In this document: positions 1 to 64,000 of the stretch, one piece after another
Layout of the letters: each line of letters starts with the position of its first letter
Position numbering within the stretch: position 1 is the stretch's first letter
NCBI RefSeq assembly: GCF_040938485.1
Contig: NW_027271701.1
Span: 186,001-250,000, forward strand
Length of the DNA: 64,000 nucleotides
Reading direction: 5' to 3'
Source: Diadema antillarum
Taxonomy: Eukaryota
Notes under the pieces: generated by a model
Database searches by the model: none
Seen by the model: the letters and a program-made list of their open reading frames with translations, nothing else
What the model was told of the DNA's origin: nothing
Made by a program: the position numbers and the translations under genes

Positions 1-1894
1 GTTTGGATCTGGCGCTGATGAACTTCATCACCTTTTGCCAAGCTTGCTTCGAGGTAGGCTGATTAAGTCTCGTAAGGTATCCCTGTCCTGGTAGCTCAAT
101 CCTCTCCCAACATTCCTGTAGAACATTCATACCAAGAATCCCTTGGACTGAGTCAGGTTCCCTTCTTTCAGCAGAATCAGCCAGGACCAAGACAACCCTC
201 TCCCGGACTATCTCTCCCAGGACCTTGATATCTGTCTCAAAGCATCCGACGTAGGGGATAGTACTGCCATTAGCAGAGACTAGGGTGAATGGGGAAGGAA
301 TCTCCTTCAACACTATGCCACGCGGTTCAAGGTGTTCCCTGTAGAAACTCTCACAGATCGTTGTAACTTGAGAGCCTGGGTCCAGCAAGCAGGATACTTC
401 AACACCCTCGAATTCGACTTCAACTGCATAACAATCTCCGACTGTCTTGGCCAGGAAGTCAGTATCCACATTCTCAGAACTTGCATCAACACGTGAGGTT
501 CCAGCCCTTATTGGTCCTTCATTCCTCCGATCTGGCTGAGGCCTCTGTTGGTCTTGAGTGACCCTCTGATCTGGACTAGATGCCTGCTGTTCTGGTCTCC
601 CAGATCTGGCATTATACTGGTTCCGTGTAGGGCTTGGTTGATTCACTCCTTCGGAATGAGACCAATGCTGATGCTGTTGCGCCCGCTGATCTTGGAACCT
701 CTGTTGATCAGGTTGAGTAAAACGCTCACCAGTCTGGAACTGTGGTTGGTATTGCTGATATGCGTACTGATTAGGGTAAGGCCCCTGCTGACACCTTTCA
801 GGGCACGCTCGTGCAAAATGTCCATACATCCCACATGCATAACAGGCTCCTCTTGGTTGTCTCATTGGGTAGGCAGGACGAGGACCACCAGTACCAGGGG
901 GAACTGAACGAAGAGGTTGCACAACTTCATGCACTGCTTGCACCAGGTTCTCTCCCATCTTCTTGAGGGCCACCAATATCTCAGACGAAGGGGTTTGGAG
1001 CCCACCCTGTTTGGTCTGTAACGCCGCTTGTCTTGCACTGTCATGACCTGTAATTCGCGACTCCTCCCGTCCGGACCTGCGGATTGCGAACTCTCTCAGG
1101 TCTCGAAACTTGATAGAGCTATCTCACTCGTAACGGTCCCGGCAAGCATTCCGGAGGATCTGGTCATCCAATCCCTCGATGAACTACTCAACAAGAATGA
1201 TGTTCGGCTCTGAATACAGCTTTTCATCTCGGCGACAGAGATTGTTGAACCGTCTCTCCAAATCGATGGCATAGTCTCGTAGAGGCTCTCCCCTTCTCTG
1301 TTTCCTTTGCAGGAATAACCTCTGCAGCTCTCCAAGGTTCTGGGCACCTGAGTAAGAGTCTTGCAAAAACTGGAGGATCTCCTCTGCAGTCTTCTCGTCC
1401 TTAATAAGGGCCTTGACCTCAGCCTTGGGGAGTCCTCGCACAAAATCAAGGAGGTACGAAGTTTTTTCTTCTTCGGAGATGTCGTACCTCGAGAAGGCAG
1501 CTCTGATACTGGTGATGAAGTCGTCCACCTCCGACGCCCTTCCTTCGAACACCGGGATCTTCCGTTCTGGGGCCATTACAAACTTGGAAGACTTTCTCAT
1601 AGACAGCTCCTGGAGTTGCGTTCTCAGGTCTGCTAACTCTTTGCTCGTTGCATCACCGTCTGCGTGACCAGGAACACAAGGGACGTAAACCTTGTCTTTC
1701 CAGCCGCCAACTGGGGGTTGAATTTGCCCTTGCACTGCCATGGCTCGTCTCTTTCTACCATCCTCCTCCGTGAAAACCAGTCCAGTGGCCTGAGGATGAA
1801 CACCTTGTAGAACTTCCAACAACAGGTGTCCCTCACTTTGCAAGGGATATTCAGAGATATCCCCCGGTGCATCTTCAATCTGAATGTAAGACAT
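1..1894 (-). pseudogene. Gag-protease polyprotein with an N-terminal TDP-43-NTD-like domain; two premature stops
   Basis: One frame from ATG 1894: TDP43_N-like domain (1894-1670), capsid-like KIPVFEG...QRKQRRGEPLRDYAIDL, stop TAG 1186-1184 (in ILVE*FIEGL, expected EQFIEGL), stop TGA 1126-1124, zinc knuckle CYACGMYGHFARAC (844-803), Q/P-rich linker, protease LLDPGSQVT (Asp codon 382-380; canonical DTG is DPG here) and GILGMNVL; the frame stays open to position 1. Confidence 0.92.
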
Positions 1895-2960
1895 CTTCAA
1901 CAATATTATAACTTGCTAGTTATACATAAACAACAAAGGTTTAGCCTTCTTTTCAAAGAAAGAAACAATCAAAACGTTTCTTTTCCTTTACAAAAAAGAA
2001 GGGAACACTGATGGGAAAACCTGGCCCACCTCCAATAACTTGCAGTCACAATTGCAACTGAATCATCCCTTGTCAAAAAATGATCTTACAATACTCTCAC
2101 GGGGAATGGTATTAACTGACCATCACAATCAATCAATCCCCCTAAGTATACACACATGCATGGGTACCAGCAATATCACTGTGACATGACAAGAAGTTAT
2201 GAATACCATCACATATAAACATGCAATGACATTGGATATATAACTGTAGCCCTACAATACACCTTCCTCATTCATACATGTACAGTATAGCATGTCATAT
2301 CAATCAGTTACAGACATTTGTGGAACTTGGTTAATGCTATCCACACCTGTCCAATACAGTTTTTCAATCTGTAACAACGCCCTGTCAATCCGTCCTTCGC
2401 GACAATCGTCCGCTCTTTGACGGTGTTGAGTCCATGAAACGCTCTAGTCTTCACCACAACACAATCTCAAAGTTCCATAAGATAGCTGTTACCAAAACGT
2501 AGCCACATCACCGCTAGCAGGATGCTATCAGTCTACGTCATATACCAGCATCAGTCACAGCGCCGAAGAACGGTAGTCCCACTGGTTCAATGTTCCTCTG
2601 CTGCTATTCAATCCCGTCGCTAAATCACTGCAGCACCACAGTCAGCGGTCACCCAAAATGCGGAAAGTTACATCAGTTCCAATTTAATCCCCTTCTCGCT
2701 ATGAAGACATGTCCGCGTGCGTAAAATCAACCCCCTTCCCGGTACAACAACAGTTTGCACCTGCTGTACACGAATGCTACATCTGTCTGGTCTGCTCCCT
2801 CATACGAAGTCAGGTCCACGAAGACATCCAACATCCATCCTGCTACAGCAACAGACTCATGGCGCCAACCACAAGACATAAGGCGCGTCCAACTCTCTCA
2901 GTTCCTACTGTAGCACACCGCCATCGATATCCTACACGGACGGGTATGCAATGATCCGTC

Positions 2961-2982
2961 TCGAATCCCATCCTCGTCGCCA
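2961..2982 (-). other. Primer-binding site complementary to the 3' end of tRNA-Ser(GCU)
   Basis: Plus strand TCGAATCCCATCCTCGTCGCCA matches the last 22 nt (with CCA) of metazoan tRNA-Ser(GCU) as I recall it; lies 7 nt inside the LTR end at 2990. Confidence 0.85.
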
Positions 2983-2989
2983 AAAATAG

Positions 2990-3282
2990 CTGTAGTGGGG
3001 GAGATGGTGGTGTCCTCTCGGGGGATTATTGCGGGGTGTGGGTGTATGTGTGTTGAACTGGATGATTTACTAGAAGTGTGATGGGGTGCTAGGTGTGTGA
3101 GTACGCCCTACTGGTTCTGTTGCGGGGTTCTTATGGCAATCCAGTGGGTAAGGGGCGAACACGAGGCACCATGAAAGATGACCGAGTGGGAGACGGATCT
3201 GTATAAAATAATGGGAGAGGTCCCCAACAAAATTGACAGAGGCCCTCTATAGTCCAATGACAGCATATTGTGATCCATCACA
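2990..3282 (-). repeat. Putative 5' LTR (~293 bp)
   Basis: Minus strand begins TGTGATG at 3282 and ends CCCCCACTACA at 2990 just before the PBS. The partner LTR is outside the window, so the outer boundary is unconfirmed. Confidence 0.6.
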
Positions 3283-3311
3283 TTAAGATCTTGCTTCAGA
3301 CTGTTGGATGT

Positions 3312-3316
<5 letters not shown>

Positions 3317-3351
<35 letters not shown>

Positions 3352-3400
3352 AAAGAGAGGGGAGAGAGACAGAAAGAGGTAGATAAGGGGAGAGAGATAA
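3317..3400. repeat. (GA)n microsatellite and purine-rich tract
   Basis: Pure GA run ~3317-3348, then degenerate GA-rich sequence. Confidence 0.95.
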
Positions 3401-4096
3401 ATTAGATAATGTACACGATCTTGCAATTAGTTTGGGTTTGGTAATGAGAGTCCGCACTCTAGGCGTATTTTTGAATGCTTCAAGAGGACTCATTTTCATT
3501 CTTTAAAGCTATAAACAGGAGTCTGAACTGCATACCACCCGTAATAATTACCGGGTACATATTGCACTTGCGGTTCAAAGTGCGACGGTTGAATTTGTTT
3601 GCCGATCATTAAGCGCAATGCAGCTAAGACTTTACGCTAATGCTCTAAAATGGACTGCGATGGACTTTATCTACACGTCAAGCAGCATAAACATACATCG
3701 ACATCGTTCCATGCCTACGAATGACAAGATTGCTACCGTTTAGAGAGAGCTCTGGAAATTTGACTGCAGCAACCCTTGACCATTAAAACAGTTTGGCTTT
3801 GTATATATGTTTTAGATCAAGTATACCTTGGTATCAGATATAGTCAATGACTATAGATGCATAGAAGTGATATAGAAGCATTCAATGTCCGTTAAGGTGT
3901 GAATGAGACTGGCACATCCTCCAATCATGGCCGCAGCAAACTCGACCACAGACCTTGAAGGACGGCACTTGTTATTCCTTCGTCATGAGATTTTATTTTG
4001 AAGACGCTGCCTAACTTCTGGACGCAATACTCACAGAAATCATATCTGGGATTCCCCTTATTTTTTCGGCAGTAAAGTAACGTACAAGGTACCAAC

Positions 4097-5310
4097 ATGG
4101 TCAATAAATGCAAAGAGTGCTGCACCCTATCTCTGAGGGATTTCGGCTTGTCCTCGACCAACTTTGAAGACTTGACACGAGACCAGGTAATAATGATACA
4201 TTGATTAACATTTTGCGATTGTTGCCCACTCGGCCGCGTTTTATCGAGAAAATTAGCATGCCTTACACATAATACATTTACGCATTGGCCATAGGCGGGA
4301 CTGATATGCCAACTGCTGATTACCTTGTCGTTTCCATGGCTACTGCAATTATCATGATATTGCATTGTTGTCAACCATATTGGACTTGGGGAAAATGGCG
4401 CACTGAACGTGTTGTGTACGATTCATGGAAATACGGATAGGGAATGTGTATACGTATAATAATACCGGTATCCTATACTGACATAAATAGATAAACAAAG
4501 AAATGCACAGACGTCACACAAGATACACACCTACAAACACTTCCATACACAAAAACACATACAGATGCACACACTGACCTCGTAATTTTGACATTTATAC
4601 TCGGATATCTACCTATTCTGTACATTACCATTGTATATCTGTTTAGTCAACAAACATATCAAAGTTCTTTGTATGGGTGTTATCTCGTGCTTTTTGATTT
4701 GTAAACTGGTCTCATGATTGTGGGCACATCTCGACCCAACATATCTTAAACCAAATAAAAATCATTTTGTCGCTTTGTCAGTGGGCCCTTCACTGGATAG
4801 TCCTCCTCATCTACCGGATAGTGGTTACCGGATATTTCTTCGGATACGAGCTGTACCTATGGATCAAGGTGCTTGACATTAAGTTCTACATTTACATGAC
4901 CGACTGGACATATACGGTCTTCGTCATCTACCATGTCTTAGCGCTGACAAATTTGGTGGCAGACATCATCCTTAAAAGATATCTCGTGACGCGAGAGGCA
5001 ACGAGTGGTAAATCTTAAACCCTTCCTATAAATATTGTTTCCCTGCATCCATCGTGTATGATATTATATCCCACAACCTTTAATCTGCACCAAATTACCA
5101 ACGCATCATGCGTCCTCTTCTTTGCCTTCTTCCGAAACCCTGAAGAAGACTTGTGATGCGTCCTAAAATTTGGTGCAACGATTAAATATTGTTGGACGGT
5201 AATACCGTATTATTCTCTTCGTTTCATCGTGCAAAGCGAAGCCAACATGAAGACCAATTCACATTATACATGCATAATGTATATTCACTATATATTCTCA
5301 CTTGTGTCAC

Positions 5311-5343
<33 letters not shown>

Positions 5344-7443
5344 TGATTTATTCTTACTCAACATCCTGCAGTCCTAGGCTATATTCAAGTTTGACGGGTA
5401 GATATGTTGCACGCTCTTTATGAGGGCGTTGCTGTTAAGCTCCGATTTTAGCTAAGTCACATGTCTCAACTTCATCACCGTTATTATCTAATTTTGTATC
5501 ATATAAAATTGGTTACTACACATTGTAGCTTGTCTTATCTGAACTCACATAGTTATCCTCATCTGTGAATTGAAAGTTGCTATTCTATCATCTCTTGATC
5601 TTTCAATTTCATTTTTGTTTGTTTGATGTTTTAAGATGTGCACGTCGGTAAAATGTATTGTTCAGCGTGTAGGCATTCTCTCATTCTCTCTTTTTCTTTC
5701 TTTCCTTCCATACTTTTCATCTATTCTGGCAAGTTGTGTCATGTTGTTGTGTTTCTTCTGTTTTGTCCCGTCCTGTCGTATATCATATTTGTCACAAGTG
5801 TTTGTAAATAAGTAATTCATAAGTTTTATGAGTGGTTCACAATCTACAAGCTTTGCTTTTTGGTGGACCTCCCTATTCTTTCTTCCTTTTTTTCAACTGA
5901 AGCATGACTTTGTATTTTTTTGCCAGTATGCGCTCTTATGTTTATCGATATCATTTATTTATTGCAAAGGCAAATGGTTTTGTTTATGATGTAATACCTG
6001 ATTTATCTTGTGTTATGTTTTTGTTGAAAGAAGAAAAGAAGAATGAAAATAAATGAATTGAATTGAATTGAATAGAATTTGAAAGTTTGAAAGGAAAAAC
6101 GTAATAACAATCTGATAGAATTTTACGTAGCATCACAATTCGTTCTTGAACAGTCTAAGTGTAAACAGTAAGTCGCTACATGGATACACAGCGTATACCT
6201 GGCCACTTTAACACTTTAGTATGATTGTGGCACACACTGTTTTGGAGAACGATCTTATAGTTTCCCCAAGAAATCATTTCTTGTCTTGGAGAAGATCAAA
6301 TCTTATCCAGTAGACATCAAAATGGTAAGCATGGTAAGTTCGCGGTAACCAAATATCATAGAAGTCTGGCAGGGGAATAGCAGAATATAAACATTTTTGT
6401 GGGCTATATCTATATCTACATCTATCTTAGTCTATATCTATATCTCTCCGTTTATACATAAATTTGTTCTTTCACATGGAGATATCTCTATGTGAATCTA
6501 TTTCATTATTATTTTTGTAAATCTATATCTATACATCTGTTTTAATTTATTTTTTTTATCCACTTATCAATATTAGGATTTTCGTCGAGGGACCCGCACA
6601 ATACAAGCACTGCTTTTTTAAGTGGGTCCCTCCATTGTTTGCTGAACATATTTGAACAAACTTTTTTTTTAAAAGTGCAAACATTTATTTCAAAAAAATT
6701 ATATTTACAAAATGACGTCATTGTATTGTCATATCATCTGCATGCCAACCTTGTTACTTTGTGTTATGTCGGAAAATAAAATAGATTTTGAATTCGATGT
6801 GATTTGATATACTAACATAATCAAAGTACGCTATTTCAGACAGAAAGAAAGAAAAGAAAGAAAATTGAACCCCCAAACGAAAAAAAAAAGTATATCGTAT
6901 TGAATAAAATGAAATGCAAATCATGGTTTTCAATTCTCTGTTGTTCCTTCAGTGTTTCGGGTGCGGTACATGGTCCAGTGGCTCCTGTATAATGTGGTAC
7001 AGACATGGACGATGTTAGTACTCGTAGTATTTTGGGGCGCCCTCTTCAATCCAGCTTATGTCGACTGGTTATTCGACCTCACGTGTCACCTCTTTCCTGG
7101 AGTCTTCAGCCTCATCGAGCTCGGTCTCGTCGCCACGCCCTGCCGTGTGGCGCAGGTAGTGTATCCCGCTACCTACGGCATCATCTACCTCACCTTCACG
7201 CTCATCTACTGGGCCACAGGGCATCCGCCCATCTATCCAATTCTTGACTATAGCGGCAACCCCGGGGTGGCGGCCGGGTCCATTGCCGGCATGGCGGCAT
7301 TTATCTTCATATACCACATGCTCATCGTCTGGGGGTTGACGAAACTCAGGGTTCGGGTAGCAAGGAGGTTCAACCGCTTCCCCCGAAACTCAGAAAGACG
7401 TACGGATATCCTGCAGACAGAATTGATCGACATTGTTTTATGA
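4097..7443 (+). CDS. Rolling stone-like / FAR-17a-AIG1 family multipass membrane protein, 268 aa, 3 exons
   Basis: Exons 4097-4186, 4782-5007, 6953-7443; GT/AG, phases 0 and 1, 807 nt. Motifs DFGL...DQ|W, IYMTDWTY, WLLYN, CHLFPG...LIEL, IYPILDY. AATAAA at 7728. Confidence 0.85.
5130..5190 (+). mobile_element. Degenerate Penelope-like element tail with broken hammerhead-like core
   Basis: CTGAAGA-A-GAC...GTC-(CT)AAAATTT-GGT at 5140-5174 followed by ATTAAA; the GAAA core is mutated. Confidence 0.4.
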
Positions 7444-7740
7444 AGAGTTATATACTGTAGTTATGTCATCAGTACTTTGTGTCCTATCTCCATTGCAAAG
7501 CGTATTCACATTGGTATTTGTCCCTGGAATCCGCGGTTACAAGCTTTGCTTTTGCGGTTCCTTCATGTTTCACATCTTACCGAGAATAGTCTTTTATGTA
7601 GGTACGCTGACAACCTTTCTTGTCATAATCCACTGTAGGGCCTACATTATATTTTGTAGTTTTCTTGTTTGTATTCTGTTTTGCTTATAGATTTTATGTC
7701 TAACATTAATGTCAAGTGAAATACAAAAATAAACGTCCTG
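5830..7740 (+). repeat. Three dispersed LINE 3'-tail-like remnants (~5830-5875, ~6585-6632, ~7520-7565)
   Basis: Shared motif TACAAGC(N)GCTTTT(T) closed by a short stem (e.g. GAGGGACCC...GGGTCCCTC), each with an AATAAA or AAATAA tract downstream; resembles CR1/L2-group 3' ends. Confidence 0.4.
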
Positions 7741-10235
7741 GAACTGTTCACTGTTTCTCGAATGTAAGACCAGTGCAGTTTCAATCATTCAACCAAATTC
7801 AAAAAGAGCAATACAAAGCGTCACACACCTAATTCGACCAATCAATTTGTTTATATGTTCCTTAATAATGCATCGAGTGGGCTTAGTTTCCCAGGGCTAG
7901 TTTGCCCCGGGTTTTATGTCATTTTTCAAAACCCGTTCTGTACCAGAGACTTTGGACAAAAGTGTTCAAGGCTATGACATTTTCTGGACCAATCGAAGCA
8001 CACGAGGAGTTAATAAGCGTCGGATGTGATTCGTGTTATTCGTTAAGGGATGACCAATGGTGTAGCTTACACATAATGTAGAGAGTCAAACAGATGTTCG
8101 AACATAAAATCTCTTTCACAAGACCTATGCGTGTGTTTTGAATCAAATAAATCAGTGACTTGATATCGGCAGTGCCGTTATTAATTATCGTCATGAACTT
8201 GAAGTAGCTATTGGACAACAAGAATAAACAAAGCATACACAGACACATTTTCTTCGTTCCTGTTAATAAACGAAAATCTGTCATGGCAGTGCTGTAGAAT
8301 CGGCTTTCACATTTCAGACTTGTGATGTAAACCTTGGTTTTAACTTGTATGGAAAATAACAATATCTGAGATTTTGCCACTCTGCTTCAATTTTCTATAG
8401 TATGTCCCTCCCCCTCCCCCCCCAAAAAAAAAATGACAATCAGATTTTTGCAATGAAAACATCCATATGATTAAATTGTCTAAATGCTACTTCAGGGTCT
8501 TAGAATATAACATTTTAGCTCTATTTTGCAGAAAACCCCATTCGATTTGGTGAAGCTGTCACAGAAAAATATTGATTGTTGTCAAACATGTCATGAGTTT
8601 GATTCTTCCAAGTTTAGCACTTCGATGATCTTGTGTGTGAATATACACAGTAGTAGACAGAACTTGGAGGGAAGAGATTCCTGACATCCTCTACAAAATT
8701 CCTCATTTCTCTTTGACCACTGAAGTAAATCGAATGGGATTTTCTGTAAGATGTGGGTAATGAGTTTAAGTTTCATACCTTGAATTTGTATTTAGATTGA
8801 TTCGATATTTTTAAAAATATCATTGCGGAGGGTCCCGTTGTATTTTTCGGGAGACACACGTTATAGCGTACGTGCCTCCACTAATATACTGTAAAAAAGT
8901 AAATGAAAAAAAAAATACCCCCGAAACAAAACCATCCAAATTAAACAAGAGGCAAGTTATGTGTACAGTGAACAACAGCTACGTTTATGTTGCCCTCTAC
9001 ATGTAGGTATATGTGTATCATATATCCTTTTTTTTCAGAGAACAAGAGAGAGAGGTCGCGCCTTAAATGAACATTTCTTGCTTAGAGTGTGATATGACAT
9101 ATATACATGACATAAGGTAGATGAAATCTGCCTTGCAGACAGATATTACTTTTTGCTCAGTATCTTTGCTGCCTATACCTCATTATAATGATCAGATAGT
9201 CTCATGCATTCCTTCGAAAGAAAGATTAAAGATGCAGAGTGTACATTTCGGTGTGAACGGTACTTCGTATTTGATGCGACCCGAGACAACGTGACAAGAT
9301 TATATTCATTCAAATTAGGGATTTTTGCATCGAGTTGTTGTTATTCTTATTGCAAATGATTGACAGAATTCCCTTCGTCGACGTAAATGGGCACCAATTA
9401 TTCAGTGTTTGGAGTTATAACGTAGATAAAAGAGTCATGGGCACATACTCGAGGTATATGTACGACCTCCTGATTGCTAGACAGACGTTATACTTACTAG
9501 ACTGTAATAAGGACTTAAAAGTATTTGAATGAAGTGATTAATTGATATAAACGAATAATGTATAGATATGCAGTACCCGCTGCTACGTGGGATATGAGAA
9601 CTATCACTGGCGATAAGGCAGACGGTCGGTCAGTGTCGGCAGTTAAGGTGCATGTAACGCCTGTCTAGCAATCGAGAGGTCATGGATTCTAACCCCACCC
9701 TATGTGTGCCCATAATTGGTTCTCAATCATGGCTATTGCTCTAAGCACTGAATGATCGTGCTTACGTCAATGGAGAGCACTGTCTTAATCAGTCAGTCAT
9801 TTTTTTTTATTCTGTATTCGAATTTCGTTCAATGCAACAAAATTCACACTCAAAAATACAAAACAAAACATTTTATAAAGACAAAATGCATTATACACAA
9901 ACATTATACAGAGATGTCAATCTTACATCATGACTCATATGACCAAAAACGAAATCCGTTTTTTTTTAAAAATATATACACATATATTCTAGCAAGGTGC
10001 CCGCAAACGGGAACACGATAATTTGCTCGAGGCTTTTGGGCGCATTTCACCATTTGTTTCTTGGAATATGAATATGTTTTTTACTTTTTTCTCTTCTTTT
10101 TTACCTTCTTTATTTCTTCTTTCTGAAAACCAACCAATCAAAAACCGACAGATATCAGAAAATAATATTCAAAATCTAAATTTAGTTTAACAAAAAACAA
10201 AAAATAAAGCCAGGCTTCATTAAGTTACAATCACA

Positions 10236-10237
<2 letters not shown>

Positions 10238-10270
<33 letters not shown>
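10238..10270. repeat. (CA)n microsatellite
   Basis: Uninterrupted CA run. Confidence 0.95.
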
Positions 10271-10273
<3 letters not shown>

Positions 10274-11304
10274 AATTATCTAAACGTATTAAAATACGTA
10301 AGCGTTGTGAAATATAGTTTTTCACTCAGTCATACCATGGCCGACTTCAGTATCCCCTCCATAATCTCACTGAATAAAATCAATTGGTATTTCAATTCAC
10401 AAATGTTTGAGTACTAAGCCATACTTATGCAATTAAGTGTTTATTAGTGATTGATACACACTAGAGGAAAAGCAAACAAGAGCTTGTGTAACGTTACGTT
10501 TTGTAAACAAGATATGATTTATCAGATCAAATCACACAGGACCATGTTTGCTCTGGCTGCCACTTAGATCATAATTTGTTTAAAAAAGATAACGTTCGGT
10601 CCAAACAGAAGGACGATTGTATAATGGATCTCTCTGAGGTGGAAGTCAGCTACTTGACCTTCAAAGATTTAGCAAGTTTTGCTAGTTTTACATACTTGTG
10701 TGTTTTTTTTTTTATACAGGTTGATTGCCTGCGTGAATGATTTATCCCAGCATAACTCATTAGAGCCCCTATACCAAGCCTGCATTGATCCATCCAGCTC
10801 AAGAATATTTAGTGTTGTTGGCCACGTGTACGCTGATGCATAATAAGCCATTTCAGGGTTCCACTTTGACCATTAACAGAAAAAGGTCGTTTGTACCAGC
10901 AGAGCATGTTGGTTTTTAAATGCAAGAGATGAGCATCTATCTGATGTAATCAGTAATCCTTAGAAGTGGTGCTTGCCATCACATCCACCTGACAGCAAAA
11001 ACAAAATCTGGCAATATCGATAGAAAATGATTGTTAATACATTGTACATTCAATGCAAATTAATGAATGCTTTCCAAAGTGCAAAATGATGGATAATTCT
11101 GGTCACGTCTGCGCAAGTTAATCCTTTGTTTGAACATGACTGATGATTTCCATAAATTGTCACATCGGGCAAGCTAATGCATTCTGTTGCTTGCAAACTG
11201 ATGGAGTTTGCAAGTCATTTGTACCCATGTGCACTTATGGTAGAATATGACACCTCCTCTTGCCTCCTCGATCATTCTAACATATGACTTGTGAAGTGAC
11301 TTTA

Positions 11305-11306
<2 letters not shown>

Positions 11307-11341
<35 letters not shown>
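11307..11341. repeat. (TG)n microsatellite
   Basis: Uninterrupted TG run. Confidence 0.95.
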
Positions 11342-11342
<1 letters not shown>

Positions 11343-11499
11343 TAGACATCTGTGAATTATTTCTATGCAGTCTACAAATCTCAGTATCGATACACACTTT
11401 GCTTGTTTTGCTTTGTTTCGGTTAATGCACAAGACGTACAATATCAATGAGGCACCAATTGTAGCAAACGAGTAAATACATAATTATGGTAATATACAT

Positions 11500-11755
11500 A
11501 TAAGTAACAAAGCTGCAACAAAGTTCATGCTGTATTCACCAACGGTTTATTTCTTCACACAAATTTTCGAGCGTCTCGCCGCCCTTTCTCAAGTGATGAT
11601 ACTTGATGCCTGTAAAATTGCATAATCACAATGCCCTTTCTTAAGTGTTGATGTATCAACACTTGAGAAAGGGCTGCGAGACGCTCGAAAGTTTGTGTGA
11701 AGAAATAAACCGTTGGTGAATACAGCATGAACTTTGTTGCAGCTTTGTTACTTAT
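11500..11755. mobile_element. ~100-bp-arm inverted repeat; Penelope-like pseudo-LTR foldback with hammerhead-like core
   Basis: Arms 11500-11602 and 11653-11755 are near-perfect reverse complements. Right arm has TTGAGAA-A-GGGC...GCTC-GAAA (11663-11690), then GTGTG and AATAAA. Confidence 0.7.
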
Positions 11756-11788
11756 CTTTTTATCTTGCCAACACGTGGACTACCTTAT

Positions 11789-11790
<2 letters not shown>

Positions 11791-11839
<49 letters not shown>
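11791..11839. repeat. (TA)n microsatellite
   Basis: Uninterrupted AT run. Confidence 0.95.
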
Positions 11840-11841
<2 letters not shown>

Positions 11842-13429
11842 GTATATGTTTACATTAATTCATTGTACATCCTATAGCTGCGTATTATTTGTCATTTTAC
11901 TTTGTTGTATTTTCATTGAGAAATATGAAAATAAATTGAAAATATACAGATGACACTAGTGGCAAAGATTTGAGATTTTTTGAAGTACCTCAATATGCAA
12001 GTTTGATAAATTTATCACACCACTTTTTTATTTCTATATTTACAGATATTCATATTCTTTTTCCATTTTTCAGAACAAAGGGTATCATTGTGAAATAATT
12101 GTGACTATCGATATGCTCTTGCACAAGCTTAGTGAACTACACTATTCACCTTTTGTGTGTGTGTGTGTGATGAAGATGGTGTCTTCCAAATTGATCAAGC
12201 CGAAATAGGTATTTATTTAGTCAACATTAACTTTGCTCATTCTAATAATCCTAACGAAACTGTCTATGGCTAATACACTACATTAAGTACAATGTACATC
12301 TCTTTCAAATTATAATAATTTATTATTACGATGAAAATATTTCCTATTTGCATGCTTTTACAGTATTTCAAAGACAGACATTCTGGGACTGGAATCCATA
12401 TGTCCCATGTAGAAAGGACGGCAGTGCTCAATATTTTCTCGCATCAAAGTATGATAATTTGCCTGAAGAGAAATACAGCATAACAAGCAAATATCTACAT
12501 TGGTGCATATCAGTCAGTTCGCTCTTGCACAAATAATTATGTATTGAATTCCTTCAGGCTTTTTACCAATTTTACTCAATCCGAAAGAATATATTTCGAC
12601 CGTGCATATTTGGGTGGTCGCATATAAATGTGTACAAATAATGTGTGACCATCATACACTTCAAAACATGCACAATTTCATTACAGGCTCTAGGGACACT
12701 AAACAGTACTTGCGTACTCAGATACAATGCTATACATAACAGTGAAAATATTATGGACCATGTCTCCCGACATTTTTTTGTTGTTTCCTAAAGGGGCTTT
12801 ATGCTTTAATTATCCCTGTCTTGCATCAAATATCCTTCCATGGAAACTCCATACTCTATGCGTGTTTGCACGATAAAGAAGACAAATATTAGTCGAAAAA
12901 ATTCTATCAAAAGTAATCTTTGTGAACAGTTTGTTTTTTGTTTCAAGTTTCATGGCACTGGAAATCAAAGAAACAGCATACACGGGGTTGATCCGGATGT
13001 CAATATAACAATAAAGCAATCAACATACAGCATTCAGTGACCTCGTATTAAATCTGTACATGGTGTTCGGTGGTTTCGGCAGCAGGAAACCGAACTGATC
13101 AACAGGAAATTATACATGATGTGGAGTACTTTTAGAATGTTGGACAGGAACACGCATATCGACAAAAACGAAATTCACGCACATAGAGTTTCGTAACAAT
13201 CATGCGAAATGGAGTCCTTATGAATTACCAAATTGCACTAGGTGCCGTTAATAAATGACGAGTGCAATATACTTCTTATTTTAGAGTATAAGTTAAGTTG
13301 TCCTTTGTTTGTATATGGGCTTATTCATTAGATCAACATCTAGGCCTACTGGACTGGGTAGACTATCTTTCTGCGCCAGGGTTTGTAATCTGGCGGAGAT
13401 TTCGACAAAATGATTATCATTCTACAATT

Positions 13430-13439
13430 GTCACGTGAC
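13430..13439. promoter_or_regulatory. GTCACGTGAC palindrome (CLEAR/E-box consensus) 175 bp upstream of the lipocalin 1 ATG
   Basis: Exact 10-bp match to the MiT/TFE CLEAR consensus; function untested. Confidence 0.35.
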
Positions 13440-13614
13440 ATCCTTGTGACCCTGTTTCGTCACCGAGCAATGAAACAATGCTGGTCAGTCCAACGCACCG
13501 CCACGCCTTTAAAGAGCGTTTGGGCTTATGACGCAGTGGAGCTGTATTCGAGTATACCGCAGTGTATTGACGTATCCAACTTCCAGCAGACATTATTAAT
13601 CTTCGAACGAGGTG

Positions 13615-15323
13615 ATGGCGGTCGCACGTGCTGTTTTGCTTCTGGCCCTTCTCGGCCTTACAGCCGCAAAGCCCTTGGGACTTCTCGGAGACTTGTTTTC
13701 TGCTGTTACCGACATCCGCACCGCGCCCGGCATCCACACCGTGCCCGAACTCGACGTCGAACAATATCTGGGACGATGGTATCAGGTAACTTTGAAGGGC
13801 AGTGCCACAACATGTTCAAGTTAACTTTATCAAATAGATAACTGTATCGAGATTGATACAAAACGGACTTCAGATAAACAAAATAATAGAATCTTAAAGT
13901 TTCACGTGTTTTAAAACAAAACAAAAACCGAAAGTGGTATTGGTCGCACCCACATATCGATCCACACCGCAAGATGCGATGATGTCATCACCTCGTAATT
14001 CTCCCACTTTGAGTGTATATACACAAATATCATCTAATTATGTTTTTGTTGAAAATTCAGCAATTACAACCAATATTCACATTTCTAACTTGGCGTCGTT
14101 GTTGCTATAGTCTTTTACGAAACTATACGATAAGTTTGATGCGGAAGATACGTCTTATTATTTTTTTTTTTTCGGTTGCATTGTCGGAGTACATTCGGAG
14201 AACAATATTGCCGAATGTTGGACTTTGCCGTTTTTCGACATTCGCGTCCATCTCAAACTGTTCGCGTGCCCAGTGAAATCATTCACTAAAATCAGTCCTT
14301 TAACTTGGCGTCATAATGATTGCCATAAGCTCTTAAATGAAGATATGTCTCATTTTCGGCTGCATTGTCGAAGTACATTTCGGAGAACAACTTTTCCGAT
14401 GTTGGACTTTGCCATTTTTTCGACATTCGCTTCCATCTCAAAAAGTTCGCGTGCTCAGTTATGAGCCCTTGAACTTGGCGTCATAATTGCTATCGGTAGA
14501 CTTTTAGAAAACTATACATTGATTTAATGACGAGGATACACTACGTCTTATTTTGTTTATATCATATCTAACAAAGGAAGTGTTTATAGTATTGATTTTT
14601 TTTTGTATGTTCAAATCAATGATAGACTCTTAAGTAAGGAAATTGTCATATATGCCAATTTTAGCGTAATGGTTGTGAGTAATATCACTCTTTTGGAAAA
14701 CATTTGAACATTTGAAATTCCATAGCTTTATTTTTCATTAATTTTAATGAAACTTCTATTACTCTTAATTTGTCTGATTAGTACTTTATGTAATTATCAT
14801 ATGATAGTAGGGAATTATCGTGAAATGCACATAGGTGCTAATTTCCAACTTCTGAAGTGTCTTTTGTGTAATAATTGTAGCTTCAAGATTTCCATTGATG
14901 ACCGAAATAAAAGTTATGTAGACTGTCGGAATCATAAAGCATACTGCGTAGCTTGATTCCACAACAAAGTAGGAGTCTCGGCATTGCATTTGCATTATGC
15001 TTTCAGCAGCAAAGATAATGACCTACTTTGGAGTCTAGAATAATCAAACGCTGAAATACTTATCTGAACTGTTTTCTTTTCATCCTACAGATGTTCACTG
15101 ATTTTGTCGTCACCTCTACATTTGAGAGAAATGCGGTGTGTGTTACAGCTGACTGTGAGTTTTCCAGAAACACCCATTATTTTTTGTTTATTTTTTTTTG
15201 TGGTAAATACGTGAACTTTTTTCTTTTCTTTTGTGAAGGAATAATGCCTGTTAAGATGTCACTCTTTCAGTCGAAAGTACGAAAAAGAGGGTTTTCATTA
15301 ATATTATTAATATTATTATTTCA

Positions 15324-15367
<44 letters not shown>

Positions 15368-17141
15368 CATTATTGTTATTATCATTTCGCTCATTGCCTG
15401 AATGGCTGTATTTTTGTTTTAATGCTTCTTCGGGCTAATCTTGAGGAGTGATGTATTTATCTTTGCTGTTATCATTTTGTCTAAACTTGAATTGAATGTG
15501 GAGGGGCTGGTTATCTTATCAGCCCATATATTATTGAGATGAATAGATAAATTGGACAGTGTCGACTTTGTAAAACAGAGAAAAGATTTTATTCGGTGAT
15601 TACAAGTTAAACATGGACGACAAATTGTTAAGGGTTTATAAACGGGAATTGTGTAAAATGACCTCCCGACAATGCTGGGTTGATAGTGGCAGGACCAAAT
15701 GGGGTAGAAAAAAAGTACAACAATGCCGACTCTATGGAGGCCTGTACCCTCGGAAGATATACAATAACAGCTTTCATTACCATTACTCATACAATAAAGT
15801 AGTGTTATATATCATTAGTATTTGTCCTCAACATCACTTCATCATTATTCATGATGAATGGAATTCTATGATATTACTATTAATACCATTGATGATATCA
15901 TTATCATTGTTATGTATTGTTATTAATGTTACAATCCTCTGAAATTGTACATTGAATGGTTATGTACTGTATCTATATGTTAGAACTGCCCTGTGTTCTG
16001 TATATGTGCATGCATCATGCAAACAAAACAAATTTCCAGAAATGGACAGTAAAATCGAATTGAATTGAGGTGAATTGATTTGAATTGTCACTTTTTCATG
16101 AACGATGAGTTAGATCATCATAAATAAGTATCTAAGACATAACCAGATCTTAACCATCTCTATTTCTATAGATGGACTTAACGGGCCAGGAAACATTTCC
16201 GTGTACAACGCGAACAGGGAGAAGACACCCGACGGTGACCTGAACGACATCCGGGGCTATGCAACTGTTCCCGACCCAAGCCAACCCGGCAAACTCGAAG
16301 TGAAGTTCGATTCGGTACCGGGTGTATTGGGTCAATGTGAGTCGACGCTTTATTCATTCAATCATGAATTAATGTATTCATTAATTAAAACCAACGGAAT
16401 CCCATTTTCTTTGCTCATTTTTCCACTAATGAATCATATTATTTCTGGTCAGTTTTCTTCTGTCTGCATGTGTTACATCAATAAAAAATGTCAACAAACC
16501 ATCACATTTTTCATTTGTTACATCAATAAAAACGTCGACAAACCATCAAATTTTTCATTAATTCATTCCCTCTCTCTAGCTGTCTCCCTCCCTCTGCAAA
16601 TACTTCACACATAATTCTTACGAAATAGACTCTTTCCGGGTTATTCGAGTCATGTTATGTATCAAGTCTAATAAATTTATCTTTCATCTGTTATCACACT
16701 TTGAGAAAGACAACAACAATAACAACAAAAAACACCAGAAAATATAATACGGGTCTAATGAAAATCTGATAGCTGATGCTAATGAAAATAAGTCATAGAA
16801 ATTTCGAAAATGAAACACAATCAATACATGTATGCTATTTTCATACTCTTCATTAAGTTTGTTGTCTCCAGTGATGCTCGCTCTCTGTTCAATTGCATTT
16901 TGCAGACTGGGTGATTCGACTTGGCCCCGTCGTTCAGGGGAAGTACGACTATTCCGTCGTTACGGACTCCTTCAAGATGACCCTCTTCGTCCTAGCTCGA
17001 GACCCGGACAAGTTCCGCACAGATTACCAGGACGATGTCTTGGCCTTCCTTGCGGACCAGGGCTTCACGAGGTTCTACAACCGACCCATCGAGACACTCC
17101 AATCTGAAGACTGTCAGTACGCACCTAAACCGCCAAACTGA
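13615..17141 (+). CDS. Secreted lipocalin 1 (apolipoprotein D/Blc-like), 211 aa, 4 exons
   Basis: Exons 13615-13785, 15091-15154, 16172-16336, 16906-17141; GT/AG, 636 nt. Signal peptide, SCR1 YLGRWYQ, GKLEVKF, YWVIRLGP, TLFVLAR, two Cys. Confidence 0.93.
14086..14555. repeat. Imperfect tandem repeat, ~170-215 bp unit, ~2.4 copies (lipocalin 1 intron 1)
   Basis: AACTTGGCGTC recurs at ~14087, ~14302 and ~14472; the block GCATTGTCG...GTTCGCGTG is shared by units 1 and 2. Confidence 0.8.
15301..15380. repeat. (ATT)n microsatellite
   Basis: Long ATT run; produces the poly-Leu in ORF 15091..15438. Confidence 0.95.
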
Positions 17142-17847
17142 AATAATTATTCATTTCGATGTGATCAGCACAACCGGGCAAACCAATAAAGCAAATATTT
17201 GAAGAAAAAAAAAACCCGACAGATAAAGGACGTCATCAAATTTAAGTATCAGCATCTCATGCATATCAATTTATTATATTTGTATCAAACAGAATCTGAA
17301 TTTCAAGAAATGATTCTGAAATTGCAAACTGGCAATCACGCCAATGTCCTACCATGTAATAAAAAATCATTATCCCCATGCGATTATAGATTATATGTAT
17401 GTCTTGTACTTTGTGTGAATAGTAGTGATTGAAAATGAAGGGATTTTTTTTTGAATTATGTACCTCTACGTTTAAATGCACATATCAAATCAATACAAAT
17501 GACTATATATACTTGACATGACTTTCATCAAATTTACATGTCATTAAATACATGAAAACGACTCATTATCTTTGTATATTATTTCAAACGCAAATAAATA
17601 CCCGGTGTAGTTTGTAACTGGCATTCGTTGTCACCCTGCAATATATTTTTTGTCTCTTTCAACCCTTTGATGTATACAGTATGTTTAACTTCATATTTAA
17701 AATCTACCTGTATTTCGATAAAAAAGTAGTGTCATGTAGGTGCCTAATCCTGTATATACGGATGACATTGTAACGGCAACTGATAATAACAATTGGCTTA
17801 AAGATACGTATATTATACACACATAAGAAATAAACGTAAACAAGTAA

Positions 17848-17882
<35 letters not shown>

Positions 17883-17885
<3 letters not shown>

Positions 17886-18897
17886 TCAGCAAAAATAAGA
17901 AAGTAAACACTTTTTCAAGTTCACATTTCTCATAGAATATTTGGCTAGAAGCTAGTGTACTATATACCATATGAAAGATAATTTAATTGGCTATCACCCA
18001 TGTAGGTCAATAAAAAGGGAAACTTCATGCATGAGTAAACACTTTAGTAAACACCTTCGTTTTTCTCTCCAGAGGCACAAAACTAAAAATATGATTATTG
18101 CAAAAATGAACAAGTTGTCATTCATGCGTAAGTGCTCTTCCATGTAACCTTAAGAACAAACGACAAATTTAACACAATAAAAAACATAAAATCGGTTGTA
18201 AAAAACAAACCTTTGATCTTTACAGTATCTTTGAAGCCCAAAAGATCAATAAAGGCTAAAAATAATGGAGGAAAATGAAGAATCTTCCGTCAAATCCAAA
18301 TTCAAATGAAATGAAAGAGGAATCAATATTAACAAAAATGGTTGGAATTTGAATTGATTGCTAAAATTAGGAAAATTATAAATGATATTTGGTTTTTTAA
18401 TTTGTCTCATGAACTCTTAAATTACTACATCAAAGAATGAAATAAAAATATTATATTCATCTTATCATCATTGTGCCCTTACTTCCTATGTCATTTGAAG
18501 TTTGAATTGACAGAAAATTCTTATTTCCCCCCATTAGTTTCCCACTTTGATTTTGTTTCAGGTTATAAAGAAAAAAGAGTAAGAAAACCTACTTTTGCTA
18601 TTTAAGAATGTCTCTTATTGTGTTAAACTGGTCATTTGTTATCATTGTTATCTTGAAGGGCATTTGCAAATAAAAGAAAACATGCCAATTTTTGCAATTT
18701 TTATTTATGGCCCTTGGAGGACAAAAATGAATGTGTTCACTCATGCGTGAAATATGTCTTGATATTGACCTATTACGTCGATAGCCAATTAAATTACCTT
18801 TAATATGATAAGTAATATATTGATTTTTCATCGAAATTTTCTGTGAAAAATATGAATGCGGAGGAAAAAGTGTTTACTTTCTTTTTTTTTCTGAGTG
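17883..18897. mobile_element. Non-autonomous Tc1/mariner-type element (~1.0 kb) inserted in a (TA)n run
   Basis: TIRs CA(T/C)TCAG.AAAAA..AGAAAGTAAACACTTTTTC at both ends, TA on both flanks; (TA)n at 17850-17882; no ORF. Confidence 0.75.
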
Positions 18898-19862
18898 TAT
18901 ACATTATATAAAGGATTATGATATACATATATACAAGTACTTATACATTTAATATGATATATATAATATGTATGAATATATAACGATAACATTTTGAAAT
19001 ATATCCATTATACACATGCATGATATAATATACGTCATCATAAGAATTGAAGACGGTGTAGGCCTACATGACTCTATGTTATTGATTGTTCAAGCATTAA
19101 AGTCAAAGAGGATGAAATATAGATCTTTGCAAGGCATCCATTTCTTAATGTAAAGAAACCACAAAAGCTGTTCTTAACTTCGAGTCATATACTCCAGCTG
19201 CGCGCATATCCTGCTTGTAAGAAACAAAACAATTCTATTCTCACCACTCTAAGTAATCGGCCTACATGCAGAAAGCGATGTTTGACTGAGTTTGAGGCAA
19301 AACCAGTAGGGATCTAACTCTATACAGAGTGAAAGTTGAGCATGGTATGCTATAATCATAAGCATTTTATAGCACTTTAAGCCAAAGAATAAAAAGACGA
19401 AAAGAATGCAGTAACCTTTATTAAAACACTGAAATTGAAAATTGCACCAAAGCAATAACTGAACAATTTACAATCATAATAAACCTTACTTTGATAGAAC
19501 AGGACGTAACGTGTACCATGCATTCGTTTAACGACTTTAGGACTCTGCTGGATATGAAAGGACCTTTGACACAATTAGGAGACATGGATAGAGAACGTGT
19601 GAATCAAATTCAACAAATATTACGTAATATTGAACTATGGTCCTCCTGACCGGTCATATTGATTAGCCCATCTCTTGGTCAGGGACGTACGCAGATGAAA
19701 TCCCTACCGATTTGATAGACCTATTTCTATAACCTACGTCACAGCATTGTGTAGCGGACAACCTTGATACCTCGACACCCTACCACCAGAGTGCGAATAA
19801 TATATTGTTGCTGAACTTCGCCTATCACACTCTCATTGTAAGCTCTCTGAGGGCACACGGAA

Positions 19863-22800
19863 ATGGCGGTTCCCTTTTTTCTCGTTTGTTTGCTGTCTCT
19901 TCTTTCTGGAGCGACGCCCGCGGCTCTCCGACACTTCCGCGGTAAAAAGGACATCCACACCGTTACAGAACTGAAACTCGACAACTACTATGGCCGCTGG
20001 TATGAGGTGCGTGTGCTTTCTAATATATTTTTAGTATATTTCTAGTATATTTTTGATGAATGTATGTAATATTGATTGATGTTTTGTCATAGAGAGTAAA
20101 TGGTAGTTTAATTGTTATGATGAAAAATATGTGTGATTATGATAATGATCATTTCAGGTAATAAGAAGTAGAGGTTGGTGAAGTTTATAAGGAGGGCGAA
20201 AAGAGAAGATGAAGAAAAAGAATATGAGTAGAGGTTGAAGGAGGGGAAGTGAAGTAGAGGATGGTGAAGTTTATAAGGAGGGCGAAAAGAGAAGATGAAG
20301 AAAAAGAATATGAGTAGATGAAAATGACGTTGATTTTAGTAAGATTTTTGTATAAACATAGGTTATTTATGAAAATAAGGAAAAAGGTGGTAGAAATTGT
20401 TAAATCTTACTAAAATCAATATATTCATTTAGTGCGAAAGAAAGACCAAAAAGCAATGATTTGTTTTGAACTAGATGCGACAGGTCGTGAAATGTTAAAC
20501 TTATTTTCATCAACTTCTTTCATGGGCTTATTAAAGAATGAATAAACTAGAATCGGTAAGATAATACTTCTCTTGTTTACCCTATTTATAAGCCTACACC
20601 TTACAGATTATAGAGGCCTACTACTATGAACACGCCTTGGTCTACACCTATCTTAATATTTCCAGTGTTAAACGGAATGAAATACGTGTAGTTGGGTCTA
20701 CAGGAAGAAATAATTAGGGTGGCCTCGAAAAGGTCTCCCATGTCTGAGAATTTTCAACGAAGTACCACAGATCTGTAAACACTGCGGTATCCTTGTTTGC
20801 ACTATAACTATTTGATGGTCAAGGAATCGACGTTCGATGATCAGGTCATTGCCAATTTATACACTGAGCAGTAGGGTCAGTTGTATAGTGGAAAAAAGCT
20901 GATCACATGACTTCATGACATGTCCCATACACTCAAAGGAAAACAATACAAACACGCTGGAAAATAAGACAACAGGAGACGACTAGAAATTAGATCCATT
21001 TCCCTGAATCTTAACATGATGATCTTATCTCTATGCCCCCAGAAAATCATTAGTAAGTATAGTATAAGGTCTTATTTACCCAGGGTAGCCTCTTCAGTGT
21101 TGCCACTGCTCTACCAGAGGGCCCTGCCATTATTATTATCCTAGCATTGCCGGGTACTCGTACCCATTTATACACCTGGGTCAAGAGGGACATGGTGGGA
21201 AAAACATCTTGTCCAAGGACGTAAGCGCTGGGCGGGACTTGAACTCGGGCCGTGCCGATCGGGAATCGGGAGTCGTATCCACTGTGCCACAGCGCCCCCA
21301 CATACATATTAGACATATAATATGAGTTTGCTAGCAAAATGGGTTAAGCACAAATGTCAAACATTTTAAAGTGAGTCCATCATCAGATGGGCAATATCAA
21401 ACCTTTCCAATTATTAACGGTCTATCACTTGTTGCATAACAAAGAATATTCCTGAAGATATTTGCCAATATTCTTGATTATGATTAAAACTATCCCTTAT
21501 TTTCTAATCATTTTCTGTCTTTAGAACCTCTCGCAAGCGCCTCAAATTGCCAAGAATGGATTTATTTAACTCGTTTTGCAATCAAACTCCTCATTAATGA
21601 TGGCGCAACGTCTCACTTTACTTTGTCCGCCCTTGGAATGATCACTAATCCTATCACGATCTGCAATCGAGAAACAATGATTTACGATCCTATTATAATA
21701 AATAAATGGAGAAATAACAGATGTAAGCCTATATTACAGATTACAACATGATTCATGCTTGAATACATATCAGCTTACGTGGCAATTCCAGTATTGTTCA
21801 ACAACAATTTCTACTTTTTACTGCGTCTCTGTGCAGATGTATTCAGACCTGATCGTCAAGTCAACATTTGAAAGAAACTCATACTGCACCACAGCAACTT
21901 GTAAGTAAACTTATCTTGACTTTAGTCAGATTCATAGACAGTTACAAAGCATACTCTTCTCCAAATGCTGTTAAGGGTTTAAAAAGTTGTAATGTATTTG
22001 AAAAACGTCTATATACACGTTAAGGAGTAGTTAACCATAGGAAGGCAGTTCATCTTCAAACCACCTCGAGTGTCAATACATGATGATTACAAGGCGCGAA
22101 TTATGGACATTAAAAGGAAAGTTATAGTTTGAGCGTTTGGCAAGCATATACGCAGTCATCCTATGTTCAAAGCTCTAGTCCTGCACTTATTATATTAGTG
22201 TCAAAGACACTACAGTAGGATCTTTGTTTTAGTTCAATGTTTCCGTGACTGTATAACGTCTTTTGTAACTGTAATTCTCATAACCACTACATGCATTTCA
22301 AAATAGATTCACAAGTTATGCAGTAAATATGTCCTTGACACTGAAGGATTTTTCTTCTTTCTTTCTTTCTTTCTTCTTTTTTTCATTCAGATGGCAAGGG
22401 AGACAACAATACAGTCACTGTTTTCAACTCCGGCCGCCTCGGCTCGCCCACCGGCTCACCAAGTGAAATCTCTGGCTATGCCTACGTCCCCGACCCGGCG
22501 GAACCGGGCAAACTCAAGCTGAAGTTCCCCAACATTCCCCTCGGCGATTGTAAGTGAATCAAAAATATCTATAATCACACATTTAGCACTTAAGTCAAGT
22601 CAAAACATTTTAGACGTAAAAAAACAAACAAACAAACCCGATGCTTTTTATAGTTTTACTTTAAGTACATGTTTCAAGAAAAGTAAAGTTATTCATAGTA
22701 GCCCCTTACATGTAGGCCTATTTTCTCCGAATAGTTCATATTCAAATTACTTGCTACTCGATTTTTTTTTTCCCTCTGAAAGGACGAATAAGGTAGGTAG

Positions 22801-23502
22801 GCCTAGCCTACAGTTTGTAACGTTTGCTACTGCAAAATTTCCTCCGTGCTAGTAGGCCTATATTTATCCGGGCATCTTGTATGGCGTTTAAAGGTTTACA
22901 CATTGTACACTTGTATCTGCTAAGATTTCCAATCTTCACATATATTCAACTATAAATTATATGCTACGAGATACAGACGAAACATGAATGTGATATTCGA
23001 ATAAGGAAATGGTGCAGAGCTTAAATTTCCCCAAATAGAAAGTCTCCAATCAAAAAAAAAAACAAAAACAAAATGAAGAACAGACAAATCTTATCAAGTA
23101 AGTCTGACTTTGTATAAAATTGTCAACAATCACATTATGAGAATGATGCATTATATTCATGATTATAAATGTGGATGTATAGTGCAGAATAAGTCTTGAC
23201 ATATACACAATCACCAAATATGCTTTGTAAACATTGCATCCCTATTTCTGTCCTACATGCAACCAGACTGGGTAGTGGCCCTGGGTCCTGTGGAGAATGA
23301 CCAGTACCAATACAGTGTGGTCACTGAGCCCAGTATGCTGCAGCTCTTCATCCTCGCCCGGGACCCCGCAGACTTCCGCCAGAAGTACCAGGACCAGGTC
23401 CTGGATCTCGTGAAGGATATGGGCTTCACACGGTTCTGGAACAAGCCTATGATCACGTACCAAGGATCAGACTGCATCTACCCTGACCCGCCGGAGTTGT
23501 AG
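19863..23502 (+). CDS. Secreted lipocalin 2 (paralogue of lipocalin 1), 200 aa, 4 exons
   Basis: Exons 19863-20006, 21837-21900, 22391-22549, 23267-23502; same intron positions and phases as lipocalin 1, 603 nt. Motifs YYGRWYE, GKLKLKF, YWVVALGP, LFILARDP. Confidence 0.93.
20164..20318. repeat. Direct duplication of a ~70-bp purine-rich segment
   Basis: GAAGTAGAGG.TGGTGAAGTTTATAAGGAGGGCGAAAAGAGAAGATGAAGAAAAAGAATATGAGTAGA occurs twice (~20165 and ~20251). Confidence 0.9.
21060..21299 (-). mobile_element. tRNA-derived SINE with CORE/Deu-like central domain
   Basis: Minus strand head GGGGGCGCTGTGGCACAGTGG (A box) and GAGTTCAAGTCC (B box), then GTCCTTGGACAAG...GACCCAGGTGTATAAATGGGTAC and an A-rich tail. 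Confidence 0.8.
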
Positions 23503-26500
23503 ATGGGATGACCTTATACGATGTCCTTAGCATATAAGCATGGGAAGATCTTGTACGAACGATGCACCTATAGGATATTGACTGTGCTTGCATGCCTAAT
23601 AGGCCCTATCATATCGGTGCTTTCATTGACAAAATTGCACTACCAGTACACACGCTGGTATTCATTTAATCTGCTTTTCTTTTTTATGATACCGGATTCA
23701 CTGGGGGCAGTCATTGAATTGAGTGATGATAAGGTATTATGGTTAAATCTGTAATACACTTATATACAAATAAATTGAGATGTACAATCTTTGGATTTTA
23801 TTCTAATTATAACATTTGCATGTACTGCACTCCAAATCAGAATCAGTGGGTACTTAGTGTAAGGAGACAATTTTTAAAAAATTATTATTATACAAGGCAG
23901 CATTACTTGAATAAAATCACATTTCACTTGCAAATCAAGACAGGAGTTAAATGATAAAGATTGGAAATGAGCCCTAATTTCTATTCTCACAAGAAAATAA
24001 TTCCAGATGTAGAGAGGCCAGTAAATACGTGTACAACAATTTCCAGATAAGATTCAGAGTAAGGACATGTCAATAGGAGTACATGTACTAAGTAAAAATC
24101 CAATTCCTTCCGAATGATGCACAATGAGAAATAACTGTCACACCTGATTGGGTTCTAACGTATGTAGACCTATCAGTAATATTGTTTTGGTGATGACTTT
24201 GATTTTAATGATGGGTTAAGTATTTGAGATTCAAGCAACAATTCACTCATCTATAGGGATTTATACTCATATACACATTAACATTTTGATGCCTGTAAGA
24301 TATCATATCTTGCTGTACCAATAAAAAACAAATCAGTGAATACTGTTCTGCAAGACTTCTCTTTATACCATAAGTTGTAAGAATTCCATCACCATGTTCA
24401 ATGACAATGGTAAAATTTGTAAGTTACAAAAGGAAAATGCACTTTCAAGGTTCGATCATGACAAAACTTGGCATAGACACCAGGAAAAGTGGGTAGAGAG
24501 ACACAGGCAGCCATACAGACAAAATGTACAGACACCACTCCAAAACAATTCGCAGCACAATGTACAGCATGACATAGCACACTTTGAATGCAAGGTTGAA
24601 CGCCTCATATTTACAGCATGGCATACCTTTCACGGTACTTGTACATGTATATGGTAAATCTGCAATGCACAACACTTTGCAAACAGCAATTTTCAAATAC
24701 GACAGACAAGGTAATGACTGGGGGTAATGACAAGAACGCATGTGATATTTCCTGATTCTACCATTTATTTCTTGATATATATCTTTGTACAAACTCTTAA
24801 ACATGACAAGTTTACACAATCTGTTCTCGCACACTACTAGTTTCAAGCTATTACAATAATTTGCTGATGACCCAAACAAATAGCAAACTTGACTTGAAAA
24901 GAAAACTCTTTCAAAGAACAGTTTTTTGAAATGTTCACTATCACATATGAAGCAACATCTTCACCATTCAAGGAGAAGCCCACCAAATTAAATGTGCTAG
25001 ATCCCTGTGAATAAAACAATACCACAGCATCAAATGCCTGATATCTCCATACAATGATCATGCAGTAATTCTCAAGTTTTAAAGAAGAAAATCAGTAGCT
25101 ATTCATAGCATGTATGACTCAATATATCTTGCCACATACCTTGCCACACAAATATCTTGGCATGTATGATGTCAATCTCTGAAGTCATGCCCCATAAGAC
25201 TTTGCACTCTGTTGAAGCAGATAATTTCATCACAGACACAATCATGGACATCTTTTACTGTCTAGCTCAATAAAGTTGTCAAATTTAAGCATATTTATGT
25301 GTATATGTGTTGAGAGATTGCCCATAATGGCTTGATTATGGTGATCTTGTGTGTATGCATGGAATGAATGTTGTAAAACAAATACAGTGCACTCCTGTTA
25401 TAACGAACACGGTTATAACAAATCCCGGTTACAATAAAGTATTGTAAGAATTTAGGCCACAACGTTATCCACCATATGTATCTTTATCATCTATTTGTTT
25501 GGTTATAACAAAACTTCGATACAATGAAAGAAAACTGCTGGTCTCAAGGACTTTGTTATAATGGGAGTCCACTGTAAGATATATTAAACTCTGTAAAAAT
25601 GGACAATTACAGGCATCCTTGTCAAAATACATGGCCAAGAATGCACACAACCTTCCTTGTAGTAACTCCTTCAAAAGGATTCTCAGAGAGAATCCAATGC
25701 TTGACACAACAGGAACTGTTCCAATTCCATCACACTTAGCATCTAGTGTTTTAGTTGCAAACCATATCTTGATCCCTAGCCCACCCCGCCCCCAAGTAGG
25801 AATTAAATTATGTGTCAATCAAGCTCTTAAAGACATCTACTTGGTTCAGTATGCAATTTTCTTGATGCCACTCAGATATACTCTCCAGGAATTATGGATT
25901 CACACAATTATCGTAAGTCTCTGCTAATAATGTACAAATAAATATGTTATACAACTGTACATGAGCTGTACAATGCCAACACATAATACAGACTGAGTGT
26001 TGCAACATGAGTGCAACAGTTTTTGTTGTTAATGTTTTTGTTGTTAATGCTATAATTTGTACAAAGAAAAGGACAAAAAAAAATATAAGTGACTTTGTGT
26101 GCCAAGACATATGGCTCACTCTTATTTCAGGGCTTCATGAGGGAATGATATATGCAAAGCCTCGCAACACTGTATGACATACTTAAGTCTTACAAAATGA
26201 AAATCTCACATGCAACACACAGATTATGAACAGTTCGGAAACAATATCACAATCTTGACTAGTTTGATTTTTATCATGATCTTGAATGCTTATAAGCACG
26301 CAGCCACAGGATAGATGGCTTTAAGTCCCCTCTGAAAGACCAGACAATGAGCATAAATTGTCTCGTCTACTACGGGCACAACTGCTCCTGCCAAAGGACT
26401 CAAAAACCACAGACCTCGAGACTAAGTCTGTGGTCGTCCCCACTGAGCTCCAACTCCAACTGCTCCTCACCAGACTCCTAGAGATGTTGGGTTCAGGTCC

Positions 26501-27829
26501 AACTGAAAGTATGCCACACAATGTTTCACTAATATATTACACAGACCCAAACATGTGTAAGTGATCAAACAATAGTCTGACCATATTCAAAGTTTCCTTA
26601 AATATGCTTATCACTCTCACTTTCCTCAGTATGAGAAAGTAGGGGAGATTACTCCATGCAAGATTAAGCAAAGCAGTGTTGGCTTTGATGGCATACTAGC
26701 AGCATATTCATGTGCTACATGTAATAGATACGCACCAGTATCTATCTGACATAAATGTACCAGGTGAAATGTGTGATGTTACCTAACTTTCTTTGAAGGT
26801 AGCTCCCTTCATATATCTTTTAACCAGAGTTTGATTCTTGAATACAAAGAGACAACAGTGTGTAAACATGTCTTCCTTGAGGAAAATGCCTCCACATTCA
26901 AATCATGGTCAAAACGTAACATGTGACACCTAAATGTTTCTTCAGTATTGTCAGATGGAGTCTGAAAGACACCTCAAGCATTTAAGGAAAATTGAATGAT
27001 ATTGATATCCTGTTAATATCACATGGTGGTTTGAGTTGACCCTGACAATTGTGTACACATTTTACAAATTTATGCAAACAGCCAGCTACATAAAACATTG
27101 GAACTGGCAAGAACAGAAAGAGAGCTACTACACACAAAATAGTTTTCAAACATACAGTTCAATACAATGTCAATAAGCATTAAGAAGATTGCACCACATT
27201 TGAAGTGGAACAATAATTTCCTTGACATCCTGCTGCAATTAACTCTTTATGTGCCACGTTCGCATGCCCACCTCAGTTGACAGCGTGCCAAGTTCACATA
27301 TTTTGCTCAAACGCACAAGCCCACCAGAACCGATCAATAAATCGCCAAATGCCGCTGTATTATGAAAGCTTGCATTATGTGGTGATTTAATATCAAGCGC
27401 TGTTTCCTATTGGATTTGTGAGTGAACTCTAGGTTTCTGTCACTGTTTTGTGTGCAAGTTACACCTGAACAATACAGTAGCTACTGGTTATTTGAAAGAA
27501 AAATAATCAGAGATTTGTCATAAGATTTACATCATGGCAAAGCTTGGCATTTTCTCTGCAATCTTTGCTCATTGCATATCCAGTGTTACAAAATCTATAA
27601 CAAGTTTAATGCATGGATCTGAAAAACTAAAGCATGCCTATGTTGCAGTTACAGAAGAATGTCGCACACATGGGGTTCACACTGTGGCACATAGAGAGTT
27701 GAGTGTTGGCATTCTTGTACAGGGGATTGACTTTTGTCCGGATGGCTGGTAAGAGGAGCATGAGCCTTCTCCTCTCACTCTTAGTCGTTTCTTGGTCTAC
27801 CAACTGATGCTGGATGGTCTACAAGTCTC

Positions 27830-30800
27830 TCATTTAGCTTCCAGCATCGGCAAGAAATGTTGGTAGTACCCCCTGGTCACATCAATCATGAGTTCCTGTG
27901 TGCATTCAGGCAGCTCGCCGGATATCGAACCTGTGACAGAGTGATAGTAGCGAGATTGCAGCTTACATCATCAGAGTAGGCATCAGCATCATCTTGCTTT
28001 ATCCCTCAGCTTACAGGAATGTTTGTGTTTAAATCTGTCACTATTTCTGTGGATAGTTTCTGTAATTAAGTATGAATATTGATGATAAGCTCATCATATA
28101 CCACCCCCAAAGAAAAAAAACAACAACAACAACATAACAAGTATTGACCATGTAGAAACATTATGAACAAACCCAAATCATGATGTGAAGGTTGACACAC
28201 CATCCACAACATAAAGCTGTCACATAACTTGGCAGCAACGCTTTCCATACTACAGCAGTGTCTCCCACATGAATTCAAAAATATTTCATACAAGTCAAGG
28301 ACATATACTCATTTTTTTTTTTTTTTTAATCTGTTTGCCTCTCTCTCACACAATTTTTCTCTCTTTCTTTCTAGTCTAGAATAAATAAAGTTTAGAGATG
28401 CACATGGGCAATTCCGCGGTTAGTAACGTTACATTTTAAGGACATTCTCATTATTTAGATTAGACCCATTTCTCTATCTGTGGATGTGAAGTCTCATTAA
28501 TGTCACCAGAGATCATTCTAGTGTAGACCTAGAACAGAGCAAAGAATGAAATCATTTCATGAATTATTTTAGAAGAAAGGTCTGCTTTTAATGCCGGTTA
28601 GTAACGTTACAAAAAAGGACGTGAAAAATTGATGAGCATCTTTGAACAAAAAGTTTGCTAAAACTGGTATAGCTTGAAATATATCAACACTTATTTTTCA
28701 TTTCTAGCTTTAAGGGCAATGTCTACCCCAAATATTCTTTCTCATTATAACTTTGTTTGAAAATTAAGTACAAAAATCATGGTTAGTAACGTTACGGTTA
28801 GTAACGTTACGGTTTGTCCAGTGATAACAGAATTGTGTGTTAACTCAAATCATTACATGTTTCCCCATGATAATGCAAAGTTAAAGCTAAGAAACATCAG
28901 ATAAGACATGAAACTCTTATTTCAATCATCAAACTAATGCAGTATAGTACATGTACAAGTACTTGTACATGTTAAAAAAGACTAGAAAAAAAGTTTGCAT
29001 AAATTACAAACTAAAAAAAAGTACCACTTTCAAAGGCTAGGTCAAGTGATATCCACAGTTTCATAACTTTGCCAATCACTGTTTATCATGACTCACAGTA
29101 ATTCACAAAAGCAGCCTGTTTTATTGAGCAAAACAGTTAATGTATTCCTTATCAAGAGTACCTTTAATAAAGGGGAAAGAAATCAAAGAGCAAAAACTAA
29201 TGTACCGGTATGTAGTATGTACAGTGTATGGCCAATTGTGGTGTGCGTAGTCATTGCACAATAGGAATCCAGCATAATGCAATGTTTTATATTATTGTGA
29301 AAGTAGTTTAAGTCATATGACATTAACTCAAATAATACAGTGTATTAGTTGAATTCATGTTTATTCAAGTCTAGAGACATGTATTTTTTTTTTTCGTTTA
29401 GACCAGTTTGAATGTCTAATCTCTGCACTGTTCGCTGTACCTGAAGCGTAATTAACCCCGACAAACCATTGTATGATAATTTCAAATTGGGACAGAAAAT
29501 TTGAAGCAATGGCCCTAATTGTTTTTAATACTTCTTTCCACACAAAATGCTCTGCTGGCCCACAGATTCCATCAATTGCCCCTTCCCATGGGAAGTGGTT
29601 AAAAAAAAAAAAAAAAAATCGCTCAATGTGCACCTTGTGAGCCTTCTGTAGTGATGCAAATGCTGTAGACCCCCCCCCCCCCCAACATTTCCCGCCATGA
29701 TTCCGCAACGCGCAAAGTTTTTGCCGCATCGTCTCATGACTTTTTTCATTGAAGTCTCCCGCATATTTTGAGATCAAATTTGCGACGTCCGGGTACACCG
29801 TTCTGCAGTTATGTAATGTTTTGCATAACTCCATGTCGACCTGAAAACAGCTCAAATTCATGATATCGTGTGCAAATCCAATGCAAATTGTGTTTTTTTG
29901 TTAATTTTATATTAATAAGATTGTTTCAACCTTTGACCTGTGAAATTAATCAATTGTAATGTAGATAAGCTTGAAAAAGTGCCTGCAACAAATTTTGGCA
30001 AAAACGACCAATAGAAAACAAAAGGTAAAAAACATTAAAATACATAAGAAATTAACAAAACAATAAAAAACAAAAGAAACTGATTTTGATTTTGCTATTT
30101 TTTTTGCAAGAAAATTGTTTGATGTGTCTTGAGGAACTCTTATACAAAAATTTAGCAATCCTTCAGTCTGTTTTATGGAGTTATAGGTGAAAATATGATT
30201 TCATACGTAAATTTGCATAATTAATTTACTAAAAAAAGAAGCCAATATCTTTTTACTGTATGACCATGTAATCTCGTAGTTGACATCTGGCTCTATCATC
30301 AGGCAAAATTTTGCCAGACCAGGACCTGTCCATTGGAGTCTTATTCACTTATTTCATGGTTAGTAACGTTACAATACACACAGGCTGTGGTTAGTAACGT
30401 TACGTGGTTAGTAACGTTACACATTTTGACTGCTGTTATTTCTAACTTCTATAATGATTAGTAATACTTATTTTTATATTCAGTTAGTCATTGGACACAG
30501 CAGGAAAAATTGAAATATTATCATTCATAGACACTTTATACTCTCTGGAGGTAAATAATTTCACTTTTTGGTTAGTAACGTTACATGACTGTCCAATGGT
30601 TGGGGAAATGCACACATATTTGCATTTCGAAGACATGTAAGTTGATTTTACTTAATCTATCCATGTAAGCACTGCATTGCCTCTATGAATTCAATATTTG
30701 TGGCTAGAAAATGGCATTTACCTTGACTAGCTACAGTGTATCTTCTTTGCTATTATGGAGATTTTACTGATGAAATTCAATCTGAAAGATTACTTGTTCA

Positions 30801-33800
30801 AAATTGGTGAATTCAATACCTAAAACTATCAAGATACCCTGAAAAATAGTTTTTCCTGAATTATCAATGTGTTCTTTCTGAAGTCAAACACAAAAATCAA
30901 GGAAAAAAACAAATTGAAATTTTATGGTCATGTCCCTCTAACTGCGGAATTGCCCACATAAAGATGTATGTCACACGGCAAAGTCTGACCTGGGTTGCCA
31001 CCAATGACGGTGAACGGAGGAACAACAGTCTCAGGAGGAAGGTACGTGTTGTCAGCTATTGCACAGCAGTCCTTCAGCACACATCTCCTTCCCTGATTTC
31101 AAGACAAAATGACATAACAAAACAAAACAAAACAAAAACAAAGCATGTTACAAAGAATAGCAACACTTCAGGCACCTCCTGTACTTCACCGCCACACTGC
31201 ATCATAGTACTTATCATACTTGTAGTTTCTTAGAATGCTGAAACAAGGTGTCCATTGGTGCCTCATACTGTACATCTTTCTCAGCATTCAAAGGACAAAT
31301 AGATTATGGAATTACTGTAAAAGGCAACTGCATACAAATTATTTCACAGTTGCATACTGTACTGTGTAGTTTGACCAAGGAGGTTTGAGAAATGGATTAA
31401 CAACAGTCTCATTCCCTTTGATCCCATGTTTCATGCCGCAACTCAAAAATACTTGAAGTATGTGCTAAACTGGAGCTGCCTCGCAGATAGGAAGACACTT
31501 GATTCATGTGGCACTGCATCATGACTGTCACTCTCAAAGGAAGATATATCTTTATGATGGTAATTGCTTTTTGCCATCCCTTCTTAGAAAACAAGCAGCA
31601 CATTAATAGTACAGGCAAGGGTATGTGTGAATAAAAATTGTACAAAAATTGATGAAATAAAAATCAAAATTAATAGTTTTTACATGACTTTACACAAACC
31701 TAACATATAAATGAATAAAGAACTACGTGTATACTCGAAAATTATACCATATCAGTTTCATTTGTCGGAAGCGATCGGAAAGATGATAAAATCGGCTTTT
31801 GTAGTGAGAGTACAGTTTCAAATATTTTCACGACATACAGCTCAGGTTTACATTTTTGCACATAATGGATGGGATTTACTTTTGTTTCATATGCTTTATC
31901 ATTAAGAGAACATTCACTCTATTTGACAAATAAACAAGCAGAATATAGATGATATAATGTTAGAGTTTAAAATGAATCTTCAGATTGCTCAAAAAGACGG
32001 CGGCATGGAACCCTGATCATCAAAGGCACAAGTGCACAGATCTGCGGAATTCTTTTGTGCATCAAAAGAAAAATGGCGGCTGTTTGAATAATTACAGCAA
32101 GTTGGAACTCCATCTCTTAAACCTCCTTGGTTTGACACACTAGTAGCCTACCCTTCGAATCAGCAATCAGTTTAGATGGTGCAAAAGCTAACACACACAC
32201 ACACACACACACACATAGGGCAAAATGTGGAATTTATTTTCGCTAGCGAGCGCATACCTCTTTCTTCTGTTGTGCATTTTTGTTGAGCATTTTTGTTGCG
32301 TAATTGTTCGCATTCTTCTCCTCGCATGCTTATATATTCTCCTAGTTAGCCTTTCAGGCTTCATTCTCCGTCGAGCATTCCACCATCACTCCCACCCAAC
32401 ACACCCCTCCCTTGCAGTTTTTTACCTTTTTTCTTTCCTTTACAGGTGTATTCTCGGTCTTTGTAAATATTTGTCTTCTACTTTAGTTCTCGGCATACTT
32501 ATATTTTTACAAGTTTTCATTGATCATTTCGATCATCACATTTATGCAATTTTTATATTCTTCAAGATTGTTTCCAAGCAAGATTGCTGGTTTGCCGTTC
32601 TTTTTTCCTTTCTGAATTTACAGGCGAATGGGCTAAGTTGACCGCTCCATTACATGATCCAGCCCTGCAACGTCTGACAGCCGTAGATCTTCCAGCACTC
32701 CTCGCTTCTTCCAAAGCCGATTCTACCACAAGGCTCTATCTCACATACTGGAGAAAATGGGAGGCTTGGGTATTTTTCGCATCCAAGCATTCCAGCTTTC
32801 CCGGTTGCCCCTTTTCATCTTTCCCTCTACCTGGCTCACCTGGCATCTGCTGGTCCCAAGTCCGTCGCAGACCTCACAATAGCCGCCATCAAGTGGATTC
32901 ACAGTCTAGCCAGTTTTCCGTCGCCCACTGATGATCCCATGGTCAAGACTGCTCTTCAGGGTTTCAAGCACCTACATTCTTCTCCAACCTCACGCAAGTT
33001 ACCACTAACTCCTCATAGTTTGTGAGAAATCTTGAAAGTGCACGGCCAAGCCAATGCGTCTTTGGCGGATCTCCGGATCCTATTCATTTCTTTTATTTCC
33101 TACGCCAGTTTTTTGCGTTTTGACGATCTAAAGAAGGTATCTCGAAAAAGTTGCACCTTCTTGCAGGATTGTCTCAGTATCCATCTACCAAGTTCGAAAT
33201 TGTATCAATTCAGACAAGGTAGCGACATAGTCATCGCCAGGACAGGCAAGGACACCTGTCCAGTTCGTGTAGCGGAGCGCTATTTTGCCGCTCTTGGTGA
33301 TCCTCTAGATTGTTCTCTTCCAGTTCTTTGTAGGTTGCAGGTCTCTAAGCGCGGTCTGATTCCTACCTCTCATCCTTTAAGTTACTCTCGCACTCGCGAG
33401 ATCATACTGGATGCCATTAAGCCTTTTGTGCCTGCCATTTCGAGGTACGGGCTTCATAGTATGAGGTCCGGCGGTGCCTCAACCGCATTCAATGCTCATG
33501 TTCCTACTTTTTTGATTTCCAGGCAGGGTAGATGGAGCTCCGATTTGGCTCGTAATAAATACGTGCAAATTGATTTAGAATCCAAGCTTTTAGCTTCTAC
33601 TTCTCTTGGCATTTAATCGCTTTGTTTTAGCTTAACTATATAGCAAAGACTTTATGTTCCTTTTGCACAGTTTCATTTTTTGTGAACGTCCCAGTATCTA
33701 AACTTTCTTGGTCAGATACCCTATATAGTTTTGTACTGTCATTCCATATTTTTCATATATCCCATTACGAAAGTTATTCTCAATTTCTTAATGTTCGTAA

Positions 33801-36800
33801 ACTCCCGCATCTAGCAGTTTCTATTTTTCAGTATTTTTTGGAATTTCGTTATTTTTTGCATGTCATCTCGCATAGTTTGGCGTGTCATACCCTAGTTTTT
33901 TCTGACGCCTTTTTCTAAACAGGTAATTTATGTACTACATTCATGCCTATGCTTGTTAGCACGTTAAGGTTCTGCAGACATTAAAAGGCTTCGTTTATTC
34001 CGCTTGCTCATTTGTTTTACGCTTTTAAAATAATTTTCTCCATATGGTCATTTTATCCTTCATGTTTGAGCAAGGAGCCAGGGAGTGCGCCCTTGTTTAG
34101 TATCCTTGGTTGCAACCACGTTTCCTCCACGGGTTTTTTTTCGTGGCCTCTGTATTAACTTTTGTTCACGCATTACACGTAGTTTTGATACTATATGCCT
34201 TGCTCTTTATAGGGCTCATACTTCCATTTCCCTTTATAGAGGTACCTATAGTCCATGAGCCAAGTCTGAAAAAGCCCTTATTTTTCGATTTGGTTGCACC
34301 CCCGGAGGGCCCAAGATTTCTTGTTTCCAAAAGATAGGTACAAGTCTGTAGTTCATGGAAATGACATTTTTTACCTTGAACTCTTGATCGTTACCATGGC
34401 AACGCAGTTGATATATCACAACCTTTGGTAATGTGTGCCATTTCAGTGTCAAATCAAGAAATTGGGTTTAATTGTTCAAAGTTTATTTTTTATGAACATA
34501 TTCTTAGCATATAAGTAGTATTTTGTAAGAATGTAGGTTGAATAAATTTCTTGAAAAATAATTGGTTTAAATAAACATGAGTGTTGCATTATGGGTACTA
34601 ATGCCGTTTGAATGTCATGTGACTCTTTTCATTGTAGGTCATATCAATGCATTGTCAAAATTTTAGTCAATGTTATTTTATCTTGGCATTATTCAGTTAA
34701 AATGGACAGAATTCATTATAACGAAGCATATTCATAAAGAATAGTGTCTAATGACTTCAATTTTCCCATATGGAGGCAGACTACCAGCTTGTTACCATGG
34801 CAACTGAAATCATGTAAAGAGCATAAAAACCTGATTCTGCCTACACAAAGCTCCAGTAAGGGCAATAATGTCTGTGAAGTGTACAGTCTTAAAACCAAAA
34901 TTTATAAAAAAATTATTAACTGTCCCAATAAAGGACCAAATTGATTGACCTATGAACAACTAAATATTTTTGTCAGGTCAGTGTCAATGTCATTTCAAGG
35001 TCATTCTCAAGGTCATTTTCAAGGTCAAACTTTAGGTCAAATGGTACATGGCATCTTGCAGCTTTATATCATGGTTATGTAATAAACACTGCAAAGAAAA
35101 TAAAAAATATAAGATATATTAAGCAATGCTAAAGGAGCACCATGACATAAAAAAAATAAGTTTTCAGATCATTAGAAAAGCGCCCTCTTTTGGCCAAATG
35201 TGAAATAATACTTCTACATCTGAAGGAGACAAAGATGGAGGAAAATGGCAGAAGTATTAATGATGGCATGATCCAGGTCGCATCCAGGTGTAAGTTGTTT
35301 TCATCATAAGGGAGAAAGCTAACCAGCTGATACATCATGACCAGAGAGCATTTATTACAATAGGTAAGTGTTTACAAAGTTTGTGTTAATCTAATAATTA
35401 GTAATTATGTCTCAATATTTAGAACTAGAAAAACCAAGGTCTTAAAAGATTAGTCCCATATATTAATTTTCATGTAAGTTATATGAAATTTCATTAAAGG
35501 CTAAAAAAGCGTAGTCTTTGTTAAATCTCTGTTTGTCCAAGCCATCAAAAAGGAAATCAGTTGTTCAGATTAAGAGTACGGTATTGTGACAAGTAGATAA
35601 CAATAGCCAGAGTAAAATCATTATATCTGTATATCATCAAGATTAGGTCCAGAATATGGACCAATGCAAGAATTAGGTTCAAAACTGTGTTTTTTTTTTA
35701 GACCAAAATGTTAACCGTTAAATCAGGACCAAGATCACGATCACGTTTTGAGCTGATGAATGAATATGTTATCAGTACTAAGATCATTGGTCTTTGCTAG
35801 TGATCAAAACCTTTTACCCTATCCTAATATTAAGATTTAGAATATGATTAAGAACATCATTATTAGGCTCAGGCACATATTGAATTAATAATAAATATCA
35901 GGAATAAGACTTAGTGACTTACGTAGCCTGAGTCTAAGATGAAATATCAGGACCAAGATGATGGAAATGCCATGATCAAATTAAACATACAAAAGAAAAA
36001 CCCAGTCAATGTTGGTCAAAATAAACGCTGAACAAAGTGGGAAAATACCAGAATTAAGATGATAAAATTTGATATAAAGCAAAACATTCTCCTATTTAAG
36101 AACAAAGTATGACTTAAACCAAAAAGAAAGACCACAGATCTAGATCAAGGGCGCAATGGACACATTGAGTAGCAGACCCAGTTTGCTGCAGGTTAAAGCC
36201 TTTTCGAGGGTATTTAGTTGTACACGTATTCTGGTAAAACGGGCAACAGAAATTAAATTAACAACATTTTTTTTTTTATAAATTGGAAGAGGTACCAGTG
36301 GTACCAAGGCCATTTGACACTGCATTACAATTTTGTATGGTGGACAATTACCCTAGTCATAATAATCAATTTTATGCAGGTTTGCAATCACCAAGAGGAC
36401 CAGGTTTGCGGCAGGGGGTCCAGTTTGCAGCACCCCACACAAAAATGTCCCCTGATTTCTTCAAACATTAAAATTTTGCAAAAACCAAATATTTTTTATG
36501 GTCCAACTAGTTTTCAGCTTGTTAGAACACTTTATTTGGATTCATTATCTTGATTCCTTCATGATTTCATAGTTTTTCAAGATCGCATGTATTTCATCAA
36601 TCAATTTCCACCCATTTTGACATGTGAAATAGCGCTATGTGTGTAAATCCAATAGGGGTGCCGCAAACCGAACCCATCTCCGACATTTTGGTCACTGTTG
36701 CAATCCGCCTCAAAACTGACAAAGGAAATTAATTTTAGAATATTTAACACAGTTACTCGAGGAATCCTTACCACGCCATTCCTCTTTTGAGAGTAAGATT

Positions 36801-39800
36801 TAGTATAAAAACGCAAACAAGGGATGATGGTGGTTGCCTAGCAACAGAAAAAAAAAAGTTTTGTTAGAAGAAAGTCCTACTTTTTAAAATCAGCATGACA
36901 CACACGGTTTAAATTAGAATTATGAAGGCCATCATCCCAGTTATTTCATGATTCTGGTATGAAAAGAAAGCTCTTCAGCTACTCTGCAAATAAAACAATT
37001 CAGAAAAAAAATACCCTTCTACTTTTGAAGATAAGGTTAGATATTCCTCGGGGTGCCGCAAACTGGATCCCTGCAGCAAACTGGGTCCGCTGCTCTAGTG
37101 ATCACTACTTAGTCCAAGCTACATCTAGATTCCATGGCACAAGGTGGGCAAAGGGTCCATTGTGCCACCTCCGTGTATTTTCTTTCTTTTTCAAGCAATT
37201 GCTCTAAAATTTGGCGCAGATGTAAAACAAGTCATGATCTAAATTTGGTTCCTTAAGAAATTGAATGGTGATATGGTGACCTTCAGATATTCATTATCTG
37301 AAGGTTGCCACGTGGGGGCGCTATTTCATAAAACATGCCATAATGTAGTGAAAATGTAGACCATAACAATGATTTACATTTTTAAAGGTTTTTAAAAATG
37401 TGTTTTAGCCAAAAAATGAAAAAAAATAACTGTCAAATATTTTAAAACAAAAATATACAGGACTTAATTTCATTTCCATCGAAAACCTTTATTTCCACAA
37501 GCTCTTCCTTTAAACCACTTTCATAAAATCTCAGGGAATATTTCACTTATTAAATTATTTTTTTCTGAATTTTCATTTGCACTTTAGGTCACATTTTATA
37601 CCAACAGTAGACGCTTAATTTATATTATAAACTTGTTTGTGTATGAACTCTCTTTTTCAGATATGGATGCCTTTTCACTCAATGTATCCCACCAGCCGGT
37701 CAAGCGGTCAGTTGTGAGTGAGAGTACTTCTCCATCTATTCATGATGGACCACTACCTGAGAAGCGAACAACTAGAGCTAGCATTGCCCCAAGAGATCTC
37801 AGGAAATGTATCTTTTGTCAAGCAATGACCTATGTCAAGTCACACTCAGGTAGTAGGGTGGCAGAGACTCTTGTATCTTGCCAATCTCAGGAGGTTGCCG
37901 AAAACATCCAAAGAGCCGCAGAAGTCAGAGAAGATGAAGAACTCCTACTAGCCATCAGAGATATTGCAGTCACACACATCAGATACCATAAGAGTTGTCA
38001 CAAACGCTTCACGAAGCGAGAATCTTTGGAACGATTGGCTCAGAAGAAAGATGCTCACATTACAAGCCCATATGATGCTGCATTTGATGCCTTAAAGGAA
38101 TACATCAATACTGAAATAATTAAGGATATGAAGGTAATGCAGATGGCTGATCTTCTTAGGAAGTTCAAAGAGCTCCTCTTTGATGCTGGCATTGAATCTG
38201 ACTATCGATCAGAAAAACTTAAAAGAAGAATAGTGAGCCACTATGGAAATCAGTTGTCTTTTTGGCATCCGAAGAATCGTTCCGAGTCTGAGATGGTATT
38301 CCTTGAAGAAGTACCAAAGGGCCAAATTGTTGAGGCAGGTGTACAGTCTGCATCTACTTCTGTGGAAGAAGATGCATGGAGCAGCGACATCATCTCATAT
38401 GATGAAAGTGAGGAAAAAAGCTTGCAACATGTAGCAGTTATCCTACGACAGGCTCTACTTCAGGTGAATTCAGCGGTCTCCCAACCCATTAGGCCTGAAG
38501 ATATAGATGAGAACAATGTTCACATTCCGAATTCTGTGTACAACCTGCTGGCCTGCATTATTCACGGAAAATGCAAGTTTCAGGTAGATCAACGGGTTTC
38601 TGTACCAGCTACCATACATCGTCAAGTCCTCTCTATCAGTCAAGATCTCATACATGCCGTGAGTCGGGGACGAGTAAAAACTCCAAAGCATGTGGCACTT
38701 CCTTTCCTTGTCAAAACCGTAGGTGGATCTTCAGAAATTATAACTGTCTTGAACAGAATGGGTCATGGTTTGTCTTACACACAGGTAGAAGAGATGGAAA
38801 CTTCTCTTGCAGAAAATGTCTCAAAGACTTACTCCAACTTGCCAAGCAACTGTCACAGTGGCGTATTTGGGACATTTTGTTGGGATAACAGTAACCTTCA
38901 AGAAGAGACGCTCTCTGGACGTGGAACTACACACTGCACTAGTGGCATAGTACTACAAACTAGACGTCAAGAAACAGGGCTGTCACAGTCTTCCACCAAT
39001 GCTCAAAACACAAACTCTGACGGCGCCATCAACAATCGCAGGCGTTCCATTAAGCCCCAGCCAAATGCAGTAATGCCGTACCAATCAGTTCCACGGAAAG
39101 GACCAGAGAAACTAGTAGTTGATCAAGATCTTCTGACAGCATCGGCTTCTGAAAATGCTGTAGCAAGGAAAAATGACTTTGCTTGGTTCTTGACTAGGTT
39201 GGCGCCTGAGGAAGTGATGTTCCAAGAATGTGATGACAAACATCAGAATGTCCCCAGCTGGACTGCTTTTAACAGGCTTATTCAGGAGAGCGTACCAAGT
39301 CTGAGCACTATCAGCTATTGCCCGTCAATCGATGCCAGCCCGACAGAGACGTCTACTGTTTACACCTTGTTGAGAAAGTCACTTGCCATGGCAGATGAGC
39401 TAAAGCAAACAGATTGTCCTGTGGTGTGTGATCTGGCAATCTACTCAAAGATCATGCAGATAATCTGGCAGAGACCCACTGAGTTTGCCAGAATTGTTCC
39501 ACGTCTAGGGTCATTTCACGTCGCCTGTTGCTTCCTGTCTGTGATTGGGAAAAGGTTTGGAGATGCAGGTTTGGCAGACATCTTGACTGAGAGTGGGGTA
39601 ATAGCTGCCGGCAGTGTCAATGGAGTACTTCAAGGTAAGCACTACAACCGAGCTGTACGTATGCACAAGCTTCTGTATGAAGCCCTGGAACGTATCCGAT
39701 GGAGAGAGTTTGGCAAGTCACTCAATCACAAAGAGAACAAAGTCGTCCATGAGAGCATCCTGGCTGTCCTTTCAAGCCTACGTGAGCATAAGCAGCCAAG

Positions 39801-42800
39801 AGACTTCCAGGAGCTAATGAGCATGACAGAATTTGACCAGCTTTTGGACACCTACAATGGATTTGCAGGAACTTCGAATGGTCCAATGAAAGCATTCTGG
39901 AACAGCTATTTGGAGATGGTGGGTCTATTGCTCCAATTCTTGAGAGCTACAAGAGAAGGAAATTGGTCTCTGCACTTGGCATGCATTGCGCAAATGATTC
40001 CACACATGTTCGCCTATGACAATGTGAACTATGCACGCTACTTAGTAGTGTACTGGGGTGAGATGACAACTTTACCAGACACACACCCTGAAGCCTACGA
40101 GCACTTCTCCAGTGGCGAGTTTGCTGTTCAACGCAACAGTGACTGTGGATTCAGTCAGGTGGCAGTGGACCAAACAATTGAACAAACTCTTAACAGGAGC
40201 TTGAAAACAAAGGGAGGAATTGTAGGATACAGCCTCAAGAAAGGTGCAGTCTACCGTTGGATACTTACCGCTCATATTCGAGCTGCTATTGCTGACAAGT
40301 GCAAGGAGATGTTTGGCGTCGAGAATGAGGTTTCCTACCATATGGAAACAACCAAGCCACGACTGAGAAGAGATGAAAGTGACGTACAGATGCTCATTGA
40401 TACCATTTTAGCTTGGGGTAATCCATTCAAGGAATCCGACACACTAATCAGCTTAGCATCAGGCAGCGCAGCGAATGATGACATGACACGTGATCTGTGC
40501 GAGGCTAAGGCTAGAGGACGAACAGCTATGATGGTATTTGTGCAACAACAGCTTACAGTTAAGAACTTCTTCACTCCACTTCGAAAGCTGCAGTTGAAGA
40601 CCTTTGGAACCAAGAAGATCGAGGGTAACAAGAAAGCAAAGCAGGATGCCACGAGGAAGACAGATAGTTCCCTCTTTGCTCGAATGCTTGTTGTCGCTCA
40701 AGTTCGCCATCTGGATATGAGACACGTTTTGCAACATGAACTTACCTCAATCCCGTCATCTCTTGCCAGTGCTGGTGGAGGTTTGATGAAGACAGCCAAA
40801 TCTTCTCTTGTGCATGTTCTAGAGGAAAACATTGAATCTGCTACCAGTGAAGCTACGTGCTGCGTCATAGATGCAATGGCAATGCTACAAGCAATGTCAA
40901 ACATCCCACCTACTTTTGGTGAGCTCGCAGACAGGATTTTGGGAAACGTCATATCTGCCGCAGGTGCTGCTACACGGATAGATCTCGTTGCTGATCAGTA
41001 CCCTTCATTATCTATCAAAGGTATGATTGTTTAGATTTTTATGTATCCCCATCCCTATTTGTAAATATTGTAGATTAATTCAGAAGGATTGTATTCATTG
41101 CTAGGTTTGATTTTGTTCAATTATTAATGAAGATGTTATGTTTAAAAAGCTGATATTGCATGCTTCCATCATTCCGCATATAAGGGGAAAGTGTGAAACA
41201 ATTCAAAATCTATTGGTTTAAAATTAGATAAGGTGTAATGAACTCCAAACCCAAACAATCTTCCTTTAACCACTTACAACATGGCTGTTTTTAATGAAAA
41301 ATTGATACAACTGAATTAATGAATTTTGCTGTTGCAGATTCAGAGCGGGAACAGAGAGCTTCAAGTGGGCAGCTGCTTACAAAGGCTACGTCAGCTGCTC
41401 AGAGATGTCCTACGCAGTGGAAGAAGTACCTTTCCCACGGAGGCAGTAAGACGCAGCTCTTCTGTTTTCTGGCTGAGGAATGGCAGTCTTTGCGGTAAGT
41501 TTACAATTATTCAATGATTACTTAAAATAAAAACAAATTCAATTCCTGAAGTATAGTAAAGATCTTTGGATATTATCATGACACCACAGTGTTTTCTTAA
41601 CATTACAGTTTTGCAGAGAAGCTGAACAAGAGGATGTTATATCTAACACGAGGTGACGAATGTCTGCAGCTTGAGTCCAAAGGAGGGGAAGTGATATGCA
41701 AGAATGTTCCTGATCTGCATAGTACACAAGAAGAGGCGGACAGCAGAATGTTTCTACATGCTAAACATGCTTCTGCTGCGAGACACAGAAAGGTAGTGAA
41801 GGCCCTGTACCCATTAAACACTGCCAACATGCATGTGTGAAAGTAAAAATTGTACTCATTCCAAGTAAAATAAAAAATGTGCCTGTAGACCAACAGCTGA
41901 AATACATGTTCAGTTATCAAAACAATTTTCATTTTGGTCACCATATTATTGCAAATATCCGATTTCTATAGAATATGAGAGAAATGTCTTCGCCTCAGTC
42001 AGGCCCTTATCACCTCAGGTGTCATGCAGCATGTTAAAGCTCAGCAGATAATACAAGGTCAGGAGATTCTGCACGCTTCCACGGTCTAATGCAAATTTTA
42101 CTCATGTTCACTTTCAAGTGTTGCCTTCTACCTATTATTACAGTAAGTTAGGCAAATCATTCTATTCCTTTGTAGATTCTCATCAGGTCACCAGACACGG
42201 ACACGGAGGTGCTTGCGCTCTTCCATCAGCTGCAGATTCCTGCTACACTCTTCATTGAGAAGGGAACATCACACTCACAAAAGACAATCAACATTCGGGC
42301 ACTTGCCAATGAGCTAGGTGATGGTTTCTGTAAGGCACTACCTGGATTACACGCAATCACCGGATGTGATAGTGTTAGTGCCTTGGCCGGACGTGGTAAA
42401 AAGATGGCAGTGGATCTGGTGCAAAAGGACAGAAATCTGCTGAAACCCCTCCAGAGCCTTGGAAACAGTTTAGCTCTGTCCACTGGTTTGATTGAGCAGC
42501 TTGAAACATTTGTCTGCCGATTGTACAAGTGTGCTGCTGACACTGTGAATGAGGCACGGTATGAAACCTTCTGCAGGATGAAGATAGTACAGGTTGGTGT
42601 CTTGAATCATCCATTAAGAAATAAACAATAACGTACGCACATATTTTCACCGGCATTTGCAGCCAAGCAAATTAAATCCTCAGGAATTTATCAAATGAAT
42701 TAATAATGAATAAATGATGAACTTACGAGCTGAAACTCCGAACTGAATCAAAATCATATATTTCATTGCAGTCCCACAGGCTTCCACCGACTAAGCGCGC

Positions 42801-45800
42801 TCTCTTCTTCCATCTTAAGAGGGCTAACTACCAAGCATTCATTTGGAAGGCAGCACTCACTCCGTGCCCAGATATACCAGGACCAGATGGACATGGCTGG
42901 AATATTGAGAGTGGTAATCTTGCCATCAACTGGACGGACCAGTCCCCAGCTCCCCAAGCCGTACTTGACTTGTTGGCATGTTCCTGCCGTTCTGGTTGTA
43001 AGACCAGGAAATGCAGGTACGAATATGTATTTTATTTGATCTACCATATTCCCAAAATGAGAGATAGAAATTTGGGATTATTCACGTTTAAGAAATTTTC
43101 AAAAATTCTTTATGAATAACCACTGAGTCAGCAATGCTTTTCATGTAGCGTTGATGAAGTAAGTCTCCTCATTAAGACTAATTTGAAGCGGTAAAATACT
43201 CTAAAATGTTTATTACTAATCATGCAGCCAACAGTTGGATGGGCTACTGCAGTGTTCAACTTTACTTTAAGCTCCTGGTGAAGTGTTTCCATGAAATGAT
43301 TAATCAGAAGCTTTCGGTTTTCTTTTTTAAAGGTGCCGTTCTCATGGACTCGTCTGCACAGATGCTTGTGGTTGCAGAGACTGCACAAATTGCATATTGG
43401 ATGATGGCAAAGAAGAAAGTGAAGATGAGGATGACGATGAAGACAACAGTGACTCCACATAGAAGCATTCTCTTATACTAGCAATATTACTTTCCAGCTC
43501 ATAAGCCATTGACTTTCATGTTTGGATAATGAGCAATAATGGCTTTCAGTCTTGATATATAACTTACCTTAAACAATACAGAATACATTTATCTACTTGA
43601 AAGTGAGGAGTTAGCTTCATTTAATCTTGATGCTGAAAGACCCTGTGATTCACAAAATTAAACACACAAATAAAATGATAAAGAGATTGACTTTCTTTGG
43701 CTAAACAGTGTGTTAATGCATGCAATATGCGAAGTTTAATACGAGCGTCATCCAAAGAAAAATAAATGTTAATGTATCCTATTGTTTAGGGTACCACCAA
43801 ATGTGCTTTTTATTGCAACAAAACTTTGAAATGGATGATTTGCTAGCTCAATTGGACCTGATCGGGCCACCAAAAGGAGGTTAGTGTTGGAACTTGCTGT
43901 ATATGGGCGCATTGTCAAGTAGGCACCTCATCAGTAGTCATCGATTCAATGAAGGTCTTGCCAATTGAGAAACGGTGTAAAACTTAATTGCTGATATTAT
44001 GCTTTATGAAGTGCATGCAAATGACTCCATCTAATTGGATTGCACATATATCATCCATGACATACAAGTACCTATAGCTCAAGCTGTATACTTATGGCAA
44101 TACTTGTCTATTCATGCTTGTTTTCATTTGATAAAGCGATCAACAGTCATATTTAATAGGCAGGCTGCTCTTGTTTATTTCATTGGATCAATGTATGCAT
44201 TATAATGCATCTGAATTTGATTGTTGGAAACTAGCGTTACATGTCAGTAACTCGTGTTTCATGGTAACTCGCGTTACAACTTTTGTGTACATTGTTTCTG
44301 TGTGATGACACTTAGACCAATATTCTTCATAAAAAGATCAGTATGTTCTGAATTTAGAAAATAATAATTTCCAACAAATTACTTCCACTGCTCCCTTCAG
44401 AATGAAAAATGATTCTTATTTTAGTAACTTGTGTTACATTGCTCAAGTGCGTTATATATGTGCGATGATATCATTGTTTGAAGGTAGCATATAAATTTTC
44501 CTCTATGGAGATTGGAGAAAACCACTTCAGGAACATGAGAAAGGTGCATCAGGATGGTAGGTACAAAATGAAGATATATTGATCGGGAGTACTACATGAA
44601 ACTGTCCTGTATGGACGAAAACTAGTACAAATGTACATATCCTATTTTTCTCCTACTTTTATTTCTTGATTCCTACTTTTTCCTGAATTTAGCTCATATT
44701 TTTCTCCTTCTTTTTCAGCATGGTCAACTTGAAAGCCTGTACTTGAAATCATGTTGAGTATGACATTGTAATATATAATTTCTGTGGAGTAAACATGACT
44801 AATTTAAGGTATTATTTGTCCTTTGTACTTTCAATAATTTATACTAAAGGTTTGCATGGTTTCTCCATTAATTTGGGCCTTTTAATCATCACGTTTGGCA
44901 AAATTGTGATGATATATAAACACAAGTCTTTAATTTTCCTTCATTTGTAGTTGCAATACCTAATTTCCCTATTACATAACGAAAAATCCCATAAAGCTTT
45001 ATTTTAAAATATTGCAGAACCTTTTTTAAAAACTGGGGCTTTAAAGATTGGCCGTCCCTTTTGCATTCCTTCCCTAATAGATAGCACAGAGCCTGATGTA
45101 TTCAACCAGAATGACAAGACTATTGTAAAGCTGTAACAATTCTGTGAAATTTGAAGGTTGTTAGCCGTTAAAATCAAAATAAAGCACAAATTGTCCACCT
45201 TAAGGTATTCTGTGTACTATTGATATCTGCATACTTTTATCACCCCGTGATTAAAATACGATACTTATACTTCGAACAAAAGATACGCATGTAAAAGCTT
45301 TCAGAAAGGAAGAAGTCATTTGCTTCTTTTACTTTGTTATCAACAGCACACTGTCCACTTACATGAATTACGTAAGTGCATCACACAGGTCTGTAAAACT
45401 AGACTAATGGTTTGGATGTGGAATTTTTTCGAAGTAGGAAAAGATGATTCAAATCTCAATTTGCTCAACAAATAGAGACCCTCTTCAGTTCAAAATGTAC
45501 AGGAGGTTTCCAAATTATTTGTTCTTCAATACCTTTTGCAGAACAAACCATATCCATCATCAGGGCAAGGAAATGAACAAAGTATATTTATCCTGTCAAG
45601 TTCATGTTTATTAAAATCAAGAATGATAATACATTATATTTTGTAAGATCTCTATTATTTTTTGCCCCTCCATCTTCCTTTTCAGGTACTGAGATAATTC
45701 AGAAATAGACTCTCACCGTACGGTAAAGAAACATCCTGCATTTTATCCTCATTGAATACATTGAATGGATTGAATGGATTATCCATATTGAATTAGACAT

Positions 45801-48800
45801 TTAAGTAAAGTATCCAAGAAGAAGAATCCAAGGAAAATTTGTTAATAAAAAGATATGCTATTCCTTATTGTTCTATTATGTTCTATGTGTTGTTGTCATT
45901 TGGTGAAAGAGCAAATGTTGCAGATCTATGATGAATTGAAATGTCAGTATACATGTACAGTACTTGTACAGCCTTAGAGGAGGCAGTGGCAAACCTAAGT
46001 TTTCACATACAGAATGACAAGATGAAATGTTAAAGGCTATGACCTTGAAAATGACCTTGAGAATGACCTAGTGTACATGGTTATCCTTCATTGAAAGTCA
46101 ATATGAAATGTGTGATACTGTTCTATTCAGTTTTGGTTATAGATCATTTTTGCACATAAAGCACTGTACTGTCACATATATGTAGCCTACTATAGGGCCG
46201 GAAAGCTATCATGAATCATTTGCACTAAATACCATTGTTGCCATGGTAACAAAAAGGAGCAATCTTTCCATTTATTTAGAAAAAAACAACAACACACTTT
46301 GTAGATTGTGAACTTTAATGATTTGATCATTAGGGATTCTCGCAAAGGAACTGACTTTTATCATATAGATTAAATGCTTTGACCTTGAGTATGACCTTGA
46401 GAGTGACCTTGAGAATGACCTTGAGAACGATTTAGAGGGTAAACTAACCAGATACCCTCTATTGAGAATACCTAAAATGCTTAATCACGATAAATAATGA
46501 GAAATGATAAGTTGAATGGTCATTATTTTACATTGTTACACATTTCAAACACAAATTTCTATCACGTGGGCCTGTTACAGAGCCAAAAGATCTTCTTTGC
46601 ACAAGAGACTCAACTTCCGTTTCCATGGTAACAACTTAGCAGACTGAGGTCATGTGGTAGAGTTAGAGTCAGCTTGCTTCCTAGTTTGTGTAGCAAACTC
46701 ATAGTAGTATGTACAGTTCCTTGAAGGATTTGACAAAAACTTTATCACAAAAATTGGTGCTGAATTTGTATAGATTTTGTGATATTCAATAATTTGACCT
46801 TGAAGTGACCTTCATATCCTCGAAGAGTGAGCCATGTTCATATTTATTGCAAAAATCTTTAGTAAGTTACTTAAGCCTTTATTCCAAGACAAGATTATCC
46901 TACTAATTCGATTACTTACAGAAAAATTTTTACCTTTAATATATTGTCTCATTCTCTAGAAATGACATTGAATCGGCACATGGTTTAAGAGGTTGTGATA
47001 TATCAACTGCGTTGCCATGGTAACGATCAAGAGTTGGAACCTAAGATCATCATTTCCGAAAAGTAGAGACTTGTACCTATCCAACGGTACCAAGATATCT
47101 TGGGCCCCCTGGGGGTGCTACGAAAATGCAATTTTCAGGCCTTGGCTCATGGACTACTAGTACAGTTGTATTCCTGTTCCAACCTCTCTTGTCCATTTTA
47201 CGTTGAACATCCGTACTTTTCATTTTTTCTCATCTGTGCCTTACAGTTACAGTACTTTTCTTACTTTAAGATTTGCAGGCTATGGTTTTGGTAGAACCCA
47301 TATCTCAAATTTTTTTGCTTTAGTTATCTATGACATTTACTATGTTAATGGAATTTTTGTTATAATAAACGCATTATTGATATTTATGAGCATTTCATAT
47401 TGGATCTTCAATAATTGTCAAATTTTGAAGTTCAGATGCAAAAACACGCTATTTTCGTCTATGATATGTGTTCTTTTATATTTCCCCGACACATGGATTG
47501 CCTGATACTTCTTTTGGTTTTTAATGTTCTCTCTTATGAATAAATCGAGAGCGTGTGGTATGCCCAACCTAATTTCAGTGCGTTCACAAAATTCAACATT
47601 TTCATGTGTCATGATTTCATTATGTCTGTGCGTGTGTCATACGTCTATGAGCGAGATATAGAAAATAAATGAACTTTCGTTCGGAGTGAGAGCGTAGCGG
47701 TAACGGAGATAGAAAGAATGCCACATATCAAGGGCAATGAATATTTAAAAATGTATAATAATACCCTCAAGGATGGCTGAAATGTCTCACAATTCTGCAT
47801 GAAAGTTGTCCAAGTAGAAGGAAAGGAGTGATAATGTATTTGTGCATACATTATTAGCATCACTAAAGAAACAAAGGTTTAGATTTTGCCATTTTTGACA
47901 GACTGCTACACAAAGCAGTGATGTTCATTTGAGCAGAATGGATAGAAATTTTTACTACTGACAAAGGACCGTACCTGCCTAGAATATTGACTTTGCATTT
48001 TGAATGCGCATACTTTTGATGAGCTATTGAACTCTACGCACAAATGGTTGTAAAGAGACCTTCTGTTCCTTGAACTGTATAATCTGTGCAAAAATTTGCC
48101 TATGGGTTGTTTGTTGTTGTTTTTTTTGCCACTGAAAGTGTAATATCTATAAAACAACAACTCCAACATATCCTACTTGGAATTTTGTGTACAGGATGTT
48201 AGTCATGGTTCCTGTTAGGAACTATTCTTGCAACATTCATTGTAACATTACAGAATGGGACACCTAACTTGAATGTTAAACTGTCTGTTAAACTATTTCA
48301 TTACTCTTAAAAATGATTTCCTTTTAATACATTTTGAAGGGAAAGGAGAGCTTTCTTTTCTTAGTTGATTGCACATCAATCAATTACTTTAGAACCAAGT
48401 TAACACTAACTGTCCCTAATGGAAATTTAAAGTAGTCATTCAGCTACCATTGGTGACTTCATTGATCCTCTATGATGGCTAAAATACTCCAAGCAACAAC
48501 AATAGAAAAAAAAATGATTTAAAAAAAAATCATTTAAAGTGTTTGGAAACTTACAATGACACAGTTCTTTCCTATATGAACATATGATCCAACTTGGGCA
48601 GCGTTGACTATGCAGTCTTCATCAATGAAAACATGGTCTCCTATGTGCAGAGGGAAGAATGCCACTCTAAAGAAAAATAAACAAGACAAGTTTGGGATAA
48701 ATGTTATCTCTCAGAACTTATTTGATTCAAAAACTCTCTGTCTAAAACTGTATGTGTGCTGACGTACAATTAAAGGACATGTTCACCTTCATGAACATAA

Positions 48801-49775
48801 GGATTGAGAAAATGCAACAATATTAGTAGAACACATCAGTGAAAGTTTGAGGAAAATTGGACAATCGATGCAAAAGTTATGAATTTTTTAAATTTTTGTG
48901 TTGGAACCGCTGGATGAGGAGACTACTACAGCTTGTGAGTCATATGCGTACAACAGTATAAAGAAAATATAAAAGAAAATTCAACATATTTTCACGTTTT
49001 TTGCATAATAAAAGAGCAATTGACTTGCCTCTTTCTAAAGGCAGGGGGAATAATATTACCCATAACATTTATCGGTAACGAGTCAGAGGAATGTGTACTT
49101 TTTTCAAAAGATGGAATTTTGTGAAATTCTCTTTATATTTTCCTTATATTGTTGTACGCATGTGACATCTAAGTTATTCATACACTGCAGTAGTCTTCTC
49201 ATCCAAAAACAAAAACTTCAAAAATTCATAACTTTTGAACCGATTGTCTGATTTTCCTCAAACTTTCAATGATGTGTTCTACTAATATTGCTACATTCTC
49301 TCAATCCTTATGTTTATGAAGGTGAACTTGTCCTTTAAAAAAGGAAAAGACAATAAACAAAGCACAAATGACACAAAGAACTGTAAAAAGACAATGTTGT
49401 CGTGTGCATGGCAGATTGTCGTTAACAATATTCTGCCATGTGCAGGGAAGCGCATCAACAACAATCTGCCACGTGTGCAACAATGTTACATTGTATATCA
49501 CAAGTAGTGACAGCAACAACAGGCTTTCTCATGAAATTTCCCTATAAAAAATAAATATTCAAAAGCACTCAAATGTGTTTCTAGGCATGGTTGCCATGGT
49601 GTTGTGTCTTCCCTTATTGCATTTATTTAGTTTTATTTCACTTACATGTACATTTAGGACACTGTACATTTACTCCTACACCAACGCTTGATTTGTTTCT
49701 TCCTCTTAACCATGTACTAAAGCAGGCATTTCAGTGGTATTGATTATGTAAGAAATGACATCTCCCCCGCCCCCT

Positions 49776-49807
<32 letters not shown>

Positions 49808-52122
49808 CCAAACACAGACAAGCACACACACACACATGCACAAACATGCACAAATCCATCCACTCACACAGACATGCACATATACAGTATAGAAAGCAAC
49901 ATGTCTCACCCTTTGCTGAATTTCTTGAATGGTGGTCGGATCACTGTCCTTGACCCAATGATGCAGTGTCTGCCAATACGAACATTGGCAAGGTCACCCC
50001 TGATGATACACTCCGAATGAATGATTGACTGCAAAATTGGGGATAAACAACAATGACAAAAACTATAACTGCATCATAGGATATAACTTACTAGTACATG
50101 GCAGACATAATCAACAAGGTTAGGGCAAACAATATATATATATATATATATTTTTTTTTTTTTTGGGGGGGGGGGGGGGAGGACTGAAAAAAAAATTACA
50201 GAATGCTGGTGCTGCAGAAGACATCTGCTGCATTTGAGTTTTCACGTTAATGAAACAATCTGTACATGGTTTGCTTTTCTAATTGCCAGAGATAATATTA
50301 ACTCACTGAGACAAAGTTTGAACATCTTCTCCAAAAAGAAAGAAACAAAGAAAGAAAACAAATGAACATACTGAGGAACAGCTTCAACTGGTAGGAATAA
50401 TAGTACCACACACATTCACATTATACTTAGTCAAATGACAGGAGGCTCACTGCCAGCTAAAATTAGAAATGGGCATCACAGAAGATGATTTTGTTGTTGG
50501 TGTTGTTGTTAATTTTGCATAGGTGATAATATCACAAGTTAGAACAGTAAAATGCATGTTCATTCACTCACCTTGCCATTTAGGACTATATTCTGACTGC
50601 CGCATAGTACAGACTGCCTGCTCACCTTGTTCCCAGATGCCTACAATGATACAAAGTATTTCAAATATGAATCACACCTGGCTTGGGGAAAGATTACTGG
50701 TGTGTGCATCACTACACATCTCAGGCTGACACTTGATGCAGTGATCCCACAGAGCAACTCACAGTAAAATAGGATTCCTCCAGAGAAACCTACATGATGT
50801 ATGGCTGCCCCCGTGAAAATCAAAGAAAAGGCATACACGACAAACATACGCCCAATCCTTGAATTGAGTACATGTACTTGTAAAGCCTCGAAAGCCTGGG
50901 ATCCTCACTGCCAAGATCAACAAAGACCAAATCTGAAAGCTCGAAACGGTTCAGGGCATGCTGCTCAGTGCACTCTCGGAGATTATTACCTTCTACACGG
51001 TGTTACCAAAATGCTCCACTTGCTAAAATAGCAGTCTTTCACAGAAAGAAGAGCCCAGCTAACAGTCATAATGCTGTACTGCATCTTGCATGGACTGATT
51101 GCCATCCAACCTGAACCACCTTACATCCACCCAGTAACATGATCATTTGGACAACAACATGCTGAATATCGACAGCATCTCTACAAGGACCTCTGGGTTT
51201 CAAAACTCCTTCTTTCCATTTTCCAAGTGTTATACTGGAACCAGCTCCCCACCAGTCCAGTGTTTGATACACTACAGCCGCTTCCCGAGAACAGTTTAGG
51301 ACGCAGCTGGTTGGGATGACACTGCGTCAAAACCCAGTTGGAAAAGAGGTATCTTTACCTGGACAAGGAGCACTTTTCACCTTGCATACAGTGTAAATAC
51401 ATATGTAACCTCATAGATTTTTATTGAGGATCAAATTTATAAATGCAACATCATTCATTGATCATAGTTTACAGGATGCACTGCATCCGCACATGTGCAA
51501 AGTACGGAAATGCATTGTACTCCACTCAGAGGTCAGTACTTCATCTGGAAGAAGGAGAAGAAGAGGGAGAAAGAGGAGAAAGAGGAGGAGGACAAAAATT
51601 AGGTTTATTTTGTAAATAATGGGAAAACACGAAAAGTTGATTTGCTTAATATCTAACATGTTAGAAACCTACCTAAAAAAACCTACCCGAGTACCCCACC
51701 ATCACTTTTCACAATATTTGAAAAGATCACGCAGTCACTCTATCGTTTTAATAGTCACGTGCCTCACACACAATAAGAGAAAATGTTCAACTCCAATTCA
51801 ACATTCTACAGGTCCGGTGATCCAGTTCGGTCAATACTATAAATTTAAATTTTACTTCAGCAGCTGTTGTTCAGATCGCGATATCTCGCTTTAGTCAGCC
51901 AGAATCCAACACCAAATCAGAGGCGTGGGACTTTACTACACACACCCACGGCTTGAAAGCCGACAGTACACGTATAAAGGGTAAACATCACAAAATAATA
52001 ATTAAAAAAAGAATCTAATAAAGATTATACAGTACGTAGGAATCTGAAAGGCAGAATAAACTGAAGACACATACCGTTTCTATGTATTCAGCTTTCACGT
52101 AAAATGTGTCTTGTTGTTCCAT
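27830..52122 (-). CDS. DCTN5: Dynactin subunit 5 (p25), 183 aa, 6 exons
   Basis: Exons 52122-52075 ([16 protein letters not shown]), 50640-50572 ([23 protein letters not shown]), 50028-49910 (...[10 protein letters not shown]), 48666-48555 ([13 protein letters not shown]...GKNCVI), 31092-30990 ([10 protein letters not shown]...[11 protein letters not shown]), 27930-27830 ([16 protein letters not shown]...*). All GT/AG, 552 nt. Missed by the ORF track because the exons are short. Confidence 0.97.
28406..30955. mobile_element. Non-autonomous Sola2-like DNA transposon (2.55 kb) in DCTN5 intron 5
   Basis: 18-bp TIRs GGGCAATTCCGC(G/A)GTTAG, 4-bp TSD ACAT (28402-28405 and 30956-30959), eight GGTTAGTAACGTTAC copies. 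GRG termini plus a 4-bp TSD fit Sola2. Confidence 0.75.
32624..33616 (+). pseudogene. Tyrosine recombinase of DIRS/Ngaro-type retroelement (or Crypton-like element), disrupted
   Basis: SAM-like N-terminus ([18 protein letters not shown]), [31 protein letters not shown]. Frameshift near 32770 and TGA at 33023-33025. No RT/RNase H upstream. Confidence 0.88.
36397..37088. mobile_element. MITE nested in the Academ element
   Basis: ~40-bp imperfect inverted ends GGACC.GTTTGC.GCAGGG..TCCAGTTTGC.GCACCCC; TSD not resolved. Related ends at 53643-54156. Confidence 0.45.
37663..43462 (+). CDS. Academ transposase: N-terminal Zn-binding motif, Academ DDE-like core, XPG/FEN1-PIN nuclease, C-terminal CXC; ~1496 aa from ATG 37663
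   Basis: Exons 37661-41020, 41338-41494, 41609-41792, 42176-42592, 42772-43016, 43333-43462 splice in frame with no stops. Motifs [76 protein letters not shown]. The AG at 37659-60 suggests a further upstream exon I could not place. Confidence 0.88.
48774..49334. mobile_element. Kolobok-like MITE (561 bp) with TTAA TSD, DCTN5 intron 3
   Basis: TTAA|AGGACATGTTCACCTTCAT ... ATGAAGGTGAACTTGTCCT|TTAA, with ~120-bp imperfect inverted arms. Confidence 0.85.
50770..51250 (+). mobile_element. Decayed non-LTR (CR1/L2-group) RT C-terminal fragment in DCTN5 intron 1
   Basis: Frameshifted remnants [25 protein letters not shown]...ML..ILHGL, FQNSFFP, LWNQLP. Confidence 0.8.
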
Positions 52123-52207
52123 GATTTCAGGAACTTCTACGTAGCCGAGAGAAATTCACTGCTGCCCTCTGCGTCAAAATCTTTCCAATCTCAGACACAC
52201 AAGCAAC
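52123..52207. promoter_or_regulatory. 85-bp bidirectional promoter / 5'UTR interval between DCTN5 and SRP68
   Basis: CAT of DCTN5 at 52120-52122 and ATG of SRP68 at 52208-52210; contains TGCGTCA and CCAAT. Confidence 0.85.
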
Positions 52208-54977
52208 ATGGCAGGGGACGAAGAGAGCATGACTGATGTGGCAGACGAGAGCCAAGGCCCGAGTCAGAAGGAAACATTCACCCTAGAAAGTATCCTTTAA
52301 CATCACGGAAATTCCGTTTGCAATCATGTTCTTCTGAGGAGCGAAAAAGTAAGATAAGCGAGAAAAGGAAAGTATCAGCCACGTCCCAAATTGTAACATG
52401 AGCATGGCTGCAAAGGGAGCTAGATTCTAATGTTTAAACGACTGTGGCATGCTGCGCCGTGCTGCGCTGGTTGTGTGTTCGTGAATGAGCGTGACTGGTT
52501 GTAAATTGTGCACGGTGCAGGTAATCCGGTAACATATGGCATATCTGGGACTAAACCCTGCTGAGCAAAAGAAATGGTGGACAGACTTAGTCTTAGAATC
52601 TCACACTTAATGCTTTCTCGGGTACATAGAAGGATTGATAGTTCAGTATTCTATTTAGTATGATTTAATTAGTGCCTGGAATGAATTTTGAGTGAAAAGG
52701 TGATTACCGTAGTTATGGGTAAACTCGGCCTAGCGGGTAAAGTCGGCCGCCAGCGCGCACAGTACAATTTTATGTACTGTGCGCGCTGGCGGCCGACTTT
52801 ACCCACTAGGCCGAGTTTACCCATAACTACGGTACTGTCTGTGGCTGTAAAAGTGGATATTTTAACGAGACCAATTTTTTGCGCTTGGCCAGGTAAGAAG
52901 TCAGCGTTTTCGCCTGTTTTGGCATTCTGCGAAATCATGACACAAAGTACAGAAACATACATTGTATGGCAAGCAAATGTATTTGCGAGCTTTCATTTTC
53001 GCGCTAGTTTCTGGTTGCGTGAAATGCTCGAAAATTTCAACAACGCAAAAATTCCCACTTTTACAGTATTTTATCATTTGTTTTGTTAGCTTGTTTGTTA
53101 TTCATCAAAAAAGGAGGAAGGGAGGGGAACTCTGGTCATTCCATTTCTTTAAATTCATGAATCCTTGGTCAGTCAGTTGAAAGAGGCTATATACATGTAA
53201 TTGTACTACTTATCCCTGTTTGCAGCATTAAAAAAAAAAAAGAAGTTTTTTTTTGACCTTGGAAAATCTTCAACATATTCCAGCCTCTGTGGAAAAGCCA
53301 AAATAAATGGTACAGTTACTAATTGTATGACTTCTTTGATTTATGCAACTCACTCAACATGCAAGACACCCGTATGTTTTTGTTGTTATTACATGTATTA
53401 AAGTTTTGTGGCGTATTCGTGTGCCGAATATTGACACCATCTACGTTCGGTTTTCTGTATCTTTTTGGCTTGCTTGCGTTTTACTTTTCATGAGGAGTCC
53501 CAGGTTTTCATTCTTTTTTGTTCTACCTATAAAGCTCATCTATAGGTGATTCACATGGTCAAGAGTGACTGGTCAATGTGCGGTCAGGGCGTCCCTCCTT
53601 GCAGCAGAATACGCCGGTTTAATTATAGTGGCAGTGTCTGATTTTGTGGCAGGGGGTGTTCCAGTTTGTGGCACAAGGCGATAAGGTAGTAGCACGCACG
53701 ATCACGATAAGGCTAGGTTGTAATAGCACCAGCAGACTGCATGCGTTCAGTGAATACAGGTCTGATTCGCCATCTGAAGCAAATCAGAACTTGCGCCCTC
53801 CACCCATGCCCTGTTTGTGGCCTCCCCTAAAACTTTGTTTAATTATTTGAATATTTCTTGCGTTCTGGAGTCTAACTTATGAGGCGATTCTTTAATACTC
53901 TGGTACATCAACTAAAATTGTATTCATTTTGAATTGATCTAGTTATGTTCATAAGCTTTACTGAATAGTACTCTGTGAACTTACTGGCTTTAGAGGCTTT
54001 CCAGAGAATCAGATGTGTTTTGTCCCACATACATAAAACAAAAGCAGAAGTTACTTTCACATATTATTAAAAGTGGGAGTACTCTAGCTCCTGATTGGGT
54101 AGTTTCATCTATGAATGAAACTGCCCCTGCCGCAAATAAGCACCCTGCCGCAAACCTAGATGTGTAGTACTTCCCTATCAGAAGAAGAGGTCTAGTCTAA
54201 AGAGGTCACTGCACTGCCTGCTTGGATCTAGTCAATGCACTCAAGAATACTGAATAGGGTGAATGAAAAACACTGGGAAAGATAGCATATTTTCTGGAGT
54301 GTTCAGGGAAGCTCTGCTGCACCCTTGACCCTCCCTGCCATGCATGGTTGCTTACTGTAGATCTACTTCTACATCTATTTTGCTCAAATCCTATGACAGA
54401 GAGTAGCAGAGGAATTTCAACTCGTAGCTACTGATAGTCGTAGAGTACCTCATTGGAGAAAAGTAAAACACTACAGTAAAGGTATCTGTGAACAGTGTTG
54501 TATACAGCAGTCTGCCATATTGCGGTGTAAGACATTACCAAATAAAGATTGAATGTATGACTGTAGAAGAAGCATGAATTGTTATTGTGTATAAAAGTGA
54601 AAGTTGTCTTAATACGCGTCATGTCATTTTATGAAAGTGTTCTACTGGTGATGGACTTATAACACAGTCCTCAAGGCTGGTAGATTTCTTTTGCCATATC
54701 AAAATTTTGTTATAGCAGAACAATTTTGGGGATGTAAATTTGTACTCTATTGAAAGGTCCCTATTCTATGTGTTAGGCGCCAAATATGAAAGAGCTACAT
54801 AGTTTGTCTCGATGTTGAATAATATGATTTGCTCATGGTATCAATCCTTGACAGTGTCTACTTTTACTTCTAGTCCTGAGCATCATCAAAGAGTCTCAAC
54901 AGCAGCATGGTATGCGCCATGGTGATTACCAACGGTATAGGTGAGTCCAAAATACCAAAGACACATTTCAAATGATG

Positions 54978-55009
<32 letters not shown>

Positions 55010-58000
55010 GATGATGATAATAATAATAATGAAAAATACCAATACTGTGTCCTCATCATGATAATACTGATAAATACCACATGATGATATGTTATGCTTT
55101 ATACATCTGTGTGGGGCAGCACCAGTGTACATCATTCTGTGCATGTGACACACAATGGCACCCTATAATGTACCAAAGAGAAGTTATTTTGAATGGATAG
55201 AATGCCTTTATAAGTAGTAGTGAGAAATTAGACATTATGATGACATAAGCTACCAACTATCCTTTGGTACACTCTGAGTTACCAAGAAAAAAAAATATGA
55301 TGTGAATGTTGATATTATAATAATAGTGATGATGATAAAAGATTATGATAATCAATTTTAATCTGTGACTTTGGTTAGCTTTGTTTGAGCATGTAAAGCA
55401 GGCCAATTCAAGGAATCTGCTGAGTGAGGAGTGAGAGATTCTTGAAGTTAAAATACCCTGTACAAGGCAAACTGTAAAGGTATTGCCAGTGATACCCACT
55501 TCACACAGATGCCATTTTACCTACTCCTGACCCAATCTTTATTATACTGAGATAAAACTGCATTGCTATGATCTGCGATTGGCAGAAGAAGAATAGGCTT
55601 TTTTTACAATCACACACATTGGAACAGGAAAGTTGCATTTGACTTTTGGTGGTAATTTTTGTTGTTCTCCCCTTCACAGGAGTTACTGTTCAAGGCGGCT
55701 GAGGAGGATACGCAAATCTCTCAAATTCACTTATGGAAATAGGAACAAGTATGTCAAGAGGCAGATCAAAGAAGATGTCATCACAGATGTCAGGTCAGTT
55801 TGTTACTGTCAAGATACTGTCTGGTCAGTTTGTTACTGTCAAGATACTGTCAGGTCAGTTTGTTACTGTCAAGATACTGTACACCATTTGCAACCATGTC
55901 TCGTATTCATGTCATATACAAATTGTATTAGCATACAATGTATTACATGTGGCATTTTAACTCCGTTTGTTCAAAGGAGCAGTAAATGAAGTTATTTTTT
56001 GACACAATTTTTCATACAAGATCAATAATTAGTTGAATCAAGAAACTGGAAAACAAACTCACTGTTGCGACGTTTCGCCAATTATCAATTGGCTTCATTC
56101 GCCTGAAGAAGTCAATTGATAATTGGCGAAATGTCGCAACAGTGAGCTTGTTTTCCAGTTTCTTGATTCAGCTACATTGATCTTGTACTTCGACTGGATG
56201 AATGAGAAGAATTTACATTAGTCAATTTTTCATACACATTAACAGTGTTAGGAAATTCTATTTCTCCGTGGATTATCTGTATTAAAAGATATATAGCACA
56301 TTTCTGCTTACTGTAGCTATGAGTAAACGACAGCTTTGATTTCGTGGGACATTCATATGAGTAGATTCTATGAAATAGTAAGTTTTAGATATAATATACC
56401 TTTGAAAATAAATGTCAAAATATCTTATACAATTGCTTCTCATTCTAGGTTTCTGTATCTACCCCTTGTGTGTGCTGAGAGAGCATGGAGTTATGCGATG
56501 CAGCTCAAAACAGAGGGAAACACTGAGCCGCGAAAGCGCTTCCACGTCATCTCACGGCTGCGCAAGGCAGTCAAGTATGCCACAGAGCTGGAGACACTAG
56601 CACAGAGTGACAAGTGCGATGCTCGATCGAAGCTGGAAGCTCAGGTAGGGCACTCTACTGGTGTTTTGCACATCATTGTTCAGAATATTGCTCTCATATT
56701 ACTTGAAACTATAATTTTTACTTGATATACTCTCCTTCTTACCTTCAGTATTTCCCTTTGTCCTTACCAGCTTGATATTATAGAATTTTCTTTTTTTATT
56801 ATTACTATTGATATTTTCATTCTACAGTTTTCTTATGCAGAATTTCTAGCTCAGGTTCAAATGTCTGTGTCTGTAATATCCTATGCCTTTTCCTGTAAAT
56901 GACAAAGACAAAGACAGAATTGATTTGCATTGCTTCAGTGTTTGGAAACAGATTAGTAGTTGCTTTACACAATTTTGTTTCCTTGTGTATACAATGTTTA
57001 TAACTTTTTCCCCCAGGCTTATTGTGCATGGATGAAAGGCATGGTGTTCTTTGAGCTGGAGCAGTGGGAAGACTGCATAAAAACTCTCAGTGCTGCAAAG
57101 TGAGTACAAATTTGTTCATGTATTCTCGGAAGGTTTCCATGGCGAGAGGCATAGTCTTGGTGATTTTCAGTCCACCATGCACCAAATTCTTCTTGGAGCG
57201 AAAGGTGGGACTGGAAAGGACCAATGCAGTCAACTCATTGGCCCTTTTCAGGGCCACCTCTCACTCCAAGAAAGTATTCTGTGCATGGTGTACTGGAAAT
57301 TACCTAGAAATTTGTTCTTGTCAAAAGATAAACAGGTGTATCTGTGTTTTCTATGATGTATATGTTTTACTTCTTGTTCCTTGATCACATTTTAAACAAA
57401 AATACCATAAACATCAAACAGATGAATGATTGTAGATGCTGAGTATGTGTGTGAAACTGGAGGGAAACTTTCAAAATCATGCATCATGCTGGAGTGATGT
57501 AAAAGGAAACCAAAATATGCAGTGAAAAAGATCCTCATACACTTAACACCCCACCCCACCCCACCCCCTCAAAAAACAAAACAGAACAACACAGAACAAA
57601 ATAAAACATGAAACAAAACAGCAACAAAAAGGTGCCAAACGCAAGTGCAGGGTAGCAATGTAATTCCAGTGAAACATTCATTCATTATTATATAGTATAT
57701 CATTTCATGAGTGTGACTGTGATCTGTGTCTGACTGTTGCAGAACTATCTATGAGAAGTTGGCAAGTGCCCTCAATGAGGAGCAGAGGGCTGTGTACATG
57801 CAGCGTGTGGAGGAGATCTCCCCGAGTATACGATACTGTGCCTACAACATCGGCGACGAGAGCGCCATCAATGACCTCGTGCAGATGAGGCTCAAGTCGG
57901 GAGGCCAGATGTCAACTAACATAGATGTGAGTTTGCTCCATTCCAAGAGACAGAACTGAGATAAAGTGACACATGGTTACCCCTCTGTCTTCTCATGCGA

Positions 58001-61000
58001 ATCGAGTACGGCTGTATGTCGCCACAGTAAAAGGTGACAGAGTGAATAGAAAAATGATTAATGTACTTTTCTGTCAAATTGACAGGTACAAGATAAAGGC
58101 TTTCTACTGATGGTTTTGTGCATTTTGTACTCTGTAATGTGTGATCCAAGAATTGTCAGTGAATGTGTTGCTTACTAAATCCACCTAAGAATTTGTGCAG
58201 GGCAATATTTTCTCTAATTAAAACCAGACCTCCACAATCTATTCACTGACACTTTACTGTCAATTGACCGCATTTTAGAGTCTTCTTGCCCAGACGAGAG
58301 AGAAGCAAGCAGCCACCCTGAGCGAGGTCACCTGGCGAGGGCGCACTGTGCCGGTCCGCAACGAGCAGGTGCGAGCCTTCCTGCTGACGTGCCAGGAGAA
58401 TGAGCAGCAGCTGACGACGGCTGTGATGGACCACGAGGGCAAGGTGTCCGTCTACGAGAGCCTCCTCTTGCAGTGCAAGGATGCCCTGCAGATCATCCGG
58501 GAGGAGCTTAGGGCGGATCCGGTGGGTGGAAACAGAGGGTTGCTCTCCTCTTGGGAGCTCTTAAAGGGATCGTACAGTTTTGCTTGAGACCTAATTTCAG
58601 GTTTCTAACATTTTTTGGTGAGATAATGAGAAGTCTCTTATGAAATATGAAAGAGCATGTAATTCTATGAGGAATTCAACGTTTATTTGATGAAAATTGG
58701 TTTTGAAATGGCTGAGATATCCAAAAAAGAGCGATTCTAATAAAGTGTGGGACCCACACTTAACTATGATCGCTTTGTTTTACTTTGTTTTTGGATGTTT
58801 CATTCATTCCACACCCGATTTTCATCAAATAAACTTTGAATTCCTCTTAAAATGGTATGCTCTGTACTATATAATAAGTGTTTTCTTGGTATCTCGCAAA
58901 AAGTTAAAAGCCCAATTCTCATCTCCACCAATACTGTACTATCCCTTTAAGCACACCCTCAAACACAAAGCTTGTTGGAAATCATATTTATTGGAAAATC
59001 AGGACGGACTGATATCAATAGTTTTGGGTCATTGGGTCTTTTTATTTATTTATTTTTTTTAGGTTGCATGAAATAAAGAGCACAAGGGTTAAATCTGGGT
59101 GTAGATTTGCATTCCAATTCTACTTGCAGTCCACTTGTGCAGAATGACTATGTTGTGTGTGGATGATTTTCACTGTGGCTCTTTGATTTTTGTGATGGAT
59201 ATACAGAAAAAACTCTTTCGTAACAACTCAACATCAGAATGTCTGTTCCTTATGAGTCTGATTAGTCGTCTCCACTGAACTGCAAATTTGTCATGTTTCA
59301 GAAAGAACACTTGATTTCAAAATGCAAATATTTCATGACAATCTTTCCTCCATTGTTTAAGCATTGACTTGGACTTTATATCAGCTAATAGAGAATATTT
59401 GAGCTCTTCAAAACAACATAACTAATCGGTATCCCCTCATTTCCCATGTGGTGACTCTATAGACGGCAAAGCCAAAGGGCCAGCGCCAGGACGGGCCTGT
59501 GTCCGGTGTTCAGTACCTACACACATACCTCACTTACATTCGTCTGACCAAGACGATAGAACGCAACATCCTCCTGGCGGAATCGCTCAAGGCCAACCTC
59601 CAGCCCCGCGACGAGACAGAGCAGGAGAACTCGGGCCAGAAGCGCACCAAGCCCCAAGACCTCATCCGACTCTACGACATCATCCTACAGGTGAGATGTG
59701 CTGTTTCAGGAGCAAATCTATTCTTTCTTTTTTTTCCACAGAAAGTTATCACACTGACATAATATACTGAAAAATGACTTGTAGTAAAAATGATATATCA
59801 TGCTAAGTACTCCATAACATGCACTTTCAAATCGTCTCATTTGATTTTCTTTTTTCTTTCCTTTTTCAGAATCTCTTAGAAATTCCACAGCTACCAGGGT
59901 TAGAGAGTGACTTAGACTTACAGCAAGAAGTGTCTGCCAAGACTCTAAAGTACAAGGCCAATAGGTAACTGTTTTTCCTGCTAGATTTTTTTTTTCGTTT
60001 TTTTTTTTTTTTGTAGAGATAAGAGTAGAAATACATTTGAGACATTTCTTGATGTTGTTGTTTTTTTAAGTTTTCAAATCTATTGTTTTTGGTTTCAGGT
60101 TACTTGTAATGGCTTCCTATGCCCTCCCAAATCTGATGAGGAATTTAATGCGAGCCACATCCAAGTAATGCAACCCAAACTACTTTTTTGTTGGTCCCCA
60201 TCTGCAAACCATTAAATGGTTACCGCTTATTACTCACGAAGGGTCTTGTCTACACTATATGCATTGAATTCCAGTGATAATTCGTCAAAATTTCGTGCCA
60301 TGAAAAAAATGCTGTTTCCTTTAGGAAACCCACTCCTTCATATAAAATGATGCCTATGATATCATGCCAATTGTTTGCTCATGTGTCATTCTCATCTCTA
60401 AATAGTTTTGATTCATTTATTCACTCTCTACTAACAGGTGTTTCTTCCTAGCACAGTCTTACAGTCAGGTCAAGAAGTGGACGGAGGCGGCTGCATTGTT
60501 TGAGAGGGCCATCTCACATGCCAAGTCTTCCATTAAGGAGTGGAAGGCCATCAAAACGAGACCTGTCAAGGTGGGAAAGGGGTTCCTCTCTCTCTTCCCC
60601 TCCCCCTCAAATATTTTTTTTTTGTGCGTGTGCCTTCGTCCTAGTTATGTTGGAACTTGTAGCATTCAATATTTTTGTGTTTATTAGGGAACAAAGTAGT
60701 GTTCCTTAGACAAGTTTTGGAGTGGGATCGTGATGAGGGTGGCATTTAAGAGAGTGGACCCGTAGCAGCCCTTCACTGTTCAGGAGGCATCATGTTTTAG
60801 GGTCGTCTATTTGTTTTTCCATCATCCGTCTGTCTGTCCATGTAACTGTCAATTCCGTCATTCCCAGCTAGATTTCGGTGTAAATATAATGGCTTATGAT
60901 TGTCTGTGTTACATGGATGTTTGAAGTTATTCATTTTCTTTTTACAAAACAAAGCAGAACAAAACAAATGTTTTATCATGGCTACTACTAAAACACTGAT

Positions 61001-62246
61001 CAATTCAGTGCCTAAATATGTCAATGTAGGACAATTTGTCAATCAGATGCATTAAAAAAAAACCGTGACGGAAGAGTTTCATGAATTTGAAAACAAAACA
61101 AACCTTGGCGCCCTTTGTGGAGCATCATGTAGCTACATATGGAAGTTGTGTGTAACATGTACAAAGTATATGGTGTCTGTCATGTAATTTTAAGTGTCAC
61201 TTGTGTGTTTACTCCCATCATGTTTTAGAATGAGATGACAGAGTTAGATGAACTAATACAACAGGTGAACGGTGTCAAGTACTCTGCCCAAGCTGCATCC
61301 ATTTTAGGTAAGAAAATATACTGGTTTATATTATAAAGTGTCCATCTTCATTATATACAGTCAACTTTGCCGGAGTCAAATCCAAAGGGACTTGAAGAAA
61401 ATCCTCCAACTTGCCTGAATTTTGACTCTTACAATAGAGTCAACATGTGTTTATATCCATCTGGGGTAGAATTTTGTCTTTGTCTAGCCAAATTTGTGAC
61501 TTATTAAAGGTTGACTGCAGATGTTTTGCCTGTGATCACAATGATCAACTTTTTCCGTTTCATATGACATTTTTTTTTAGTAAAGTAGTCCATCGCCCTG
61601 CGACCCATTAGTTACAATCTGTTCAAATTGCCACTCTCAACTTTATTTTTACTCTTTTTCTTATGCTAAATGCTAGTGTTTTGGTTTGCTATACAAATGA
61701 ATTATGTATTCGACAAATGTCATGCGCAACAAAAACTTTGAGCAGGCAACACGACTTGGTGCTCCATGAATTTTCTATACTTCTTATGTGTTACTTTGTA
61801 TATCCACTTTTATATATTTTTTTCTGAGATAAGCTGTCATAAAGGGAATACAATGATTATTGTCAATGTTGAAGCAAATTTAGAGAAAGTACAGTGTACA
61901 TTGTTTTCTAACCATGGAATACCTCATCTTTACTTTGTCAACAGATTCGGAGGAAGTAACCGACAGCCTAGCCAAACTAAGTGTGACGCCGACTGCCAAC
62001 TCCGCCCCAGTCAGCCAGCGCCTCGGCCAGTACCTATCCGCCGCGGAGGTCAACCCAGCCAAGCCGAATCTGGTGCCGTTCCCGCCGGACTTCAAGCCAG
62101 TGCCCTGCAAGCCCCTCTTCTTCGACATCGCCCTCAACCACGTGGAGTTCCCATCCCTGGAGGAGAAGCTGGAGACCAAGAAGGCTGCTCCAGGAGCCGG
62201 CATAGGTGGCTTCCTGAGGGGCTGGTGGGGCGGGGGCAAGAAATGA
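52208..62246 (+). CDS. SRP68: Signal recognition particle subunit SRP68, 601 aa, 12 exons
   Basis: Exons 52208-52289, 54874-54940, 55680-55793, 56449-56644, 57017-57099, 57743-57926, 58279-58521, 59463-59690, 59870-59964, 60438-60570, 61229-61307, 61945-62246; all GT/AG, 1806 nt. Motifs QQQHGMRHGDYQRYR, AERAWSYAMQLK, IRYCAYNIGD, PQDLIRLYDIILQN, PCKPLFFDIALNHV. Confidence 0.97.
52707..52832. mobile_element. Palindromic pogo/Tc1-type MITE with TA TSD
   Basis: TA|CCGTAGTT...AACTACGG|TA; ~60-bp arms with one mismatch and a 6-nt loop. Confidence 0.85.
52845..53066. mobile_element. Tc1/mariner-type MITE
   Basis: TIRs CTGTAAAAGTGG.ATTTT / AAAATTCCCACTTTTACAG; TA present on the right flank only. 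Confidence 0.65.
53643..54156. mobile_element. MITE-like element with TTTG(C/T)GGCAGGGG inverted ends (related to 36397-37088)
   Basis: TTTGTGGCAGGGGG...CCAGTTTGTGGCAC on the left; CCCCTGCCGCAAA twice on the right. Confidence 0.45.
54973..55031. repeat. (GAT)n/(AAT)n microsatellite in SRP68 intron 2
   Basis: Trinucleotide run. Confidence 0.95.
55791..55880 (+). repeat. 3 x 30-bp tandem repeat containing the SRP68 exon 3 splice donor
   Basis: C(A/T)GGTCAGTTTGTTACTGTCAAGATACTGT at 55791, 55821 and 55851. Confidence 0.97.
56015..56187. mobile_element. Inverted-repeat Penelope-like tail with hammerhead ribozyme-like core, SRP68 intron 3
   Basis: ~80-bp arms; plus-strand core CTGAAGA(56103-09)-A-GTCAATT-GAT-AATTGGC-GAAA-TGTC. 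Confidence 0.75.
57156..57307. repeat. Imperfect 152-nt foldback hairpin in SRP68 intron 5
   Basis: ~70-bp arms with about 14 differences by my alignment, 9-nt loop. Confidence 0.8.
58565..58946. mobile_element. Kolobok-like MITE (382 bp) with TTAA TSD, SRP68 intron 7
   Basis: TTAA|AGGGATCGTACAGTTTTG ... CAATACTGTACTATCCCT|TTAA. Confidence 0.8.
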
Positions 62247-64000
62247 GGGGGAGGGGGGCAAAATTTACCCTCTCCTGGAGATGTAAGAGACATATATGTA
62301 TAACTATAAAACTATAAACACACAAGAAAATGTGCCAGAGAGACCAAATTATTTGGAAAGACAGAAAAGTCCTGGCAGTCAATGCAGACATGGAGAAATG
62401 GTGATAATATGGTGATAATGAGTATTTTTTTTTTTCTCTTCCTGTTTGGATGCAAGAAATCATGGAAGCTCGCTTGAGTTCAATTCCAACGTCTGAGTTC
62501 AGTGTTCAGAAAATGCCACAAGTCTTGTAACATTTTGGTCATTTTATCTTCATCACAAACTCGAGTAGATTTCAGACAAGAAGAGTTGCTGTAGAACAAG
62601 TAAGTCTCAGATGTAAACATTTGTGGAACATTTTTATCTAACAGCCTTCAGCAAGATGCTGTAGCCTGTGCAGTCTAAGTACTGCTTATGACTAATTTGT
62701 TTTTAACTAATATCTCATCCGTGAAGTCAGCATTGTCGATGTCGATTAGAACTGTAGCTGATAAATTCCCCACATTTACTGTTAATTTGCTTTGGGAACT
62801 GGACAATCACAACCCTGTGAGAAACATCATGTAGAGGTTAACTTTGAGAAAGAGAGGAGAATACCAAATTGTACTAAGAGTATTAAAGCAAGTAATGTCA
62901 AAGACCACACATCTCTGTGAAATATCGAAGCTGTAAACTCAGGTATGAGGAGAAGAGACTTTGCATTACACTGTGGCGAGAACCTTATTGAAAAGTATTG
63001 TCCTTGTGATTTGTCTTTGTAGGTTATTTTGGCATTTTTTTTAAAGTTTGAGTCCAATATACATGTATTTAGGTATCCATCCTAACATGCTGTGCTAAAA
63101 GAAATGAGAGACATATTTGTTTCACTTGAAAACAACTGAGCAGTGTTCACTCGCCTTAGTCAGCCAGCTTTCTCCTTGGAGTTTTTGATACATAGTGGCC
63201 TCAGTGATGAGTGAGGATTTGTTTCTTTAAACAATCTGGGAACGAACAGAAGAAATTGAACAACAATTGATATTGTGTGCCTCATGTGAGCTGGAAAATT
63301 TGTGTCTTTTCTTTTAGAAAGAGTGTGACTGGCAAGAGATTGTCCCTTGTGAAGGAATAGGACCGCCATTCAGAATGCAACATTTTGTATGTGAGAGGTG
63401 CATCTTTGATTTGCTGCTTCAAGAAGTTTGATTCCAAGTTTATGAACTTCAATGTGTACATGCCTTGACTGTCCTGCAATTGAAATCTCCATATGCACTA
63501 GTTGCATACTGTCATGTACTGTGGAATAGGGGTAAAAATGCTGTTGTCATCAAGCGTCATATCATAATTCTTAGTACATCTACGTACATCTGGCTTTATG
63601 GAGAAGCTGCTATCGGGGTTACATCTTCAAGGTGGCTGTCCCCATCGCATTTCTTGGAAATGGTAGTTTCACTCATTGCAACCACTATTGGAGGATATGG
63701 GTGTCTCTTGCAGTTACCAGAGTATTCAAGTGTATGCAAACCATATCAAGAAAGGTTGTCGAGTTTGGTCGAGACGACCAGGAAAGCCCAAGGCTTGCTC
63801 AACATAGCGACAACTAATGCATGCAAACGGGATCCTAGGTACTGAAGGACATTGAGTATATATGTACAAGGTGGATGGATAATTTCATAACGGGTACTCA
63901 AAACAAAACCAAAAATCTACATATTGTAGACTGGTGAACCAGTATGAATTGGCAGAAAGACAATGTTTGTAGGCATCAAAGTGTTGGAGCCATGCTTACA

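Follow-up and report, generated by a model that had tools for sequence, protein, structure and literature searches.

Does a Ty3/gypsy retrotransposon Gag begin with the N-terminal domain (NTD) of TDP-43, a host protein linked to retrotransposon control, and if so, what might the domain do there? This question was raised by a 64,000-nucleotide stretch of DNA on contig NW_027271701.1 (hereafter the window), which contains no N. A preliminary description had proposed that the first 75 residues of a Gag at positions 1670-1894 resemble the TDP-43 NTD, without stating the strand. Our analysis confirmed that these residues are encoded exactly at 1670-1894 on the minus strand, with the ATG at 1894, and every testable part of the proposed interpretation was supported. 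We found no description of such a fusion in the literature searched.

Homology of the Gag N-terminus to TDP-43

The 75 residues match the Pfam family TDP-43_N (PF18694) with an E-value of 6.2e-14 and 52.1 bits against a gathering score of 27.1, residues 3-72 aligning to profile positions 1-72 of 74. Relatives also pass this threshold. No other Pfam family matched residues 1-75 at E up to 10. A sequence search of the PDB returned only TDP-43 NTD chains (best 5x4f, E 3.6e-4). The preliminary description had estimated about 25 identities in 75 positions, which is roughly right: we counted 22 identities in 70 aligned positions of the HMMER alignment, and Foldseek gave 28-30%. Profile-profile comparison of Gag-only against TDP-43-only alignments further supported true homology (hhalign probability 99.1%, E 8e-19).

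The AlphaFold model of the domain (pLDDT 93.3) superposes on human TDP-43 NTD crystal structures, with 6t4b and 5mdi as the best Foldseek hits (TM 0.86, rmsd 1.5 A). The predicted fold agrees with that of the TDP-43 NTD, a five-stranded sheet packed on one helix plus a beta-hairpin, and the order of strand, strand, helix, strand, strand, strand is the same as in TDP-43 (known structures 5MDI, 6T4B, 6B1G and 2N4P). The core motifs PL, LLL, P.A.GL.[YF] and PP..GW..VY are shared. An intact homologous Gag, P0014, was modelled from an alignment holding no TDP-43 sequence, yet its residues 1-75 have pLDDT above 90 and match 6t4b and 5mdi at TM 0.85. The next-best structural matches are DIX and PB1 domains, for which Foldseek E is 0.02 or higher with TM 0.4-0.6; there is no sequence similarity to these head-to-tail polymerising domains, so this is a resemblance and not membership. 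The window protein is not a TDP-43 (TARDBP) orthologue, because the domain is followed by a retroelement capsid, nucleocapsid and protease instead of two RRMs and a glycine-rich tail, whereas true orthologues in the same search show TDP-43_N with RRM_1.

Organization of the element

The window holds the 5′ part of a dead copy of a Ty3/gypsy (Metaviridae) LTR retrotransposon, all on the minus strand. The 5′ LTR is placed at 2041-3282, with a well-supported start and a tentative end. DNA homology to L006, a relative that has a paired LTR, runs from window 3202 down to 3, and L006 carries that segment twice. The TG start TGTGATGG at 3282 resembles the LTR starts TGTGGAGTG of L006 and TGTAATGG of L003, an element from Patiria miniata. 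A candidate LTR end (...GACTGCA) lies at 2041, and six bases after it a TGG-initiated PBS-like 15-mer, TGGAGGTGGGCCAGG, occupies 2020-2034. The placement of Gag downstream of an LTR and PBS in the preliminary description is therefore only partly verified, as the 3′ LTR lies outside the window and the LTR end and the PBS are not proven. No cognate tRNA was identified, and the tRNA-Gly-like gene elsewhere in the window does not match the 15-mer.

The TDP-43 NTD homologue (1670-1894, Gag residues 1-75) is followed in the same frame by a linker at 1559-1669 (residues 76-112), comprising a predicted amphipathic helix and then the conserved motif VMAPERK. In the P0014 model, a helix at 83-98 is followed by coil. 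VMAPERK is the most conserved stretch between the NTD and the capsid in the Gag alignments, and its role as a protease site or capsid N-terminus is inferred only. The PNMA/Arc-like capsid region spans 1055-1558, with an approximate lower boundary. The Pfam PNMA hit is weak (E 7.3e-5, 22.7 bits, below the cut-off of 25). The homologous region of P0014 is predicted to fold into a two-lobed helical capsid whose best PDB matches are the PNMA2 capsid 8rb3 (E 2.3e-6), dArc1, Arc and MOAP1, with dArc1 and Arc close behind PNMA2.

Two in-frame stop codons, missed in the preliminary description, interrupt the capsid region: TAG at 1184-1186, after Gag residue 236, and TGA at 1124-1126, 19 codons after the first. 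Intact relatives read through the position of the first stop. The frame continues into a CCHC zinc knuckle at 797-847 (zf-CCHC, E 1.8e-4, 21.9 bits against a cut-off of 20.8) and a retroviral-type aspartic protease at 116-424 (Asp_protease_2, E 2.9e-6, 28.3 bits against 24.3), whose motif LLDPGSQVTT is shared with the Patiria pol. The polyprotein frame is open to base 2 (1-115) and is cut by the window edge, so that RT, RNase H and integrase are not in the window; relatives continue into these domains. A tblastn search of the window with the three Gag pieces found only the element itself.

Distribution and conservation of the fusion

The fusion is not restricted to this degraded copy. At least 15 Gag sequences in two clades, 30-40% identical in the domain, begin with it, and every complete N-terminus of this Gag family has it. 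One Gag that seemingly lacked the NTD (P0004) has a frameshifted TDP-43_N ORF just upstream. Five separate contigs of one assembly (ERZ26222911) carry copies of both clades. A metagenome scan found only two further loci; L012, from a further data set, has the domain too. Two long hits of the representative search were bacterial Ig/RTX repeat proteins and were discarded.

The Patiria miniata element (L003 7597-16980) is 9.4 kb long and looks recently active. It has 1350-bp LTRs (TG...CA) that are 100% identical, a TCTG target-site duplication on both sides, an intact 426-aa gag, and a 1385-aa pol in the -1 frame with RT (RVT_1, 397-555), RNase H (635-763) and integrase (925-1115). The relatives L005 and L010 agree with this domain order.

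Comparison of the window with L006 indicates that the domain is under purifying selection (pN 0.081 against pS 0.537). In more distant pairs pS is saturated at 0.7-0.9 while pN is 0.2-0.5, similar to the adjoining capsid start. All Gag NTDs are separated from all TDP-43, tandem and other NTDs by a branch with support 98/93, which is compatible with a single acquisition. We hold the homology, architecture, family-wide presence and selection with very high confidence.

An ancestor of the family most likely captured the domain from a host TDP-43-type gene. TDP-43_N with RRMs is widespread in animals, whereas the Gag version has so far been found only in one sea star and in marine assemblies. This origin remains an inference, because the tree is unrooted and host sequences are poorly sampled: the search for named orthologues returned only three flatworm proteins, and no named echinoderm TDP-43 is included. 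The direction and age of the transfer are thus not established.

Possible role of the domain in Gag

The most likely role of the domain, to which we assign a probability of roughly 0.5, is that of an N-terminal accessory module of Gag, in the slot filled by matrix in retroviruses and by an RRM-like domain in PNMA-type elements. In this reading, which is inferred without experimental or multimer-model evidence for self-association, a small folded protein-protein association unit raises the local Gag concentration or orients Gag and so helps particle assembly or RNP formation, possibly being released at the VMAPERK junction. PNMA-type Metaviridae and the mammalian PNMA family share a three-part Gag with a small folded accessory domain in front of a two-lobed capsid and a CCHC knuckle (Henriques et al., 2024, PMC11011659). 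In the present Gag, the accessory domain is a TDP-43_N beta-grasp/DIX-like fold and not the RRM-like domain of about 100 aa, no PNMA N-terminal domain was hit even at E 10, and the hosts are an echinoderm and marine assemblies, not vertebrates. Retroviral matrix occupies the same position, upstream of the capsid and joined by a linker, with a plausible role in assembly or targeting and possible proteolytic release, but its fold is unrelated, and Metaviridae are reported generally to lack an MA-like domain (PMC11011659).

TDP-43 polymerises through Glu14/Glu17/Glu21/Gln34 against Asn45/Ser48/Arg52/Arg55, and the double mutants E17A/E21A or R52A/R55A abolish polymerisation (Afroz et al., 2017, PMC5491494). 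The clade of the window keeps Glu at the Glu17 position (5 of 5), Arg or Lys at Arg52 (5 of 5) and an acid at Glu14, but has Met at Arg55 and mostly Gln at Glu21. The association in this clade may still use the TDP-43-style head-to-tail contact. The Patiria clade keeps Gln34 but has lost all four interface charges, with Gln/Arg/Cys/Lys at the Glu17 position, Val at Arg52 and Pro at Arg55, suggesting that the electrostatic interface has been replaced. Because loss of either charge pair stops polymerisation in human TDP-43, a conserved family-wide function cannot rest on the canonical interface. What is conserved across both clades is mostly the hydrophobic core and the structural Pro, Gly and Trp positions, which shows that the fold matters but not what it binds.

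Alternative explanations

A possible but less likely alternative is that the domain is kept as a generic ubiquitin-like/beta-grasp adaptor unrelated to polymerisation, for example binding another host factor, nucleic acid or membrane for trafficking, analogous in position but not in mechanism to the RRM-like domain of PNMA-type Gag. Conservation is concentrated in fold-determining residues while the interface residues vary between clades, and N-termini of Metaviridae Gag are a known hotspot for different accessory domains (PMC11011659). TDP-43_N also occurs in other contexts, including tandem pairs in small insect proteins, next to a NAB NCD2-like ORF, and in a 603-aa low-complexity protein. 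On the other hand, no candidate partner or binding surface was identified, the window clade retains part of the polymerisation interface, and the PB1 and DIX modules that follow TDP-43 among the structural matches are themselves self-associating, though only at E above 0.01.

Host mimicry appears unlikely. The preliminary description had suggested a decoy co-polymerising with host TDP-43 or targeting to TDP-43 granules, both of which remain hypotheses. As a mimic, the Gag domain would act either as a dominant-negative that blunts a retrotransposon repressor or as a handle that takes Gag or its RNA into TDP-43 nuclear or RNP assemblies. The true homology, the Glu17-Arg52 pair and acidic N-terminal face of the window clade, and the link between TDP-43 and retrotransposon control in Drosophila (PMC5354250, PMC7334854, PMC9944888) are in favor. 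In human cells, interface mutants were needed on both faces to stop mixing with the endogenous protein, which shows that NTDs with a matching interface do co-assemble (PMC5491494). However, the Patiria clade, which holds the young intact element, carries Arg/Gln/Cys/Lys where Glu17 would face the host's basic head, which weakens this reading as a family-wide function. The Gag NTDs are only about 30-40% identical to any sampled TDP-43 NTD and sit on their own long branch, whereas a mimic would be expected to track the nearly invariant host interface (Glu and Arg nearly invariant), although no TDP-43 from the relevant host species could be compared. If true at least in the clade that keeps the Glu17-Arg52 pair, co-assembly that disables or exploits a conserved regulator of retrotransposon RNA would reveal an arms race fought at a polymerisation interface and an ancient evolutionary link between TDP-43 and retroelements.

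A reverse origin, in which the TDP-43 NTD of animals derives from a retrotransposon Gag, is very improbable. The topology does not exclude it, as the Gag clade is not nested inside any sampled TDP-43 lineage and sits on the far side of the best-supported split, but this tree is unrooted, spans 80 columns and lacks taxon labels. TDP-43_N with RRMs is present in widely separated animals, including flatworm, insect and vertebrate entries, while the Gag form has one named host and otherwise comes from marine assemblies. Related PNMA-type capsids carry a different N-terminal domain, which suggests that the slot is the variable part. Finally, although the window copy is degraded and truncated by the window edge, a chance resemblance, an assembly chimera or a fusion unique to this copy is refuted by the profile scores, by the same architecture in independent assemblies from NCBI, ENA, Logan and JGI at 30-80% identity, by the intact Patiria element with its target-site duplication, and by purifying selection.

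Implications

TDP-43 is central to ALS and FTD, its N-terminal domain drives the physiological polymerisation needed for its function, and TDP-43 dysfunction is repeatedly linked to retrotransposon activation. The Gag domains provide natural, divergent variants, one set keeping part of the polymerisation interface and one having lost it, and they add a second kind of folded accessory domain to the N-terminal slot of PNMA/Arc-like Gag proteins. They also raise the question of whether mobile elements borrow host self-assembly modules to build particles or to interfere with host control. If the domain simply helps Gag assemble, this is a neat case of host-domain capture; if it engages host TDP-43, it would be a new kind of conflict between a mobile element and its host.

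Gag Frame and Flanking Regions

The feature lies on the minus strand, where an ATG at window 1894 opens a frame whose first 75 codons (1894-1670) encode exactly the peptide given in the preliminary description. The same frame continues to window base 2 and contains a capsid-like region with a weak Pfam PNMA hit (E 7.3e-5, 22.7 bits, under the cut-off of 25), a CCHC zinc knuckle at 847-797, and a retroviral-type aspartic protease at 424-116. Two points not mentioned in the preliminary description are that the frame is broken by two stop codons (TAG at 1186-1184 and TGA at 1126-1124), so the copy is degraded, and that the element runs off the window, so RT, RNase H, and integrase are not visible here. 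The window contains no N and no second copy.

Upstream, DNA homology to a related element (L006) begins at window 3202, and in L006 that segment occurs twice, as a paired LTR. A TG start at 3282 resembles the LTR starts of L006 and of the element identified in Patiria miniata, and a long (CT)n/(GA)n microsatellite (window about 3296-3400) lies directly outside this 5' boundary of the LTR. A candidate LTR end is located at 2041 and a TGG-initiated PBS-like 15-mer at 2034-2020, although both remain tentative because the 3' LTR is outside the window. A tRNA-Gly(CCC)-like gene was called by ARAGORN at 21223-21296 on the minus strand, but its 3' end does not match the PBS-like motif. On the plus strand, an exon-like ORF at 6952-7443 matches Pfam Rost ("protein rolling stone," E 8e-9) and is a host gene fragment about 3.7 kb from the LTR of the element. 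An uninterrupted ORF of 1133 aa at 37633-41034, also on the plus strand, has no Pfam family (E up to 0.01) and no PDB sequence match, and is probably a repeat- or transposon-type gene of unknown kind.

Homology to the TDP-43 N-Terminal Domain

Four independent lines of evidence reveal that the resemblance to TDP-43 is real. Pfam TDP-43_N matches residues 3-72 over profile positions 1-72 of 74 (E 6.2e-14, 52.1 bits, cut-off 27.1), and a sequence search of the PDB returns only TDP-43 NTD chains. A profile of Gag domains only aligns to a profile of TDP-43-type domains only with an hhalign probability of 99.1% and E 8e-19 over 75 columns. An AlphaFold model of window residues 1-78 has a pLDDT of 93.3 and superposes on the human TDP-43 NTD crystal structures 6t4b and 5mdi at TM 0.86 and rmsd 1.5 A, while the next fold classes (PB1, FERM lobe, and DIX) appear only at E above 0.01. 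Because the alignment behind that model included real TDP-43 domains, the stronger control is the model of the intact Patiria Gag, which was built from an alignment of Gag sequences alone; its residues 1-75 have pLDDT above 90 and match the same PDB entries at TM 0.85.

Distribution of the Gag Family

Searches with the 236-aa piece of the window, with the 75-aa domain against 1.8 billion representatives, and with the intact homologue returned at least 15 Gag sequences or fragments that begin with this domain, indicating that the fusion is not a one-off. These sequences (P-numbered here) fall into two clades. The window clade comprises the window copy, P0001, P0003, P0006, P0007, and P0041, which are 53-82% identical in the domain and share the motif EDGRKRR. 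The Patiria clade comprises P0002, P0012, P0014, P0017, P0035, and P0045-P0049, which are 28-40% identical to the window domain and share the motif KVVVPA. An apparently NTD-less member (P0004) is preceded on its contig by a frameshifted ORF that hits TDP-43_N. One long-read ENA assembly (ERZ26222911) holds five separate contigs with copies of both clades, and other copies come from a Tara Oceans assembly (L005), two further ENA assemblies (L001 and L002), Logan, and a JGI-indexed record (L012). The nearest copies to that of the window, at 72-86% DNA identity, are in an unlabelled ENA assembly.

The only named host of a relative is the sea star Patiria miniata. Its protein XP_038061574.1, annotated as "uncharacterized" or "CCHC-type domain-containing," is the gag of a 9384-bp element at positions 7597-16980 of the Patiria locus L003. 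The LTRs of this element are 1350 bp long, 100% identical, and of the TG...CA type, and TCTG is duplicated on both sides. It has an intact 426-aa gag and a 1385-aa pol in the -1 frame with RT, RNase H, and integrase, and lies within the span of a peroxidase gene. This looks like a very recent insertion of an element that may still be active. In the Patiria clade, pol is in the -1 frame and overlaps the end of gag (L003 11203-11300), which ends in a conserved ...LN..PPL motif, whereas in the window clade gag and protease are in one frame; the two clades therefore differ in how they express gag-pol.

Selection and Phylogeny

Between the window copy and L006, the NTD codons show pN 0.081 against pS 0.537, a ratio of about 0.09. 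In more distant pairs, synonymous sites are saturated (pS 0.7-0.9) while pN stays at 0.2-0.5, and the adjoining linker and capsid start behave the same way. The domain has therefore been under purifying selection while the family diversified.

A maximum-likelihood tree of 44 NTDs places all Gag domains on one side of a branch with 98/93 support and all TDP-43-type, tandem, and other NTDs on the other side, and the Patiria clade has 100/94 support. This topology is compatible with a single acquisition, although the tree is unrooted, has only 80 columns, and lacks named host sequences, and thus does not give the donor or the direction. One odd 603-aa non-Gag protein joins the Gag domains on a long branch. 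This low-complexity protein (P0020/P0044, 603-610 aa, JGI/IMG and Logan) carries a TDP-43_N-like domain (residues 137-209, motif DGRKR) that groups with the window-clade Gag domains and could represent a donor lineage, a domesticated copy, or a long-branch artifact.

TDP-43_N was also found in other contexts. A distinct, well-supported group of these domains (P0015, P0023, P0030, and P0040) has the motif GR[KR]R and KW instead of GW. In L011 (10001-11669, on a 2.4-Mb contig of ENA ERZ25067862), this domain lies 0.5 kb upstream of an ORF with a NAB NCD2 domain (PF04905, E 4e-9), which is possibly a NAB-like host gene that uses TDP-43_N. The small proteins P0010 (Gryllus longicercus KAK7873925.1), P0031 (Bradysia odoriphaga KAG4071505.1), and P0011, of 205-325 aa, are made of two tandem TDP-43_N domains without RRMs, another unremarked architecture of the domain.

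Predicted Architecture of Gag

In the model of the intact Patiria Gag, the NTD (1-75) is followed by a lower-confidence helix (83-98) and a coil that carries the motif VMAPERK. This motif, located between the NTD-linker and the capsid (window 1577-1557, Gag residues 106-112) and present in all relatives, is the most conserved short stretch of the whole Gag family and is a candidate protease cleavage site or capsid N-terminus. A two-lobed helical capsid follows (122-278, pLDDT about 90), and then a long helix (283-310) and a disordered tail holding the CCHC knuckle. The best solved-structure match of the capsid is the PNMA2 capsid (8rb3, E 2.3e-6), followed by dArc1, Arc, and MOAP1. PNMA-type Metaviridae of vertebrates have been shown to possess an RBD-CA-NC architecture with an RRM-like N-terminal domain, and Gag N-termini have been shown to be a hotspot of variation (Henriques et al., PMC11011659). 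The family described here has an apparently related capsid but a different module, probably derived from TDP-43, in the same slot.

Potential Function and Origin

In human TDP-43 the NTD polymerizes head-to-tail, with Glu17-Arg52 and Glu21-Arg55 forming salt bridges and Glu14, Gln34, Asn45, and Ser48 also contributing, and the double mutants E17A/E21A or R52A/R55A abolish polymerization (PMC5491494). We mapped these residues through the 44-sequence alignment. The window clade keeps Glu at the Glu17 position (5 of 5), Arg or Lys at Arg52 (5 of 5), and an acid at Glu14, but has Met at Arg55, and Glu21 is mostly Gln. The Patiria clade has Gln/Arg/Cys/Lys at Glu17, Val at Arg52, and Pro at Arg55, and keeps Gln34. 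Fold-determining residues are what both clades share.

We infer, with a probability of about 0.5, that the domain is an N-terminal association or assembly module of Gag, which may still work head-to-tail in the window clade, with a remodeled interface in the Patiria clade, and which is possibly released at the VMAPERK junction. An adaptor role unrelated to polymerization is another possibility. The suggestion in the preliminary description that the domain acts as a decoy or co-polymerizes with host TDP-43 stays possible for the window clade but is disfavored as a family-wide function, because the clade with the young intact element has lost every interface charge.

With regard to origin, capture from a host gene is more parsimonious, because TDP-43_N with RRMs occurs in distant animals and the N-terminal slot is the variable part of this Gag type; the reverse direction is not formally excluded. 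Full-text literature searches, which did not cover subscription journals, Repbase, or Dfam and thus cannot rule out an existing description, found nothing linking the TDP-43 NTD to a Gag protein. The Patiria protein is already in public databases with the Pfam hit, but unremarked. Metaviridae Gag proteins with an accessory domain at the N-terminus are already known, and what appears to be new in this family is the identity of that domain, a TDP-43_N module that was probably derived from a host.
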